Source: Candidatus Nomurabacteria bacterium RIFCSPHIGHO2_02_40_30 (lineage in GTDB: Bacteria > Patescibacteriota > Minisyncoccia > Phycocordibacterales > UBA9973). From it: a stretch of 64,000 nucleotides of DNA. Positions within the stretch are counted from its first letter, which is position 1. Each line of letters starts with the position of its first letter. The notes under the pieces are model-generated. The model saw only the letters and a program-made list of their open reading frames with translations, did no database searches and was not told the DNA's origin. Both the position numbers and the translations under genes were made by a program. The stretch lies in NCBI GenBank assembly GCA_001785445.1, contig MFTV01000010.1:101566-165565 (forward strand). The letters are read 5' to 3'. Positions 1-64,000 of this stretch are shown here, in pieces.

Positions 1-444
1 CCAGTAACTGCCAAAAGCCAAGCCCTAAAAGACTTGATTAAGAATAACTGCAAAAATATAAATGTCTTGAATGTCGGATGTTCACATCTCGAAAATCTTG
101 TAGAACAAGGCATATTGAATGGCGATTATGTAAACAATCTTCTTTTGAAATATTTGGAGGGAATTAAAGATTCTGATGCTGATTGTCTAGTTTTAGGTTG
201 TACGCATTATCCTTTTCTTAAAAAATCTATTGGAAAAATTCTCGGCTCACGGATTCAAATTGTAGATAGCGGGGAAGCTGTTGCCAAGCAAACACGATCC
301 TTGCTTCTTACTAATAAGATGAAAAAAAATCCCAGAAGTAGGGGAGCAAATCTTTATTTTACTACCGGCGATTCAGCCCAATTTTCAAAAGTTGCCTCCA
401 AGTTGTTAAAAAAGAAAGTGAAAGCTAAAAAAGTAAAGATTTAA
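1..444 (+). CDS. murI: glutamate racemase, C-terminal part (5' end lies left of the window)
   Basis: Frame is open from nt 1 to the stop at 442-444. Contains the MurI second catalytic-Cys motif LVLGCTHYPF. Confidence 0.85.
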   Translation, partial: PVTAKSQALKDLIKNNCKNINVLNVGCSHLENLVEQGILNGDYVNNLLLKYLEGIKDSDADCLVLGCTHYPFLKKSIGKILGSRIQIVDSGEAVAKQTRSLLLTNKMKKNPRSRGANLYFTTGDSAQFSKVASKLLKKKVKAKKVKI

Positions 445-485
445 CTCCAGTTGCTTTTTTGGACTTTTTCATATAACATACACTC

Positions 486-644
486 ATGTCACAAGATAGA
501 CTTATAAAGCTAGCCTGCGGGACTTGCAAGCGCATTAATTACTGGTCCAGCAAGAATAAGAAACTGGTAACCGAAAAAATCGAGCTCAAAAAATACTGCA
601 AATGGTGTCGCAAGCAGACCAAGCATAAGGAGGCTAAGAAATAG
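486..644 (+). CDS. rpmG: 50S ribosomal protein L33 (zinc-ribbon type), 52 aa; below the ORF-track size cut-off
   Basis: Hand translation gives MSQDRLIKLACGTCKRINYWSSKNKKLVTEKIELKKYCKWCRKQTKHKEAKK. It has the CxxC...CxxC pattern and the length typical of L33. Confidence 0.85.
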   Translation: MSQDRLIKLACGTCKRINYWSSKNKKLVTEKIELKKYCKWCRKQTKHKEAKK

Positions 645-671
645 ATTTTCTCTCTATTTCTGTTATACTAA

Positions 672-698
672 AGGCGACCTTAAATAGGTCGTTTTTTG
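672..698 (+). terminator. hairpin plus T-run after rpmG (possibly only an attenuator, since tRNA-Trp follows 14 nt later)
   Basis: Stem GCGACCT/AGGTCG(T) with loop TAAAT, followed by TTTTTT. Confidence 0.4.
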
Positions 699-712
699 TT
701 CAATTAGTATTT

Positions 713-783
713 GGGCGATTAGTTAAGTGGCATAACTTCGGTCTCCAAAACCGATGTCGGGAGTTCGATTCTCTCATCGCCCG
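713..783 (+). tRNA. tRNA-Trp (anticodon CCA)
   Basis: Hand-folded cloverleaf. Acceptor GGGCGAT/ATCGCCC, D stem GTTA/TAAC, anticodon stem TCGGT/ACCGA with loop CTCCAAA, T arm GGGAG-TTCGATT-CTCTC. Confidence 0.9.
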
Positions 784-846
784 CCTTATATTTATGAACA
801 CTTTTAAAAATTATACATATAATGCATTTGGACAGCGATAAAAGTT

Positions 847-3090
847 ATGAAATATATTTTTGCCATTATTGGTAGTGTGGTTGTAGCTGTGAGCTTAGTC
901 GCCCTTGGATTTAATATCAGACAAGTGGATCAAGAAAGAGCTACTTTAACGACCAACTTAGAACAACGAGCTTCTTTGCTTGCCGACAGTTTAAAAGAAT
1001 CTGTTGAGCCTTATTATGCTAATTCTATCCAATCCTCTTTCCAAGCTTCCCTTCAAAAGGTGGTCAATAAATTTGCAAATCGTGAACGCTTAGCTGGCAT
1101 AGCTCTTTATGATAATAAAGGAATACTATTAGCTACTTCTTCAGGACTACCAAAAGCCATAATTGAAAATACAAAAATTGTAGCCGAGGCCATGGACAGC
1201 AACACATCAAATAATGATTTTTTTGATACTGAAGGAGAGGACCGTTACGTGCATGTTGACCCTCTGCACAATGATGAAAGTATAGTTGGGGCACTCATGG
1301 TGGTTCAAAACGCCGGATATATAAATGCAAGAATTGGAGAAATATGGAGAGGAAATTTATTGAGATTACTGATCCAAGTAATAATATTTTCAATAACCAT
1401 TTTCATAATTTTGAGATTTTTTGTTTTTCGTCAAGTTATTCGCTTTGTAGAATCCGTGAAAAAAATTAGAATGGGCGAAGGTAAGGAAAGTTTCAAAGAT
1501 GAAGGTAAATATTCCTTTTTTACCCCGCTTGCAAAAGAAATTACTCATATTACAAAAAGTTTATCACAGGCGCGTTTGTCGGCTCAAGAGGAAGCCCGAA
1601 TGCGTCTGGAAAAACTTGATAGCCCATGGACATCTGAACGTCTTTCGGAATTCATAAAAGCCACTTTAAAAGAGAGACCTATTTTTGTGGTATCTAATCG
1701 TGAACCCTATGAACATTATACTAACTCAAAAGGTGAAGTAAGTTATCGAGTTCCTGCTGGCGGAATTGTCACCGCTATTGAACCAGTGATGGTGGCTTGC
1801 AAAGGTACTTGGATTGCTTGGGGCAGTGGAAATGCAGACAAGACAGTTGTTGATAAAGATAATAAAATTAAAGTTCCTCCCCATGAACCAAAATACACTC
1901 TAAAAAGGGTTTGGCTTTCAGACGAAGAAGTGACTGGTTACTATAATGGATTTTCCAATGAAGCAATGTATCCTCTTTGTCTGATGGCACATACTCGTCC
2001 ACTCTTTAGAAAAGAGAACTGGCAAGAGTACAAAAAAGTAAATGGCATATTTGCAAAAAATGTACTCGCAGAGATAAGAGATGTTCAAAATCCTCTTGTA
2101 TTAATTCAAGACTATCATTTAGCGCTTCTACCACAAATAATAAAGAAAAGTAGACCAGATGCTCAAATTGGAATATTCTGGCATGTGCCTTGGCCAAGTC
2201 CTGAAGCTTTTAGTGTTTGTCCGTGGCGTAAAGAAATATTACAAGGAATGCTGGGTGCTGATATTGTAGGTTTTCATATTCAACAGTTTTGTAATAATTT
2301 TATAAATACTGTCGGCAAGGAAATGGAATCTAGATGTGACCTTGAGCAATTTTCAGTAACATATCAAAATCATACCAGTCATATAAAATCATTTCCGATT
2401 GGTATTGCCTTTACTGGTGGAAATGATGATGTAACATTTGATCCGAATGTCAGTAAAAATCTTTTAGAAAAATTAGGAATACATACTAAACATATTGGCT
2501 TGGGAGTTGATCGTCTAGACTATACAAAAGGGCTTTTAGAAAGGTTTAAAGCCTTGGAATTTTTCTTTGACACCTATCCAACTTACAAAAATAATTTTAC
2601 TTTTTTACAAATAGCATCTCCGAGTAGGGAAAGTGTTCCTAAGTATAAGCAATTTAATGCAGATGTGACAAAAGAAGTTGAACGTATAAATACTAAGTTC
2701 AAAACAAAAAATTGGCAACCCATCGTTCTACTTAAAGAATATCATTCACACGAAGAACTGGATCCATTATTTAAGATTGCCAATGTATGTATGGTAACTT
2801 CACTACATGATGGCATGAACTTGGTAGCTAAGGAATATATCGCCGCCCGAGATAAAGAAGATGGCGTTTTGATTCTAAGTCAATTTGCTGGTGCTGTGCG
2901 AGATCTTAAGGGTGCTTTAATAATAAACCCATACAGCGCAGAAGAAACATCAGAAGCAATAAATACAGCTCTCAATATGGCATTACTAGAACAACAAAGA
3001 CGAATGAAGAAAATGCGTGAATCTATTAAAAATTATAATATTTATCGTTGGTCTGCAGAATTTATCAAAGCAGTTACGAGTCTAAGTTAA
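847..3090 (+). CDS. otsA: trehalose-6-phosphate synthase (GT20) with a ~270-aa N-terminal TM/ectodomain/TM/HAMP-like extension
   Basis: GT20 blocks from about aa 277: FVVSNREPYEH, IGIFWHVPWPS, VGFH, GVDRLDYTKG, SLHDGMNLVAKEY. The N-terminus has two hydrophobic helices. Confidence 0.85.
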   Translation: MKYIFAIIGSVVVAVSLVALGFNIRQVDQERATLTTNLEQRASLLADSLKESVEPYYANSIQSSFQASLQKVVNKFANRERLAGIALYDNKGILLATSSGLPKAIIENTKIVAEAMDSNTSNNDFFDTEGEDRYVHVDPLHNDESIVGALMVVQNAGYINARIGEIWRGNLLRLLIQVIIFSITIFIILRFFVFRQVIRFVESVKKIRMGEGKESFKDEGKYSFFTPLAKEITHITKSLSQARLSAQEEARMRLEKLDSPWTSERLSEFIKATLKERPIFVVSNREPYEHYTNSKGEVSYRVPAGGIVTAIEPVMVACKGTWIAWGSGNADKTVVDKDNKIKVPPHEPKYTLKRVWLSDEEVTGYYNGFSNEAMYPLCLMAHTRPLFRKENWQEYKKVNGIFAKNVLAEIRDVQNPLVLIQDYHLALLPQIIKKSRPDAQIGIFWHVPWPSPEAFSVCPWRKEILQGMLGADIVGFHIQQFCNNFINTVGKEMESRCDLEQFSVTYQNHTSHIKSFPIGIAFTGGNDDVTFDPNVSKNLLEKLGIHTKHIGLGVDRLDYTKGLLERFKALEFFFDTYPTYKNNFTFLQIASPSRESVPKYKQFNADVTKEVERINTKFKTKNWQPIVLLKEYHSHEELDPLFKIANVCMVTSLHDGMNLVAKEYIAARDKEDGVLILSQFAGAVRDLKGALIINPYSAEETSEAINTALNMALLEQQRRMKKMRESIKNYNIYRWSAEFIKAVTSLS

Positions 3091-3093
3091 AAT

Positions 3094-3858
3094 ATGAAAT
3101 ATGTTTTTAAAGATCTTGCAAATATCAAAAAGAAACTACAGGAATCAAATTTTGTCTTGTTGCTTGATTTTGATTTGACACTTTCTCCACTTGCCAAGAA
3201 TCCCGCCAAGGCAATTCTTCCTAACGATACAAGAATTTTATTAAAAAAACTTTCAAAATATATTCATATCGCAGTTATTACTGGCAGGACCATAAAAGAT
3301 ATAAAAAAAAGAATTAAGCTCAACAGCTTAACATACGTAGGTAATCACGGATTGGAATATGAAGTCGGGGGTGTTGCTAGAAGCAGTCAATTATTAGTTG
3401 AATCTAAAAAAGGATTAAAAGATATAAAAAAGAAATTTTTAAATATAAAAAGAAAATATTCTGGTGTACTTATCGAAGACAAGAAACTTGGCCTCGCTTT
3501 ACATTATCGACTACTTTTGTCCCAAGATAAGTTTGCGTTTATGGCGGATATTAAAAAAATCCAAACAGAAATAAAAAATTATGGTCTTCGTGGAATCCTT
3601 TATAAAAGAACCCTAGAGGTAAGACCGGAGACAAAAGAAGACAAAGGCACAGCTTCGCTGCTCATACTTAAAAAATTTGGCAATCCTAAACAAGTAATTT
3701 ATATAGGAGACGGCAAAACAGACGAAGATGCGTTTCGCGCGTTACCTAAAGGTATAACTATCAGGGTAGGAAAATCCAAACATAGTGTTGCTGAATATTA
3801 TGTAAATAGTACGAAAGAAGTAAAAAAATTTCTCGTTTGGCTATTATATATAGTATAA
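3094..3858 (+). CDS. otsB: trehalose-6-phosphate phosphatase (HAD family)
   Basis: DxDxT motif (LLLDFDLTLSP) and IGDGKTDEDAF. Starts 3 nt after otsA. Confidence 0.8.
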   Translation: MKYVFKDLANIKKKLQESNFVLLLDFDLTLSPLAKNPAKAILPNDTRILLKKLSKYIHIAVITGRTIKDIKKRIKLNSLTYVGNHGLEYEVGGVARSSQLLVESKKGLKDIKKKFLNIKRKYSGVLIEDKKLGLALHYRLLLSQDKFAFMADIKKIQTEIKNYGLRGILYKRTLEVRPETKEDKGTASLLILKKFGNPKQVIYIGDGKTDEDAFRALPKGITIRVGKSKHSVAEYYVNSTKEVKKFLVWLLYIV

Positions 3859-3877
3859 AATGTTATAATTCCTATAA

Positions 3878-4150
3878 ATGGAAGAAAGAATTCAAAATTT
3901 AGAAAAAGAAGTTGAATTACTCAAAGAGAGAAATTTAAGAGTGGAGAGTGAAAAGGCTTGGGAAGTAAGCTTAACCAGACGATTATTTATTGCAATTAGC
4001 ACATATATCATTGCTGGTGTTTGGCTTATCGTAATTAATGACAGCTTTCCTTGGCTCAAAGCATTTGTGCCGGCAGTAGGCTATTTGTTTTCTACTCTTT
4101 CTTTGCCCTTTATCAAAAAATGGTGGATTAAAAATCAAAGTAAAAGATAG
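3878..4150 (+). CDS. hypothetical small membrane protein (N-terminal coiled coil, 2 TM)
   Basis: ORF only; has hydrophobic segments. Confidence 0.45.
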   Translation: MEERIQNLEKEVELLKERNLRVESEKAWEVSLTRRLFIAISTYIIAGVWLIVINDSFPWLKAFVPAVGYLFSTLSLPFIKKWWIKNQSKR

Positions 4151-4154
4151 TTTC

Positions 4155-4493
4155 CTACTCTCCTTTAAAAGACTGCAGGACAGCGCTTACGACGGCAAGC
4201 ACAATGCCGAAGAGGAATGCTGACAAAAAGCCATCTACTGCAAATCCTGGCACTACGTAGGCTGCAAGCATTATCAAGATGCCATTTATGACTAAGACAA
4301 AAAGTCCAAGCGTCAGAACAGTAAGAGGTAAAGTGAACATTATCAGTATTGGACGCAAGAAAACATTAATAACTCCTAGCACCACAGCTACGATCAATGC
4401 TGACAAAAAGCCATCGACATGCACTCCGGGCAAAACATATGCACTTATTAATATTGCGAGAGCCGACACAACCCAATGTATAATTGTTTTCAT
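4155..4493 (-). CDS. DUF360 / holin-superfamily-IV-like 4-TM membrane protein
   Basis: The internal repeat LPG(V/F)xVDGFLSA occurs twice and the protein is very hydrophobic. Overlaps the miaA stop by 4 nt. Confidence 0.6.
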   Translation of the reverse strand: MKTIIHWVVSALAILISAYVLPGVHVDGFLSALIVAVVLGVINVFLRPILIMFTLPLTVLTLGLFVLVINGILIMLAAYVVPGFAVDGFLSAFLFGIVLAVVSAVLQSFKGE

Positions 4494-5368
4494 AATACGT
4501 TTATTATAACATATGTTTTTAATTTGGAAGCATCAAACCATGTAATTTCTTTATCTCTTTTAAACCATGTCTTCTGGCGTTTGGCGTATTTGTGAATTTC
4601 TGAATTTAATTTTTCTAGCATCTCCTTTTTATTAATTTTATTTTGTAAATACAAAGCCATGAATCTGTACTCCAATCCCAATTCCTCCATTCTTTTCCAA
4701 GACAGCCCTTGCTTATGAAGTTTTTTTGCTTCATTTAACATACCCATTTTGATTCTTGTCAGCAGTCTTTTTTCTATTTTATTCTTTAACTTAGCTGTGG
4801 GCAAATATAAGCCAATCTTTATAAAGTTAAACGGAAGCCTTGCTTCCGTTTCTTTTGGTACTTTGCCTAGAGCCTTGGCTATCTCTACGGCTCTAATTAG
4901 CCTGACTTTGTTTTTGGCATCTATAGTTTTCGCTCTTTGCGGATCTAATTTCTTCAATGTTAGAAACAATGTTATCGCAGATTTTGTAACAAGTTGCTTT
5001 CGTAGTTTAATATTTGGCGGAACTTCTGGGAAAATAATGCCCTTGGTAACAGCATCTATATAAAACCCTGTACCACCGCAAATTATCGGAGTCTTGCCTC
5101 TTTTTACAATATCAGCCATGGCTGATATTGCCAGTTTTTGATACTTCACAACAGTGAATTTTATTTTTGGATTTGCTACATCAAGTAGGTGATGTGGGAC
5201 CCCCTCCATTTCTTTTTTGGTGATTTTACCGCTACCTATATTAAGATTTTTATAAACCTGCCTAGAATCAGCAGAAATTATTTCACCGTTTATTTTTTTA
5301 GCAATTTTTACTGCTAGATCGCTTTTGCCTGCAGCAGTTTGCCCTAGAATTACAATAACTTTTTGCAT
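4490..5368 (-). CDS. miaA: tRNA dimethylallyltransferase
   Basis: P-loop GQTAAGKS, ADSRQVY and CGGTGFY motifs. Confidence 0.9.
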   Translation of the reverse strand: MQKVIVILGQTAAGKSDLAVKIAKKINGEIISADSRQVYKNLNIGSGKITKKEMEGVPHHLLDVANPKIKFTVVKYQKLAISAMADIVKRGKTPIICGGTGFYIDAVTKGIIFPEVPPNIKLRKQLVTKSAITLFLTLKKLDPQRAKTIDAKNKVRLIRAVEIAKALGKVPKETEARLPFNFIKIGLYLPTAKLKNKIEKRLLTRIKMGMLNEAKKLHKQGLSWKRMEELGLEYRFMALYLQNKINKKEMLEKLNSEIHKYAKRQKTWFKRDKEITWFDASKLKTYVIINVL

Positions 5369-6697
5369 CTAAATTCTTTTGATGTCGGCGCCTAGAGCAT
5401 TTAGTTTTTCGACTATGTTTTCATATCCTCGGTCAATGTGATTTGCAGGATCGTTTATAATACTTTTCCCCGGAGCCACCAAACTAGCAAGCAACATATC
5501 TATGCCCGCACGAACATCGTGAGAATTCAATTGACTTGCTTTAAACTTCGTAGGCCCATGTACTTTGGCGCCATAAGTTTCTTTCTTACTGTATTCAGAA
5601 TTATTGAAATTATAATATTTCGCCCCATATCCTTTTGGATGAAAAAGTTCATATCTTAACCCCATTTTTTTTAATTCTCCCAAATATCTCCACCTAGTTT
5701 CAAAAATTCTTTCATGGATAGTTGATTTACCTTTGGCCATATGAGCAAGTAGCAATGTCATGATTGGTTGCCAATCTGTCATGAAGCCTGGATACCAGTC
5801 AGTCACGATTTCTAAGGTTTTTAGTGGTTTGTGGATTTTTTTTATTTTCGCAACATTATTTTTAAAATCAATATCTACGCCTATTTTCTTTAAATCCCCA
5901 ATTAACGGCTCCAACAATTTTTTGTTTGCGTTTTTAACTGCAACTTTTCCACCAGTCATAATAGAAAGAATAATAGCGGTAGCCGCTTCCAAGCGATCAT
6001 AAATTGAAAAAGTTTTAGTTCCACGAAGAAAAGGTTTTACTCCAGTTATTTCTATTACTCTGGGCTCAATTCTTTTTATTTTAGCCCCCATGTCATTCAA
6101 ACATTTTATTAAATTATCAACTTCTGGTTCTGCCGCTGCGTTTTTAAGGACAACTTTTCCTCTGTTGAAAACTGAAGCCAAAATTAAATTTTCTGTTCCG
6201 CAATGAGTATTTTTTTCAAAAGTATAAGTGACGGATTTAGGTCTAGTTGGCATTGAAATTTCCATCACATTATTTTTTTCTTTTTTTATCACCCCCCCAA
6301 GAGCTTTAATACCTTGCAAATGTCTATTGATTGGTCTTTTGCCGATAGCGTCCCCTCTGATTGGATGAAAAGTTACTTTGCCTGTTCTAGCAAGTGTGGC
6401 GCCGATAAAAAGTACAGATTGTCGAGCGGACATTGATTCAAGGGGTATTTCAGAAGAATTGATATATTTGCTTTCAACTTCGATTGAATTTTTACCCGTA
6501 AATCTTACTTTGCATCCAAGTGAAGTGAGTGTATCGATAGTTCTGTAAGTGTCAGAAATTCTTGGAATATTATAAAAAAAACACTTTTCTTTACTAAGAA
6601 GAGCGGCAATTGGAAGTTTCGGACCCGCATTTTTTGCCCCAGAAACAACATAAGTTCCTTTTAATTTTTTTCCACCCCATACAATAAATTGACTCAT
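5369..6697 (-). CDS. murA: UDP-N-acetylglucosamine 1-carboxyvinyltransferase
   Basis: Start trimmed to MSQFIVWGGKKLKG...SGAKNA (ATG 6697-6695). The 41 upstream codons of the track ORF run through tRNA-Leu. Confidence 0.9.
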   Translation of the reverse strand: MSQFIVWGGKKLKGTYVVSGAKNAGPKLPIAALLSKEKCFFYNIPRISDTYRTIDTLTSLGCKVRFTGKNSIEVESKYINSSEIPLESMSARQSVLFIGATLARTGKVTFHPIRGDAIGKRPINRHLQGIKALGGVIKKEKNNVMEISMPTRPKSVTYTFEKNTHCGTENLILASVFNRGKVVLKNAAAEPEVDNLIKCLNDMGAKIKRIEPRVIEITGVKPFLRGTKTFSIYDRLEAATAIILSIMTGGKVAVKNANKKLLEPLIGDLKKIGVDIDFKNNVAKIKKIHKPLKTLEIVTDWYPGFMTDWQPIMTLLLAHMAKGKSTIHERIFETRWRYLGELKKMGLRYELFHPKGYGAKYYNFNNSEYSKKETYGAKVHGPTKFKASQLNSHDVRAGIDMLLASLVAPGKSIINDPANHIDRGYENIVEKLNALGADIKRI

Positions 6698-6699
6698 AG

Positions 6700-6781
6700 T
6701 GCCGGAGGGGAGAGTCGAACTCCCACGTCTTGCGACACGCGATTTTGAGTCGCGCATGACTACCAATTCCATCACTCCGGC
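6700..6781 (-). tRNA. tRNA-Leu (anticodon CAA), long variable arm
   Basis: The reverse complement folds as follows. Acceptor GCCGGAG/CTCCGGC, anticodon stem CGCGA/TCGCG with loop CTCAAAA, variable arm GTC-GCAA-GAC, T arm GGGAG-TTCGACT-CTCCC. Confidence 0.9.
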
Positions 6782-6791
6782 GAATCCACAC

Positions 6792-6820
6792 ATTCTACAC
6801 AAACTTATACCTAAAATCAA
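6792..6820 (-). promoter_or_regulatory. sigma70-like promoter for the tRNA-Leu/murA/miaA unit
   Basis: The minus strand reads TTGATT-N17-TAGAAT. The -10 ends 10 nt before the tRNA 5' end. Confidence 0.5.
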
Positions 6821-6856
6821 TTTCTAAAATAATTTTTATTATGCTAAAATTACCTC

Positions 6857-7837
6857 ATGTCCAATTTGCATTCAAATTCAATTTTCTGGATTGATACCGA
6901 TAAAATAAAACCAAACCCTTACCAGCCAAGGCGGGACTTTGATGAAGCAACCTTGCGAGACTTGGCTGACTCTATAAAACAATACGGAGTTCTTCAACCA
7001 CTCATAGTTTCTCGCAGCGAAGTCGAAAAAGATGGCGGAGGACTGCAGACCCTGTATGAACTTATTGCGGGAGAAAGAAGACTGCGAGCCGCGAAACTTG
7101 CCGGTGTTTCGCAAATACCGGTTATCATCCGAGAAGGCGATACTGCTTTAATGAAGCTGGAATTGGCAATTATTGAAAACTTACAAAGAGAAGATCTCAA
7201 TGTAGTCGACCGCGCCCGCGCCTTTTTTCGCTTGGTTAGTGAATTTAAGTTTACCCACAACGAAGTTGCCAAGAAAATGGGCCGAAGCAGGGAATATGTT
7301 TCTAACACCCTTAGAATTTTAACCTTACCAGAAGAAATTATAAATGGTCTTTCTGAAGGAAAAATTACTGAAGGACATACAAGGCCAATACTGATGCTCG
7401 CAGACCATCCGCAGGAGCAATTGGTGCTTTTCAAAGAAATTGTCTACAAGAAAATCACGGTGCGCGAAGCAGAGAGACTTGCCAGGAAAATAGCTTTTGA
7501 CCGTGTGCGCAAGAAAGAATTTATGCCTGACCCTGAAATAACCGAACTTGAAGAAGAATTTCAAGAAAAGCTGGGAACTCGAGTGCATATAGACAGGAAA
7601 GAACTAGGCGGTCAGATTAAAATAGATTTTTTCTCTACCAACGACTTGCGAGAAATTTTAGATTTGATACAAAAATCAAATACAGAGAAGAGACCTGAAG
7701 CAATGATGGAAAACCATATTGCCAAAAGTGAAGTAAAAATAGAAAACCAAGAAAAAGCACCTATTGACGACAGAAGTAAAGAAGAGAAAACACAAGATGA
7801 GGCTGACCTTTATAATATTTCTAACTTTAGTGTTTAA
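6857..7837 (+). CDS. parB: chromosome partitioning protein ParB
   Basis: IKPNPYQPRR, LIAGERRLRAAKLAG and an HTH region. Confidence 0.9.
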   Translation: MSNLHSNSIFWIDTDKIKPNPYQPRRDFDEATLRDLADSIKQYGVLQPLIVSRSEVEKDGGGLQTLYELIAGERRLRAAKLAGVSQIPVIIREGDTALMKLELAIIENLQREDLNVVDRARAFFRLVSEFKFTHNEVAKKMGRSREYVSNTLRILTLPEEIINGLSEGKITEGHTRPILMLADHPQEQLVLFKEIVYKKITVREAERLARKIAFDRVRKKEFMPDPEITELEEEFQEKLGTRVHIDRKELGGQIKIDFFSTNDLREILDLIQKSNTEKRPEAMMENHIAKSEVKIENQEKAPIDDRSKEEKTQDEADLYNISNFSV

Positions 7838-7843
7838 ATATTT

Positions 7844-9319
7844 TTAGGATGTGTTACGGCCAAGGGATTTTAGTCTAGTCAGCAAACTGTTTTTCTCCAA
7901 ATAAGACCTTATATGCTTTTTGGCAATTGTTGTTTTGGCGTATTCCAGCCATTTACTGGAAGGGTGCGCATCTTTTTTCGTAACTATCTCTACAATATCT
8001 CTATTTTTTAGTTTTGAAGAAATAAGGGACATTTTGCCATTTATCTTAACTCCGGAAATATGATTGCCGATATCAGAATGGACAGAGTAAGCGAAATCAA
8101 CCGGACTTGAATCTTCCGGCAAATCTATGACATCTCCTCTCGGCGTAAAAATAAAGATACGATCGTTGAAAAAATCCATCTTTAGATGTTCTAGAAATTT
8201 TTTCGGTTCATCCAAAGTAGAGTTGAAATTTTTTAATTCCTCGATCCATTTAAATTGAGATTTGTCATTCACAGCTTTCTTATAGAGACTTTCTTTGTAG
8301 GCAAAGTGCGCCGCGATACCATAAGCCGCCTCGGCATGCATTTCTTTCGTCCTTATTTGGATTTCTACGATTCCGCCTGAACCAGTGAAAATGGTGGTGT
8401 GAATGGAACGATAGCCGTTTGGCTTTGGTAAGGCTATGTAGTCTTTGATTCTGCTTGGGAGCGGAGTCCAGAGAGCATGGATTATACCCAGCACCCTATA
8501 ACATTCCTCAATATTTTCTACCACAACACGCAATGCCACAATGTCGTAGATCTTTTCTATGTCCATATTATATTTTAGGAGTTTTTTATATAAACTATAT
8601 TTGTGTTTTATGCGGTAACTGATTTCATCAACTTTAATTTTGTTTTTCTTGAGCTCTTTCTCAAGCTGTTCTTTTACTTCTTCCAGATATTTATGGTACT
8701 TTTCTTTTTTTTCTTTTATAATTTCTTCCACTTGAGCATATTCTTTTGGATAAGCATAAGGGAAAGCTTCATCTTCGAGTTCACCTTTTAATTTACCCAT
8801 TCCCAAGCGGTTGGCTAGTGGTGCGTATACTTCTATGCTCTCAACAGCAATTCTCTTCCTTTTGTCTTCACGTAAAAATGATAGCGTTCTTAAGTTGTGG
8901 AGCCTGTCGGCAAACTTTATTATAACCACGCGTAAATCGCTTGCCATAGCAACAAAGAACTTTCTCAAACTTTCTACATGCCTTTCGTGCCCGCGATATT
9001 TTAAAGTGCCCAATTTGGTAACGCCATTTATCAAAAAGACAATATCTTTACCAAATTCTTTTTCCAATTCCTCTTCTTTGGTTTTTGTGTCTTCTAGCAC
9101 ATCATGCAAGAGTCCAGCTACTATAGTAATAGTATCCATGCCTAATTTAGCCAAGATTTTTGTAGTTTCAAAAACATGAGTAAAGTATGGGTCTCCAGAG
9201 AGTCTTTTTTGCCCAGAATGGGCATTTAAAGCTATATCATAGGCTTTATTTATGAGTTCTTCCTCTTTTTTGCTCAACCCACCCAACATAAGATCTTTTA
9301 TTTCTTTGACGCTTGCCAT
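7844..9319 (-). CDS. rel: short RelA/SpoT homolog: HD hydrolase, (p)ppGpp synthetase and TGS domains; no C-terminal regulatory half
   Basis: HDVLEDT (HD), GYRSIHT (synthetase) and a TGS-like block FTPRGDVIDLPEDSSPVDFAY. Only 491 aa. Confidence 0.85.
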   Translation of the reverse strand: MASVKEIKDLMLGGLSKKEEELINKAYDIALNAHSGQKRLSGDPYFTHVFETTKILAKLGMDTITIVAGLLHDVLEDTKTKEEELEKEFGKDIVFLINGVTKLGTLKYRGHERHVESLRKFFVAMASDLRVVIIKFADRLHNLRTLSFLREDKRKRIAVESIEVYAPLANRLGMGKLKGELEDEAFPYAYPKEYAQVEEIIKEKKEKYHKYLEEVKEQLEKELKKNKIKVDEISYRIKHKYSLYKKLLKYNMDIEKIYDIVALRVVVENIEECYRVLGIIHALWTPLPSRIKDYIALPKPNGYRSIHTTIFTGSGGIVEIQIRTKEMHAEAAYGIAAHFAYKESLYKKAVNDKSQFKWIEELKNFNSTLDEPKKFLEHLKMDFFNDRIFIFTPRGDVIDLPEDSSPVDFAYSVHSDIGNHISGVKINGKMSLISSKLKNRDIVEIVTKKDAHPSSKWLEYAKTTIAKKHIRSYLEKNSLLTRLKSLGRNTS

Positions 9320-9336
9320 AGAACAATTGTAGCATT

Positions 9337-11586
9337 TTATTTCATTTTGTTTAGTCTGTCTGGGCGATAGTTAGAACACTTATTACTACTACACCTTTCA
9401 GGTATAGTTTTTGTGCCTTCCATCATCAAAGACCCGCATTCTTTACAGACGTTGCCTGTAGGTTTGGCTTTGATGGCAAATTTACAGTCAGGGTAATTTG
9501 AACAAGAATAGAAAATTCCAAATCTTCCACGGCGCTCCGAAATGTCTCCCTTTTTACAAGTAGGGCAGATTACTCCAGTGCGTTTTTTTGCTTCTTCAGC
9601 CTCATCTTTCTTAATGAATTTACATTTTGGATAGCGAGAGCAAGAAATAAAGCTACCAGTGCCGTCTCGACGCTGTCGTATAACCAAAACCCCTTTTTCT
9701 TTCGGTTTACCTTTTTTTCCTGCCCCGTTGGAAGTACTCTTTCCTTCGGGGTCTCCACAATCAGGACACATTTCTCCGGTTTCTTTAGGGCCTTTTAATT
9801 CTGTGCCGTCAAGCATGAGGGCACCATCACAATCTGGATATTTGGAGCAAGAATAAAACTTACCTCCCCGTGAGAGTTTGATAATCATAGCGCTGCCACA
9901 TTTCGGACATTTCATATTCTCCGGAGCATCACCCAAGTTTGTAGCCTTTTCCAGCTTCTCTTTTGATTTTACGTCTTTAAGAAATGGTCCGTAAAAATCT
10001 TTCAATGTTTTCTCGTATTCGCGTTCACCTCGAGAAATTTCATCCAATTCATTTTCCATCTCAGCCGTAAAGCTATCAGATATATAACTCATAAAATGTT
10101 TCTCCAAGAAATCTGATACGACTTCACCTGTATCGGTGGGGAATAGTGTTTTACCTTCTTTGTTTACATAGCCTCTCTCTTCTATGGTCCTCATGATAGA
10201 CGCATAAGTAGACGGCCTGCCGATGTCTCTAGCCTCTAGTTCTTTGATTAAACCGGCTTCACTATATCTCCCTGGTGGCTCTGTAAACTTTTCTTCATTA
10301 TTTAGATCAAGTAACTTTAACTCTTCTCCAGTCTTGCAGATAGGCAATTCTACATCATCTCCGCGCGCGTCACTATCTATCGCGAGCCATCCTGGGAAAA
10401 GAAGCCGAGAGCCATTGGCAGTGAAGTCAGGTAATTCCTCATGCCCTTTTATCACCGCAGAAATTTTTGTTTTTAATAACTTTGCATCAGTCATCTGAGA
10501 AGAGATGGCTCGATCCCAAATTAGTCTATAGAGTCTGTCTTGGTCATCGCTACCAGCGGTAAGATTTTCTACATGTGTGGGACGAATAGCTTCGTGCGCT
10601 TCTTGAGCATTCTTGGATTTGGTTTTATAAATTCTGGCTTCAGCATATTCCTTGCCGTATTTTTTCTCCACGAAATTAATTATTTGAGTTTGCGCCACTG
10701 TGCCCAAGTTTGTACTGTCTGTTCGCATGTACGTTATATGTCCGGCTTCATAAAGTTTCTGCGCTATTTGCATTGTGCGTGAAGGGGAATAGCCGAGGCG
10801 TGAACTTGCAGTCTGCTGAAGAGTGGAGGTGGTAAATGGGGCGCGAGGGGAGCGTTTTTGCTCAGACTCTTTAACCGCACTTACAATCCAAGTGCCATTT
10901 TTTCCTTCAGTCATTATTTTCTCAACTAGTTTCGGGTCTCTCGGTTCTTCACTACACTCTAAAGTTATTTTGTCTCTCTTTATTGTTTCGAATAAACCAA
11001 ATATTCTCCAAAATTTTTCCGGAACAAAAGCTCGTATTTCTCTTTCTCGTTCCATAATTATACGCAATGCAGGAGACTGCACACGGCCAGCCGAGAGTCC
11101 GTAGCGTACCTTTTTCCAAATCAAACCAGAAAGGTCGTAACCAACGAGGCGATCTAATACTCGGCGCGCTTCTTGAGCTTTGCGTAAGTGAGTGTCTATT
11201 TTTCTCGGGTTTTGCAATGCTTCTTCTACGGCTTCTTTAGTTATCTCGTGAAAGGTGACTCGCGCTATCGGCGCTTTCACTTTTTTGTCTTGTTTCAAAA
11301 GTGTCTCTATGTGCCAAGCTATCGCTTCGCCTTCACGATCGGGGTCGGTAGCCAAAAGAACATCAGTCGCCTTTTCTGCCAACCCTTGCAGTTCGTGGAC
11401 AACTTTTTCTTTACCTTTAGAAACTTCGTAATGGGGGATAAAGCCACCTTCTATGTCGATGGCAATTTTATTTGATTTGGGTAAATCACGCACATGCCCC
11501 ACAGATGCGCGAACAGTAAATGCGCCTTCGAGATATTTCTCAATAGTTTTTGCTTTTGATGGTGATTCCACTATTAATAATTTCAT
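9337..11586 (-). CDS. topA: DNA topoisomerase I with C-terminal Cys4 zinc ribbons
   Basis: Toprim start MKLLIVESPSKAKTI, a catalytic-Tyr region, and repeated CPxC...C..C modules. Confidence 0.95.
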   Translation of the reverse strand: MKLLIVESPSKAKTIEKYLEGAFTVRASVGHVRDLPKSNKIAIDIEGGFIPHYEVSKGKEKVVHELQGLAEKATDVLLATDPDREGEAIAWHIETLLKQDKKVKAPIARVTFHEITKEAVEEALQNPRKIDTHLRKAQEARRVLDRLVGYDLSGLIWKKVRYGLSAGRVQSPALRIIMEREREIRAFVPEKFWRIFGLFETIKRDKITLECSEEPRDPKLVEKIMTEGKNGTWIVSAVKESEQKRSPRAPFTTSTLQQTASSRLGYSPSRTMQIAQKLYEAGHITYMRTDSTNLGTVAQTQIINFVEKKYGKEYAEARIYKTKSKNAQEAHEAIRPTHVENLTAGSDDQDRLYRLIWDRAISSQMTDAKLLKTKISAVIKGHEELPDFTANGSRLLFPGWLAIDSDARGDDVELPICKTGEELKLLDLNNEEKFTEPPGRYSEAGLIKELEARDIGRPSTYASIMRTIEERGYVNKEGKTLFPTDTGEVVSDFLEKHFMSYISDSFTAEMENELDEISRGEREYEKTLKDFYGPFLKDVKSKEKLEKATNLGDAPENMKCPKCGSAMIIKLSRGGKFYSCSKYPDCDGALMLDGTELKGPKETGEMCPDCGDPEGKSTSNGAGKKGKPKEKGVLVIRQRRDGTGSFISCSRYPKCKFIKKDEAEEAKKRTGVICPTCKKGDISERRGRFGIFYSCSNYPDCKFAIKAKPTGNVCKECGSLMMEGTKTIPERCSSNKCSNYRPDRLNKMK

Positions 11587-11596
11587 GCAAGGCTAA

Positions 11597-11625
11597 GTAT
11601 TACACGAAAATCAAATTCTCGTCAA
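11597..11625 (-). promoter_or_regulatory. candidate topA promoter
   Basis: The minus strand reads TTGACG-N17-TAATAC, 10 nt before the ATG. Confidence 0.45.
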
Positions 11626-11633
11626 ATTTCTGT

Positions 11634-11657
11634 CAAAAAAAGCTTGTGTCATAAGCT
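11634..11657 (-). terminator. minus-strand intrinsic terminator upstream of the topA promoter
   Basis: The minus strand reads AGCTT-atgacac-AAGCT followed by T7. Confidence 0.55.
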
Positions 11658-11676
11658 AAAAATAGGCTCCCTAAAC

Positions 11677-11705
11677 TTGACAAACATCGTAAATTATGCT
11701 ATACT
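11677..11705 (+). promoter_or_regulatory. near-consensus sigma70 promoter for the GC-rich island gene
   Basis: TTGACA (11677-11682), a 17-nt spacer ending in TGc, then TATACT (11700-11705). Confidence 0.6.
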
Positions 11706-11755
11706 CCTTATTGGCTTCAGAAATACAGAACTCACTCACGAAAGGACCTACGAAA

Positions 11756-12190
11756 ATGCGAAGATTCGGTTTGTTCATTGCTACATTCCTGTTTGTCGGT
11801 CTTGGATCAGCGATGGCAGCGACTAAGTGCGAGGCTGCTAACGCTCGTCTTTTGGATGCGCAGATCACAGCGAAAGCTTCTTATAAGGCTGCTGTTGCGA
11901 AACGTGATGCCGCACTAAAAAAGTATGAAGACAACCTCGATCTCGCGCAGAAAGCGGGACGAATTCCTACAGAGCCGATCGAGAAGACCGACTTCAGTGA
12001 ACTCGAAAAAAAGGTTGATGAGGTGTGCGAGAAGGAAGTTGCACAGCTCGTCAATCAATGGGTCATCGTAACTAATCAGCTCGTGGCCGCACTTTGTCGC
12101 AACGACGCTGACAATAGAGCGTGTGCGAATCTCCGAGAAGTGGTCGACAGTATAAAGGCCATCAATTCTAAGGACAAGGCTGGCAACTAG
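11756..12190 (+). CDS. hypothetical secreted helical protein (signal peptide, 4 Cys) in a GC-rich island
   Basis: Start moved to MRRFGLFIATFLFVGLGSAMA, preceded by AAAGGA. About 50% GC, against about one-third for the neighbours. Confidence 0.5.
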   Translation: MRRFGLFIATFLFVGLGSAMAATKCEAANARLLDAQITAKASYKAAVAKRDAALKKYEDNLDLAQKAGRIPTEPIEKTDFSELEKKVDEVCEKEVAQLVNQWVIVTNQLVAALCRNDADNRACANLREVVDSIKAINSKDKAGN

Positions 12191-12264
12191 CATCTAAAAA
12201 GTGACGCTCTGACACTTCAACATCAGAGCAACGGGTCGATAGGTCCCGAGAAACTATCAGAAAG

Positions 12265-12299
12265 CCAGTAGCCTTTAGTCGGGTTGTACTGGTTTTTTT
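12265..12299 (+). terminator. hairpin plus T7 after the island gene
   Basis: CCAGTA (12265-12270) pairs with TACTGG (12287-12292), followed by TTTTTTT. Confidence 0.5.
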
Positions 12300-12301
12300 A
12301 T

Positions 12302-13168
12302 TTATATTAATTTAATCTCACCCATTTCTTCCTTAATTAATTCTTTTATTTCCATTACAGATAGGATGGCGTTGGCGGTCGGAGTTGGGAATTTCATTGC
12401 TCTGATTAAATCATCTCTTCCCATAGGTTCACGAAGCAAGTCCACCACCTTTTTTTCTTCCGGCGATAAATCTAAAAATAATTTTGCTTGCTTTTCTTCA
12501 TCTTTTGGTTTTTCAAAACCCAGAGCTTCCAAAACATCTTCCGCGCAGGTTACGGGAGTTGCGCCTTGGTGCAATAATTTATTCGTGCCTTTGGAGTTGG
12601 GAGAAAATATTGAACCTGGAACCACTAATAAATCACGATTGTATTCTGTGGTGAGCCTTGCAGTAATAAGGGTGCCGGATCTTTCTTCCGCCTCTATTAT
12701 TAACGTTGCTTTTGAAATGCCGGCCATCAACCTGTTTCTCATGGGGAAGCTCCATTGGGTAGCTTTGAAAGTAGGTTCAAATTCTGATATTAAACATCCA
12801 CCATTTCCTACAATTTCTTCCATAAGTCTTACATTTGTTTTAGGGTACATTGCTTCAGCGGATAGCCCGGAACCTGGGAATACTAAAGTTTTTAACCCTA
12901 CCTGCATTGCCTTTTTGTGGGCGATAGTATCTATGCCCATAGCAAAACCGGAAACGACGGCTATAGGATAACCCTTTAATCCCGCAATTATTTTCTCGCA
13001 AGCTTCCCTGCCGTACGAAGTAAATTTACGCGAACCAACAACGCATAAATATATTAAATTCTCGGTAGGTAGCTCACCGATAATCCAGAGGTCGGCTGGA
13101 GGTTGAGGTATCTCCAAGAGTGCTTTTGGAAACTTATTTTTAGCCAACTTTTTGATTTCCACATACAA
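12302..13168 (-). CDS. dprA: DNA processing protein DprA/Smf
   Basis: Rossmann-like DprA core (VVSGFAMGIDTIAHK, EERSGTLITA) with a C-terminal winged-helix-like tail. The track start is a TTG codon. Confidence 0.85.
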   Translation of the reverse strand: MYVEIKKLAKNKFPKALLEIPQPPADLWIIGELPTENLIYLCVVGSRKFTSYGREACEKIIAGLKGYPIAVVSGFAMGIDTIAHKKAMQVGLKTLVFPGSGLSAEAMYPKTNVRLMEEIVGNGGCLISEFEPTFKATQWSFPMRNRLMAGISKATLIIEAEERSGTLITARLTTEYNRDLLVVPGSIFSPNSKGTNKLLHQGATPVTCAEDVLEALGFEKPKDEEKQAKLFLDLSPEEKKVVDLLREPMGRDDLIRAMKFPTPTANAILSVMEIKELIKEEMGEIKLI

Positions 13169-13185
13169 TAGTATATAGTATATAT

Positions 13186-14451
13186 ATGTTAGACATCAAA
13201 TTCATTCGTGAAAACAAAGATATAGTGCAGGCAGGCGCCAAGAAAAAGCATACTGATATAGATATTGAAAAGCTTGTTACGCTTGATGACGAACGCCTGA
13301 AAGAACTAAAAGAAGTCGAAGACTTACGGGCAGAAGTAAATAGAGTCTCTAATGATATATCTCGCAATCAGGACTCGGCGCTCAAAATTCAACTCATAGA
13401 AGAAATGCGTATTGTTAAGGAAGATATTAAAGTCAAAGAAGGAAAATTGAAAGAAATAATAACAGAGTGGCAAGTTCTAATGTTGCAAGTTCCGAATGTA
13501 CCGGATATGAGTGTGCCCGAAGGATCGGGTGAAGATGAAAACAAAGAACTCCGGACATGGGGTGAAAAACCAGTCTTTAGTTTTGAACCCAAAGATCACA
13601 TTGAGATAATGACCAAACTCGATATGGCTGATTTTGAGCGTGGAGTTAAAGCACACGGCTTTAGAGGGTATTTTTTGAAAAACGACGGGGCATTACTGTC
13701 GTGGGCCATATGGAATTATGCGCAGGAATTTTTTCTGAAAAAAAATTTTAGTCCTTTTATTCCTCCGGTTATTTTAAATAAAGAGCATTTTTTCGGTACA
13801 GGACATCTACCAGGTGGAGCAGAAGATATCTTTCAAACCCAAGATGGTCAATATTTGGCCGGTACGGCCGAAGTACCAATGATGGCTTACCACGCAAGTG
13901 AAATACTTTCGGAGAAAGACCTGCCGAAACGTTATCTTGCTTTCTCTCCGTGTTTCAGAAGAGAAGCAGGTGCCCATTCCAAGGATGTAAAAGGTCTTAT
14001 TCGCGTGCATGAGTTTTATAAATTGGAACAGCTCGTTCTATGCAAAGCAAGTCATGAAGAGTCGGTAAAATTCCACGAAGAATTAAATCGTAACACTGAA
14101 GAATTTATAGAATCTCTTGGAATCCCTTATAGACAAGTTGTAATATGCACTGGGGATTTAAAAGGGGCTCATGTTAAATCATACGACACAGAGCTTTGGG
14201 TACCAAAAGAAGGGAAATATCGGGAGATAGCAAGCGCATCTTATTATCATGATTTTCAAACCCGCAGATTTGGCATTCGCTATCGTGACCAAGAAGGAAA
14301 AATACATTACGCGCATTCACTAAACGCTACCGCGATTCCTACCCCACGAATTCTGGTTTCTCTTATAGAAAACTACCAACAGGCAGACGGTTCTATAAAG
14401 ATTCCGGAAGTTTTAAGAAAATACCTAGGAGGAAAAGAATTTATAAAGTAA
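13186..14451 (+). CDS. serS: seryl-tRNA synthetase
   Basis: N-terminal coiled coil and class II motifs (FRREAG, GLIRVHEF, ATAIPTPR). Confidence 0.95.
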   Translation: MLDIKFIRENKDIVQAGAKKKHTDIDIEKLVTLDDERLKELKEVEDLRAEVNRVSNDISRNQDSALKIQLIEEMRIVKEDIKVKEGKLKEIITEWQVLMLQVPNVPDMSVPEGSGEDENKELRTWGEKPVFSFEPKDHIEIMTKLDMADFERGVKAHGFRGYFLKNDGALLSWAIWNYAQEFFLKKNFSPFIPPVILNKEHFFGTGHLPGGAEDIFQTQDGQYLAGTAEVPMMAYHASEILSEKDLPKRYLAFSPCFRREAGAHSKDVKGLIRVHEFYKLEQLVLCKASHEESVKFHEELNRNTEEFIESLGIPYRQVVICTGDLKGAHVKSYDTELWVPKEGKYREIASASYYHDFQTRRFGIRYRDQEGKIHYAHSLNATAIPTPRILVSLIENYQQADGSIKIPEVLRKYLGGKEFIK

Positions 14452-14457
14452 AATAGC

Positions 14458-15252
14458 ATGAAAAAGAGGAATGTTTTAAATTCTCCACGTCTCTTAGCGC
14501 TAAAAAGGCGCAAGCGAAGAACTGTTTTGAGTAAAATATTACTTTTATTAGTTGTACTTTTGGCAATCTTGGGAAGCCTTGCTTATATTTTTCGCATTCC
14601 TAGTTTAAATATTAAGTCGGTAGAAATAGATGGCACTAGAGTAATAGATGCAGATACTATTAGAGCGAATATAGAAAAAGAGATTGCCGGTAACTATCTC
14701 TGGATTTTACCAAAAACAAATATATTTTTGTATCCAAAAAGTAAAATTAAAGAGGAACTTAGTAAGAGTTTTAAGAGATTAAAGAATATAGATGTCTCTA
14801 CTTTAAATAATACTGTACTCAAAGTAACTGTCTTTGAAAGGGAAGCCAAATATTTGTGGTGTGAGACGGAGGAAAAATGCTACTTCATGGATGGAGACGG
14901 TTTTATTTTTGATGAGGCTCCGTATTTTTCCGGCGAGGTTTATTTTAGATTTTATGGTTCGAGTAACGGAGACTTTGTGAAGTTATTTCCATTTAAAAAA
15001 ATAATTGAAGATATGGGACTGAAGCCCATCGGGTTATCAATATTAGAAAACAGCAATGTTGAAATGTTTCTCTCCGGTAAAAGTAAGCCAAAAATAATCT
15101 TCAATGCGACTTCTGATTTTCAAAAAATAGCAGAAAACTTGCAGGCAGCCCTTGCCACCGAGCCACTACGCTCTGATTTTAAAAATAAATATTCATCTCT
15201 TTTGTACCTTGACTTGCGGTACGGAAATAAGGTCTACTTCAAGTTCAAATGA
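14458..15252 (+). CDS. FtsQ/DivIB-like cell-division protein (TM plus POTRA)
   Basis: N-terminal basic region and TM helix, then a POTRA-like block IKSVEIDGTRVIDADTI...LKVTVFEREAKYLW. Confidence 0.6.
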   Translation: MKKRNVLNSPRLLALKRRKRRTVLSKILLLLVVLLAILGSLAYIFRIPSLNIKSVEIDGTRVIDADTIRANIEKEIAGNYLWILPKTNIFLYPKSKIKEELSKSFKRLKNIDVSTLNNTVLKVTVFEREAKYLWCETEEKCYFMDGDGFIFDEAPYFSGEVYFRFYGSSNGDFVKLFPFKKIIEDMGLKPIGLSILENSNVEMFLSGKSKPKIIFNATSDFQKIAENLQAALATEPLRSDFKNKYSSLLYLDLRYGNKVYFKFK

Positions 15253-16208
15253 TTAACCTAGGGTTCTGGGGAGAAATTAAAAAGCCGATTTTCTGCCTTG
15301 CGCCGATGGCAGACGTCACCGACTGCGCTTTCAGGCAGATAATTGCGAAATATGGTAAACCGGATGTTTTTTGGACAGAATTTGTATCAGCAGATGGATT
15401 GTGTAGTGCTGGCAGAGAAAAACTTTTAGTTGATTTTATCTACAGCGAAAACGAAAGACCAATGGTAGCTCAAATTTTCGGATCTAAACCGGAAAACATA
15501 AAGAAAGCTTCGGAACTTTGTAGAGAGCTTGGTTTTGACGGAGTAGATATAAATATGGGATGCCCTGATAAATCTATCGAGAAGCAGTGCGCCGGCGCAG
15601 CTATGATGAAAAATCCTCAACTTGCTCGGGAAATTATTCGTGCGGCCAAAGAAGGCGCAGGTGATTTGCCAGTGTCTGTGAAAACTCGCATTGGTTACAA
15701 TAAAAATGAAATTGAAACTTGGATAAGGGAGCTGTTGTCGGAAGATATAGCGGCGCTTACGGTGCATTTGCGTACCCGTAAAGAAATGTCTAATGTTCCT
15801 GCGCACTGGGACTTGATGAAAAGAATAGTTCAAATTAGAAATGAAATGAAGAAAAAAACTTTAATACTAGGCAATGGCGATGTCTTAAATTTAGAAGATG
15901 CGAAAAGAAAAGTGGAGGAGACAGGCTGCGACGGAGTGATGCTCGGTAAAGCAATCTTTGGTAACCCGTGGTTGTTTGCTGAAAAAGTTCCATCTATTAA
16001 AGAGAAGCTCGAAGTCATGATAGAACACACCAAGCTTTTTGAAAAAATGCTGAGTGGGCATAAAAACTTCGCCATTATGAAAAAACATTACAAAGCATAT
16101 GTGAATGGTTTTGATGGGGCGAAAGAGCTTCGAGTGAAACTCATGGAAGCTGAGAATGCTCTTCAAGTAGAAAACATAGCTAATGATTTTTTAGGTAAAA
16201 TAGAGTAG
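15249..16208 (+). CDS. dus: tRNA-dihydrouridine synthase
   Basis: LAPMADVTD, DINMGCP and a TIM-barrel Dus pattern. Confidence 0.9.
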   Translation: MINLGFWGEIKKPIFCLAPMADVTDCAFRQIIAKYGKPDVFWTEFVSADGLCSAGREKLLVDFIYSENERPMVAQIFGSKPENIKKASELCRELGFDGVDINMGCPDKSIEKQCAGAAMMKNPQLAREIIRAAKEGAGDLPVSVKTRIGYNKNEIETWIRELLSEDIAALTVHLRTRKEMSNVPAHWDLMKRIVQIRNEMKKKTLILGNGDVLNLEDAKRKVEETGCDGVMLGKAIFGNPWLFAEKVPSIKEKLEVMIEHTKLFEKMLSGHKNFAIMKKHYKAYVNGFDGAKELRVKLMEAENALQVENIANDFLGKIE

Positions 16209-16217
16209 AATAAAAAT

Positions 16218-17255
16218 ATGCATGATTTGGCGTTATATCGTAAATACAGACCGAAAAAGTTTAAGGAGGTTCTGGGGCAGAACCACATCGTAGATGTCTT
16301 AGAGAGTTCTGTGGAGACAAATAAAGTCTCCCATGCATACCTTTTCGTAGGTTCGAGGGGAACAGGGAAAACTTCCGTGGCAAGAATTTTTGCTACAAGT
16401 ATTGGGGTTTCAATAAATGACATGTACGAAATAGATGCCGCCTCGAATAGAGGAATTGAAGATATTAAAGAGTTGCGTGATGGTGCACGAGTATTGCCTT
16501 TTGATTCTAAATATAAAGTTTATATCATTGATGAAGTGCACATGCTCTCGAAGGATGCTTGGGGAGCGCTACTTAAAACTCTAGAAGAGCCACCAAAGCA
16601 TGTAATATTTATTTTAGCTACCACTGAAATGCAAAAAGTGCCGGAGACTATTATTTCTCGCTGTCAGGTTTTTGTTTTCAAAAAAGCCACGGACACTGTC
16701 AATAAAAAGATGCTCATTGATGTTGCCAAAAAAGAAGGGTTTGAACTGGATGCTGGGTCAGCAGAGCTTCTCGCAATCTTGGCGGACGGCTCGTTCCGAG
16801 ATGCTCTTGGTGAACTTCAGAAAGTTGTGAACTTTAGCAAAGGAAAGAAAATAAAAATTGAAGATGTGGAGAAAATAACCGGCGCTCCAAAGACAGTACT
16901 CGTGAATAATTTTATTTCCGCAATCGCTGAAAAAAATCTAGAGAAGGGAATAGGAGTTGTCCAGAAAGCATCGGCAGAGAACCTAGACATGAAGTTATTT
17001 TTGAAACTTATAGTGTCGAAGCTACGTTTAGCTATAATTTTGCGCTATGCGCCAAAATTAAAAAATGAAATGGTAGGGGATTTGAGTGAAGCTGATATTG
17101 AATTCCTGCAAAACGTAGTCAAAACAGATAAAGAAGGCATGCTTCGTTCAGGGGCATTGGCTATTTTACTTGAAGCGTACCAGAATATAGACAATGCATT
17201 CATCGCCGAGCTGCCCCTCGAGCTTGCATTGGTTAAGATACTCGGCAAAGAATAA
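16218..17255 (+). CDS. dnaX: DNA polymerase III gamma/tau subunit, short form
   Basis: YRPKKFKEVLGQ, Walker A GSRGTGKTS, IIDEVHML and SRCQ. Confidence 0.85.
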   Translation: MHDLALYRKYRPKKFKEVLGQNHIVDVLESSVETNKVSHAYLFVGSRGTGKTSVARIFATSIGVSINDMYEIDAASNRGIEDIKELRDGARVLPFDSKYKVYIIDEVHMLSKDAWGALLKTLEEPPKHVIFILATTEMQKVPETIISRCQVFVFKKATDTVNKKMLIDVAKKEGFELDAGSAELLAILADGSFRDALGELQKVVNFSKGKKIKIEDVEKITGAPKTVLVNNFISAIAEKNLEKGIGVVQKASAENLDMKLFLKLIVSKLRLAIILRYAPKLKNEMVGDLSEADIEFLQNVVKTDKEGMLRSGALAILLEAYQNIDNAFIAELPLELALVKILGKE

Positions 17256-17267
17256 GCTTAATAGGAA

Positions 17268-17294
17268 AACTCGTCAGTGGGGTGCTGACGAGTT
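17268..17294 (-). terminator. 10-bp perfect hairpin between dnaX and the small GC-rich gene
   Basis: AACTCGTCAG-tggggtg-CTGACGAGTT. A T-run (TTTTCC) follows only on the minus strand. Confidence 0.55.
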
Positions 17295-17330
17295 AGATAT
17301 TGCAGGCCATCAAACCCCAGGCCAGTTTAC

Positions 17331-17621
17331 TTAAACGAGAGCAGAAGTGACCCCCTGCGCCGTTTTAACGAATTCGTCGTAGCTCACGCCCTTTCCTGTA
17401 ACCACGGTTCTATCCAGATCGGGATCGTACACAGCAGGATAGATCGTGACTTTGGAGAATGAACCGACGTTTCCTTCCATAACCGTCTTGAGGTTGTGGA
17501 CCCAGGCGCGTTCAATGCCTGATGAACTTTTGCGGTTTTTCTTGTGGATGGGTTTTCGAGATCTACTGATGAAATCCAGATAGCCCACTTGGATGACGAA
17601 ACCTGCGGCTTTTTCTGCCAT
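17331..17621 (-). CDS. hypothetical 96-aa protein in a GC-rich patch next to tRNA-Gln
   Basis: Start trimmed to MAEKAAGF, preceded by AGAGGAAAG. About 48% GC. I recognise no family. Confidence 0.4.
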   Translation of the reverse strand: MAEKAAGFVIQVGYLDFISRSRKPIHKKNRKSSSGIERAWVHNLKTVMEGNVGSFSKVTIYPAVYDPDLDRTVVTGKGVSYDEFVKTAQGVTSALV

Positions 17622-17766
17622 TGGCGTCTTTCCTCTTTTCCTTTTCGAGATTACTGTCAGCCTAAAAAACAAGGAACAAACAGTTAAGGAAACAATAGTA
17701 GAGAATCATGTTTATGTCAACAGTTAGATTTCAACCTGTATTTATGCTATAACTTAAGCGTTATAT

Positions 17767-17837
17767 TGGGATATCGTCTAATGGTAGGACAGAGGCCTTT
17801 GAAGCCTTTAATCGTGGTTCGAATCCATGTATCCCAG
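17767..17837 (+). tRNA. tRNA-Gln (anticodon TTG)
   Basis: Acceptor TGGGATA/TATCCCA, anticodon stem GAGGC/GCCTT with loop CTTTGAA, T arm CGTGG-TTCGAAT-CCATG. TGcTATAAC lies 15 nt upstream. Confidence 0.9.
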
Positions 17838-17952
17838 CAATAAGGAATATCCGTATAGGAAAGGCGCTCTCGAAGCTAAAGGGCGGAATGCGTCGACCTT
17901 GTTGTTGGGCTGGTTGCAGTCATCGTTAAAATAAATCTGATATAATGTCCTT

Positions 17953-18411
17953 ATGAAAGAATTAGCGCCAGATGTAAACTCGCAAGAGCATTGGGAGAAT
18001 ATATTAGAGAAAAAGAGGATGCCGGCAGAGCTTCCATTTGAATCTGTGCGGGCAAAAAGGGTAGGAATCGACCTTGTATCTTTGGACTTGGTTGACTCTG
18101 AAGCCGAAGCATTTGCAAATAAACTAAGAGAGGAAGGACCGAATAACGTCCCAATGGAATTCCCAGAAAGTATGGGCGAAGTGATTTCTGAAATAGAAAG
18201 CCTAAAAGAAGCTTTAGTAACGCAAAATATTCCAGAACAAGAAATACATTTAACTATTCACACATCATGTGTCAACGACCAAGATTGCATAATATTATTC
18301 CATAATAATGGCAATAAATATCACTTTAATACAAAAGATATAAAAGGGTATACGAGAGAAAAAATGGTTGAGAGTCTAGCTTCGCACAATATTGCTTGTG
18401 GTGAAAAATAA
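17953..18411 (+). CDS. hypothetical acidic protein
   Basis: ORF only. TATAAT lies 6 nt before the ATG. Confidence 0.45.
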   Translation: MKELAPDVNSQEHWENILEKKRMPAELPFESVRAKRVGIDLVSLDLVDSEAEAFANKLREEGPNNVPMEFPESMGEVISEIESLKEALVTQNIPEQEIHLTIHTSCVNDQDCIILFHNNGNKYHFNTKDIKGYTREKMVESLASHNIACGEK

Positions 18412-18413
18412 AT

Positions 18414-18875
18414 ATGAATAACAAACTAAAAATAATAATTTCTATACTTCTACTACTTGTTATCGGTTATACTATAGGTACTTCTACCAGGAAAATTTCT
18501 GAAGAAGAAATAAAAACAATAGAGGAAAAAGTTACTTACGACAGAGCGTCTACGGATTTGATTGTGGTAAACCTTCCGTTTCCGGGGGCAGTCACGGGTA
18601 AAGAATTCAGCGTCATAGGCAAAGCCCGCGGAGTATGGTTTTTTGAGGCTTCATTCCCTATTGATGTTTTAGACAAAGATGGCAAAATTTTAGTGCAGAC
18701 TTTTGCCACAGCGCAAGGGGAGTGGATGACAAATGACTTTGTGCCATTTAAAGGAGAAGTGAAAGTACCCGAGTCTTACATAGGTCCTGCAACACTTATA
18801 TTAAGAAAAGACAACGCATCCGGTCTGCCGGAACATGATGCATCTGTATCATTCCCATTTGTTATAGAATATTAA
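18414..18875 (+). CDS. membrane-anchored Gmad2 immunoglobulin-like domain protein
   Basis: Signal anchor followed by the pattern GKARGVWFFEASFPIDVLDKDGK...AQGEWMTNDFVPFKGEV. I recall this pattern from the Gmad2 domain. Confidence 0.6.
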   Translation: MNNKLKIIISILLLLVIGYTIGTSTRKISEEEIKTIEEKVTYDRASTDLIVVNLPFPGAVTGKEFSVIGKARGVWFFEASFPIDVLDKDGKILVQTFATAQGEWMTNDFVPFKGEVKVPESYIGPATLILRKDNASGLPEHDASVSFPFVIEY

Positions 18876-18877
18876 TT

Positions 18878-19171
18878 ATGAAAAAAGTTAACATAGATAA
18901 CCTAAGAGGCACAGAATTTCAGAAAAAGGTATGGAAAGAAATTCTTAAAATTCCCGAAGGTGAAACAATTACTTATAAAGAACTGGCGAAGCGTATTGAG
19001 AAACAAAAAGCTATCAGAGCAGTAGCTAATGCTGTGGGAGCTAATCCTGCGCTTGTACTTATCCCGTGCCACAGAGTTGTTAGGAGTGACGGTTCACTTG
19101 GTGGGTATTCAGGTAAAGGTGGAATTAAAACCAAGCTCAAACTTTTAAATAAAGAAGGGGTTGCATTTTAA
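18878..19171 (+). CDS. ogt: methylated-DNA--protein-cysteine methyltransferase, single-domain form
   Basis: Active-site PCHRV and a preceding helix-turn-helix (TYKELAKRI...AVANAVGANP). Confidence 0.8.
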   Translation: MKKVNIDNLRGTEFQKKVWKEILKIPEGETITYKELAKRIEKQKAIRAVANAVGANPALVLIPCHRVVRSDGSLGGYSGKGGIKTKLKLLNKEGVAF

Positions 19172-19200
19172 TTTTTTGTAGAAAATGCTAGAATAAATTT

Positions 19201-19629
19201 ATGCAAAACAAAATTACAAAAGAAGATATGCGTAGCTTGGCTCCAGCTATTGTGCGAGTGGGTGTATCTGTTGTTTTTATTTGGTTCGGTTATCAGCAGC
19301 TCATTGATGCCAGCTCTTGGACAGTCTTGGTGCCCTCTTGGGTCACGTCGTTTTCTGGCACAAATGCGGTTAGTTTTATTTATTTGAATGGTATATTTGA
19401 AGTTGTTTTTGGTATATGTTTGCTCTTAGGACTATTTACCAAAACTGTGGGTTTCTTACTTGCCCTGCATATGCTCCATATAACATATTTAGTAGGATAC
19501 AATGACGTGGGGGTACGGGATTTTGGTCTATCGCTCTCAACAATAGCGGTATTTCTGCACGGGGCTGACTCTTGGTGTGTTGATAAATATTTAACGAAGG
19601 TAAACCTACCTTCTGCGCGCCATCTCTAG
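19201..19629 (+). CDS. DoxX-family membrane protein
   Basis: Four hydrophobic helices with a DoxX-like pattern (VFIWFGYQQL, LLLGLFTK). Confidence 0.6.
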   Translation: MQNKITKEDMRSLAPAIVRVGVSVVFIWFGYQQLIDASSWTVLVPSWVTSFSGTNAVSFIYLNGIFEVVFGICLLLGLFTKTVGFLLALHMLHITYLVGYNDVGVRDFGLSLSTIAVFLHGADSWCVDKYLTKVNLPSARHL

Positions 19630-20202
19630 ATTATGTAACGTTTTTTCTCTGACCAGTTCTCTAAAATCTAGGTCTTCCTTGTATTGAATAGGCACTAAAT
19701 TGGGGCAGTCTTTTAAACTAACGTCATTTAGAAATTTAGGTTTATCATCAAAAAAAACTACTTGCTCATCTTTATGGCTCGCGCATATCATAGAAATTAT
19801 TTCGTTTTTGCTTTCTGTAACCACATATGTTTGAGAAAAATATATGGACACCCCGCTCCTGTCCAGTTTGTCTTGTTGAAATTCTTTTCCACCATAAGTT
19901 ACTAAATAGCAATTATTTTTTCCCAATCTTTCTATCTCATCCAGTAATTCATTATTTATAAAGTTCGGGCATTCAGACATTATCTCTTCGTAAATATCTT
20001 CCATCTTTTTATCTATCTTTCCGCGCTTAAGCAAAGTAGAGATGAAGTTTTTTAACGAAAACTCCTTTTCACGAACTTCTGTGTAATATGTTTCCGCCAC
20101 AGTACGAGAGATACCAGCTTTTTCTAAACACTTATATATGTGCTCTTTAAACTGCTTGGTATTATTGAACAACACGTCATCAAAGTCAAAAATGTATTTC
20201 AT
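19606..20202 (-). CDS. HAD-superfamily hydrolase
   Basis: N-terminal IFDFDDVLF (DxD nucleophile motif) and FFDDKP near the C-terminus. Confidence 0.6.
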   Translation of the reverse strand: MKYIFDFDDVLFNNTKQFKEHIYKCLEKAGISRTVAETYYTEVREKEFSLKNFISTLLKRGKIDKKMEDIYEEIMSECPNFINNELLDEIERLGKNNCYLVTYGGKEFQQDKLDRSGVSIYFSQTYVVTESKNEIISMICASHKDEQVVFFDDKPKFLNDVSLKDCPNLVPIQYKEDLDFRELVREKTLHNLEMARRR

Positions 20203-20203
20203 A

Positions 20204-21058
20204 TTATTTTTTATTTATTATTTTACTAATAGCTTGTGCCAACTTGGACGAATCATGACGAATAAGACTTCTTTTCATTATATCTCCAGATATTGGTATT
20301 ATAGTTTCTTTAGATCTAAGGGGGGCTTCACCTTTAATTAAATTGTCTACTGGTCTTCCTAGATAAAATTCCAGTTTATCCAAATAGGTATTTGTATCTT
20401 CTCCTTTTAAATTTTCTATAGCGATAACTTTCCCTCGACTTTTTAATAAAGATTCTTTAAATCCTTCTACGATTAGATTAGGTACAATGGAACCATAAAA
20501 ATTTCCAGGACAAATTACTATATAATCTGCTTCCTGAATTGCCTTTGCAGCTTTTGGATTTAGTTGCACTTTATTCCTATAAAAAATTTTCCTCACATCT
20601 ACAATTTTCAAATCACTGGTACTGATTTTACTTTCACCCTCTATTTTTTGACCGTTGGTAAGTAGAACACCCAATTGTGCATCATCTAAAGTAACAGGGA
20701 TAATAGTACCTTTTGGTTTTAGAAATTTCGTAGCTATTTCTAAGGCTTCCTCAAAATTTCCTGTTAACTTTTCCAGACCAGCTATAAACCAATTTCCAAT
20801 CATGTGACCATCTGTATTTCTATGTTTTAAAAACTCATACATTTCTGTATTAAGAGTAAGAGCGGAGAAACATTGCCTAATATCTCCCATTGGATGAACT
20901 CCAAATTTCTCTCGTAGAATACCAGTAGAACCACCATCATCTGCCATAGATGCAACTGCGAAAATAGAAATATTTGTAATGTTTTTTAATCCAGATAGTA
21001 GCCTGTAGCTACCTGTACCGCCACCTATAGTAACGATATTTTTAACTTTAGATTGCAT
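20204..21058 (-). CDS. YvcK/CofD-family protein (gluconeogenesis factor / GlmR-like)
   Basis: IVTIGGGTGSYRLLSGLK and DDGGSTG motifs of the UPF0052/CofD family. Confidence 0.75.
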   Translation of the reverse strand: MQSKVKNIVTIGGGTGSYRLLSGLKNITNISIFAVASMADDGGSTGILREKFGVHPMGDIRQCFSALTLNTEMYEFLKHRNTDGHMIGNWFIAGLEKLTGNFEEALEIATKFLKPKGTIIPVTLDDAQLGVLLTNGQKIEGESKISTSDLKIVDVRKIFYRNKVQLNPKAAKAIQEADYIVICPGNFYGSIVPNLIVEGFKESLLKSRGKVIAIENLKGEDTNTYLDKLEFYLGRPVDNLIKGEAPLRSKETIIPISGDIMKRSLIRHDSSKLAQAISKIINKK

Positions 21059-21104
21059 TTGTAGATATTAGCCTAAATTGCTAATTTTTGCTATTGTAAT
21101 TCGT

Positions 21105-22949
21105 ATGTGTGGCATCGTTGGATACATTGGCAAAAAACAGGCCTACCCGGTTCTAATCAAAGGATTGGAACGGCTGGAGTACCGTGGCTATGACTCTGCG
21201 GGAGTAGCACTTTTAGAGAATGGTGCTTTTTCGGTATACAAGAAAAAGGGTAAAGTAGCAGAATTGTCGAAATTTGTAAAAAATAAAAATATCAAGAATT
21301 TTTCCGGTGGAGTTGGCATAGCGCATACTCGCTGGGCAACTCATGGCATTCCATCAGACAGAAACGCTCATCCACACTTATCTAATAATGGGGACATTGT
21401 TATAGTGCACAATGGAATAATCGAAAATTATCTTTCGATAAAAAAAGTTCTATTAAAAAAGAATTATAAATTTAAATCTGATACGGATACCGAAGTTTTA
21501 GCAAACTTAATCGAAGATATAAAAAATAATGCGAAGGTAAGTATTGATGAGGCGGTACGTCTAGCACTTTTACAGGTGACCGGAGCTTACGCGATTTTAG
21601 TATTGTCGAAAGATGAACCGAACACGATGGTAGTGGCAAAAATAGGTTCTCCTGCCGTGGTAGGAATAGGCAAAGGGGAGTTTTTCGTAGCTTCTGACGC
21701 CACGCCAATTGTTGAACATACGAAAAAAGTGGTGTATTTGGAAGATAGGGAAATAGCTATAATAAAAAACGGCAAACTTAGAATAAAAACCATAGATAAT
21801 AAAATAAAAAATCTTTATGTCCAGAAACTTGAAACAAAAATCGAAGAACTGGAAAAGAACGGTTTCCCTCATTTTATGCTCAAGGAGATATTTGAACAGC
21901 CGGAATCACTGCGCAACACAATGCGAGGAAGAATTCTGGTGGATAAAGGTGGCATTAAATTTGGCGGATTGGAGAAATTTGGAAAAGAGCTTCGCTCACT
22001 GAAAAGTCTCACTATCACAGCTATGGGCACCGCACGTTTTACCGGTCTTGTCGGTGAATACGCATTTGAAGAACTAGCAAAAATCCCTACAAAGGTTGAA
22101 TACAGCTCTGAATTTGCTTACCGTGATGCGTCGGTTGACATAAACACGGGGTTTATTGCAATTTCACAATCCGGAGAGACTGCCGATACTTTAAATGCCG
22201 TTAAGGAAGCTAAAAGAAAAAATATGTTGACTTTGGGTGTAGTAAACGTCATCGGTTCAAGTATTGCTAGAGCCGTAGACGCTGGTATTTACAACCATGC
22301 AGGGCCGGAAACAGCTGTAGCAAGTACTAAAGCTTCGACTTCGCAAGTGCTTATTCTCATCATGCTTGCCGTTTATCTAGGGAGAATGCGTGATTTATCA
22401 AAGGCTAAAGCTCAAGAGATCTTAAAAGAAATGCAAAGACTTCCGAATTTAGCAGAAAAAATTCTAAAAAATGCCAATGAAATAAAAAAACTTGCGAAAA
22501 AATACAGCAAAAATAATAATTTCTTTTTCCTTGGTCGCAAATATAATGCCGGAGCTGCCATGGAAGGGGCATTAAAGCTCAAAGAATGTTCTTACATTCA
22601 TGCCGAAGGAATAAATGCCACCGAGCTCAAACACGGACCGCTTTCACTGATTGATAAAAATTTCCCATCACTTGTTATAGCACCGAATGACAGTATGTAT
22701 GAAAAAAGCAAAACTGGAATTCAAGAAATAAAAGCTCGCGGCGGGCGTGTGATAGCCGTCGCCACTGAAGGCAACAGGGAGATTAAAACAATCGCTGATG
22801 ATGTAATTTATATTCCAAAAACTCTTGAGATTCTGACTCCGATTCTGGCTTTTATTCCAATGCAACTCTTTGCCTACTATATAGCGGTTGAACGTGGTAA
22901 TGATGTCGATAAGCCAAGGAATTTGGCAAAGTCTGTAACAGTGGAATAA
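21105..22949 (+). CDS. glmS: glutamine--fructose-6-phosphate aminotransferase
   Basis: Start trimmed to MCGIVGYIG (Ntn catalytic Cys2). Two SIS domains and a C-terminal KPRNLAKSVTVE. Confidence 0.95.
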   Translation: MCGIVGYIGKKQAYPVLIKGLERLEYRGYDSAGVALLENGAFSVYKKKGKVAELSKFVKNKNIKNFSGGVGIAHTRWATHGIPSDRNAHPHLSNNGDIVIVHNGIIENYLSIKKVLLKKNYKFKSDTDTEVLANLIEDIKNNAKVSIDEAVRLALLQVTGAYAILVLSKDEPNTMVVAKIGSPAVVGIGKGEFFVASDATPIVEHTKKVVYLEDREIAIIKNGKLRIKTIDNKIKNLYVQKLETKIEELEKNGFPHFMLKEIFEQPESLRNTMRGRILVDKGGIKFGGLEKFGKELRSLKSLTITAMGTARFTGLVGEYAFEELAKIPTKVEYSSEFAYRDASVDINTGFIAISQSGETADTLNAVKEAKRKNMLTLGVVNVIGSSIARAVDAGIYNHAGPETAVASTKASTSQVLILIMLAVYLGRMRDLSKAKAQEILKEMQRLPNLAEKILKNANEIKKLAKKYSKNNNFFFLGRKYNAGAAMEGALKLKECSYIHAEGINATELKHGPLSLIDKNFPSLVIAPNDSMYEKSKTGIQEIKARGGRVIAVATEGNREIKTIADDVIYIPKTLEILTPILAFIPMQLFAYYIAVERGNDVDKPRNLAKSVTVE

Positions 22950-22959
22950 AATATAATAT

Positions 22960-23295
22960 ATGAACATAACCTCAAAAAAAGAGAATAAGGCGTATGCAAT
23001 AAAAATTGTGGCAGAAGAAAACGGTAATATTTTAGGTGGAGCCTATTTATATATTATGTTTAATGATTTACACACCAAGCCGTTTGGGTTTTTAGAGAAT
23101 GTTTTTGTTAAAGAGGAGTATCGTGGAGGAGGCATCGGTTCTAAATTAGTTGAGGCTGTGATAGAAGAAGCAAAAAAGCAAGGTTGCTACAAAATAATTG
23201 GTACAAGTCGTAATACTAACTCTAAAGTTCATGATTTCTATAAAAAACTAAACTTTAAGGATTATGGTAAAGAATACAGAATAGATTTAATTTGA
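22960..23295 (+). CDS. GNAT-family N-acetyltransferase
   Basis: Acetyl-CoA-binding motif YRGGGIGSKLVEAVIEEAKKQG. Confidence 0.7.
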   Translation: MNITSKKENKAYAIKIVAEENGNILGGAYLYIMFNDLHTKPFGFLENVFVKEEYRGGGIGSKLVEAVIEEAKKQGCYKIIGTSRNTNSKVHDFYKKLNFKDYGKEYRIDLI

Positions 23296-23309
23296 TATAA
23301 TGCAAACAT

Positions 23310-24254
23310 ATGGAAAAGATTTTAGTAATTGGCGCATGCGGGCAAATAGGAGTGGAGCTGACTTTGGCTCTGCGAGAAAAATACGGCAATGAAAATGTGA
23401 TAGCCTCTGATATTCGGGAAGAAAGTGAAATTCTTAAGGGTACAGGCCCTTTCGTCGTCCTTGACGCCATGGACCACGAAGCGACTAGAGCCTTGGTAAA
23501 AAAAGAGAGTATAACTACCATTTACTTGCTGGCGGCTCTTCTCTCTGTGACTGGTGAAAAAAATCCTGCTTTATGTTGGGGTTTAAATATGGGAGCCTTG
23601 AGGCAAATTCTTGACTTAGGTATAGAAGAAAAATTAAAAATATTTTGGCCTAGCTCTATTGCTGTTTTTGGAGCAACTACTCCACAGGATAACACTCCCC
23701 AAAAAACAATTATTGAACCAACAACTATGTATGGCATCACTAAATACGCCGGAGAACTTTTATGTCAATACTACAATAAACGCCTTGGGCTTGATGTGAG
23801 GAGTGTGCGCTACCCGGGGCTAATCAGTTGGAAAACCGAGCCGGGAGGAGGAACTACTGACTACGCTGTAGAAATATTTTATGGAGCTCTCAAGGAGGGC
23901 AAGTATACTAGTTTTCTTTCAGAAAATACCTACTTGCCAATGATGTACATGGACGATGCTATTGCTGCCACACTTCAAATAATGGAAGTATCCAAAGAAA
24001 AAATAAAAATAGCGATGGCTTACAACTTGTCGGCTATAAGTTTTTCACCAAAAGAAATTGCCGAAGCTATAAAAAAACAAATTCCCAATTTTGAGATAAG
24101 CTATGCTCCAGATTCTCGCCAAGCTATTGCTGATTCTTGGCCACAAAGCATTGATGACAGCTCTGCGCGCGCAGATTGGGGCTGGAAACATGAATACGAT
24201 TTATCAAAGATGGTAGACACAATGCTAAAGAATTTAAAAGAAAAGTTAAAATAG
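23310..24254 (+). CDS. tdh: L-threonine 3-dehydrogenase, SDR/epimerase type
   Basis: GACGQIG Rossmann motif. GGGTTDYAVEIF and SWPQSIDDSSARADWGWKHEYDL match my memory of the mammalian/Flavobacterium-type TDH. Confidence 0.85.
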   Translation: MEKILVIGACGQIGVELTLALREKYGNENVIASDIREESEILKGTGPFVVLDAMDHEATRALVKKESITTIYLLAALLSVTGEKNPALCWGLNMGALRQILDLGIEEKLKIFWPSSIAVFGATTPQDNTPQKTIIEPTTMYGITKYAGELLCQYYNKRLGLDVRSVRYPGLISWKTEPGGGTTDYAVEIFYGALKEGKYTSFLSENTYLPMMYMDDAIAATLQIMEVSKEKIKIAMAYNLSAISFSPKEIAEAIKKQIPNFEISYAPDSRQAIADSWPQSIDDSSARADWGWKHEYDLSKMVDTMLKNLKEKLK

Positions 24255-24257
24255 TTT

Positions 24258-25484
24258 ATGTATTCTAAAAAACTGGTTGAAAATATAGAAAATGAATTGG
24301 AGGCTTTGAAAGGAGCTGGGAAGTTCAAGGTAGAAAGAGAACTTGAAGGAGCGCAAGGTGCAGAAGTAAATATTGCTGGTAAGAAGGTTTTAATGTTCGC
24401 CTCAAATAATTATTTGGGTTTAGCGAATCATCCAGAAATTATAAAAGCCAGCAAGGAAGCTGTGGACAAATACGGCTTTGGTCTTTCTTCGGTTAGATTT
24501 ATCGCTGGCACAGAAACAATACACAAGACTTTGGAAAAAAAGTTAGCAGAATTTTTAGGTACAGAAGATGCCATTCTTTACTCTACGAACTTTATGGCCA
24601 ATTTAGGATTTTTTGCCACCATGACCAATGAAGCTTTCGGTGACGAGACGAGCCATCTAGATGCAATCTATAGTGACGAACTGAATCATGCCAGCATCAT
24701 TGACGCTTTCAAGCTTTGTAAAAAAGAAAATGTAGTAAAGAGAATTTATCCGCACGGTGATATTCCAACGCTCGAGCAAATGCTAGAAGAAGACAAGAGC
24801 AAGAATTACAGATTTAAAATAATCGTAACTGACGGAGTTTTCTCAATGGAAGGGTATTTAGCGAATTTACCGGAAATAAAAAAGCTTGCAGAAAAATATG
24901 AGGCACTGCTTTTCGTAGATGATGCTCATGCAGTAGGAGTACTTGGCAAAACTGGGGCTGGCACACCGGAGTATTACGATTTGCATGGCAAAATTGATAT
25001 TCTGTCAGGAACTTTCGGCAAAGCGCTCGGCGGAGCAATTGGCGGATATATTGCCGGTAAGGCTGAAATAGTAGAACTACTTCGCCAGAAATCTCGTACT
25101 TATCTTTTCTCAAACTCTTTACCTCCTTCTGTAGTCATGGCATCAATTAAAGCGTTAGACTTATTAAAAGAAGAGCTGGAACTTTTAAATAAAGTTATAG
25201 AAAATTCAGAATACTTTAGAGAGGAAGTAAAAAAGTTAGGCTTCAATGTTTTGGAAGGCAACCACCCTATAGTCCCTGTGATGCTAAGTGACGCAGGGCT
25301 GACACAGAAAGTGAGTAGAAAGTTATTAGATAATGGACTTTATGTGGTGGGGCTTTGGTTTCCAGTTGTGCCGGAAGGTGCCGCCCGACTACGCTTTCAA
25401 ATCTCTGCTGCGCACACAAAAGGACAAATCGACCAAGCCATAGAGATAATGCGAGAGGTTGGCAAAGAAATGAAAATAATATAA
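24258..25484 (+). CDS. kbl: 2-amino-3-ketobutyrate CoA ligase (glycine C-acetyltransferase)
   Basis: Alpha-oxoamine synthase pattern: NNYLGL, DDAHAVG, and SGTFGKALGG with the PLP-binding Lys. Confidence 0.85.
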   Translation: MYSKKLVENIENELEALKGAGKFKVERELEGAQGAEVNIAGKKVLMFASNNYLGLANHPEIIKASKEAVDKYGFGLSSVRFIAGTETIHKTLEKKLAEFLGTEDAILYSTNFMANLGFFATMTNEAFGDETSHLDAIYSDELNHASIIDAFKLCKKENVVKRIYPHGDIPTLEQMLEEDKSKNYRFKIIVTDGVFSMEGYLANLPEIKKLAEKYEALLFVDDAHAVGVLGKTGAGTPEYYDLHGKIDILSGTFGKALGGAIGGYIAGKAEIVELLRQKSRTYLFSNSLPPSVVMASIKALDLLKEELELLNKVIENSEYFREEVKKLGFNVLEGNHPIVPVMLSDAGLTQKVSRKLLDNGLYVVGLWFPVVPEGAARLRFQISAAHTKGQIDQAIEIMREVGKEMKII

Positions 25485-25495
25485 AGTGTATTTAT

Positions 25496-28429
25496 ATGAT
25501 TTCACGGATATATGTAATGCCTAAAGATAAGGGTACACGGGCAGATTCTTACCTTATTGACTCTAAATTGTCCTTAAAAGAACTCACGAAGCTGGCTAAT
25601 GCCCTTACGAATCCGATTCTAGAAAAATATTATATAAATGAACCCCTGAAAGTGGGGAATTTTTCTTATGCGATTGAAATAGGTTATAAACCGGGAGTAA
25701 CGGATAACGTAAGTCACACTGTTAAAGAAATTGCTACAGATTTACTTAACTTGAAAAAGCACACGGACTTTCAAGTATATACTTCCAAGATTCTTTTCAC
25801 TTCCGGCAATAAAGAAAGGACAGAAAAATTTGCTCTTGAATTGTATAATCCGCTTATTGAGCGAGCCAATATAGCGCAGATTAAAAACGGAAAAATAAAT
25901 TTTCCCAATAAAGCTCCAAAGGTAATTCTTGAAAAAAGAAAACTGGTTGTAAAAGTTCCGCTTAATGTTTCCGATGAAGAACTTATAAAGATAGGAACTT
26001 TGGGAATCAAAGAAGGGAATATTCGGCGCGGGCCGCTGGCGCTCGACTTAGCTTCAATGCACGCCATAAAAGAATACTTTGCCAAACTAAAAAGAACACC
26101 AACGGACATTGAGCTTGAAGCTTTGGCGCAGACATGGTCGGAACACTGCAAGCACACTATTTTTGCGAATCAGATAGATGATATACAAGAAGGGCTATAC
26201 AAGACTTATATAAAAGGAGCGACAAATCTTATCCGTAAACAAAAAAGAGAGAGAGGTCAGCAGGATTTTTGCGTTTCTGTTTTTTCTGATAATTCCGGTG
26301 GAATAATTTTTGACAAAGATTTCTTAATAACCCACAAAGTTGAAACACACAACTCTCCTTCTTTCTTAGATCCGTTTGGAGGAGCTATTACCGGCATTGT
26401 GGGAGTGAATCGCGACACGATAGGCTTCGGGCTGGGGGCTAAGCCAGTGGCTAATACTTACGGATTTTGTTTTGGCGAACCGGACGAAAAAAGGCATCTA
26501 TATTTAGATAAAGAACAAAAGCAAAAAATGCTCCTGCCAAAACGAATCATGGATGGTGTGATAAAAGGCATAAACGTTGGGGGGAACTGCTCTGGTATTC
26601 CGACTATTTCCGGATTTGTAAAATTTGACGAAAGATACAGAGGTAGGCCACTTGTGTTCGCCGGAACAGTAGGATTGATACCGAAAAAAATTGGAGCAAG
26701 ACTTTCTCATGAAAAAAAGGCAAAACCTAGGGACTGTGTCGTAATCATTGGGGGTAGAACAGGAGCAGATGGTATCCATGGAGCCACATTTTCTTCTGTT
26801 GCCACAGATTTTAATTCACCGGCCACGGCAGTGCAAATTGGTGACCCGATAACCCAGAAAAAGTTAAGTGATGCAATAATAAAAGAAGCCCGAGATATGA
26901 ATTTATATAACAGCATCACGGACATCGGTGGCGGTGGAATGTCTTCTTCGGTAGCAGAAATGGCTAAAGAGTCCGGCGGGGTTAAAGTTGATTTGGAAAA
27001 AGTTCCGCTAAAATATCCGGGGCTTCGGCCGTGGGAAATATGGATTTCAGAATCACAGGAACGCATGACTCTCGCTGTGCCGAAGAATAAAATAAAAAAA
27101 CTTTTCAAACTTTTGGAAAGTCGTGAAGTGGAAGCTACGGTAGTGGGAGAATTTACCAATTCCGGCAAGTGTGTGCTCTATTACAAAGGTAAAAAAATAA
27201 TGGACATGGACATGGAGTTCTTACATAACGGACTACCAAAGCATCATTTAAGAACCTCACCCCCGCCCGCGTTAGCAGACCTCCCCCTCTCCTTGGCAAG
27301 GAGAGGGGCTAGAGGTGAGGTATACACAAAAGATCTTGAGAATTTACTTGGAAGTAAAAATCTAAATGGATTTTCTTTCATCTCCGAACAATATGACCAC
27401 GAAGTGCAGGGATCATCTGTGCTAAAACCTCTTTCGGGTCCGGGACGTATCAACACTGACGCCCAAGTTTTCCGTCCAGTTTTAAATTCAAACAAAGGAG
27501 TTGTATTGTCATCTGCACTTTATCCTTCGTATGGAGACATCAGCACCTACGACATGGCTGCTTGTGCGCTTGACACTACTGTTCGAAACGCAGTTGCTTC
27601 TGGCGGCACTCTTTCTCACCTCGCTATATTAGACAACTTCTGTTGGTGCTCTTCGTATGACAAAACACGGCTATATCAGCTCGTAGAAGCTGTAAAAGCC
27701 TGTTATGACTACGCTGTGGGCTATGGCACCCCATTTATTTCTGGCAAGGACAGTATGTTTAATGATTTTAAGGGTTATGACGAGAAGGGTAATCCTGTGG
27801 CCATTTCTATCCCTCCGACGCTTCTAATATCTGCCATAGGGGTAGTGTCGGACTTTTATAAAGTTGTTTCGCCGGAATTCAAAAATGCGGGAGATATAAT
27901 ATATTTGCTAGGAGAAACTCATGATGAACTTGGAGCAAGTGAATACTATAAGATGCTTGGAGAAATTGAAAATAACCCCGCACCAGAGCAAGCTCGGTAC
28001 GGGGCAAGTGTTCCGAAAGTTAACTTAGAAAAAAATCTAAAAACATATCTGGCGCTGGAAAAAGCGATTCAAAAAGAATTGTTGAATTCTTCTCTTTCTG
28101 TAACTTCCGGAGGCTTCGGAATTGCATTGGCAAAAGCCTGTGTTGGCGGAATGCTCGGATGTAAAATAAATGTAGAAAGCATGTCTGCGGGCTCAAATTC
28201 GGCCATGGTGAAGCTTTTCTCTGAAAGCCAAGGGAGGGTATTGGTATCCGTACCTCCTAAAAATACAAGGGAATTTGAAAAAATATTTAAGGATATATCG
28301 AATGCCAGGCTCGGAACAGTTTCCAAAGACAACAAATTTATAATAACAGAAGATAATAAAAAAATAGTGGATTCGTCCGTAAAAAAGCTGTACGACATTT
28401 ATCATAAGTTTTCCAATTCAATGCAATGA
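25496..28429 (+). CDS. purL: phosphoribosylformylglycinamidine synthase, synthetase subunit with a fused PurS-like N-terminal domain (977 aa)
   Basis: Start trimmed to MISRIYV. Contains WSEHCKHTIF, ETHNSPS and the DxGGGG pattern. The ~190-aa N-terminus has LTNPILEKY and LYNPLIERA PurS-like repeats. Confidence 0.9.
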   Translation: MISRIYVMPKDKGTRADSYLIDSKLSLKELTKLANALTNPILEKYYINEPLKVGNFSYAIEIGYKPGVTDNVSHTVKEIATDLLNLKKHTDFQVYTSKILFTSGNKERTEKFALELYNPLIERANIAQIKNGKINFPNKAPKVILEKRKLVVKVPLNVSDEELIKIGTLGIKEGNIRRGPLALDLASMHAIKEYFAKLKRTPTDIELEALAQTWSEHCKHTIFANQIDDIQEGLYKTYIKGATNLIRKQKRERGQQDFCVSVFSDNSGGIIFDKDFLITHKVETHNSPSFLDPFGGAITGIVGVNRDTIGFGLGAKPVANTYGFCFGEPDEKRHLYLDKEQKQKMLLPKRIMDGVIKGINVGGNCSGIPTISGFVKFDERYRGRPLVFAGTVGLIPKKIGARLSHEKKAKPRDCVVIIGGRTGADGIHGATFSSVATDFNSPATAVQIGDPITQKKLSDAIIKEARDMNLYNSITDIGGGGMSSSVAEMAKESGGVKVDLEKVPLKYPGLRPWEIWISESQERMTLAVPKNKIKKLFKLLESREVEATVVGEFTNSGKCVLYYKGKKIMDMDMEFLHNGLPKHHLRTSPPPALADLPLSLARRGARGEVYTKDLENLLGSKNLNGFSFISEQYDHEVQGSSVLKPLSGPGRINTDAQVFRPVLNSNKGVVLSSALYPSYGDISTYDMAACALDTTVRNAVASGGTLSHLAILDNFCWCSSYDKTRLYQLVEAVKACYDYAVGYGTPFISGKDSMFNDFKGYDEKGNPVAISIPPTLLISAIGVVSDFYKVVSPEFKNAGDIIYLLGETHDELGASEYYKMLGEIENNPAPEQARYGASVPKVNLEKNLKTYLALEKAIQKELLNSSLSVTSGGFGIALAKACVGGMLGCKINVESMSAGSNSAMVKLFSESQGRVLVSVPPKNTREFEKIFKDISNARLGTVSKDNKFIITEDNKKIVDSSVKKLYDIYHKFSNSMQ
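27254..27321. repeat. GC-rich nested palindrome embedded in frame in purL
   Basis: Inner stem CCCCTCTCCTT/AAGGAGAGGGG (11 bp, 3-nt loop) and outer stem ACCTCAC/GTGAGGT. 45 of 68 nt are G+C. Confidence 0.85.
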
Positions 28430-29187
28430 AAAATAAAAAACCCAAAATAATAATAATGTCAGGCTATGGACTCAACTGTGAGGAAGAAACTAAGTTTGCT
28501 TTTGATTGGGCGGGTGGAAACGCTGACATTATACATATCAACGACTTGATTGCTAAACCAAAAATGCTGAAAGAATACCAAATTCTTGTGTTCCCCGGAG
28601 GTTTTGCTTACGGTGACGACACGGGAAGCGGCAAGGCTTATGCCAATAAATTTAAGAATCACCTATTAAAAGAGCTATGTGAGTTTTTATCTCGAGACAC
28701 TTTGGTGATAGGAATATGTAACGGATTCCAGATTATAACTAATCTTGAAATAGTTCCCGGCGCGTTGACATATAACAAGAACGGTAAATTCATAGACCGT
28801 TGGCTTGATTTAGAAACAAGAAATAGCACCAGTCCTTGGCTTAAGGGTATAAAGAAAATATCTATACCTATAACCCACGGGGAGGGAAGATATATTACTA
28901 ATCCAAAAGAGTACAAAACTTTAAAGAAAAATGAACAGATAGCATTCCTTTATGCAAAAGGTGATATTTATAAATTCCAAAATTTAGAACATAACCCAAA
29001 TGGCTCACAATATGACATCGCTGGAGTTTTAGCATATAATGGTAGGGTTCTGGGTATGATGCCTCATCCAGAAAAAGCTATATTTGCGCATCAAAGCCCT
29101 TTATGGTACAAGAATAAAAAGGTTTCGAAAGAAGGGCAAGGGCTACAAATTTTTAAGAACGGGGTTAATTATTTTAAAGATAGATGA
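28426..29187 (+). CDS. purQ: phosphoribosylformylglycinamidine synthase, glutaminase subunit
   Basis: Class I amidotransferase with GICNGFQ (catalytic Cys) and MPHPE. Confidence 0.9.
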   Translation: MKNKKPKIIIMSGYGLNCEEETKFAFDWAGGNADIIHINDLIAKPKMLKEYQILVFPGGFAYGDDTGSGKAYANKFKNHLLKELCEFLSRDTLVIGICNGFQIITNLEIVPGALTYNKNGKFIDRWLDLETRNSTSPWLKGIKKISIPITHGEGRYITNPKEYKTLKKNEQIAFLYAKGDIYKFQNLEHNPNGSQYDIAGVLAYNGRVLGMMPHPEKAIFAHQSPLWYKNKKVSKEGQGLQIFKNGVNYFKDR

Positions 29188-30575
29188 ATGAATTAAAAGA
29201 GAAATGTGGAATCGTAGGCATATACGGTAAGGATTTACCTATATCTAGGCTGGCATTTTTCGGATTGTTTGCCTTGCAACACAGAGGTCAAGAAGCATCC
29301 GGTATTACGACAAGTGACGGTAAAAAATTATATACCCATAAAGGCGCAGGGTTGGTACCTCAAGCATACACAGAAAAAAGTATCCAAAACTTAAAAGGCT
29401 ATTTAGGAATAGGGCATAACAGATATTCAACCTCTGGTGGTAAAGCCCTCGACCACGCTCAACCGGTTGTGAAAAAAGATTTTGCTCTAGCTCATAATGG
29501 CAACTTGCCAAGTGTAAAGGCTCTTAAAGAATTTCTTTTGTCAAAAAAAGCTTTGCAAAAAAATCGTATGGACTCCGAACTCATAACTGATGCCATAGAT
29601 TTTTATATTAAAAAAGGAGAAACAATAGAGCAAGCTGTTAAAAATGTTTTTCCACTACTGACCGGCTCTTTTTCGCTGGTTATGATGGATAAGGACACAC
29701 TAGTTGCCGTGCGTGATTCATATGGAATGCGTCCTTTGGCATTAGGAAAAATCGGCAAAGGTTATGTAGTAGCCTCCGAGACATGTGCGCTTCAGACTAT
29801 TGGCGCAACATTCCTGCGAGAAGTAAAAGAAGGGGAAATGATTGTAATCAATAGTAAAGGAATAAAAAGCACGCAATTAGCCAAGCCGACTCCAAAACAC
29901 GACATTTTTGAATACGTTTATTTTGCCCGACCGGACAGTGTGCTAAACGGTAAGTTAATATATGAAGTTAGAAAAAACTTTGGAAAGGAACTGGCTCGTG
30001 AATTTAAGTTAAAAGTTGACGCTGTAGTGCCAGTGCCGGACACAGCTACGTCTGTGGCTTTGGGTTATAGTGAAATTTCAGGCATTCCTATCGAAATGGC
30101 TTTGATCAAAAATCGTTATGTACATAGAACTTTCATAGAGCCGGACCAGAAATCCCGTCGTAACAGCGTGGCGCTCAAGCTTATTCCTCTGCCGCAAGTG
30201 TTAAAAGGTAAAAAAATAGTATTAATAGATGACTCTATTGTAAGGGGAAATACGTGCAGAAAATTAGTCAAAAGACTCTTTGACGCAGGGACAAAAGAGG
30301 TACACCTTTTAATATCTTCTCCGCCGGTGCGTTTTCCGGACTTTTACGGTATCGACACTCCCGACCAAAAAGAACTTATTGCCTCGCATAAAACTGTGGA
30401 AGAAATCCGTAAATTTATCGGCGCCACAAGTTTGCACTTTTTATCTCTTGGCGGTCTTATAAAATCTATCGGCCTGCCAAGGAATCAACTTTCTCTTTCA
30501 TTGTTTAACGGAGTGTACCCAATTGATTTAAAAGAACGAAAGAAAGAAATAAATTATGATGTTCCAAAAAACTAA
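29184..30575 (+). CDS. purF: amidophosphoribosyltransferase
   Basis: Propeptide followed by CGIVGIYG, and the PRPP motif VLIDDSIVRGNT. Confidence 0.9.
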   Translation: MNELKEKCGIVGIYGKDLPISRLAFFGLFALQHRGQEASGITTSDGKKLYTHKGAGLVPQAYTEKSIQNLKGYLGIGHNRYSTSGGKALDHAQPVVKKDFALAHNGNLPSVKALKEFLLSKKALQKNRMDSELITDAIDFYIKKGETIEQAVKNVFPLLTGSFSLVMMDKDTLVAVRDSYGMRPLALGKIGKGYVVASETCALQTIGATFLREVKEGEMIVINSKGIKSTQLAKPTPKHDIFEYVYFARPDSVLNGKLIYEVRKNFGKELAREFKLKVDAVVPVPDTATSVALGYSEISGIPIEMALIKNRYVHRTFIEPDQKSRRNSVALKLIPLPQVLKGKKIVLIDDSIVRGNTCRKLVKRLFDAGTKEVHLLISSPPVRFPDFYGIDTPDQKELIASHKTVEEIRKFIGATSLHFLSLGGLIKSIGLPRNQLSLSLFNGVYPIDLKERKKEINYDVPKN

Positions 30576-31125
30576 AACGTCCAAAAAGACTAAATTAGCA
30601 CTTTTGGTTCACGAAGGAGGTACTCAAACTAATCTAAAAGCAATACGGGAGGCGATTGATAATGCTAGAATAAATGCTGAAATTTCTGCGGTAATTTCTG
30701 ATAGCCAAGATGCGACACCAATACTGGAGAGAGTGTCTCCAGACTATATATGTCTTGCTGGTTGGAAAAAAATTATTCCCGACGAAATAACTGAAAAATA
30801 CGCAAATAAAATACTGAACATACATCCAGGTTTAATTCCGGATATAGTGGACGGAAAAGTATTAAATCCTGACAATACCAAAGCTTTATGGAATAAGGGA
30901 ATGTACGGCAATAAAGCCATACAAAATTTCTTAGACCAAAAAGCCACTTACGCAGGCTCATCTCTCCATTTTTTAACTAACGAATTTGATTTTGGTCCGG
31001 TACTAGGAAAAACTTTTGAAAAAATTGAACCCGACGATACTGTGGAATCCTTATATGCTAGACTTAAGAAAAAAGAAAATGAACTTTATGTGGAAGTTTT
31101 AGAAAAATTATGCAAAACAAGTTAA
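30556..31125 (+). CDS. purN: phosphoribosylglycinamide formyltransferase (divergent)
   Basis: NIHPGLIP (catalytic Asn/His) and DFGPVL (catalytic Asp). The N-terminal SG-loop is atypical. Confidence 0.7.
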   Translation: MMFQKTKTSKKTKLALLVHEGGTQTNLKAIREAIDNARINAEISAVISDSQDATPILERVSPDYICLAGWKKIIPDEITEKYANKILNIHPGLIPDIVDGKVLNPDNTKALWNKGMYGNKAIQNFLDQKATYAGSSLHFLTNEFDFGPVLGKTFEKIEPDDTVESLYARLKKKENELYVEVLEKLCKTS

Positions 31126-32417
31126 AAATTTTAATAATTGGCGCTGGTGGGGGACGGGAGCATGCACTAGGCTGGAAAATAGCCCAGTCGGGAAGAGCGG
31201 GAGAATTATTTTTCGCCAGAGGTAATGCAGGTACAGCGCAGATTGGCACCAACTTGGATATAAAAGAGACAGATACATCAGCGCTTTCAAATTTTGCAAA
31301 AGAGGAAAAAATAGATATTACTTTGGTAGCATCAGATGATGCGCTAGCAGCTGGAGTGGTAGATGAATTCAGGCAAGCTGGTTTAAAAATCTGGGGCCCA
31401 ACAAAAATAGCATCGAAATTAGAATGGTCAAAAGCATTTGCTAAAGACTTTATGCAGAGACACGACTTGCCTACAGCAAAATTTAGAGTTTTCAATAATT
31501 TTGAAAAGGCAAACGAATACCTCAAAGAGCAACCATTGCCTATTGTAGTAAAAGCAGATGGTTTGGCTTTGGGTAAAGGCGTGGTGATTTGCCATAGTGT
31601 TGAAGAAGCATATGGAGCCCTAGAAAATATAATGGTAAAAAAGATATTCGCAGATTCAGGCAATACCGTAGTCATAGAAGAATTCCTAGTCGGACCAGAG
31701 ATCTCAATTCATGCGTTGTCAGATGGAAAAAATTATGATATTTTTCCTCCTTCGCAAGATCATAAGAGAATAGGTGAAAACGACATGGGACCAAATACTG
31801 CAGGCATGGGCACCATCGCTCCACTGCCATTTGTAGATGAAGAAATAATGAAAAAGATAGATAAGGACATAATCGCTCCCACCTTAGAAGCTATGAGAAA
31901 AGAAGGAACTCCTTTTGAAGGCATACTATATCCGAGCCTTATGCTCACTAAAGATGGTCCAAAGATTATAGAATTTAACGCACGCTTTGGTGACCCAGAA
32001 GCACAAACTTATATGAGGCTTTTAGATACTGATTTATTAGATATTATTGAGGCCTGTGTTGATAAAAAATTAAACAAGACAAAAATTAAATGGAAAAATA
32101 GCTTTGCCTGCAATATTGCGCTGGCCTCAGGCGGATACCCAGGAAACTATATAAAGGGTAAAATAATTTCTGGTATTGAAGAAGTTAAATTGCAAAAAGA
32201 TATAATAATTTTTCACGCTAACACAAAAGTCGAAGGAGAAAAATTAGTCACCAGTGGCGGACGAGTGCTCGGAATTTCAAGTGTTGGCGATACTCTTGTC
32301 GAGGCACTTGCTAAAGCCTACAAAGCTATAGAGAAAATCTCGTTTGAAGGGATGCAATACAGAAAAGATATAGGAAAGTCAGCTCTTGATTTGGAAAAAA
32401 CTAATTATCCCAATTAA
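31110..32417 (+). CDS. purD: phosphoribosylamine--glycine ligase
   Basis: ILIIGAGGREHAL and VVKADGLALGKGV within an ATP-grasp domain. Confidence 0.9.
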   Translation: MQNKLKILIIGAGGGREHALGWKIAQSGRAGELFFARGNAGTAQIGTNLDIKETDTSALSNFAKEEKIDITLVASDDALAAGVVDEFRQAGLKIWGPTKIASKLEWSKAFAKDFMQRHDLPTAKFRVFNNFEKANEYLKEQPLPIVVKADGLALGKGVVICHSVEEAYGALENIMVKKIFADSGNTVVIEEFLVGPEISIHALSDGKNYDIFPPSQDHKRIGENDMGPNTAGMGTIAPLPFVDEEIMKKIDKDIIAPTLEAMRKEGTPFEGILYPSLMLTKDGPKIIEFNARFGDPEAQTYMRLLDTDLLDIIEACVDKKLNKTKIKWKNSFACNIALASGGYPGNYIKGKIISGIEEVKLQKDIIIFHANTKVEGEKLVTSGGRVLGISSVGDTLVEALAKAYKAIEKISFEGMQYRKDIGKSALDLEKTNYPN

Positions 32418-33720
32418 AAAACTGGTCTCGGTCCGGACCGGTGCCGACTGATACAATTTTAACATTAAGGTCAGAAAGTTTCTTTTGAATGTAATTTAAA
32501 TAAGAAGTCAACTCTTTCGAAACTTTTCTTTTACTTTTGACTCCATAATTAGCATATCCCCAGCCCGGCATGTTTTCTGTGACTACGTCCGTCACTTGAT
32601 TTAAGTAAAGCGGAAATTCTTTTAAGGTTTTTTTATTTTGTTTATATCCGGTTACAACTTTTATTTTGTCACTTAGGCAAATATCGGCTTTATTTATAAA
32701 AATCTTATTAGCTCCAGAAAGTCCGATAGCGTAGCGTAATGCAAATAAATCGAGCCAGCCGCACATTCTGGGGCGTCCAGTGGTGGCGCCAAATTCATTC
32801 CCCGCATCTCGAAAGAGTTTTTCTATTTTATCGTCTTTCATTCGGCTTGGGAAACTTCCAGAGCCGACTTTGGTGGTATAGGCTTTTATAACTCCATAAA
32901 TGTTTTTTAGAGCAGTATGAGGCACACCCAGCCCGAGGCATACATTCGCTGGCAGGGTATTAGAACTTGTAACGTTAGGGTAATCTCCGAAATCCACATC
33001 TAGCATGACCGCTTGCGCCCCTTCGGCTAAAATATTTTTTCCTTCTCTTAATCTTTTTTGTATTGAAAAAGACACATCGCAAATTTTTAATTTTTTTAGT
33101 TCTTTTAAAGCTTCTAACCATTTAGTTCTGGCTTCTTTTATTTTTTGCTCCGGTATTTCAAAGCCATACTCTTTCTTGTACATCTTTAAAAGATTCATGT
33201 GGAACTTTGAAAGTATTGCTTCTTTTTTAGTAAAATCCGGCGACAGCACATCACCGACTAAAAGCACTCTCCTCGCTCGCACGTCGCTATAAGTGGGTCC
33301 TATGCCTCTCGAAGTAGTGCCTATTTGAGTTCCGAGCTTTTTTCTTCTGTACTCGTCGGCCTGGTCCAAAAATATATGCAAATACGAAACCAGCTTGGCG
33401 CGGTTTGAAATATAAAGTCGAGGAGTTACATTGAAGCCCAAGCTTTTTAGTTCTGAAATCTCTTTAATCAAAGATATGGCGTCCACCACCACGCCATTAC
33501 CCACATAAAGTTCTATTCCTTTTTGAAAACATCCGGAGGGCACAATATGCCCGACGAAAGTTCTGTCTCCTAGCTTCAAAGTATGACCCGCGTTTGCTCC
33601 ACCTTGGAAACGAGCAACCCCAGAATAAGCTCCGTGAGATAAAAGTTCATCTATATTTTTGCCTTTCCCTTCATCTCCCCACTGTAAACCGACAACAACG
33701 TCAATAAATCCTTTTTTCAT
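32401..33720 (-). CDS. purA: adenylosuccinate synthetase
   Basis: GLQWGDEGKGK, GTTSRGIGP and TGRPRMCGW. Confidence 0.95.
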   Translation of the reverse strand: MKKGFIDVVVGLQWGDEGKGKNIDELLSHGAYSGVARFQGGANAGHTLKLGDRTFVGHIVPSGCFQKGIELYVGNGVVVDAISLIKEISELKSLGFNVTPRLYISNRAKLVSYLHIFLDQADEYRRKKLGTQIGTTSRGIGPTYSDVRARRVLLVGDVLSPDFTKKEAILSKFHMNLLKMYKKEYGFEIPEQKIKEARTKWLEALKELKKLKICDVSFSIQKRLREGKNILAEGAQAVMLDVDFGDYPNVTSSNTLPANVCLGLGVPHTALKNIYGVIKAYTTKVGSGSFPSRMKDDKIEKLFRDAGNEFGATTGRPRMCGWLDLFALRYAIGLSGANKIFINKADICLSDKIKVVTGYKQNKKTLKEFPLYLNQVTDVVTENMPGWGYANYGVKSKRKVSKELTSYLNYIQKKLSDLNVKIVSVGTGPDRDQFFNWDN

Positions 33721-33723
33721 AAT

Positions 33724-35214
33724 TTAGCTTCCTGTGCTGTAGTTAGGGGCTTCTTTGGTAATGATAACATCGTGCGGATGGCTCTCTTCTATTCCAGAGT
33801 TTGTGATTCTAACAAACTTGGCTTTTTTCTGCAGAGTTTTAATATCTTTTGCTCCGCAGTACCCCATACCAGCTCGTAGCCCTCCTACTAGCTGGTACAT
33901 TACTTCAGAAAGTCCACCCTTAAAAGAAACTCGGCCAACAATCCCTTCGGGCACGAGTTTCTTAATATCATCTTCTGTATCTTGGAAGTATCTGTCTTTA
34001 GAGCCGAGCTGCATTGCGTCAATAGAGCCCATGCCACGATAAGTTTTATATTTTCTGCTTTCGTAAATCACTGTTTCCCCGGGAGATTCTTCAACTCCGG
34101 CAAAAAGCGAGCCGGCCATCACAGAGCTGGCTCCAGCCGCAATGGCCTTTGGTATATCTCCGGTAAAACGAATTCCTCCGTCGGCAATAACTGGCACACC
34201 TGAATTTTTAATAGCTTGCGCAACTTCATATACGGCAGAAAATTGAGGATAGCCTACGCCAGTAATAATACGAGTAGTGCAGATTGACCCCGGCCCTATG
34301 CCGACTTTTACGGCATCGGCTCCGGCCTTTACCAAGTCTTTGGCTCCCTCTCCCGTTGCCACATTACCAACTATAACTTCTAATTTCGGGAATTCTTTTT
34401 TTATTTTCTTCAACATTTGAATTACTCCTTTTGAATGGCCATGGGCGGTGTCGATGACTACTACATCAACTCCATTTTTGTCTAAAATTTTTACTCTCTC
34501 TAAAGTATCTTGTGCTACTCCAACTGCCGCACCTACCCGCAGACGCCCTAAGCTGTCTCTGCAGGAATTCGGTCGAGATTTTACTTTCATTATGTCTTTA
34601 TAAGTTATAAGACCAATGAGTTTATTTTGTTTATCAACTAAAGGCAACTTTTCAACTTTATGCTGTGTTAGTATTTTTTCTGCTTCTGCTAAATCCGTAC
34701 CGAGACTACCTGTTACTAAATTTGTCTTAGTCATAACTTCTAAAACAGTAAGTTCTAAATTTTCCTGAAATCGTAAATCGCGATTAGTTAAAATTCCCTT
34801 CAAGACCATGTTTTTATCAACTATCGGAATACCCCCAATTTTATTTTCTTTCATAATATCAAGAGCTTCCTTTAGTAAGGCATGTCCTTCTAAAGTTATG
34901 GGGTCGTGAATCATGCCACTTTCAGAACGCTTAACTTTGCGGACTTCTTCTGCTTGCTTTTCCTTACTCATATTTTTATGAATAATGCCTATGCCTCCTT
35001 CCTGTGCCATAGCTATGGCCAATGCTGCTTCAGTAACAGTATCCATAGCGGCGGAAACGATCGGAACATTTAGTTTTATCTTTTTAGTCAGATTTGAAGA
35101 TATGTCAACTTCTCTAGGTAAGACTTCCGAGTACAAAGGCACTAGGAGAACATCGTCATAAGTAAGGCCTTCTTTGAAATTTTCGCTTATTGTTCCTTTT
35201 GTTTTGGAAGTCAT
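33724..35214 (-). CDS. guaB: IMP dehydrogenase (with CBS pair)
   Basis: Start trimmed to [18 protein letters not shown] and the catalytic loop [11 protein letters not shown]. Confidence 0.95.
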
Positions 35215-35281
35215 AATGTATATTATGTATATTAACATAAAATTTGAGTAAGGCAATTATTGTGCTAATATGGTTTATTAT

Positions 35282-36778
35282 ATGAAAAAGAAAATCACTT
35301 CAGCGTTGATTTCAGTTTTCAGCAAAGATGGACTTGAAGATATTGTAAAGCTCCTTTCTAAACACGGAGTAAAGATTATTTCTACAGGTGGTACTGCCGA
35401 ATTTATACGTAAACATAATATATCCGTGACTGAGGTAGAAACTATTGCCAAATTTCCGGCAATTTTTGGTGGCAGAGTTAAAACACTTCAACCGCAAATT
35501 TTTGGTGGCATTTTAAATAGGAGAGACAACAAAGAAGACCAGAAGGAAAAAGCTGAACATAAAATAGAAGACATAGACTTAGTAATTGTAGATTTGTATC
35601 CATTTGAGGAAACACTTGCAAGTGGTGCGAATGAAGAAAACATTATTGAAAAAATTGATATAGGAGGAATATCTCTTATTCGCGCGGCAGCTAAAAACTT
35701 TAATGATGTAGTTGTAATATCATCAAAACATCAATACCAAGAGCTAACTAATATATTGAACTTAGGAAATGAAACAAGTCTGGAAGAACGCAGAAAGTTT
35801 GCCGGTGCTGGGTTTGAAGTAACAAGCAAATATGATGCTGCGATAAGAGGATATTTCCAAGGCACATCACTGCGTTATGGAGAGAATCCACATCAAAAAG
35901 CGGAGTTTGTGGGGAACTTGGAAGAAAGTTTTACCCAACTTCACGGAAAAGAACTTTCTTATAATAATCTCATAGACACAGAAGCTGCAATTTTGACGGT
36001 GACTGATTTCCAAAAGCCTGCTTTCGCTATTATCAAACACATGAATGCTTGTGGCCTTGCTGTCAGGGAAGAAGGGGAATTATTTGAAGCTTATAAGGCC
36101 GCCTATGATGCAGACCCTGTCTCAGCATTTGGTGGCATACTCGCGGCCAACAGAACTATTACTGAAGACATCGCCAAACTTATCAAAGAAGTTAAACTTT
36201 TTATCGAAGTAATAATTGCTCCAGACTTTTCGAAAGAAGCTCTAGCTATATTAATGGAGAAAAAAGATTGCCGAATTTTAAAATGGAATAATCCAAACCT
36301 GCCAACAAAACAAAATCGTACTTGCTTTACCGGAATTTTGTCGCAAGACCGAGATACACACGTGGAAACAGGAGAGGACTTAACAGTAGTGACGAAACGC
36401 GCGCCGGACGAAAGAGAAAGAAAAGATTTATTAATTGCCGCAGTGACTACAAAACATTTAAAATCAAATTCTGTTGCGTTGGTGAAAGATGGCACGCTTC
36501 TTGCTATGGGTTGTGGGCAAACTTCGCGCATTGATGCCTTAAAGCAGGCAATAGATAAAGCCCAAAGAATACAGCAATTTGGATTCTCACTTCAAGGTGC
36601 AGTGCTCTCTTCGGAAGCATTCTTTCCATTTCCTGATTGTGTAGAATTGGCTGCTAAAGTGGGAGTTACTGCCGTAATTCAGCCAGGAGGCTCGAAAAAC
36701 GACCAAGCATCCATAGACATGGCTGACAAATATAATCTGGCAATGGCAACAACTGGGTTTAGACATTTCAAACATTAA
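35282..36778 (+). CDS. purH: bifunctional AICAR transformylase / IMP cyclohydrolase
   Basis: ALISVFSKDGL, GGTAEFI and VKTLQPQIFGGIL. The start could also be the ATG at 35270. Confidence 0.9.
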   Translation: MKKKITSALISVFSKDGLEDIVKLLSKHGVKIISTGGTAEFIRKHNISVTEVETIAKFPAIFGGRVKTLQPQIFGGILNRRDNKEDQKEKAEHKIEDIDLVIVDLYPFEETLASGANEENIIEKIDIGGISLIRAAAKNFNDVVVISSKHQYQELTNILNLGNETSLEERRKFAGAGFEVTSKYDAAIRGYFQGTSLRYGENPHQKAEFVGNLEESFTQLHGKELSYNNLIDTEAAILTVTDFQKPAFAIIKHMNACGLAVREEGELFEAYKAAYDADPVSAFGGILAANRTITEDIAKLIKEVKLFIEVIIAPDFSKEALAILMEKKDCRILKWNNPNLPTKQNRTCFTGILSQDRDTHVETGEDLTVVTKRAPDERERKDLLIAAVTTKHLKSNSVALVKDGTLLAMGCGQTSRIDALKQAIDKAQRIQQFGFSLQGAVLSSEAFFPFPDCVELAAKVGVTAVIQPGGSKNDQASIDMADKYNLAMATTGFRHFKH

Positions 36779-36821
36779 TTTTTTAGCTTGTATCATTTTG
36801 TAAAAATGCTAGAATAATTTT

Positions 36822-37340
36822 ATGACAAAAAACCCGAAGGTAGGCATTATTATGGGCTCAGATACGGATTTAGCAATCTTTGCTGAATCAGGAGGAATAC
36901 TTGAAGAATTCGGAATTCCTTATGAAATCACAGTGGCCTCAGCTCATCGCGCGCCTAATTTAGTCCATAAATATATTACGACCGCTAAAGCTCGCGGAAT
37001 TAAAGTTATCGTAGCTGGCGCAGGCGGCGCAGCGCACTTAGCCGGAGTGTGCGCCTCTCTGACAACACTTCCAGTCATCGGAGTCCCAACTAAAGCGAAA
37101 ACTTTAGACGGGCTTGACTCTTTGCTTTCAACAGCCCAGATGCCTCCAGGAGTGCCAGTAGCCACCGTCGGCATCAATGCCGGAAAAAATGCCGGAATTT
37201 TAGCTGTTCAGATATTGGCAACAAGTGATAAAAATCTGGAAGAGAAATTGGTTGTATATAAAAACAAACTTGAACAAGACAATAAAACAAAAGGAGAAAA
37301 ATTAGGAAAAATCGGCTATAAAAAATATTTAGATAAATAA
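36822..37340 (+). CDS. purE: N5-CAIR mutase-like PurE (looks class I)
   Basis: [15 protein letters not shown] and [10 protein letters not shown]. Confidence 0.9.
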
Positions 37341-37342
37341 AA

Positions 37343-38464
37343 ATGACGAACAAAAAAAATGAATACGCAAAGGCGGGTGTAGATTATACTGTCATGGAGC
37401 CATTTAAGATGGCGATGATTGAAGCCGGTAAAAAAACACTAAAATTCCCCAATAAAAGGGGAGTCTTTATAAATAAAGATGCAACACATGCCCATGGCGC
37501 AGTATTTGAATATCGTGGTAAAGAGCCACATATTTGGTGCCAAACACAGGAAGATCTAGGAAATAAAAACTGGATTGCCGAATGGATGTATCAAAAAACT
37601 GGCAAATCTTATTACGAATCCATAGCTATCGACACAGCACTGATTGTGGTAAATGACGTCATAGCCCAGGGCGCTATGCCGGTGGTTTTCACAGATCAAC
37701 TGGAAGCAAGTAGAAGCGATTGGTATAAAGATAAAAAACGAGCGCAAGATTTCGCAAATGGTTTTCTAAAAATCTGCCGTGAAGTAGGCATGGCTCTGCC
37801 GGCAGGAGAATCTGCCAGCGTAACTTATATAATAAATCCAAAAGCTCCGGTTAAAGAAATAGTCAGCTTGAGCGGTTCAGTCATCGGAATAGTGACGCCT
37901 AAAGAAAATTTAATTACTGGTCAAGATTTGACTGTCGGTGACCATATTATCGGCGTAGCTTCTTCGGGACTTCACGCCAACGGAATTAGCTTAGTTATTA
38001 AAAAAGCACTCGAACTCCCCAAACAATTTTTAACAAAGCTCCCGAATGGCAAGACTCTGGGCGAAGAAGCGCTTATTCCTACCCGCTCATACGTAGCTCT
38101 GATTGAAGCCTTGCTTAAAAATAAAATAAAAATTCACGCTCTACTCCCAGGGACAGGGGATGGAGTAGGTAAAATTGCTTTTGATAAGAGACCATTTACT
38201 TACAGAATTCATTCTTGGCTTAGTATTCCGCCTTTGTTTAAATTTTTTCATGAACAGTTAAAAATTTCGCTTGAGAATTGTCTGAAAACTTTCAATTGGG
38301 GAGTAGGGTATTACATTTTTGCCCCAAAAGAAGAAGTTGCTAAAATACTAAAAATCGGTGAAGATAAGGGGTACGTAATGGCGGACGTGGGTATTGTAGA
38401 AAAGGGCAAGCGACAAGTTATTTTCGAACCGGAAAAAATTATTCTGATGCCGCCGGGGAAATAA
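37343..38464 (+). CDS. purM: divergent phosphoribosylformylglycinamidine cyclo-ligase (AIR synthetase)
   Basis: Collinear with PurM: YAKAGVDY, IAIDTALIVVNDVIAQGA, GDHIIGVASSGLHANGISLV, TFNWGVGYYI. The DGVGTK loop reads QEDLGNK instead. Confidence 0.75.
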   Translation: MTNKKNEYAKAGVDYTVMEPFKMAMIEAGKKTLKFPNKRGVFINKDATHAHGAVFEYRGKEPHIWCQTQEDLGNKNWIAEWMYQKTGKSYYESIAIDTALIVVNDVIAQGAMPVVFTDQLEASRSDWYKDKKRAQDFANGFLKICREVGMALPAGESASVTYIINPKAPVKEIVSLSGSVIGIVTPKENLITGQDLTVGDHIIGVASSGLHANGISLVIKKALELPKQFLTKLPNGKTLGEEALIPTRSYVALIEALLKNKIKIHALLPGTGDGVGKIAFDKRPFTYRIHSWLSIPPLFKFFHEQLKISLENCLKTFNWGVGYYIFAPKEEVAKILKIGEDKGYVMADVGIVEKGKRQVIFEPEKIILMPPGK

Positions 38465-38537
38465 TTATGAATCCCGTTAGAAATCAACTAACGGGAAATT
38501 AAAAGAGAAAATTATAAATGTTAAAATTTCTAACGGG

Positions 38538-39470
38538 ATGAATATACTAAAAGAAACAAATTTTAACAACTTGGGGAAAAAATATACTGGTAAAGTTAGA
38601 GATGTTTATATCCAGAATGACAAAATTATAATGGTTTCCACTGACAGATATTCCGCTTTTGACCGCAATCTGGCGCTCATTCCTTGTAAGGGACAAGTTT
38701 TAACTCAAGTTACTGATTTTTGGTTTAATCAAACTAAAGATATAGTACAAAATCACGTTATTGAAATACCAGACCCAAATACAGTAGTAGCTAAAAAATG
38801 CACCGTGTTGCCAGTGGAGATGGTAGTGCGCGGCTACATTACCGGAGTTACTGGAACTTCCACTTGGACTCTATACCAAAAGGGGCAGAGAGACTTCGGG
38901 GATTTTGTTTTGCCTGACGGAATGAAAAAAAATCAAAAACTGGATAAACCGGTCATAACTCCTACGACGAAACACGAAGCTCACGACAGGCCCTTGACTA
39001 GCAAAATTATTTTAGAAGAAAAAATGATGTCACCGGAGATTTGGCAAAAAATTTCTGATATCTCTTTGAAGCTTTTCGCCCGCGGGCAGGAAGTTGCCTT
39101 AAATAGGGGACTGATTCTGGTAGACACTAAATACGAATTTGGTTTAGATAAAAATAACGAGATAATGCTGATAGACGAGATTCATACGCCGGACTCTTCT
39201 AGGTACTGGCAGGCGGACTCATATAAAGGTAGAATTGAGCAAGGTTTAGAGCCAGAAAATTTTGATAAGGAGTTTCTGCGCTTGTGGTTTAAAGATAACT
39301 GCGACCCGTATAAAGATGAAAAACTTCCAGAAGCGCCAGTGGGGATGGTGACTGAACTTTCCCGAAGATATGTAAAAATTTGCGAGCAAATTACTGGAAT
39401 TCCTTTTCAAATGGAAAATGGAGACATCGGGAAGAGGATAGAGGATAATCTAAAAAAATACGCAATATAA
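38538..39470 (+). CDS. purC: SAICAR synthetase (long form)
   Basis: YTGKVRDVY and LILVDTKYEFG. Confidence 0.9.
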   Translation: MNILKETNFNNLGKKYTGKVRDVYIQNDKIIMVSTDRYSAFDRNLALIPCKGQVLTQVTDFWFNQTKDIVQNHVIEIPDPNTVVAKKCTVLPVEMVVRGYITGVTGTSTWTLYQKGQRDFGDFVLPDGMKKNQKLDKPVITPTTKHEAHDRPLTSKIILEEKMMSPEIWQKISDISLKLFARGQEVALNRGLILVDTKYEFGLDKNNEIMLIDEIHTPDSSRYWQADSYKGRIEQGLEPENFDKEFLRLWFKDNCDPYKDEKLPEAPVGMVTELSRRYVKICEQITGIPFQMENGDIGKRIEDNLKKYAI

Positions 39471-39483
39471 AATTACTGATAAT

Positions 39484-40842
39484 ATGTCACTAAATTCAAT
39501 TTCACCAATAGACGGACGCTATGAAAAACAGACTTCTATTTTGTCTCCTTTTTTTAGCGAGAAAGCATTAATGCAGTATAGAGTAATTGTGGAAGGTGAG
39601 TACTTTATTGCCCTTTCGTTATTAAGAAAAACATCTTTGAGGAAATTTAGCAACACAGAGATAAAAAAAGTCAGAAGTTTATACAGGCTTTCTTCTAAAG
39701 ACTTCGAGCATATAAAAAATATCGAACAAAAAACAAATCATGATGTAAAAGCAGTGGAGTACTTTTTAAAAGAAAAACTGGCCAAAACATCCCTTAAAAA
39801 AAGCGTGGAATGGATTCACTTTGGTTTGACGTCCTATGATATTAACACTGTTGCCCGGGGGATGATGCTCGGTGACGCTTTGGAAAAAGTTATTATTCCA
39901 AAAATCATCTTGTTAACAAAAAACATCAATACTATCTCTAAAAAATACAAAGCTTTGCCCATGCTCTCGCGCACCCATGGCCAGAGCGCTTCGCCCACCA
40001 CCTTCGGCAAAGAAATGAAAGTTTTTGAGCAAAGATTAAAAAAACAAACTGACATACTGGAGTTTGTAAGGATATCAGTAAAGTTTAGCGGCGCTACCGG
40101 CAACTTTAATGCACATCATGTAGCTTACCCGAAAGTTGACTGGATTAAATTCGCCAAAAGTTTTATAAACAGTTTAAATAAAAATAGAAAAATCAAACTG
40201 GAGTTAAATTTGCCGACAACCCAGATAGACCCGCATGACAGGGAAATAGAAATTTTTGATTGTTTGCGCAGAATCAATACTATTCTAATAGATTTTAATC
40301 AGGATATTTGGCATTATATTAGCGACGAATGGCTGGTGCAAAAAGTTATCAAAGGCGAAGTAGGCTCTTCCGCTATGCCGCACAAAGTTAACCCCATCAA
40401 TTTCGAAAACAGTGAAGGTAATTTAGGTTTGGCGAATGCTCTTCTTAATTTCTTTTCTAATAAACTGCCAATTTCTCGTCTGCAAAGAGATTTGTCAGAC
40501 TCTACCGTAGAGCGAAACTTCGGTTCAGCTTTGGCTTACTCTTTAATAGCATATGAAAATTTGTTAAAAGGCCTTTCAAAAATTGATGTTAATAAACATA
40601 AAATGGCTAAAGACTTAGACAATCACCCAGAAGTAATTACCGAGGCTATGCAAACGATACTTCGGCGCGAAGGTGTAGCCATGCCGTATGAAAAATTAAA
40701 AGAATTGACTCGTGGTAAAAACATAACAATGGGTGATATTCATAAATTTATTGATACTTTGAAAGTGAGTATTGAGGTAAAAAAAGAGTTAAAAAAAATT
40801 ACTCCTGCGAACTACATAGGTTTAGCTTCAAAACTGGTATAA
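39484..40842 (+). CDS. purB: adenylosuccinate lyase
   Basis: SPIDGRY and the fumarate-lyase signature GSSAMPHKVNP. Confidence 0.9.
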   Translation: MSLNSISPIDGRYEKQTSILSPFFSEKALMQYRVIVEGEYFIALSLLRKTSLRKFSNTEIKKVRSLYRLSSKDFEHIKNIEQKTNHDVKAVEYFLKEKLAKTSLKKSVEWIHFGLTSYDINTVARGMMLGDALEKVIIPKIILLTKNINTISKKYKALPMLSRTHGQSASPTTFGKEMKVFEQRLKKQTDILEFVRISVKFSGATGNFNAHHVAYPKVDWIKFAKSFINSLNKNRKIKLELNLPTTQIDPHDREIEIFDCLRRINTILIDFNQDIWHYISDEWLVQKVIKGEVGSSAMPHKVNPINFENSEGNLGLANALLNFFSNKLPISRLQRDLSDSTVERNFGSALAYSLIAYENLLKGLSKIDVNKHKMAKDLDNHPEVITEAMQTILRREGVAMPYEKLKELTRGKNITMGDIHKFIDTLKVSIEVKKELKKITPANYIGLASKLV

Positions 40843-40848
40843 TGGTTT

Positions 40849-41685
40849 ATGACACTTAAAAAAGCTCTAATTTTTGTGTTGATAATAAATTCTCTGTTTG
40901 GAGCTTGTAGAGCATATGCCCAAAGTTCCAACGCCGGTTTTGTGCCCGGAAATATCTGGTATTCTCTGGACCCATTTCTCGAAGGAGATAAGATAAAAAT
41001 ATATACCTTGATTTTCAACCCTGACCCTAGAGAATTATCAGGTACTGTGGTATTTTTTGATAACAGTGTCTTCTTGGGTAAAAAAGATTTCACTGCTCCG
41101 GCTAAAGGTGTTAAGGACGTATCGATAGACTGGACGGCCACAGTTGGAACTCACAATATTTTCGGTAAAATTGAAAATGCTAAGTTTCTGGTGGCTAAAA
41201 ACAAGTACGAAGAAGTGTACTTGGCGGAAAACGAAACAAGTAAAAGCTCGCGCACGGTCAGCAAAAAAATAGTTGCAAAAATAATTGATACAGCTGATGC
41301 AAGCACAAAGATATCTGACTCTATTGTAAACAAGGCTGGCAACGCTATTTCTGATTCGGTGGAAAATGTTAAAGAAGCAGTTGTAGCTAAAATACCGCAG
41401 TTTGTAGCGAAGCCTTTAACTTTAACCGGAAATGTAATTGAGGGCTGGCGTTCCAGTGTAGGTACTGCCTCGGAAAATAAAAAAGAAGTGGTTCAAACTG
41501 ATATTGAAAAAATAAAGAAGGGAAGTACAAAAAACGATAGTAAATTTTTAGAACCTTTTAAATATGTGGAGCTTTTCTTTTTTACCGTTTTATCTTTTAT
41601 TTTTAATAGTAAATTTATATTTTACAGTATTCTATTTATTATTTTAGCTTTAATTCTGCGTTATATATGGAATTTAATTTTTTAA
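40849..41685 (+). CDS. hypothetical secreted protein with a C-terminal TM anchor
   Basis: ORF with a signal peptide (…FGACRAYAQ) and a hydrophobic tail. Confidence 0.45.
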   Translation: MTLKKALIFVLIINSLFGACRAYAQSSNAGFVPGNIWYSLDPFLEGDKIKIYTLIFNPDPRELSGTVVFFDNSVFLGKKDFTAPAKGVKDVSIDWTATVGTHNIFGKIENAKFLVAKNKYEEVYLAENETSKSSRTVSKKIVAKIIDTADASTKISDSIVNKAGNAISDSVENVKEAVVAKIPQFVAKPLTLTGNVIEGWRSSVGTASENKKEVVQTDIEKIKKGSTKNDSKFLEPFKYVELFFFTVLSFIFNSKFIFYSILFIILALILRYIWNLIF

Positions 41686-41936
41686 TTCGATTTTTGGCTT
41701 GTATGCTGCTCATAGCGTCAATACTTTTTATGCCTTTTGGGGTATCCATGATTTTGGCATTAGCGGGCATGGTTTACTTTTCTTTATTCTTTGAAGCCGT
41801 ACTCGCTTTTTTCCTGTCAGACCTGCTGTATGGAGTGGCAGAAGGTAAGTACTTTGGTATATATTTTACTTTGCTTTCGATTTTATTTTTAATCATAGTG
41901 GAATTACTAAAAAAGAGACTGAAATTCTATCCTTGA
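41667..41936 (+). CDS. hypothetical small polytopic membrane protein
   Basis: ORF with three hydrophobic helices, immediately upstream of mrdA. Confidence 0.4.
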   Translation: MEFNFLIRFLACMLLIASILFMPFGVSMILALAGMVYFSLFFEAVLAFFLSDLLYGVAEGKYFGIYFTLLSILFLIIVELLKKRLKFYP

Positions 41937-41943
41937 GTCTTGT

Positions 41944-43674
41944 ATGATAAGAAAAATGTTCAAAAAAAAGAATAGTGACAAACACTTTTTCGTGGAGCCC
42001 GACGAGATTTTTCTTGACTCAAAAAATTTGCAAAATTTTGACCGTCAGCAATTCGAGGGACGAATAGAAAAATCAATACCTAAAAAGAACATTTTATTTC
42101 TTGGGATTTTATTCCTGCTTTTTTCTGTAACATTTGGCAGCCGTCTGATATATCTGCAAATCCAAAAAGGGGAAGCGTACTTGAAAAGAAGCGAAAATAA
42201 TATTTTAGACAAAGTTATTATCTTTACCGAGAGAGGAATAATCTATGACAGAAATAATGTAAAGCTGGCTTGGAACAGTAGAAATTCGGACGTTGGACGT
42301 CTGAATTCCGGACGTCCAACGTCCGAATCTGAAAACATGCCTATTCGCACATACATGTCACCCGGATTTTCTCATGTATTGGGTTACGTTAGTTACCCAG
42401 CCAAAGACAAGGACGGCAACTATTGGCAAACTGAATTTATGGGTAAAGACGGCTTAGAAAAAGAATACAACGACAAAATCAAAGGAGAAAATGGCTCAAA
42501 AATAATAGAAATAAATGCGTTAAAAGAAATAAATTCCGAAAATATCATAAACATTCCAAAACGAGGGAATAACTTGGTTACAAGTATTGACTCAAAAATT
42601 CAGAAAGAATTGTTTACTTTAATTAAAAATCTGGCAGAAAATAATAACTTTACCGGTGGAGCTGGGATAATAATGGATGTCAGAAATGGAGAAATACTGA
42701 CTTCTACCAGCTTCCCAGAATATAATTCCGAAACTTTATCTCTTGGAGAAGATATATCAGCGATCAATAAGTATATAAACGATAAAAGAAAATTCTTTAT
42801 GGATAGAACTGTTTCCGGACTTTATACTCCAGGCTCGATCGTTAAGCCATTTTTCGCGCTTGGAGCTCTAACTGAAGGCATTATTGACCAATATAAAAAA
42901 ATTCTTTCGACTGGTTCCATCTCAATCCCAAACCCTTATTTTAAAGACCAAAAGACTGTTTTCAAAGACTGGAGAGTAAACGGCTGGACAGATATGAGGG
43001 AGGCTTTGGCTGTTTCTTCTGATGTTTACTTTTACTCTATTGGCGGGGGCTACGGCGACCAAAGAGGCCTTGGTATAACCAATATTGGCAAGTATGCCAG
43101 CCTCTTCGGCATTGGAGAAGCAACTGGGATTGATTTGCCGGACGAAAAAAAGGGCACCATCCCGTCTCCGCAATGGAAAATAGAAAATTTTCAAGGAGAC
43201 CCTTGGCGCATTGGAGACACTTATCATACGGCTATCGGACAATATGGATTCCAAGTTACTCCGGTAGAAATAGTCCGCGCCGTAGCGGCTATAGCAAGTT
43301 ATGGCAAAATGTTAACTCCGCATTTTATACTCAATGACAAAGAAAAGGAAAATAAAACTTCTACAGTCAACTTAAAAAAAGAATACTTTGACATTGTGCG
43401 TGAAGGAATGAGAAAAGCAGTGACAACGGGCACGGCGACAATACTGAATGTGCCCTATGTGCATGTCGCTGTGAAAACCGGAACAGCAGAGCTCGGAGTG
43501 GCTAAAAATAAAGTGAACTCTTGGGTGATGGGCTTCTTGCCGTACGAAGACCCTAAGTACGCTTTCGTGATTATTATGGAGTCGGGCCCCTCGACCGGCG
43601 GCGCTAATGCGTCTTCTGTCATGCGAGGTCTCTTGGACTGGATGTACCTTAACACACCGGAATATTTCGATTAA
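41944..43674 (+). CDS. mrdA: penicillin-binding protein 2 (class B transpeptidase)
   Basis: N-terminal anchor, SxxK (GSIVKPF), SSD(VYF) and KTGTA. Confidence 0.85.
   Translation: MIRKMFKKKNSDKHFFVEPDEIFLDSKNLQNFDRQQFEGRIEKSIPKKNILFLGILFLLFSVTFGSRLIYLQIQKGEAYLKRSENNILDKVIIFTERGIIYDRNNVKLAWNSRNSDVGRLNSGRPTSESENMPIRTYMSPGFSHVLGYVSYPAKDKDGNYWQTEFMGKDGLEKEYNDKIKGENGSKIIEINALKEINSENIINIPKRGNNLVTSIDSKIQKELFTLIKNLAENNNFTGGAGIIMDVRNGEILTSTSFPEYNSETLSLGEDISAINKYINDKRKFFMDRTVSGLYTPGSIVKPFFALGALTEGIIDQYKKILSTGSISIPNPYFKDQKTVFKDWRVNGWTDMREALAVSSDVYFYSIGGGYGDQRGLGITNIGKYASLFGIGEATGIDLPDEKKGTIPSPQWKIENFQGDPWRIGDTYHTAIGQYGFQVTPVEIVRAVAAIASYGKMLTPHFILNDKEKENKTSTVNLKKEYFDIVREGMRKAVTTGTATILNVPYVHVAVKTGTAELGVAKNKVNSWVMGFLPYEDPKYAFVIIMESGPSTGGANASSVMRGLLDWMYLNTPEYFD
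42284..42328. repeat. perfect 18-bp inverted repeat (9-nt loop) embedded in frame in mrdA
   Basis: ATTCGGACGTTGGACGTC-tgaattccg-GACGTCCAACGTCCGAAT. The GGACGT unit occurs four times. Confidence 0.9.
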
Positions 43675-43692
43675 TTTGCATTTTTCACCTTC

Positions 43693-43938
43693 ATGAAATA
43701 CAATATATCCATGAAAAAAGCTTACATACTTTTAGTTTTAGGCATCTGGGTGGCAGTTTTGCCATATTTAGGTTTTCCATATTCTTGGAAAGATATTTTA
43801 TTTACCATTACCGGTCTGGGATTAATTTGTTTAAGCTATATTATGTACAAAGAATCTAAAAAAGAAGAAATTACTCCGGAGAAAATTTTTGATAATTTTT
43901 CAGAAAATCTTGATAGCATCGGCGAAGAAAAAATATAA
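43693..43938 (+). CDS. hypothetical small 2-TM protein
   Basis: ORF only. The start may be the second ATG at 43711. Confidence 0.4.
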   Translation: MKYNISMKKAYILLVLGIWVAVLPYLGFPYSWKDILFTITGLGLICLSYIMYKESKKEEITPEKIFDNFSENLDSIGEEKI

Positions 43939-43950
43939 TAACATATAACA

Positions 43951-51740: not shown

Positions 51741-52639
51741 ATATGTATTAAAGTTCCTTCAGATTCTAAGTCCCAAAACGGCCTTACTTGCAGAGGAATT
51801 TTTTTCTCTTTTACTTCCCTTAAAGTTTTCGGATGTACCAAGCCAACAGCATTAAACTCCAAATGTTTTTCAAAATCGTCATAGGTTATAAAATCTATTT
51901 TTTGGACATTTTCATTGCCGGCTAGTTTGGGATTTTTGTCCATAACCCCCGGCACATCTTTCCAAAGAACTACTTTGCTCGCATTCATAAGATTGCCCAG
52001 AATCCCCGCAGTGTAGTCGCTACCCTCGCGTCCCAGAGTCGTCATGCCTTCTTCGCAAAAACCGATAAATCCCTCGGTGACAATGTTTTTATGCGTAATA
52101 AATATTTCTTCTTTTATTTGTACTTTTAGATTTTCATTGGTGGCTTTTTTATCAACATTCGCGATATTAAAATTCGAATCTGTCTTGAGGAAATCAGTCG
52201 CATGGACAAGCTTGTTTTTTATACCAACATGAGAAAGGTATTCGCTGGCAACCAAAGAGCTCAATATTTCCCCATAGGGAACAATTTGGTCATAAATAAA
52301 CTTTTTATCTTCGCCTCGCCCTATTAAATACAGTCTCTCTTGCATCTTTTTAAAAAGATCTTCAATTATGCCGAAGGTCACATGCCCCTCGGGAAAAAGA
52401 TCTCGCGCAATTTCCAAATGAAAAGCTTTTAATTCATGCATTATCTTGCTACTTTCATTGGTGTCTCCACTCGCATAATTATGTAATATTTTTTCTAAGT
52501 TGTTTGTGGTCTTGCCAAAAGCGGAAAATACATTCATGGAATTTCCATGAATGTGCTTCTCGAAAGTTTTCGGCAAATGTCTGATGGCTTTAGCACTACT
52601 CATAATTCCGCCACCAAATTTGTTTATAATTAAGGACAT
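51737..52639 (-). CDS. aspartate kinase, catalytic domain only (no ACT domains)
   Basis: Start trimmed to MSLIINKFGGG. GREGSDYTA is present. It ends at ...ESEGTLIHI, where canonical enzymes continue into ACT repeats. Confidence 0.8.
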   Translation of the reverse strand: MSLIINKFGGGIMSSAKAIRHLPKTFEKHIHGNSMNVFSAFGKTTNNLEKILHNYASGDTNESSKIMHELKAFHLEIARDLFPEGHVTFGIIEDLFKKMQERLYLIGRGEDKKFIYDQIVPYGEILSSLVASEYLSHVGIKNKLVHATDFLKTDSNFNIANVDKKATNENLKVQIKEEIFITHKNIVTEGFIGFCEEGMTTLGREGSDYTAGILGNLMNASKVVLWKDVPGVMDKNPKLAGNENVQKIDFITYDDFEKHLEFNAVGLVHPKTLREVKEKKIPLQVRPFWDLESEGTLIHI

Positions 52640-52643
52640 AATT

Positions 52644-53651
52644 TTATATAAGGTTATTATTACACAAGTACTCGGCAATCTGCACTGCATTCGTGGCAGC
52701 GCCTTTGCGCAGATTGTCCGCCACGATCCACATATTTAGGGTTTTAGGATTTGATTCGTCACGGCGGAGCCTGCCGACAAAAACTTCATCCTTTCCTTCT
52801 GCATATATGGGCATGGGATATTTTAAATTCTGCACATCGTCTACAACCACAACTCCAGGCATTTCGGAAAGTAATGACCTTACTTTTTCCAGATCATATT
52901 CTTCTTTGAACTCCACATTCACTGACTCCGAATGCCCGCCGATAACTGGAATCCGAACAGCAGTGGTAGTTATACATATGCTTTCATCACCTAAAATTTT
53001 TCTGGTTTCATTTTCCATTTTCATTTCTTCTTTGGTGTAGCCGTTTGGAAGAAAAATGTCAACTTGGGGAATTAAATTTAAGTCAATCGGGTAGGCATAC
53101 GCCATCTCACCCTCTACTCCTCTCCTTTCATTCATGAGCTGGTCCACTGCGCCTTTCCCTGTACCGGTAACTGACTGATAGGTGGAGACAACTATTCTTT
53201 TTATTCCAAACTCTTTATGGAGCGGATAAAGCGCGAGAACCAATTGCGTCGTCGAACAATTCGGTTTGGCAATAATTTTGTCTTCTTTGGTTAAAATACT
53301 GCCATTTACCTCAGGTATTATAATTTTTTTAGAAGGATCCAGCCTCCACGCCGAAGAACTATCAATCACTATTGCGCCAGCTTCCACGAAAAATGGAGCC
53401 CACTCCAGAGATACTGCCGAACCAGCGGAAAAAAAAGCGATGTCCGGCTTCCCTGCTAGCGCATCTTCGATGGAGATGATTTTATGCGACACTCCGTTAA
53501 AAGTTATTTCTTTGCCAACTGATTTTTGGCTTGCTATTGGAAGCAACTCTGAAACAGGAAAATTTCTTTCTTCCAAGATTTTTAGTATAGTCCTGCCGAC
53601 AAGACCGGACGCTCCAATTATTGCAACTTTTTTCTTATTATTATTTAGCAT
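52644..53651 (-). CDS. asd: aspartate-semialdehyde dehydrogenase
   Basis: VAIIGASGLVG, catalytic NCST, and GHSES. Confidence 0.95.
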   Translation of the reverse strand: MLNNNKKKVAIIGASGLVGRTILKILEERNFPVSELLPIASQKSVGKEITFNGVSHKIISIEDALAGKPDIAFFSAGSAVSLEWAPFFVEAGAIVIDSSSAWRLDPSKKIIIPEVNGSILTKEDKIIAKPNCSTTQLVLALYPLHKEFGIKRIVVSTYQSVTGTGKGAVDQLMNERRGVEGEMAYAYPIDLNLIPQVDIFLPNGYTKEEMKMENETRKILGDESICITTTAVRIPVIGGHSESVNVEFKEEYDLEKVRSLLSEMPGVVVVDDVQNLKYPMPIYAEGKDEVFVGRLRRDESNPKTLNMWIVADNLRKGAATNAVQIAEYLCNNNLI

Positions 53652-54883
53652 TATAATTTTAAATTCTTTTGTATACTTTTAACCGCTTTTATTATATTTT
53701 CTCTGTGCCCGAAAGCAGTCAAACGCAAATAGCTCTCCCCTTCGGAGCCAAAACCAGAGCCGGGCGTACCCACAACATATGCTTCTTCCAATAATTTGTT
53801 AAAAAACTGCAAAGAACTTAAATTACGCGGAGTTTTAACCCAGATATATGGCGCATGTTCTCCGCCAAAAACTTTCAAGCCAAGTTTCTGTAAAGCTTTC
53901 TTTATGAGCATCGCATTTTTCATATAGTAACCAACTAAATTTTTACTTTCTTTTTGACCGGCAGGTGATAAAACCGCCAAGGCGCCTTCTTGAGATATAT
54001 TAGACGCTCCATTGAACATAGTGCCCTGCCGTCTGCTCCACAAACCGTTAACTATGCCTTTTTTTGTCTTTTCAATAACTAAATCCATCGGCACTACCGT
54101 CCACCCTAATCGCACACCCGTAAACCCCGCCCACTTGGAAAAACTATTAACTTCTATGGCGCACTTTTTGGCTCCGGGTATTTCGTAGATGCTTTTTGGT
54201 AAAGATTTGTTTGATATGTATTCGACGTAAGTGGCATCGAAAATTATTACCGCTTTGTTCTTTAGAGCATAATCTACAAAAGCTTTTAATTGCTTTCTTG
54301 TAGCGGCAGAGCCGGTAGGGTTATTGGGATTACAAAGATAAATTATATCCACTTTTTGTTTTGGAGGGTTTGGCACAAAATTATTTTTTTCATTACATGC
54401 CATATACACCAGGCCTTGATATTTTCCGTTGACGCATTTTCCAGTCCTACCTGATATAACCGCAGTATCTAAATATGCCGGATACACAGGGTCCGAAATT
54501 GCTACGACATTATTCAAACTAAATATTGACTGTATATTTGCCAAGTCTGTTTTGGCTCCATCATTGATAAAAATTTCTTGCATCCTCAAGCTAATGTTTC
54601 TTTTTTTATAAAAATTCACCAACGCAGTTAATAGTCTCAAATTCCCCTCTTTGCCTTCGGCGTCTTGGTAGCCTATATATGTTTTAACGTTCCCAAGCCT
54701 TTTTACTCCTTCGTGCAATCCTTTAATGACGGTAGGAGTTAAAGGCTCTGTGGTATCACCAACTCCGAGCTTTAGAACCTCTACACTGGGATTTTTTTTC
54801 ATAAACTCCTGCGTCAGTTTGGAAACCTCGCCAAATAAATATCCTTTTTGCAATTTATTGTAATTTTTATTAATGGTGGCCAT
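53651..54883 (-). CDS. dapL: LL-diaminopimelate aminotransferase
   Basis: N-terminus INKNYNKLQKGYLF and SFSKWAGFTGVRLGW (PLP Lys), as I recall for the DapL family. Confidence 0.85.
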   Translation of the reverse strand: MATINKNYNKLQKGYLFGEVSKLTQEFMKKNPSVEVLKLGVGDTTEPLTPTVIKGLHEGVKRLGNVKTYIGYQDAEGKEGNLRLLTALVNFYKKRNISLRMQEIFINDGAKTDLANIQSIFSLNNVVAISDPVYPAYLDTAVISGRTGKCVNGKYQGLVYMACNEKNNFVPNPPKQKVDIIYLCNPNNPTGSAATRKQLKAFVDYALKNKAVIIFDATYVEYISNKSLPKSIYEIPGAKKCAIEVNSFSKWAGFTGVRLGWTVVPMDLVIEKTKKGIVNGLWSRRQGTMFNGASNISQEGALAVLSPAGQKESKNLVGYYMKNAMLIKKALQKLGLKVFGGEHAPYIWVKTPRNLSSLQFFNKLLEEAYVVGTPGSGFGSEGESYLRLTAFGHRENIIKAVKSIQKNLKL

Positions 54884-54885
54884 TA

Positions 54886-55797
54886 TTATTTTATCAACTT
54901 TAACTCTTTCAAGACTTTCTCTATGATAGGCCTATTTTTTTCTTCGATAAAAGTTAACGGCAATCTGAAACTTTCTGTGATAAGCCCCATTTGGGCCAGA
55001 GCCGTCTTTACCGGAATGGGATTAGACTCGATAAAGTTAACATTCATCAAGTCAAGAAGTTTATAGTGTAATTTCTTTGCTTCTTCTAATTTACCTTTGA
55101 GAGCGCAGTGAATCATGTCAGAAAATAATTTTGGGGTCTCGTTACAGACCACAGAAATACAGCCTTTGCCTCCAAGAGCAATAAGAGGCAATGCCAAGGC
55201 ATCATCACCAGATAGAACGACAAAGTTTTTAAGATTTTTGGAACCGTTTTTTGCTTCGTTTATAATTTCCATCATCTGGTTTAATGAACCGGAGGCTTCT
55301 TTGACTGCTACAACTTTTGGCACTTCTCGCGCTATTTTGATAATAGCTCCCGGCTGTATATTAGAACCGGTTCTCCCGGGAACATTGTAAATAATGATAG
55401 GCAGATTCACAGCTTTTGAGATTGCTTTAAAGTGAAGCACCAGACCGGCAGGAGTCGGCTTGTTGTAGTAAGGCGTTACGTGAAGCAGACCGTCCACTCC
55501 GGCGGACTTGGCCAGCTTAGAAAAGTGAATCGCTTTTTTAGTATCATTGGAACCGGCTCCGGCAATGACCGGAATTCTTCCTGCAACTTTTTTTACTACT
55601 GTTTTTACAACAGTAATATATTCTTCATCGTTGAGCGTAGCTGCTTCTCCAGTGGAGCCGGCAACCACAATGCCATCCACTCCGCCTTTGAGCTGATATT
55701 CAACCAACTTCTCCAATGCCGGTAAATCCAAATCTCCATTTTTCTTAAATGGTGTGACTATTGCCGGAATTGAGCCAAAAAATTTTATTTTTTTCAT
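54886..55797 (-). CDS. dapA: 4-hydroxy-tetrahydrodipicolinate synthase
   Basis: GSIPAIVTPF, GSTGEA, YNVPGRTG, and the Schiff-base Lys in VAVKEASG. Start taken at MKKIKFFG; the track start at 55821 is also possible. Confidence 0.9.
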   Translation of the reverse strand: MKKIKFFGSIPAIVTPFKKNGDLDLPALEKLVEYQLKGGVDGIVVAGSTGEAATLNDEEYITVVKTVVKKVAGRIPVIAGAGSNDTKKAIHFSKLAKSAGVDGLLHVTPYYNKPTPAGLVLHFKAISKAVNLPIIIYNVPGRTGSNIQPGAIIKIAREVPKVVAVKEASGSLNQMMEIINEAKNGSKNLKNFVVLSGDDALALPLIALGGKGCISVVCNETPKLFSDMIHCALKGKLEEAKKLHYKLLDLMNVNFIESNPIPVKTALAQMGLITESFRLPLTFIEEKNRPIIEKVLKELKLIK

Positions 55798-55798
55798 T

Positions 55799-56476
55799 TT
55801 ATATTTTGAATAAATGTTCAAAAGGATACATCCCTTTTTTGTTACTAATAAATTTGGTAGCTAATAATGCCCCTTTGGCAAATCCCATTCTACTGTATGC
55901 TTGATGAGAAAATGTGATGCCATCAGCGACGCTGTCGAACACCACTTCGTGGAAACCTGGGTTTCTGCCCGCACGAATTGAAGTAAAGTTTAATCCATTG
56001 ACTTTGCTCGCAATTTTCAAGGCAGTACCGGAAGGACTGTCGAGCTTGGCTTTGTGGTGAACTTCCAGCCCATACACATCATAATCCGGAAATTTAGCAA
56101 AAAGCGAAGAGGCAAAATCCATTATCTTGAAAAATATATTTACTCCCACCGAAAAATTCGGACTGTAGACTAAACCTATTTTATTTTTGCTGACTAATTT
56201 TTTTACGGTATCCATTTTGTCATACCACCCAGTGGTGCCTATGACCATATTCACGCCGAGCTTTCCTACTTGCTCTATATTCTTTATAACCACATCCGGT
56301 GAAGTAAAGTCTATGGCAACATCTGCTTTTTTAATACCTTCTACGTCCAGCTTGTCATTTATATTTTTATAACTCACTGAAACCACTTCAAAATCTCGAG
56401 AATCTTCACATAGAGCATTCACTTCTTTACCCATTTTTCCAAAGCCAATTAAGGCAATTTTTATTCTACTTTTCAT
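55799..56476 (-). CDS. dapB: 4-hydroxy-tetrahydrodipicolinate reductase (short form)
   Basis: IALIGFGKMGKEV, GTTG, and HHKAKLDSPSGTA. Confidence 0.85.
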   Translation of the reverse strand: MKSRIKIALIGFGKMGKEVNALCEDSRDFEVVSVSYKNINDKLDVEGIKKADVAIDFTSPDVVIKNIEQVGKLGVNMVIGTTGWYDKMDTVKKLVSKNKIGLVYSPNFSVGVNIFFKIMDFASSLFAKFPDYDVYGLEVHHKAKLDSPSGTALKIASKVNGLNFTSIRAGRNPGFHEVVFDSVADGITFSHQAYSRMGFAKGALLATKFISNKKGMYPFEHLFKI

Positions 56477-56571
56477 TTATATATAGGATAACAAGTATAT
56501 TAGTAGAAGTTAAATTTTTTAACATTAACACTGTTATTGCAACTTTTTGTTAAATCTATTAGAATATCAGC

Positions 56572-57237
56572 ATGATAAAAATACAGTCAGCTGTGCGAGA
56601 TATAGTGCTAGAAGAAATAGAGGCTTATTTTGCCCTAACCAACGGCTACATGAATATGAGCAGTTATGCGTACCGGATAAAGTCAAAGGTAGAGTTACTC
56701 ACAAAAAAGCACACAACTATAGCGAGTTTGGTGGTTTCCCTCTCCCGCCTTGCGAAAGAACTGAAAAAAGAGAGACCGCTGATACATAAAGTAGCAATAA
56801 AAAATATTACTACCAAACTTCCACTCACGGAGATAGCTTATGAAAATAGTACCAAATTCATTGAGAAGTTGGAATCATTGCATAAAAATATTTCTGTATC
56901 TGCAGAAGACTTTTTTACTACAACTATTGGCACCACAGAAATCGATATTATTTGCTCGTCTAATCTGGAGGCTAAAATTTTGAAACATTTCACTATGAAA
57001 CCGAAGTGGGTAAACCATAACTTTGCCGCCATCGGAGTTTCTTACGGTCCGGAAGTTTTCGGCACTCCAAATGTTTTTTTCTCCCTTCTCTCGGTAACTG
57101 CTCGCGCCCGCATCAACATAGAAGAGCTGGTCTCCACGCCCACCGAGCTCATCTTCATCGTGGCCGAAGCTGACTTCGGCAGAACCGTGGCTCTGTTTTC
57201 AGAGTTGCACAGAGAAGTAAACAATGATAACCTATAA
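56572..57237 (+). CDS. free-standing ACT-like protein, paralog 2
   Basis: Gap-free alignment to 50140-50799 (about 55-60% identity by eye). First gene of the rpsU-ybeY-ftsA unit. Confidence 0.6.
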   Translation: MIKIQSAVRDIVLEEIEAYFALTNGYMNMSSYAYRIKSKVELLTKKHTTIASLVVSLSRLAKELKKERPLIHKVAIKNITTKLPLTEIAYENSTKFIEKLESLHKNISVSAEDFFTTTIGTTEIDIICSSNLEAKILKHFTMKPKWVNHNFAAIGVSYGPEVFGTPNVFFSLLSVTARARINIEELVSTPTELIFIVAEADFGRTVALFSELHREVNNDNL

Positions 57238-57242
57238 TTTAT

Positions 57243-57476
57243 ATGGCAAAAACAGTAATAGAAATTAGGAAGAAACCAAACGAAAACAACGCCAGTATTT
57301 TGCGCCGTTTTTCTCGCAGAATTCAGGAATCCGGAATTATTCGCAACGTGAAAAGCGCTCGCTACAACGTCAGAAAAGAATCCAAACTAAAAGTGAAAAA
57401 CAGCGCCCTAAAAAGAATGGCCAGGAGATATGAAATAGAGAAACTCAAGAAGCTCGGCAAGATGGCAACCAAGTAG
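57243..57476 (+). CDS. rpsU: 30S ribosomal protein S21
   Basis: Basic 77-aa protein containing ILRRFSRRIQESGI... Confidence 0.8.
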   Translation: MAKTVIEIRKKPNENNASILRRFSRRIQESGIIRNVKSARYNVRKESKLKVKNSALKRMARRYEIEKLKKLGKMATK

Positions 57477-57480
57477 TAAT

Positions 57481-57891
57481 ATGTTTGATAAAGTCAAAAA
57501 TGACATCTTGGGCAAAGATTATGACCTTTCTATAGCATTTGTTAGTGAAAAAAAATCTAGAGAACTAAATAAAAAATGGAGATATAAAGACAAGGCGACT
57601 AATGTCTTGTCTTTCTCTTTACGTAAAGACACGGGGGAGCTTGTGTTATGCAACGCTGTAATTAAAAAGGAAACAAAAAAGTTCGACAAAACTTTTCCGC
57701 AATTAGTCGGTTTTTTAGTTATCCACGGCATGCTTCATTTGAAAGGTATGCGACATAGTAGTACAATGGAGAGAGCAGAAAAAAAATACTGTAAAAAATA
57801 TGGTAAGAAATATTTCAGTAGGAATAGACGTGGGCTCCGGAACGACGAGAGTCGTAGTGGGAGAGTTCGTAAAAGGAGAAAAAAATCCTAA
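57481..57891 (+). CDS. ybeY: rRNA maturation endoribonuclease YbeY
   Basis: Zinc motif HGMLHLKGMRH. The basic C-terminal tail overlaps ftsA by 92 nt. Confidence 0.8.
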   Translation: MFDKVKNDILGKDYDLSIAFVSEKKSRELNKKWRYKDKATNVLSFSLRKDTGELVLCNAVIKKETKKFDKTFPQLVGFLVIHGMLHLKGMRHSSTMERAEKKYCKKYGKKYFSRNRRGLRNDESRSGRVRKRRKKS

Positions 57892-58960
57892 AATTATTGG
57901 CGTGGGCGAGGCTGAAACTTCGGGACTGCGACATGGCTATGTGATTGACGCAAATTCCGCATTAATTTCAATAAAAAATGCGGTGGCAAATGCAGAGAAA
58001 ACTTCTGGAATAAAAATAAAGCGAGCATTTGTCAGTGTCAGTGGCAGTACCCTGCGGGGAGAAACTGGCTCCGGTGGAGTTATCATATCCAAGGCTGACG
58101 GCGAGGTAACTACCCTTGACATAAACAAAGCATTGGAAGATTGTGAAAACAACTTAAATTTGGGAAATAAGAAAGTTATTCATGTCTACCCTGTTTCCTT
58201 CCGACTTGACGGTAAAGAGGTGCTGGGCCGACTAGAAGGCATGCGTGGCACCAGGCTTGAAGTAAAAGCTCTTTTTGTTACTTATTCTATCCAGCACTTG
58301 GAAGACTTAATAGCGGTAATTGCCGAAGCTGGAGTGGAAACCATAGACGTCATCGCCTCCCCTGTAGCGCTCGCTAACATAGCTTTAACGGAAAAACAGA
58401 AAATAGTGGGAGTGGCGCTGGTTGATATCGGAGAGGAGACAACGTCACTTTCTGTTTTTGAAAATGGAAAATTGATATCAATTTTTACTTTTTCTATAGG
58501 CTCAACGGATATTACGAATGATATTGCTTTGGGATTTAAAATTCCACTTGATGTAGCCGAAAAATTAAAACGCGGAGATAATGCCGAAGAATTTTCAAAG
58601 AAAAAATTAGATGAGTTTATCGAGGCACGCTTGTCTGATATTTTTGAATTGATAGAAAATCATTTAAAAAAGATAAAGAGATCGGGGCTATTACCGGCCG
58701 GTATCATCTTTGTCGGTGGCGGCGCGAATGTAAGAGGGCTGGTAGAGTTGTCAAAAATGGTGCTGAAACTCCCCTCTGCCATGGGAACAAGTGAGATTTT
58801 CAGTAATTCGAAAACCAAGCTTCGTGACTGTTCTTGGTTTACTGTTCTGGGGCTTTTAGCATCCAAAGACAATGACGGCTATTCTGAAAATTCATTTGTT
58901 AACTTTTATAAAGATCTAAAAAATGCACTAAAATCAAGCATAAAACAGCTACTGCCGTAG
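57800..58960 (+). CDS. ftsA: cell division protein FtsA
   Basis: Actin-fold phosphate loops VGIDVGSGTTRV and LVDIGEETTS, plus GGGANVRGL. Confidence 0.85.
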   Translation: MVRNISVGIDVGSGTTRVVVGEFVKGEKNPKIIGVGEAETSGLRHGYVIDANSALISIKNAVANAEKTSGIKIKRAFVSVSGSTLRGETGSGGVIISKADGEVTTLDINKALEDCENNLNLGNKKVIHVYPVSFRLDGKEVLGRLEGMRGTRLEVKALFVTYSIQHLEDLIAVIAEAGVETIDVIASPVALANIALTEKQKIVGVALVDIGEETTSLSVFENGKLISIFTFSIGSTDITNDIALGFKIPLDVAEKLKRGDNAEEFSKKKLDEFIEARLSDIFELIENHLKKIKRSGLLPAGIIFVGGGANVRGLVELSKMVLKLPSAMGTSEIFSNSKTKLRDCSWFTVLGLLASKDNDGYSENSFVNFYKDLKNALKSSIKQLLP

Positions 58961-58996
58961 CTTCGCTAGTTTTCAACTTTTAATTTTTAATTTTTA

Positions 58997-59021
58997 AAAA
59001 GCAGATAATTTGCTTTTTTTT
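58997..59021 (+). terminator. intrinsic terminator/attenuator between ftsA and ftsZ
   Basis: AAAAGCA-gataatt-TGCTTTT followed by a T-run. Confidence 0.6.
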
Positions 59022-59084
59022 GCTCTAGTGCTAGTATGTCTCCTATAAAGTCATATACATATTATCAATTATAAGAACACATTT

Positions 59085-60254
59085 ATGCCAAAAATCAATC
59101 AAGCAATAGAGAGTTTCGCCCGTATTATGGTCATCGGAATAGGCGGGTCAGGCAAGAATGCCATTAACCATATGATAAATTCTAAGGTTAAGGGTGTAAG
59201 TTTTATTTGTATGAATACCGACACGCAGGACTTGCACCACTCGCTCGCTGAGAAGAAAATTCACATAGGGAAAAATCTTACCAAGGGCTTGGGCGCCGGC
59301 ATGGACCCGGAAATCGGAAAAAAAGCCGCTGAAGAAACTAAATCGGAAATCCAAGATGTCATCAAGGGAGCTGATATGATATTCATCGCTTGTGGCATGG
59401 GCGGAGGCACGGGCACAGGCGCCGCGCCGATAGTAGCTCGCGCAGCTAAAGAACAAGGAATATTGACAGTGGCAGTTACCACCAAGCCTTTCTTTTTTGA
59501 AGGCAACCACCGAATGAAAATCGCGGAAAAAGGCATTGAGGAATTGGCCAAAGATGTGGACGCTATCATTACAATTCCAAATGACAAGTTACTGCAATTA
59601 TCTGAAAAAAATACAAATTTTAAAGACGCTTTCGCCAGATGCGATGATGTACTAAGGCAGGCCGTAGAAGGCATTTCCGACTTGATAACCACCCCCGGTA
59701 TTATAAATGTTGACTTCGCAGATATCCGAGCTATTATGTCCGATGCCGGTAGCGCGCTTATGGGTATAGGCCTTGCTTCCGGTGAAAAACGCGCTGAAAA
59801 AGCGGCGCTTCAGGCTATCAATTCTCCCCTTTTAGAAGTCTCTATAAATGGTGCCAAGGGTGTCCTCTTTGCCATTTCCGGCGGAGAAGACGTAACAATC
59901 CAAGAAATTCAAGAGGCTGCTAAAATAATCACCGAGTCAATTGACAAAGATGCGAAGGTGATATTCGGCACAATTAAGGATGAGAAATTGAAAAAGGGTG
60001 AATTAAAAGTCACAGTCATAGCTACCAGCTTCACGGCTGATGCACCTCGCAAAAGTCTTTTTACGGGAACCCTGTTAAAAGAAGAAAATGCGGCTATGGC
60101 TAAAAAGGAGATACATAACAGCATCCAGAGCGGAAGTACCAGCAGTGATTTTTTTAAGAAAGATAAAAAAGCAGAAGTGGAAGAAATAGTTATTGAAGAC
60201 GACGGAGACGACTGGAGCGCTGTTCCAGCATTTTTGAGACGTAAGAAGAATTAG
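59085..60254 (+). CDS. ftsZ: cell division protein FtsZ
   Basis: GIGGSGKNA, the tubulin signature GGGTGTGAAP, and NVDFADI. Confidence 0.95.
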   Translation: MPKINQAIESFARIMVIGIGGSGKNAINHMINSKVKGVSFICMNTDTQDLHHSLAEKKIHIGKNLTKGLGAGMDPEIGKKAAEETKSEIQDVIKGADMIFIACGMGGGTGTGAAPIVARAAKEQGILTVAVTTKPFFFEGNHRMKIAEKGIEELAKDVDAIITIPNDKLLQLSEKNTNFKDAFARCDDVLRQAVEGISDLITTPGIINVDFADIRAIMSDAGSALMGIGLASGEKRAEKAALQAINSPLLEVSINGAKGVLFAISGGEDVTIQEIQEAAKIITESIDKDAKVIFGTIKDEKLKKGELKVTVIATSFTADAPRKSLFTGTLLKEENAAMAKKEIHNSIQSGSTSSDFFKKDKKAEVEEIVIEDDGDDWSAVPAFLRRKKN

Positions 60255-60256
60255 AG

Positions 60257-60369
60257 GAAGTTTTTGAAACAAGCTTTTGTAGGGGTTTCGAGGCTGGCGA
60301 GCCGAGAACTTCAGAGTTTTTTAAGCTTCAAAAAACTCGTACCGAAAAAAGCTTTGTTTCAAAAACTTC
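60257..60369. repeat. 113-nt nested inverted-repeat element (22-bp outer stem enclosing two hairpins)
   Basis: GAAGTTTTTGAAACAAGCTTTT (60257-60278) pairs with 60347-60369, with one bulged T. Inner hairpins lie at 60288-60307 and 60314-60338. Confidence 0.8.
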
Positions 60370-60392
60370 TTTACATAGTGTATACTAAATAT

Positions 60393-61364
60393 ATGACTTA
60401 CGATTTAATTATTATCGGGGGTGGACCGGCCGGCGCGGCGGCGGCAGTTTACGCTGCTCGTAAAAGACTACAGACGCTCTTTATTACCAGCGAGTGGGGC
60501 GGGCAAAGTGTAGTCTCCGAGCAAATTTACAACTGGATTGGCACCACTTCCCTCTCGGGAAATGAATTAGCAGAAAATTTTAAAAAGCATGTATTGGCAA
60601 ATGCCATAGGTACTGAAAACCTGAAAGAGGCTGAAGATTTGGGCTCTACGCTTTTAGTAAAAGAAGGTGAAAAAGTAATTTCTCTCACAAGGACAGTCCT
60701 TGAAAATTCCTTTGAAGTTACAACAGAAAATGGCGAGAAATTTTTAGCTAAGACAATTCTAATAACTAGCGGCAGCGGTAGAAGAAAACTTGAGGCAAAG
60801 AATGCCGACAGACTAGAACATAAAGGACTCACTTACTGCGCCTCTTGCGACGGGCCTCTTTTTACCGGTCAGGATGTCGCGGTAGTGGGCGGCGGGAACG
60901 CTGGGTTTGAAACTGCTGCCCAGCTTCTGGCCTATTGTAAATCCGTAACCCTTCTGCACCGTAGTGAGTCTTTTGATAAAGCTGATGAAATTACCGTTGA
61001 TAAAGTTTTGAAAAACCCAAAAATGAAAGCGGTAAAAAATGTGGAAATTTTGGAAATACAAGGCGATAAATTTGTCGAAGGAATAGTATATAAAGACAGA
61101 GCTACCAGCCAAGAAACAGAATTGAAGGTCTCCGGTATTTTCGTGGAAATCGGGCAAATTCCAAATACTAACTTTGTGAAAGATTTGGTTCCGCTTGACG
61201 AAATCGGACGTATAAAAATAAATCCGTTAAATCAAAAAACTTTAGTCCCCGGCATCTGGGCTGCCGGCGACTGCACTGATGTGCTCTATCATCAAAACAA
61301 CATCGCCGCCGGTGATGCCGTCCGCGCCCTCGAAGATATTTATTTGGCAATTCATACTAAATAG
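60393..61364 (+). CDS. trxB: thioredoxin-disulfide reductase
   Basis: Start trimmed to MTYDLIIIGGGPAG. Redox motif CASCDG and a second Rossmann motif VVGGGNAG. Confidence 0.9.
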   Translation: MTYDLIIIGGGPAGAAAAVYAARKRLQTLFITSEWGGQSVVSEQIYNWIGTTSLSGNELAENFKKHVLANAIGTENLKEAEDLGSTLLVKEGEKVISLTRTVLENSFEVTTENGEKFLAKTILITSGSGRRKLEAKNADRLEHKGLTYCASCDGPLFTGQDVAVVGGGNAGFETAAQLLAYCKSVTLLHRSESFDKADEITVDKVLKNPKMKAVKNVEILEIQGDKFVEGIVYKDRATSQETELKVSGIFVEIGQIPNTNFVKDLVPLDEIGRIKINPLNQKTLVPGIWAAGDCTDVLYHQNNIAAGDAVRALEDIYLAIHTK

Positions 61365-61396
61365 TTACGTAATCTATTACGTAATACATTACGTAA
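61365..61396. promoter_or_regulatory. three TTACGTAA octamers spaced by 4 nt
   Basis: TTACGTAA-tcta-TTACGTAA-taca-TTACGTAA-CCAA. Same 32-nt architecture as 45898-45929. Confidence 0.7.
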
Positions 61397-61420
61397 CCAA
61401 ATACTTTTCCACAGATTTAA

Positions 61421-61448
61421 TTGACAGGTTTAGATAAAAGCATAAACT
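61421..61448 (+). promoter_or_regulatory. promoter for the riboswitch-led operon
   Basis: TTGACA-N16-TAAACT. Confidence 0.55.
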
Positions 61449-61469
61449 TAGTATGTTCCTTTAATAATT

Positions 61470-61648
61470 TAAAAGAAGTGATTGGGGAAACTGGTTAGAT
61501 TCCAGTACAGTGCCGCTACGGTAAGCCCACGACTTTGTGTCGGGGACAAGTCCGATTACCAATCATTTTTGTTTTTCCCGAGCAGGATATCCTCTTTCGT
61601 TTTTTTACGAAAAAGACTGTAAATTCTGCCCGCAGCAGGATTTTTTTT
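61470..61648 (+). promoter_or_regulatory. cobalamin riboswitch (aptamer plus SD-sequestering / terminator-like hairpin)
   Basis: P1 stem TGATTGG/CCAATCA. Core GGGAAACTGGTTAGATTCCAGTACAGTGCCGCTACGGTAAG. B12-box-like AAGTCCGATTACC. Hairpin AATTCTG/CAGGATT, then T8 directly before the ATG. Confidence 0.7.
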
Positions 61649-62008
61649 ATGTCTAAAAATAATAAAAAATTATATACCGGCCTTGTTATTATTTTACTCT
61701 TTTTTGCTTTTGTTCTAGTTCCCTCTTTTAAAAAAGAAAGTCAGATATCGGATTCAATAATATCCCCTGTAAAATTTGCTCCTAATACTCTTCTGTACGA
61801 TGCTCTGGTGCAAGAAGAAAAAGAAGGTAGAATAGACTTTTCTGGAAAAATGTACCCTAATCTCGGATTTTTTGTAACAGACATTGGAACACTGCATTCT
61901 GGTAACGGTAAAAACCTTATTTATTATATTAACGGCAAAGAAGCGGCTGTCGGCGTTTCTTCCTACAAGCTCAAAGATGGCGACGTCATTGAGTGGAAAT
62001 TGGAATAA
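61649..62008 (+). CDS. membrane-anchored DUF4430 (transcobalamin-like C-terminal domain) protein
   Basis: Start trimmed to MSKNNKKLYTGLVIILLFF. DUF4430-like end LIYYINGKEAAVGVSSYKLKDGDVIEWKL. Confidence 0.75.
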   Translation: MSKNNKKLYTGLVIILLFFAFVLVPSFKKESQISDSIISPVKFAPNTLLYDALVQEEKEGRIDFSGKMYPNLGFFVTDIGTLHSGNGKNLIYYINGKEAAVGVSSYKLKDGDVIEWKLE

Positions 62009-62035
62009 AACAAGGCTAAGTCTTGTCAAAATTTT

Positions 62036-64000
62036 ATGAAGAAAAAAATATTAAAAATAGGTTTTAGTTTTCTAACAATTTTATTTTTGGGAAGCTTTTT
62101 TGCATCAACAACATTCGCAGCGAATGATGCCTCGGCTATAATTTCCCCCACTGCGGCTTCTACGAACCAAAATCAAACATACACATACACTGTGACCAAC
62201 GGCAGTGCCTCCACTGCCAATCTTGGTTCAGTAGAGATTGTCTTGCCATCCGGATTCGGAACTCCTTCTTCTATAAGTATTTCTTCCGTATCATCCAGTA
62301 AGACATGGTTATTAGGTTCTACCGACGGATATACTAACGGCTTCAATGCATCTACAAGTAAAATTGGAATACAAGCCAGTGGAGCTAGTGATAAGCTCGA
62401 TGTAAACGAATTTGTGGCAGTGCAAGTCACCTCCACTGCGCCCTCTAGCGCGGGGTCGTATGAATGGACTGCTTCTCCCCTTGCTAATCTGGGTTTTAGC
62501 GGCACTCTTTTTAATTTAACTTCTTCGCAACCCACTGTAAATGTTACCGCTCCTGTAACGGTAACGTTCATAATTAGAAATGGCGACACTGTTCTTTACA
62601 ATGGATCCGTCGCTCTTCCCGCTTCAGGCACTGTGTCAATTACCGATTCAAATAGTGTGGCTCATAATGTAAATACCAGAAGTGTCTTGGCTATTTTGAA
62701 AAATATCGATGATGCCAGTAGCGACTTTTCAATTTCCAATTTGCAATACTTTAACTCATTCAATTCGTTTTATCTTAAATGCATACTGCCGAACGGCAGC
62801 TCGGAACTTTGTGATAATTGGCAGTACGCTGTGGGTAGCGTTACTCCCTTCTCTAGTATTGATGCTAGTATACTCTCCGGCGGAGAAACAGTGGGGATTT
62901 ATTTTGGCAACTCGCATCAGCTTGTACTTTCTGCCAACACCATTATTACTGGCGGGTCGTTAAATGTAGCCGCACAATCGTATGACTATGCAAATAATAC
63001 TTGGAATCCACTTACTGGAGTAAATGTGGGTGTAACCTTGCCGAATCCTAATGACCCATGGAGCCCGATTGTTGTTTCGACCCACGCAGTCGATAGCCTT
63101 GGAAATACAAATATTTCACTGTCAACTATAAACACATATACCATTGGCATTGCGGAAGATTTTTATTTTCCTTCTTATAGCCTTACAGTTTCTCCGGTGC
63201 CAAGTGGCACCGGAGGCGGAGGAGCAGTTGTAACACTGCCGTCATCTTTTGACACCTCAAATGCAATTGCTTATTTAAAAAGTGTGCAAGGCGCTGATGG
63301 CTCACTTGGTGACTCTCTTCTCTATAGCGATTGGGCGGCAATTGCTTATGGAGCCCTAAATGTGACTGGTAGCCCAAAAGATAAGCTCCTCACTTACTTT
63401 GATTCTAATAATACAATAAGTTCCCTCTTGACCGACAATGAAAGACATGCCATGGCGCTTCTGGCTCTTGGGCAAAATCCTTATTCATATAACGGCGTAA
63501 ACTATATTAATGCTATCATCAACAGCTTTGACGGCACGCAATTCGGCGACGCAAATTTGATAAATGACGACATCTTCGCGCTTATTCCCCTGGCAAATTC
63601 CGGCTATACTGTAAAGGACGAAATAATTATTAAAGATGTTAATTTTTTAATTTCCAAACAAAAAACAAACGGCTCCTGGGAAGAAAGTGTGGACATAACA
63701 GCGGCGGCAATTCAAGCCTTAAAATCTTTTGAATCCATTGCTGGCATTTCTGGCGCTCTCACAAAAGCGACTGACTATATTATAAGTAAGCAAATTAATG
63801 ACGGCGGCTTTGGAGGTATTTACTCTACAAGCTGGGTAATGCAAGCCATGAGCGCCCTTGGCACGTCGTGGAGCAAGAATAACCACACCCCCATGGACTA
63901 CCTTGCTCTACAGCAGGTAGCAGACGGAGCCGTACTTCCCTCATCCGAAACTCTGCAAAATCGCATTTGGGCTACAAGTTATGCAGTTACGGCGACTTCT
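62036..64000 (+). CDS. large secreted protein (3' end beyond the window): signal peptide, Ig-like region, DUF4430-like domain, alpha/alpha-toroid (prenyltransferase-like) repeats
   Basis: Hand translation from ATG 62036 gives 655 codons with no stop up to nt 64000; it is absent from the ORF track because no stop is reached. Motifs: CDNWQYAVGSVTPFSSIDASILSGGETVGIYFG, AYLKSVQGADGSLG, FLISKQKTNGSWE and YIISKQINDGGFG. Confidence 0.75.
   Translation, partial: MKKKILKIGFSFLTILFLGSFFASTTFAANDASAIISPTAASTNQNQTYTYTVTNGSASTANLGSVEIVLPSGFGTPSSISISSVSSSKTWLLGSTDGYTNGFNASTSKIGIQASGASDKLDVNEFVAVQVTSTAPSSAGSYEWTASPLANLGFSGTLFNLTSSQPTVNVTAPVTVTFIIRNGDTVLYNGSVALPASGTVSITDSNSVAHNVNTRSVLAILKNIDDASSDFSISNLQYFNSFNSFYLKCILPNGSSELCDNWQYAVGSVTPFSSIDASILSGGETVGIYFGNSHQLVLSANTIITGGSLNVAAQSYDYANNTWNPLTGVNVGVTLPNPNDPWSPIVVSTHAVDSLGNTNISLSTINTYTIGIAEDFYFPSYSLTVSPVPSGTGGGGAVVTLPSSFDTSNAIAYLKSVQGADGSLGDSLLYSDWAAIAYGALNVTGSPKDKLLTYFDSNNTISSLLTDNERHAMALLALGQNPYSYNGVNYINAIINSFDGTQFGDANLINDDIFALIPLANSGYTVKDEIIIKDVNFLISKQKTNGSWEESVDITAAAIQALKSFESIAGISGALTKATDYIISKQINDGGFGGIYSTSWVMQAMSALGTSWSKNNHTPMDYLALQQVADGAVLPSSETLQNRIWATSYAVTATS

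What the first reader, a model, noticed from the sequence alone, without database searches (positions are those of the whole stretch)
60257..60369. 113-nt three-helix inverted-repeat element between ftsZ and trxB
The element starts 3 nt after the ftsZ stop and has three helices:
- an outer stem of 22 bp, GAAGTTTTTGAAACAAGCTTTT (60257-60278) paired with 60347-60369, with a single bulged T
- a GC-rich hairpin at 60288-60307, TCGAGGCT/AGCCGAGA with a GGCG loop
- a perfect 9-bp hairpin at 60314-60338, GAGTTTTTT-aagcttc-AAAAAACTC

AAGCTT occurs three times (60271, 60323, 60349).

The ORF track threads a TTG-initiated reading frame through the element. trxB homology, however, begins only at ATG 60393 (MTYDLIIIGGGPAG), which has its own TATACT-N6-ATG.

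The shape is a three-way junction bounded by 22-bp terminal inverted repeats. It fits a structured small RNA, an elaborate terminator or insulator, or a MITE-like element.
Basis: seen in the sequence. Interest (0 to 1): 0.5.

Follow-up and report, generated by a model that had tools for sequence, protein, structure and literature searches.

The report
Palindromic selfish repeat between ftsZ and trxB
The three-helix element is real, but it is one copy of a previously undescribed family of small palindromic repeats that is scattered through the genomes of Paceibacteria (ultra-small "candidate phyla radiation" bacteria) and even sits in frame inside essential genes, much like the Rickettsia palindromic elements.

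Summary
Window 60257-60369 folds into a three-way junction (-43.1 kcal/mol, z = -4.6). TrxB starts at ATG 60393, so the TTG reading frame through the element is spurious.

It is not a lone sRNA or a dedicated ftsZ terminator. It is the single copy in this window of a dispersed repeat family in Paceibacteria. The source genome is GCA_000995205.1. I found at least 45 copies in about 1.5 Mb of related loci.

Each copy has a conserved core of about 65 nt:
- Hairpin P2 reads A-[4-5 bp covarying stem]-GNCG-[stem]-GAG.
- Hairpin P3 has an AGC-containing loop.
- A long, nearly perfect, copy-specific outer stem closes the core.

Copies lie in many intergenic regions, and the ftsZ|trxB spacer is a hot spot (12 of about 74 genomes, both orientations). 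Copies also lie in frame inside tsaD, def, uvrB, uvrC, uvrD, an rluA-type gene and a DUF2914 gene. Close relatives have empty sites. At the tsaD site the whole element is inverted in place between genomes. No match was found in Rfam, phage, plasmid or viral collections.

Best reading: non-autonomous selfish palindromic DNA that works like RPE, REP or MITE elements. Its architecture is unusual (conserved structured core, variable arms, no target-site duplication). The agent and mechanism that spread it are unknown.

The parts
60257..60278 (+). P1, 5' arm of the outer stem (GAAGTTTTTGAAACAAGCTTTT). The inner 8 nt (AAGCTTTT) resemble other subfamily-i copies; the outer part is copy-specific.
   Evidence: Sequence; fold; arm comparison among 11 subfamily-i copies.
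60279..60346 (+). Conserved 68-nt core of the repeat family (junction + P1b + P2 + P3). P1b is G60282-G60283 paired with C60342-C60343.
   Evidence: Covariance model R1 scores 94.2 bits, E = 2.9e-21, the only hit in the 64-kb window. Copies in other genomes and at other sites are 82-98% identical.
60284..60310 (+). P2 hairpin. It has a lower stem with a bulged U, tandem G.A (60290-91 / 60304-05), upper stem GGCT/AGCC (60292-95 / 60300-03) and loop GGCG (60296-99). This is the family-wide signature A-[stem]-GNCG-[stem]-GAG.
   Evidence: Fold. Twelve different stem sequences all pair across 30 copies. 4 of 4 pairs covary and 30 cells change on both sides.
60314..60338 (+). P3 hairpin, GAGTTTTTT-AAGCTTC-AAAAAACTC. 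This is the AT-rich subfamily-i version; the loop contains the AGC shared by most subfamilies.
   Evidence: Compensatory changes in P3 among relatives.
60347..60369 (+). P1, 3' arm of the outer stem. It carries the single extra T (run 60353-60355), a bulge whose position, 7-8 bp below the junction on the 3' arm, is conserved in subfamily i.
59085..60254 (+). ftsZ, the upstream flanking gene. The element starts 2 nt after its stop codon.
   Evidence: ORF and Pfam Tubulin/FtsZ_C.
60393..61364 (+). trxB (thioredoxin reductase), true start ATG 60393. The TATACT box at 60381-60386 lies outside the element.
   Evidence: tblastn: homology begins at residue 1 in 73 relatives. NCBI calls it as 323 aa. 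A conserved TAGTGTATAAT-type box precedes the ATG in relatives that lack the element.
60264..60392 (+). Spurious N-terminal extension of the trxB ORF (TTG start), the translation of the element in its frame 'B'. JGI called the gene this way (366 aa).
   Evidence: L002; P0003. Relatives do not conserve the extension.

Best explanation
The 113-nt element is one copy of a dispersed family of small (about 95-150 bp), non-coding, palindromic repeat elements specific to Paceibacteria (Patescibacteria/CPR).

Architecture. A conserved core of about 65 nt folds, as a single strand, into two hairpins. P2 carries the invariant A...GNCG...GAG signature. P3 has an AGC-containing loop. A long, nearly perfect outer stem closes the core, and its sequence differs from copy to copy.

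Behaviour. The family behaves as selfish, non-autonomous mobile DNA of the RPE/REP/MITE type.
- It is present or absent at a given site among related genomes.
- It occupies many unrelated intergenic sites.
- It survives inside essential genes wherever it leaves the reading frame open, adding about 30-45 residues.
- It is flipped in place by recombination between its own arms.

In this window it sits in a hot spot, the ftsZ|trxB spacer. It leaves the trxB promoter box and start codon intact, and it creates a spurious 43-codon extension of the trxB ORF.

Shown:
- the structure;
- the family and its covariation;
- multiple sites, orientations and reading frames;
- empty sites in close relatives;
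- inversion in place;
- the absence of direct target duplications.

Inferred:
- A trans-acting enzyme encoded elsewhere recognises the folded core (P2) as single-stranded DNA or RNA and spreads the element.
- The copy-specific arms are made and kept complementary by fold-back (hairpin-templated) copying of flanking DNA.
- Locally, the stem-loop may stabilise or end the ftsZ transcript as a side effect.
For: 1. Family and structure.
- Model R1, built from 6 copies, finds strong hits in other genomes and sites and only one in the window.
- A blastn census finds 34 copies.
- A P2 pattern gives 39 hits against 3 in shuffled sequence.
- The P2 stem has 12 different sequences, all paired. 4 of 4 pairs covary.
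- P3 shows compensatory changes.

2. Many unrelated sites.
- ftsZ|trxB spacer: the window plus 11 relatives, in both orientations; two opposed copies in L051 and in L068.
- mraZ|rsmH spacer.
- purQ|purF spacer and inside a DUF2914 gene, in one 21-kb stretch.
- 5' end of miaA.
- Next to tRNA genes.

3. In frame inside genes.
- tsaD in L012, L017, L024, L027 and L083. About 40 TsaD protein clusters in the 5.8-billion-protein database carry the element-encoded peptide.
- def, uvrD, uvrB, uvrC and an rluA-type gene.
- The peptide is read in different frames, so conservation is at the nucleotide level.
- In TsaD the 36-residue insert replaces 3 residues of the solved enzyme.

4. Empty sites in close relatives.
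- The ftsZ|trxB spacer is 14-45 nt in L004, L010, L017, L020, L023, L024, L027 and L034.
- The tsaD segment is 25-30 aa in 12 of 21 genes.

5. More than one copy per genome in L012, L077 (93% identical), L150, L157, L066 (4 copies), L051 and L068. Protein P0027 is a TsaD/element/UvrD chimera, as expected from misassembly across a repeat.

6. Inversion in place. L024 positions 19-134 are the reverse complement of L160 19-134 (91% over 116 nt) and of L158. All three lie within the same 144-nt segment.

7. No match in Rfam, phage, plasmid or viral collections.

8. Published REP and RPE elements show the same habits: in-frame insertion, and hosts such as uvrA/B/D, polA and truB (PMC3733652; PMC10969869).
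Against: - No transposase or other mobilising gene was found near any copy, so mobility is inferred from distribution, not observed.
- No direct-repeat target duplication was found, and the terminal repeats are not conserved across the family. It therefore fails two classical MITE criteria.
- Only one copy lies in the 64-kb window. The copy number in the source genome itself is unknown, because the metagenome collection I scanned did not contain this organism.
- The P2 signature is conserved across very divergent subfamilies, and orthologous copies keep their stems by compensatory changes even inside genes. This could equally mean a host function.
- The same two sites are occupied again and again. 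That could reflect ancient insertion plus vertical descent rather than repeated targeting.
- Part of the set used for the covariation count was chosen with a pattern that required pairing.
Confidence: 0.78

Rival explanations
1. A host-serving structured element, that is, a domesticated REP-like module. The conserved P2/P3 core would be a binding site, on RNA or on single-stranded or cruciform DNA, for a conserved Paceibacteria protein. Possible roles are protecting upstream mRNA from 3' exonucleases, organising supercoiling, or marking sites. The family would then persist because it is useful, not only because it spreads.
For: - The signature A-[stem]-GNCG-[stem]-GAG is the one feature kept across all subfamilies.
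- Stems are kept by compensatory changes in orthologous copies, even inside tsaD.
- The 'forward' strand folds better than its complement in 33 of 38 copies, by 5 kcal/mol on average.
- Intergenic copies often sit directly after a stop codon, as in the window. Published REPs are proposed to act this way (PMC3733652).
Against: - The orientation relative to the flanking genes is about 50:50 at ftsZ|trxB, and the whole element is inverted at the tsaD site. An RNA-level role in the host transcript would therefore be lost in half of the cases.
- Close relatives do without the element at every site.
- Insertions into the coding sequence of essential genes are hard to explain as a benefit.
- No candidate binding protein is known.
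Confidence: 0.12
2. A free-standing small non-coding RNA gene, or a cis-regulatory RNA of trxB, with a three-way-junction fold.
For: - The fold is strong and highly non-random.
- Covariation occurs in P2 and P3.
- G.U pairs and tandem G.A favour one strand.
Against: - No Rfam match, even at E = 10, apart from noise.
- No promoter-like site lies upstream of the element and no terminator lies downstream.
- The element is antisense to both neighbours in 8 of 14 ftsZ|trxB copies, and also at mraZ|rsmH.
- It lies inside at least 7 different protein-coding genes with the frame kept open. An RNA gene would not need that.
- It is absent from close relatives.
Confidence: 0.05
3. An elaborate intrinsic terminator or insulator that evolved in place to separate ftsZ from trxB transcription.
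For: - The element lies between the ftsZ stop codon and the trxB promoter box.
- Several relatives have simple A-run/hairpin/T-run terminators in the same spacer (L025, L033, L035, L036, L038).
Against: - The terminator scan finds nothing at the element. The 3' arm is followed by TTTAC, not a U-tract, and the base of the stem is AT-rich.
- The same core occurs at many unrelated sites and inside genes.
- Relatives manage with spacers of 14-45 nt.
Confidence: 0.04
4. The element is coding: TrxB starts at TTG 60264 and carries a 43-residue N-terminal extension.
For: The frame is open and in phase with trxB. JGI's gene call uses it (P0003).
Against: - TrxB homology starts at residue 1 of the ATG-60393 protein in 73 relatives with quite different upstream DNA.
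- Copies elsewhere read the same nucleotides in other frames or on the other strand.
- NCBI calls the gene as 323 aa.
Confidence: 0.01

Closest known systems
Rickettsia palindromic elements (RPE, especially the ~100-150-bp RPE-1 type)
   Same: - Small, non-coding palindromic repeats with no transposase of their own.
- Several sequence families per clade.
- Found in intergenic DNA and, strikingly, in frame inside housekeeping genes, where they add a peptide.
- The host organisms have small, reduced genomes.
- Hosts include DNA-repair and tRNA/rRNA-modification genes (PMC10969869; PMC3733652). Here the hosts are tsaD, def, uvrB/C/D, an rluA-type gene and DUF2914.
   Different: - A different phylum, and no sequence relationship was shown.
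- RPEs are said to encode a conserved peptide. Here the same nucleotides are read in at least 4 frames and orientations.
- Here the conserved part is an internal two-hairpin core and the long arms are copy-specific.
- Inversion in place is documented here.
REP / BIME / REPIN elements (GTAG- and CGTC-tagged repetitive extragenic palindromes, mobilised by RAYT transposases)
   Same: - Structure-defined palindromic repeats, mostly just downstream of genes, sometimes intragenic.
- Stems vary by compensatory change.
- Often paired in opposite orientation, as in L051 and L068.
- CGTC-type REPs also lack a known transposase (PMC3733652).
   Different: - REPs are single 20-40-nt hairpins with an unpaired terminal GTAG or CGTC tag. 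Here the unit is a 95-150-nt three-way junction.
- CGTC appears only as the complement of the P2 loop.
- GTAG (60279-60282) is peculiar to the window copy. Other copies have GAAA, GAAG or AAAG.
- No RAYT gene was seen in any locus.
Bacterial MITEs (e.g. Correia/NEMIS, ERIC, RUP, Nezha)
   Same: Size, lack of coding capacity, inverted-repeat ends able to form a long hairpin, several copies per genome, insertion near or in genes, and occasional in-frame fusions (PMC10969869).
   Different: - MITEs are defined by conserved terminal inverted repeats and direct target-site duplications. Here the termini are copy-specific and no direct duplication is seen in 11 copies examined.
- No parent insertion sequence was found.
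Flip-flop inversion of hairpin loops flanked by inverted repeats (well known in plastid intergenic spacers; recalled from my own knowledge)
   Same: A segment bounded by inverted repeats is found in either orientation at the same site in related genomes, with unchanged length.
   Different: That is a process, not an element family. Here it also happens inside an essential coding sequence, and both orientations keep the frame open.
Integron attC sites
   Same: Recombination sites defined by the fold of one strand rather than by sequence, with bulged bases and sometimes a branched tip.
   Different: - In attC the conserved parts are the outer R/L boxes and the tip is variable. Here it is the opposite.
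- No GTTRRRY core site was seen by eye.
- There is no cassette array or integrase context.

Membership tests
MITE | Small (<~300 bp), no coding capacity of its own | tested here: met
   Copies are 95-150 bp. Conservation follows the stems, not a reading frame, and the same DNA is read in several frames.
MITE | Conserved terminal inverted repeats shared by the copies | tested here: not met
   Every copy has inverted-repeat arms. However, only the inner ~8 bp are shared within subfamily i, and nothing is shared across subfamilies. The outer 6-16 bp are copy-specific.
MITE | Direct target-site duplication flanking each copy | tested here: not met
   No direct repeats appear at the ends of the 11 subfamily-i copies. 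The flanks instead continue the inverted repeat.
MITE | Multiple dispersed copies in one genome | tested here: met
   2-4 copies per 13-21 kb in L012, L077, L150, L157, L066, L051 and L068. Only one copy lies in this 64-kb window.
MITE | A related autonomous insertion sequence with the same ends | not testable with these tools
   No transposase lies next to any copy in the loci fetched. Whole genomes could not be scanned.
RPE-like in-frame palindromic elements | Palindromic repeat of ~100-150 bp able to form a long hairpin | tested here: met
RPE-like in-frame palindromic elements | Inserted in frame in unrelated protein-coding genes, leaving intact ORFs | tested here: met
   tsaD, def, uvrD, uvrB, uvrC, rluA-type and DUF2914 genes. 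The TsaD insert replaces 3 residues between conserved blocks.
RPE-like in-frame palindromic elements | Sequence homology to the Rickettsia RPE families | not tested
I claim a functional analogy only.
REP / REPIN (GTAG or CGTC tagged) | Single 20-40-nt hairpin with an unpaired terminal GTAG or CGTC tag | tested here: not met
   The unit is a three-way junction. GTAG occurs only in the window copy, and CGTC only as the complement of the P2 loop. The definition is from PMC3733652.
REP / REPIN (GTAG or CGTC tagged) | Association with a RAYT (Y1 HUH) transposase gene flanked by the repeats | tested here: inconclusive
   None was seen in about 1.5 Mb of loci. Only 10-20 kb per genome was examined.
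Any Rfam RNA family | Score at or above the family's gathering threshold | tested here: not met
   The window and 8 member loci give only tRNAs and a cobalamin riboswitch. A permissive scan of 60100-60500 gives only noise far below threshold.
Intrinsic (Rho-independent) terminator | GC-rich stem immediately followed by a U-tract | tested here: not met
   The scan lists no terminator at 60257-60380. The base of the stem is AT-rich and is followed by TTTAC.
Invertible promoter switch (inverton) | Inverted repeats flanking a promoter, inverted by a nearby site-specific recombinase, with both orientations in one population | tested here: inconclusive
   Inversion in place is seen between genomes. 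However, the segment is only ~70-116 bp, holds no promoter-like site, and has no adjacent recombinase. Variation within a population could not be examined.

The most novel reading that the evidence does not exclude
These elements may be a new class of structure-guided mobile DNA in CPR bacteria. An unidentified enzyme would recognise the folded three-way-junction core (the invariant A-stem-GNCG-stem-GAG hairpin) on single-stranded DNA or RNA. It would insert the core at preferred sites, including one fixed position in the essential gene tsaD. Insertion would create no direct target duplication. Instead, it would generate a long, copy-specific inverted duplication of the flanking host DNA. That mechanism has not been described for REPs, MITEs or RPEs. 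The resulting palindromes would then flip in place and add disordered loops to essential proteins.
Probability: 0.22. Interest if true: 0.8.

Novelty: new variant of a known kind. Interest (0 to 1): 0.55.

Why it matters
- CPR/Patescibacteria genomes are usually described as tiny and streamlined. I found no report of MITE-, REP- or RPE-type repeats in them. This family is widespread in Paceibacteria and invades essential genes (tsaD, def, uvrBCD). It thus repeats, in a very distant lineage with reduced genomes, the 'selfish DNA in protein-coding genes' phenomenon of Rickettsia.
- It has practical consequences for annotating metagenome-assembled genomes. It causes false N-terminal extensions (the 366-aa TrxB call here, and MiaA). 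It adds 30-45-residue inserts that look like lineage-specific protein features. It also causes chimeric assemblies across the repeat (P0027).
- Its architecture suggests a mechanism of spread and maintenance unlike classical MITEs. It has a conserved structured core, copy-specific perfect arms, no target duplication and inversion in place.
- The two hot spots give ready-made natural experiments and strain markers.

Tried and rejected
- Rfam, at gathering thresholds and with a permissive scan: no family.
- A scan of the metagenome collection with the 20-nt arm: 66 loci, all chance matches to one arm only. The organism itself is not in that collection, so this was not a valid copy-number test.
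- Viral contigs scanned with the two subfamily cores: nothing. Phage and plasmid collections: nothing.
- GC skew as a test of whether element orientation follows replication direction: uninformative on 4-21-kb loci.
- A single family-wide covariance model failed. MAFFT and R1 misalign the distant subfamilies. I therefore used R1 for subfamily i, and blastn and pattern scans for the rest.
- Hammerhead and other small ribozymes, SRP RNA, 5S rRNA, Y RNA, the kink-turn, the retron msr/msd and integron attC were considered by eye against their consensus features (from my own knowledge). They were dropped because the junction strands and loops do not fit and Rfam is silent.
- Intron-like excision was rejected. 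All intragenic copies keep the frame open and have a length that is a multiple of three.
- An autonomous partner between the inverted copies in L066 was sought; the genes there are ordinary.
- A stricter combined P2+P3 pattern census was too restrictive. It gave 21 hits, and 0 in 365 kb of control loci.

Full report
**1. The observation**

- ftsZ (59085-60254) stops at TAG 60252-60254.
- The arms are 60257-60278 and 60347-60369. They pair over 22 bp, with one extra T in the 3' arm.
- Inside lie a GC hairpin (stem GGCT/AGCC, loop GGCG at 60296-60299, flanked by tandem G.A) and a perfect 9-bp AT hairpin (60314-60338).

RNAfold gives this three-way junction as the minimum-energy fold. The element alone gives -43.1 kcal/mol, z = -4.6, with 0 of 200 shuffles as stable. 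With flanks the values are -48.6 kcal/mol and z = -6.75. The complementary strand also folds, but less well (-38.9 kcal/mol). The arm has no other match in the window with up to 3 mismatches. No Rfam family matches the element.

**2. Source and neighbours**

The identical FtsZ protein is encoded on LBXB01000001.1 of GCA_000995205.1, a groundwater CPR genome, and in many other samples, always with the same element.

I fetched 80 ftsZ loci from other Paceibacteria species. trxB follows ftsZ in 73 of them. The TrxB homology begins at residue 1 (at most 3) of the ATG-60393 protein in every case, although the upstream DNA varies. The TTG-60264 reading frame is therefore an artefact. JGI's annotation of the same contig nevertheless adopted it (366 aa).

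The spacer length ranges from 3 nt to more than 1 kb. Close relatives (FtsZ 83-87% identical) have only 14-45 nt, which hold a conserved TAGTGTATAAT-like box just upstream of the ATG. So the element is dispensable at this site.

**3. A family, not a singleton**

The same three-way junction occurs in the ftsZ|trxB spacer of L012, L013 and L011 in the same orientation. It occurs there in the opposite orientation in L008, L029, L041, L055, L072 and L077.

A covariance model of the 68-nt core (R1) scores 83-97 bits on six copies. One of these, in L018, lies between mraZ and rsmH and is antisense to both. R1 finds only one copy in the window.

Further searches raise the count to at least 45 copies in about 1.5 Mb:
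- blastn with 17 cores finds 34 copies.
- A simple P2 pattern gives 39 hits against 3 in shuffled sequence.

Several genomes have 2-4 copies within 13-21 kb: L012, L077, L150, L157, L066, L051 and L068. The two copies in L077 are about 93% identical, arms included, and differ by a compensatory change.

At least three subfamilies exist:
- (i) an AT-rich P3 (the window type);
- (ii) a GC-rich P3;
- (iii) a P3 with a CAGCAG loop.

Further variants also occur.

All subfamilies share hairpin P2: A-[4-5 bp]-G-N-C-G-[4-5 bp]-G-A-G. Twelve different stem sequences occur, and all of them pair. A formal count gives 4 of 4 pairs covarying, 30 cells changed on both sides, and 0 of 500 shuffles reaching the observed covariation score. 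There is a caveat: part of that set was picked with a pattern that required pairing. P3 also shows compensatory changes.

**4. Inside genes**

Two R1 hits lie inside tsaD.
- Of 21 tsaD genes in the loci, 12 have 25-30 residues between YPGGP and LPRP, and 9 have 36-64.
- L012, L017, L024, L027 and L083 carry a clear three-way junction there, in frame.
- L083 reads the element in a different frame from the others, so conservation is in the nucleotides, not the peptide.
- Against a solved TsaD structure (8iey_A), the 36-residue insert replaces residues 190-192 between two conserved blocks.

I then searched the 5.8-billion-protein collection with concatenated translations of the element.
- About 30 TsaD clusters were found.
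- The window's long TrxB gene call was found.
- In-frame inserts were found in peptide deformylase, a UvrD-type helicase, UvrB and a DUF2914 membrane protein.
- N-terminal 'extensions' of MiaA were found.
- A TsaD/element/UvrD chimera was found that looks like a misassembly across the repeat.

A second search used the other frames and the reverse strand. It found the reverse-orientation element at the same tsaD site in 8 more clusters, plus UvrC, an RluA-type pseudouridine synthase and another UvrD.

The nucleotide sequences confirm the fold inside DUF2914, inside def, and in the purQ|purF spacer.

**5. Arms, ends and inversion**

I compared the arms of the 11 subfamily-i copies.
- The top ~8 bp of the outer stem are similar in all of them.
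- A 1-nt bulge sits at a conserved position on the 3' arm.
- The remaining 6-16 bp are a different inverted repeat in every copy.
- No direct repeats flank the element.

Subfamily ii and iii copies have wholly copy-specific arms of 14-25 bp, even inside genes. In L017 the 3' arm runs into the conserved LP codons of tsaD, and the 5' arm mirrors them. L012 and L024 differ by compensatory changes in the arms.

At the tsaD site, L024 positions 19-134 are the reverse complement of the same positions in L160 (91% over 116 nt) and of L158. All three lie in a segment of identical length, 144 nt. The whole palindrome has therefore flipped in place, presumably by recombination between its arms. This also accounts for the mixed orientations at ftsZ|trxB.

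The 'forward' strand folds better than its complement in 33 of 38 copies, by 5 kcal/mol on average. This hints that one strand is read in folded, single-stranded form.

**6. Interpretation**

Several findings identify a selfish, non-autonomous repeat rather than an RNA gene or a dedicated terminator:
- presence and absence among close relatives;
- many unrelated sites;
- both orientations and several reading frames;
- multiple near-identical copies per genome;
- an assembly chimera across the repeat.

The published habits of REPs and RPEs are the same: in-frame insertion, and hosts such as uvrA/B/D, polA and truB (PMC3733652; PMC10969869).

The element is not a classical MITE, because it has no target duplication and no conserved termini. 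It is not a tagged REP either. Its layout, a conserved structured interior with variable perfect arms, is the reverse of both.

How it spreads is unknown. I infer that a trans-acting enzyme reads the P2 hairpin, and that the arms are made and kept complementary by fold-back template switching. Such switching would also mimic 'covariation' without any selection. A host role for the core, as a domesticated REP-like module, cannot be excluded.

In the window, the element leaves the trxB box (60381-60386) and start codon intact. Any effect on the 3' end of the ftsZ mRNA is a possible side effect and was not tested.

**7. Novelty**

I found no description of such repeats in Patescibacteria, and no match in Rfam or in the phage, plasmid or viral collections. 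I rate it a new variant of a known kind, the small palindromic repeats of the RPE/REP/MITE type. Interest is moderate. It would rise if the arms prove to arise from an unusual insertion mechanism.

Noticed in passing
window 61437-61581 (+): Cobalamin riboswitch (Rfam RF00174, 36.6 bits against a gathering score of 31.5). It lies downstream of trxB and upstream of a DUF4430 gene and a large gene with a weak cobalamin-binding hit. A TTGACA-16-TAAACT promoter-like site lies at 61421-61448.
   Followed up: no
window 61364-61397 and 45898-45929: Two palindromes share the motif (T)ATTACGTAAT. One is an overlapping repeat immediately after the trxB stop codon. The other is a perfect 32-nt palindrome (TTACATAATACATTAC|GTAATGTATTATGTAA). 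They may be an operator or a second small repeat. The count is 6 motif matches against 1.75 expected.
   Followed up: partly
window 42284-42328: A perfect 18-bp inverted repeat with a 9-nt spacer (ATTCGGACGTTGGACGTC ... GACGTCCAACGTCCGAAT).
   Followed up: no
window 60376-60395; ftsZ|trxB spacers of L004, L020, L023, L024, L027, L034: trxB in this clade has a conserved TAGTGTATAAT/TATACT box ending 6-8 nt before the ATG and no Shine-Dalgarno sequence. The mRNA is probably leaderless or nearly so.
   Followed up: no
ftsZ|trxB spacers of L015, L022, L050, L042, L043, L048: Other relatives fill the same spacer with CTAG-rich repeats (TAGGTTCTAGCTTCTAGG...). Still others have simple A-run/hairpin/T-run terminators (L025, L033, L035, L036, L038). 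This spacer is a general dumping ground for structured DNA.
   Followed up: no
protein P0027 (ENA contig of 9.4 kb): Chimeric protein: TsaD N-terminal part, then the element-encoded peptide, then the C-terminal part of a UvrD helicase. It is most likely an assembly join across two copies of the repeat.
   Followed up: no
L051 11200-11385 and L068 11195-11395: Two copies of the element sit in opposite orientation side by side in the ftsZ|trxB spacer, like the head-to-head REP dimers.
   Followed up: partly
L150 1-222: A Phage_CRI (rolling-circle replication initiator) gene lies about 10 kb from two element copies in the 672-kb Pacebacteria contig. No link was shown.
   Followed up: no
L001 15471-21170 (just beyond the window end): The stretch holds a HinfI-type restriction-modification pair, a LexA-like repressor, a TIR-domain gene with a caspase-like gene, and a large serine recombinase. 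It looks like a defence or mobile island downstream of the region.
   Followed up: no

What the first reader, a model, noticed from the sequence alone, without database searches (positions are those of the whole stretch)
61365..61396. Three exact TTACGTAA octamers on a 12-nt repeat, between the trxB stop and the B12-riboswitch promoter
TTACGTAA-tcta-TTACGTAA-taca-TTACGTAA begins on the first nucleotide after the trxB stop. It ends 24 nt before the TTGACA -35 (61421) of the riboswitch-led operon.

Each octamer is itself palindromic. The 12-nt periodicity places the sites roughly on one face of the helix, as expected for cooperative binding of a dimeric regulator. In RNA, any two copies can pair as an 8-bp hairpin.

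The array has the same length, spacing and trailing CCAA as the palindrome at 45898-45929. The two are therefore members of one motif family, linking a ribosomal-protein promoter and a vitamin-uptake operon.
Basis: seen in the sequence. Interest (0 to 1): 0.55.

Follow-up and report, generated by a model that had tools for sequence, protein, structure and literature searches.

The report
Operator array for small AbrB-like regulator
The three TTACGTAA repeats are a real, far-from-chance array of a kind that sits in front of the gene for a tiny AbrB-like DNA-binding protein in many uncultured bacteria, so it most likely marks a target of an undescribed regulator rather than a part of the vitamin B12 switch next to it.

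Summary
Three exact TTACGTAA boxes on a 12-nt period start right after the trxB stop, and 45898-45929 has the same build.

Such arrays are far above chance: 0 expected in the window, and more than 117 loci in 596 Gb against fewer than 2 expected. They occur mainly in Patescibacteria.

The key result is a link to a protein. Eleven array loci lie 5-105 nt upstream of a homologous gene for a roughly 58-aa AbrB/MazE-fold protein. In the reverse test, 68 loci were chosen by that protein alone. Of these, 91% carry at least 2 boxes and 37% at least 3 boxes at 12-bp period just upstream (shuffles: 13.5% and 0%). The box sequence changes between protein subfamilies, in step with a one-residue loop insertion.

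The arrays are therefore most likely operators of an undescribed regulator family.

Site A (rpmA) has the typical layout, with a -10 hexamer 2 nt from the array on both strands. Site B does not. It stays at the trxB stop in close relatives whatever lies downstream, varies between 2 and 3 boxes, and is absent from more distant riboswitch operons. A link to the B12 operon is not supported.

The regulator gene was not found in this genome's available 72 kb.

The parts
61365..61396 (.). Site B: three exact TTACGTAA boxes at 12-nt period (spacers TCTA, TACA). It is a near-perfect 34-nt palindrome and starts directly after the trxB stop.
   Evidence: Close relatives have 2 boxes at the same place.
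45898..45929 (.). Site A: TTACATAA-TACA-TTACGTAA-TGTA-TTATGTAA, a perfect 32-nt palindrome between the divergent rpmA and a 130-aa gene. The outer boxes are an inverted pair around a symmetric central box.
45887..45895 (+). Extended -10-like TGtTAAAAT. It ends 2 nt before site A and reads through the array towards the 130-aa gene.
   Evidence: Sequence; scan.
45932..45960 (-). Promoter-like TTGATT-17-TATATT on the minus strand. Its -10 ends 2 nt before site A and reads through the array towards rpmA.
45607..45879 (-). rpmA (ribosomal protein L27), the probable target gene of site A.
   Evidence: Pfam PF01016, E 2.6e-31.
45947..46339 (+). 130-aa protein with an N-terminal hydrophobic segment (by eye from the translation) and a C-terminal Ada_Zn_binding-like domain. 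It is the second probable target of site A.
60393..61364 (+). trxB-like thioredoxin reductase. Its stop TAG (61362-61364) abuts site B.
61421..61448 (+). Context only: sigma-70-like promoter TTGACA-16-TAAACT of the riboswitch-led operon. It lies 24 nt downstream of the array.
61459..61602 (+). Context only: AdoCbl/cobalamin riboswitch. It is followed by a terminator-like hairpin (61621-61643) and DUF4430 (61649-62008).

Best explanation
**What it is.** Site B and site A are arrays of 8-bp boxes on a 12-bp period. In many bacteria, arrays of this build are the operator of a stand-alone, roughly 58-aa DNA-binding protein with the AbrB/MazE swapped-hairpin fold.

**How it probably works (inferred).**
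- One protein dimer sits on each (pseudo)palindromic box.
- Neighbouring dimers touch across the AT-rich 4-bp spacer, so 2 to 7 boxes are filled cooperatively.
- At the regulator's own gene, at some tRNA genes and at site A, the array begins 2-6 nt after a -10 hexamer and covers the transcription start. Bound protein should therefore repress.

**Site A.** It is a shared operator for two promoters that read through it from opposite sides, towards rpmA and the 130-aa gene.

**Site B.** It has no adjacent promoter.
- It belongs to the 3' end of trxB and was inherited with it in close relatives.
- It gained a third 12-nt unit in this strain.
- Its most likely effect is a protein roadblock or insulator between trxB and the next transcription unit. 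It may instead be a weakly selected extra site.
- It is not part of the riboswitch promoter.

**What is shown and what is not.**
- Shown: the statistical and co-evolutionary link between the protein family and the arrays, and the layouts.
- Inferred: binding itself, its stoichiometry, the sign of regulation, and that this Nomurabacteria genome encodes a TTACGTAA-type member.
For: My composition estimate gives fewer than 2 by chance. Arrays have 3-6 boxes. 102 of 119 lie outside ORFs of at least 100 aa. Spacers vary while the boxes stay constant.

**2. Link to a protein.** Eleven of these loci have the array 5-105 nt upstream of homologous 58-61-aa genes, in MAGs labelled as several different phyla. 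One was scanned directly and hits Pfam PF04014.

**3. Reverse test.** 68 unique metagenome loci were picked by protein similarity only. 62 have at least 2 boxes and 25 at least 3 boxes at 12-bp period within 130 nt upstream. Shuffles give 13.5% and 0%. In 519 kb of these loci, by my reading of the output, about three quarters of the 36 arrays with at least 3 boxes lie directly upstream of the gene.

**4. Co-variation.** Box type differs between subfamilies: TTACGTAA, ATACGTAT, TTACTGAA/TTCAGTAA, CTACTGAG and others. It tracks a one-residue insertion in the loop K-V-GG-K versus K-M-GGG-K. The short loop is seen in 23 of 24 ACGT/AAGT-core cases and the long loop in 24 of 24 others.

**5. Fold.** The AF2 model has pLDDT 81.9 and a beta-beta-alpha-beta-beta core. 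Its best PDB matches are MazE, AbrB-N, SpoVT and VapB.

**6. Layout.** 40 of 72 regulator loci have a strong -10-like hexamer just upstream of the array, 30 of them within -3 to +7 nt. The median distance from array to ATG is 13 nt. The same layout occurs at tRNA-Ser genes (TGCTAGAGT, 2 nt, array) and on both strands at site A.

**7. A regulon-like pattern.** In six MAGs the gene-linked array is found together with further arrays elsewhere.

**8. Same-locus conservation across species.** Five MAGs, each a different species representative, keep the boxes between a NUDIX stop and the ddl start while the spacers change.

**9. Site B itself.** It is kept at the trxB stop in L212 and L213 with intact boxes.
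Against: - No family member is encoded in the window or the 8 kb beyond it, by tblastn and by a profile search with all filters off. The rest of the genome could not be read.
- The one highly prevalent family member from the same study (P0149) belongs to a Staskawiczbacteria genome and has ATACGTAT boxes.
- Most arrays do not abut a -10 hexamer: 18 of 117 against 9.8% at random positions.
- Many arrays lie within 30 nt of gene 3' ends (37 of 102). Convergent contexts number 19 against 8 divergent. A plain promoter operator does not explain this.
- Site B is missing in more distant relatives, so constraint on it is weak or recent.
- In Bacteroidota the same arrays abut MarR-GNAT fusion genes, so another protein could read them there.
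- No binding experiment exists.
Confidence: 0.6

Rival explanations
1. The palindrome acts as nucleic-acid structure. As an RNA hairpin it would end or stabilise the trxB transcript, as a terminator or 3' protector, with no protein reading the sequence.
For: - The array begins at the stop codon.
- Many arrays elsewhere sit 0-30 nt after stops and between convergent genes.
- The RNA folds at -11.6 kcal/mol (site B) and at -13.3 and -16.4 kcal/mol (site A), with z-scores of -3.6 to -5.0.
- Spacers are often complementary: 39 of 100 three-box arrays are full palindromes.
- The window lacks the canonical hairpin terminator that L213 has after the array.
Against: - There is no G+C-rich stem and no T run. 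The terminator scan finds nothing at the array, and the flanks show no T tract.
- In L213, L004, L056 and L039 a separate canonical terminator stands next to the array.
- A structure-only element would keep its pairing, not one octamer across phyla. Here the boxes are invariant, and spacers change without compensation (for example CCTA/TAAA in L070).
- Site A lies between gene starts, where no terminator is needed.
- 10 of 100 arrays have direct rather than inverted spacer repeats.
Confidence: 0.12
2. Site B has no function of its own. It is a by-product of replication slippage and palindrome correction acting on a 12-nt unit, a young or decaying copy of the motif that is tolerated in a gap between genes.
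For: - Copy number differs by exactly one 12-nt unit between the window (3 boxes) and L212/L213 (2 boxes).
- Arrays fade into degenerate units at their ends.
- The site is absent in more distant relatives, including one genome that has arrays elsewhere.
- No promoter abuts it.
Against: - All boxes are intact in three diverged sequences, while the last 60 nt of trxB differ at roughly 15% of positions (my count).
- The position at the stop codon is kept whatever lies downstream.
- A sequence this specific would not arise or persist without the protein that reads it, so this rival concerns the site, not the motif class.
Confidence: 0.15
3. One reading: the array is an operator that puts the B12-riboswitch operon and rpmA into one regulon, controlled from upstream of the riboswitch promoter.
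For: - The motif is the same at both places.
- The array is only 24 nt upstream of a good promoter with 10 of 12 matches.
- An upstream site at about -75 could in principle act on RNA polymerase.
Against: - In L212 an inserted abhydrolase gene separates the array from the riboswitch. In L213 a terminator does so.
- Three more distant orthologous riboswitch-operon locus sets lack the array.
- Site B lacks the layout found at the regulator's own genes, where the array covers the start site.
Confidence: 0.08
4. In this genome a different protein reads the boxes, for example a MarR-type or Fur/Zur-type regulator, and the AbrB-like family is not involved.
For: - No AbrB-like gene was seen in the 72 kb available.
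- In Bacteroidota the same three-box arrays abut MarR-GNAT fusion genes in 7 loci.
- The CGTAAT..ATTACG half-sites resemble the B. subtilis Zur box TCGTAATnATTACGA. This is from memory and is a lead only.
Against: - Arrays with the same TGTA/TACA spacers as Nomurabacteria MAGs (L048, L050, L086) sit upstream of an AbrB-like gene in L127.
- The half-site gap here is 2 nt, against 1 nt in the Zur box.
- No MarR part matched in the window; only a GNAT domain did.
- The co-variation ties the boxes to the AbrB-like loop.
Confidence: 0.05

Closest known systems
MraZ and its operator upstream of the dcw cluster
   Same: - Built from AbrB-like (swapped-hairpin) domains.
- Autoregulated.
- Binds a series of short repeats at a fixed period just upstream of its own gene.

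(All from my knowledge of the E. coli and Mycoplasma MraZ literature.)
   Different: - MraZ is about 150 aa with two domains and forms rings.
- Its repeats are direct GTGGG-type boxes about 10 bp apart.
- Here the protein is 58 aa with one domain, the boxes are 8-bp (pseudo)palindromes at 12 bp, and arrays have an overall dyad.
AbrB / Abh / SpoVT N-terminal domains (Bacillus transition-state regulators)
   Same: - Same fold: Foldseek TM 0.65-0.71 and rmsd 1.6-1.8 to 1yfb, 1z0r and 2w1t.
- Weak profile matches, E 0.06-0.08.
- By my reading of the alignment, the variable loop G-G-K lines up with the AbrB loop whose Arg15 I recall as a DNA contact.
   Different: - AbrB has a C-terminal multimerisation domain and binds loosely defined sites.
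- This family has no extra domain and has sharply defined, periodic boxes.
AbrB-type antitoxins (MazE, VapB, PrlF)
   Same: - Same fold and size range.
- Autoregulation through palindromes in their own promoter (3zvk, 5l6l and 2mru among the fold hits).
- Database names for the family are 'antitoxin component of MazEF' or 'YhaV-PrlF'.
   Different: - There is no conserved partner gene downstream: 58 downstream ORFs fall into 54 clusters.
- There is no C-terminal toxin-binding tail.
- Further arrays lie elsewhere in the same genomes.
MetJ and tandem met boxes (AGACGTCT)
   Same: It works alike. An 8-bp palindromic box is repeated head to tail 2-5 times, with one dimer per box and cooperative filling (my knowledge).
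   Different: - MetJ is a ribbon-helix-helix protein.
- The met-box period is 8 bp with no spacer, against 12 bp here.
Repetitive extragenic palindromes (REP/BIME)
   Same: Short palindromes in gaps between genes, often just after stop codons and between convergent genes.
   Different: - REPs are species-specific and number in the hundreds per genome.
- Here there are two copies per 64 kb, and only the 32-bp core is shared.
- The same octamer recurs across phyla.

Membership tests
Operator arrays of the ~58-aa AbrB/MazE-fold regulator family (defined here) | At least 2 boxes of 8 bp at a strict 12-bp period with AT-rich 4-bp spacers. | tested here: met
   Both window sites have 3 boxes. The same build is found upstream of 62 of 68 family genes.
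Operator arrays of the ~58-aa AbrB/MazE-fold regulator family (defined here) | The box sequence is one used by a subfamily of the protein. | tested here: met
   TTACGTAA arrays precede short-loop members in L019, L020, L040, L049, L067, L074, L108, L120, L127, L159 and L218. L127 has the TGTA/TACA spacers seen in Nomurabacteria MAGs.
Operator arrays of the ~58-aa AbrB/MazE-fold regulator family (defined here) | A family member is encoded in the same genome. | tested here: inconclusive
   None in the window plus 8 kb. The rest of the Nomurabacteria genome was out of reach. P0149 proved to be from another organism.
Operator arrays of the ~58-aa AbrB/MazE-fold regulator family (defined here) | The array starts 2-6 nt after a -10 hexamer and so covers the transcription start. 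| tested here: met
   Met for site A on both strands. NOT met for site B. 30 of 72 regulator loci show this layout.
Operator arrays of the ~58-aa AbrB/MazE-fold regulator family (defined here) | The protein physically binds the boxes. | not testable with these tools
   Support is only indirect: co-variation of a loop insertion with box type.
Intrinsic (Rho-independent) terminator | A G+C-rich stem-loop followed by a run of T. | tested here: not met
   The scan finds none at the array. The stem has 2 G-C pairs per box. The flanks have no T tract. L213 has a separate canonical terminator after the array.
REP/BIME-type repeated palindromes | High copy number and species-specific sequence with conserved flanks. 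| tested here: not met
   Two copies in 64 kb. There is no shared flank beyond a spacer-like YTAA. The same box is found across phyla.
Fur-family Zur box (TCGTAATnATTACGA, 7-1-7) | Inverted heptamers separated by exactly 1 bp. | tested here: not met
   Here the arrangement is CGTAAT-NN-ATTACG, with 2 bp between half-sites. The Zur consensus is from memory.
Type II antitoxin of the AbrB class (for the protein) | An adjacent, co-oriented toxin gene. | tested here: not met
   Downstream genes are unrelated to one another. Examples are Clp_N, MazG-like and RecG.
Phage or mobile-element borne system | Presence in viral contigs. | tested here: not met
   One array and no protein homolog in 2.9 million IMG/VR contigs.

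The most novel reading that the evidence does not exclude
A very widespread family of 58-aa AbrB-fold proteins, found mainly in Patescibacteria, is a previously undescribed regulator. Its dimers would polymerise on 12-bp-period box arrays, with box specificity retuned by a single loop insertion. Beyond repressing its own gene and rpmA and tRNA promoters, arrays placed exactly at stop codons (as at trxB) and between convergent genes would act as protein-dependent, switchable transcription roadblocks. That would be a bacterial counterpart of factor-bound terminators.
Probability: 0.15. Interest if true: 0.8.

Novelty: new variant of a known kind. Interest (0 to 1): 0.58.

Why it matters
I know of almost nothing on transcription control in Patescibacteria (candidate phyla radiation), which cannot be grown alone. 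Three full-text searches for AbrB together with these groups found no paper.

If the reading is right, one small protein family has readable, periodic operators and more than 4,000 sequence clusters. That gives a way to predict regulons in these genomes from sequence alone.

It also offers a simple system for studying how DNA specificity is retuned by a one-residue loop change. The members at gene ends raise a testable question: do these reduced genomes use DNA-bound protein as a boundary between transcription units?

For this window the practical message is narrower. rpmA and its divergent neighbour are likely targets. The B12 operon is probably not.

Tried and rejected
**LexA.** A LexA-like gene lies 6 kb beyond the window. 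Its upstream region has a different inverted repeat (GATAACCT-N10-AGGTTATC) and no TTACGTAA box.

**Literature.** Searches for the octamer gave only primers and unrelated sites. A search for Patescibacteria LexA motifs gave nothing relevant.

**Neighbour-gene enrichment.** Pfam scans of array-flanking genes and clustering of all ORFs of at least 70 aa within 2.5 kb found no common neighbour in Patescibacteria. The regulator is under 62 aa and fell below my ORF cut-offs. It turned up only through a per-protein Pfam scan.

**Finding the regulator of this genome.**
- tblastn and a profile search of the window and L001 gave nothing.
- P0149 is prevalent in the same study, but it is Staskawiczbacteria with ATACGTAT boxes.
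- P0123 and P0093 are other organisms.
- Cluster look-ups gave no organism names for the candidates.

**Canonical terminators next to arrays.** Only 13 of 112 arrays have one, with no direction bias.

**-10 hexamers next to arrays in general.** 15% against 9.8% at random positions, so this is not a general rule.

**Other checks.**
- The weak Rfam Plasmid_RNAIII match over the array (E 0.14, 23.5 bits against a cut-off of 60) is treated as chance.
- L221 is essentially identical to the window around site A (98% mean column identity), so it says nothing about conservation of site A.
- dif/Xer sites, DNA uptake sequences and geminivirus-like nonanucleotide origins were considered from memory. They were dropped because of copy number, spacing or sequence mismatch.

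Full report
**1. The observation**

The sequence is as described. TTACGTAA stands at 61365, 61377 and 61389, with spacers TCTA and TACA. The trxB-like ORF ends ...IHTK* with TAG at 61362-61364. TTGACA follows 24 nt after the array.

The site at 45898-45929 is TTACATAA-TACA-TTACGTAA-TGTA-TTATGTAA, a perfect 32-nt palindrome with the same length, period and CCAA tail.

Chance does not explain this.
- The three-box pattern, even with two mismatches, matches only these two places. It matched none of 100 shuffles.
- A scan for any 8-mer repeated at least three times at a 12-nt period finds only these two sites in the window.

**2. The surroundings**

The window comes from Candidatus Nomurabacteria (GW2011_GWD2_39_12 / RIFCSPLOWO2_02_40_28), a Patescibacteria genome from the Rifle groundwater studies.

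Around site B the order is:
- upstream: ftsA, ftsZ and trxB;
- then a promoter TTGACA-16-TAAACT (61421-61448);
- an AdoCbl riboswitch (61459-602);
- a terminator-like hairpin;
- DUF4430 and a large cobalamin-binding-like protein.

This places the array at about -91 to -60 of that promoter.

Site A lies in a 67-bp gap between rpmA (minus strand) and a 130-aa protein with an N-terminal hydrophobic segment and an Ada_Zn_binding-like domain.

**3. The motif elsewhere**

My composition estimate gives fewer than two by chance.

- By record title, most hits are Patescibacteria. Others are Bacteroidales and MAGs labelled Bdellovibrionales, Chloroflexi and others.
- Arrays have 3 to 6 boxes, and 102 of 119 lie outside long ORFs.
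- The boxes are constant while the 4-nt spacers vary, with consensus TTAA.
- Spacers are inverted copies in 39 of 100 three-box arrays and direct copies in 27. These counts overlap by 17 self-palindromic cases.
- Several MAGs carry 3-6 arrays.
- Five MAGs, each a different species representative, keep the boxes between a NUDIX stop and the ddl start although the spacers differ. This argues for sequence-specific reading rather than mere pairing.

**4. The protein**

A per-protein Pfam scan showed a 61-aa MazE/AbrB-type ORF 8 nt downstream of a four-box array in L020. tblastn with it found homologs directly downstream of the array in 11 of the scanned loci, mostly 5-30 nt away, in MAGs labelled as several different phyla.

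The family has more than 4,296 clusters at 90% identity. It carries only generic names such as hypothetical, AbrB/MazE/SpoVT or 'antitoxin'.

Structure:
- The AlphaFold model has pLDDT 81.9, with an N-terminal helix and a beta-beta-alpha-beta-beta core.
- Its best solved matches are MazE, AbrB-N, SpoVT and AbrB-type VapB.
- Profile matches to AbrB-N are weak, E 0.06-0.08.

Downstream genes are unrelated to each other: 58 ORFs fall into 54 clusters. It is therefore a solo gene, not a classical antitoxin.

It is absent from viral contigs, and only one array occurs there.

**5. The reverse test**

Eighty metagenome loci were fetched by protein similarity alone. Among the 68 unique ones with enough upstream sequence:
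- 62 have at least two boxes at a 12-bp period within 130 nt of the start codon;
- 25 have at least three;
- dinucleotide shuffles give 13.5% and 0%.

In all 519 kb of these loci, by my reading of the output, about three quarters of the 36 arrays with at least three boxes sit directly in front of the gene.

The box is not always TTACGTAA. Subfamilies use ATACGTAT, CTACGTAG, TTACTGAA/TTCAGTAA, CTACTGAG, TAAGTAA, TCCCAGCA and others, always at 12 bp. Non-palindromic boxes are arranged as forward copies followed by reverse copies, so arrays have an overall dyad. Site A (TTACATAA ... TTATGTAA) follows this rule.

Box type tracks a one-residue insertion in the loop between the first two strands. 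The short loop occurs in 23 of 24 ACGT/AAGT-core cases and the long loop in 24 of 24 others. These counts are not corrected for shared ancestry. By my reading of the alignment, this loop lines up with the AbrB loop whose Arg15 I recall as a DNA contact.

**6. Layout and likely mechanism**

- In 40 of 72 regulator loci a strong -10-like hexamer lies just upstream of the array, 30 of them within -3 to +7 nt.
- The array ends a median 13 nt before the ATG.
- The array therefore covers the start site, which is the usual arrangement for negative autoregulation.

The same arrangement recurs elsewhere.
- At tRNA-Ser(GCT) genes in MAGs of Nomurabacteria or similar Patescibacteria it reads TGCTAGAGT, 2 nt, array, then 10-14 nt to the tRNA.
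- At site A, TGtTAAAAT (45887-45895) ends 2 nt left of the array and reads right.
- Also at site A, TTGATT-17-TATATT (45960-45932, minus strand) ends 2 nt right of the array and reads left to rpmA.

Site A thus looks like one operator shared by two promoters that read through it from opposite sides.

**7. Site B in relatives**

Syntenic ftsA-ftsZ-trxB loci were recovered through DUF4430 and FtsZ relatives.

| Locus | Relatedness | After the trxB stop |
|---|---|---|
| L212 | DUF4430 87% identical | TAG-ag-TTACGTAA-tgta-TTACGTAA, then an inserted abhydrolase gene; the riboswitch is 800 nt further on |
| L213 | DUF4430 82% identical | TAG-TTACGTAA-tcta-TTACGTAA, then a canonical G+C hairpin with T run, then the promoter and riboswitch |
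| L214/215 | DUF4430 58% | no array |
| L216/217 | DUF4430 57% | no array |
| L222 | a genome that has arrays elsewhere | no array |
| L209-211 | FtsZ cluster at 90% or more; no riboswitch operon | no array |

The three-way alignment shows that the window has one extra 12-nt unit. It also lacks the 36-nt terminator hairpin of L213.

Site B therefore travels with the end of trxB, not with the riboswitch promoter. It is young or weakly constrained, and its copy number drifts.

**8. What remains unexplained**

- Across all arrays, 37 of 102 flanking gene 3' ends are within 30 nt. Convergent contexts (19) outnumber divergent ones (8).
- In L048 and L050 the array fills a gap of about 40 nt between two stop codons.
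- Only 15% of arrays abut a -10 hexamer, against 9.8% at random positions.
- Only 13 of 112 have a canonical terminator nearby.

A hairpin role is possible on energy grounds (-11.6 to -16.4 kcal/mol). It does not explain an invariant octamer, uncompensated spacer changes, or a separate terminator next to the array. A protein roadblock or boundary function would fit, but it is speculation.

**9. The main gap**

The regulator gene of this genome was not found. My confidence that these two sites are arrays for this protein family rests on three things:
- the motif class;
- the layout at site A;
- identical arrays in related MAGs.

The L127 gene carries the very array seen in L048, L050 and L086.

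**10. Verdict**

The feature is real. It is best read as a member of an undescribed operator-regulator pair within the known AbrB/MazE superfamily.

The proposed tie to the B12 operon does not.

Noticed in passing
L027:6516-6547, L082:1562-1593, L090:7240-7271, L076:2163-2194, L112:5011-5042, L053:6917-6948, L055:772-803: In Bacteroidota, Ignavibacteriales and other non-Patescibacteria records, the same three-box arrays (outer boxes TTATGTAA/TTACATAA/TTATATAA) abut or lie within 60 nt of the start of homologous MarR-GNAT proteins of about 320 aa (split into two ORFs in L112).
   Followed up: partly
L010:1674-1705, L018:7240-7271, L070:180-211, L089:1747-1778, L117:5567-5598: Five MAGs labelled Bdellovibrionales keep a three-box array in the roughly 40-nt gap between a NUDIX gene and ddl. 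The NUDIX stop codon lies inside the first box, and the ddl start is 8-36 nt away by the ORF finder. Boxes are invariant while spacers vary.
   Followed up: partly
L017:1999-2030, L106:7025-7056, L057:3089-3120: In MAGs of Nomurabacteria or similar Patescibacteria (L017 is labelled Saccharibacteria), a conserved extended -10 (TGCTAGAGT) is followed after 2 nt by the array. tRNA-Ser(GCT) then follows 10-14 nt later in L017 and L106, and about 137 nt later in L057. The array would be the pre-tRNA leader and the operator.
   Followed up: partly
window 61397-61420 versus L213:467-520: Relative to L213, the window has lost a 36-nt canonical terminator hairpin (CCCCACA...TGTGGGG plus T run) between trxB and the riboswitch promoter. 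It has gained one 12-nt array unit.
   Followed up: yes
L001:12953-19540 (just beyond the window's right end): An island with a HinfI-type restriction enzyme and N6/N4 methylase, a LexA-like S24 repressor, a TIR-domain protein, a caspase-like peptidase and a large serine recombinase. The LexA-like gene is preceded by GATAACCT-N10-AGGTTATC.
   Followed up: no
window 42284-42328: A perfect 18-nt inverted repeat, ATTCGGACGTTGGACGTC-N9-GACGTCCAACGTCCGAAT, inside the 576-aa ORF at 41944-43674.
   Followed up: no
window 50073-50791 and 56507-57223: Two stretches with 66% DNA identity covering paralogous ORFs of 219 and 221 aa (50140-50799 and 56572-57237). No Pfam family is on record for the second ORF; the first was not annotated.
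   Followed up: no
L201:9970-9997: In Staskawiczbacteria, the family member P0149 is preceded by ATACGTAT-TACA-ATACGTAT. This is an example of a different box type with the same spacer as in the window.
   Followed up: yes
L084:4141-4240: A six-box array is followed by what looks like a truncated copy of the regulator gene (MAKRKTII*), and then by RadC. RadC is also near the regulator in L205.
   Followed up: no
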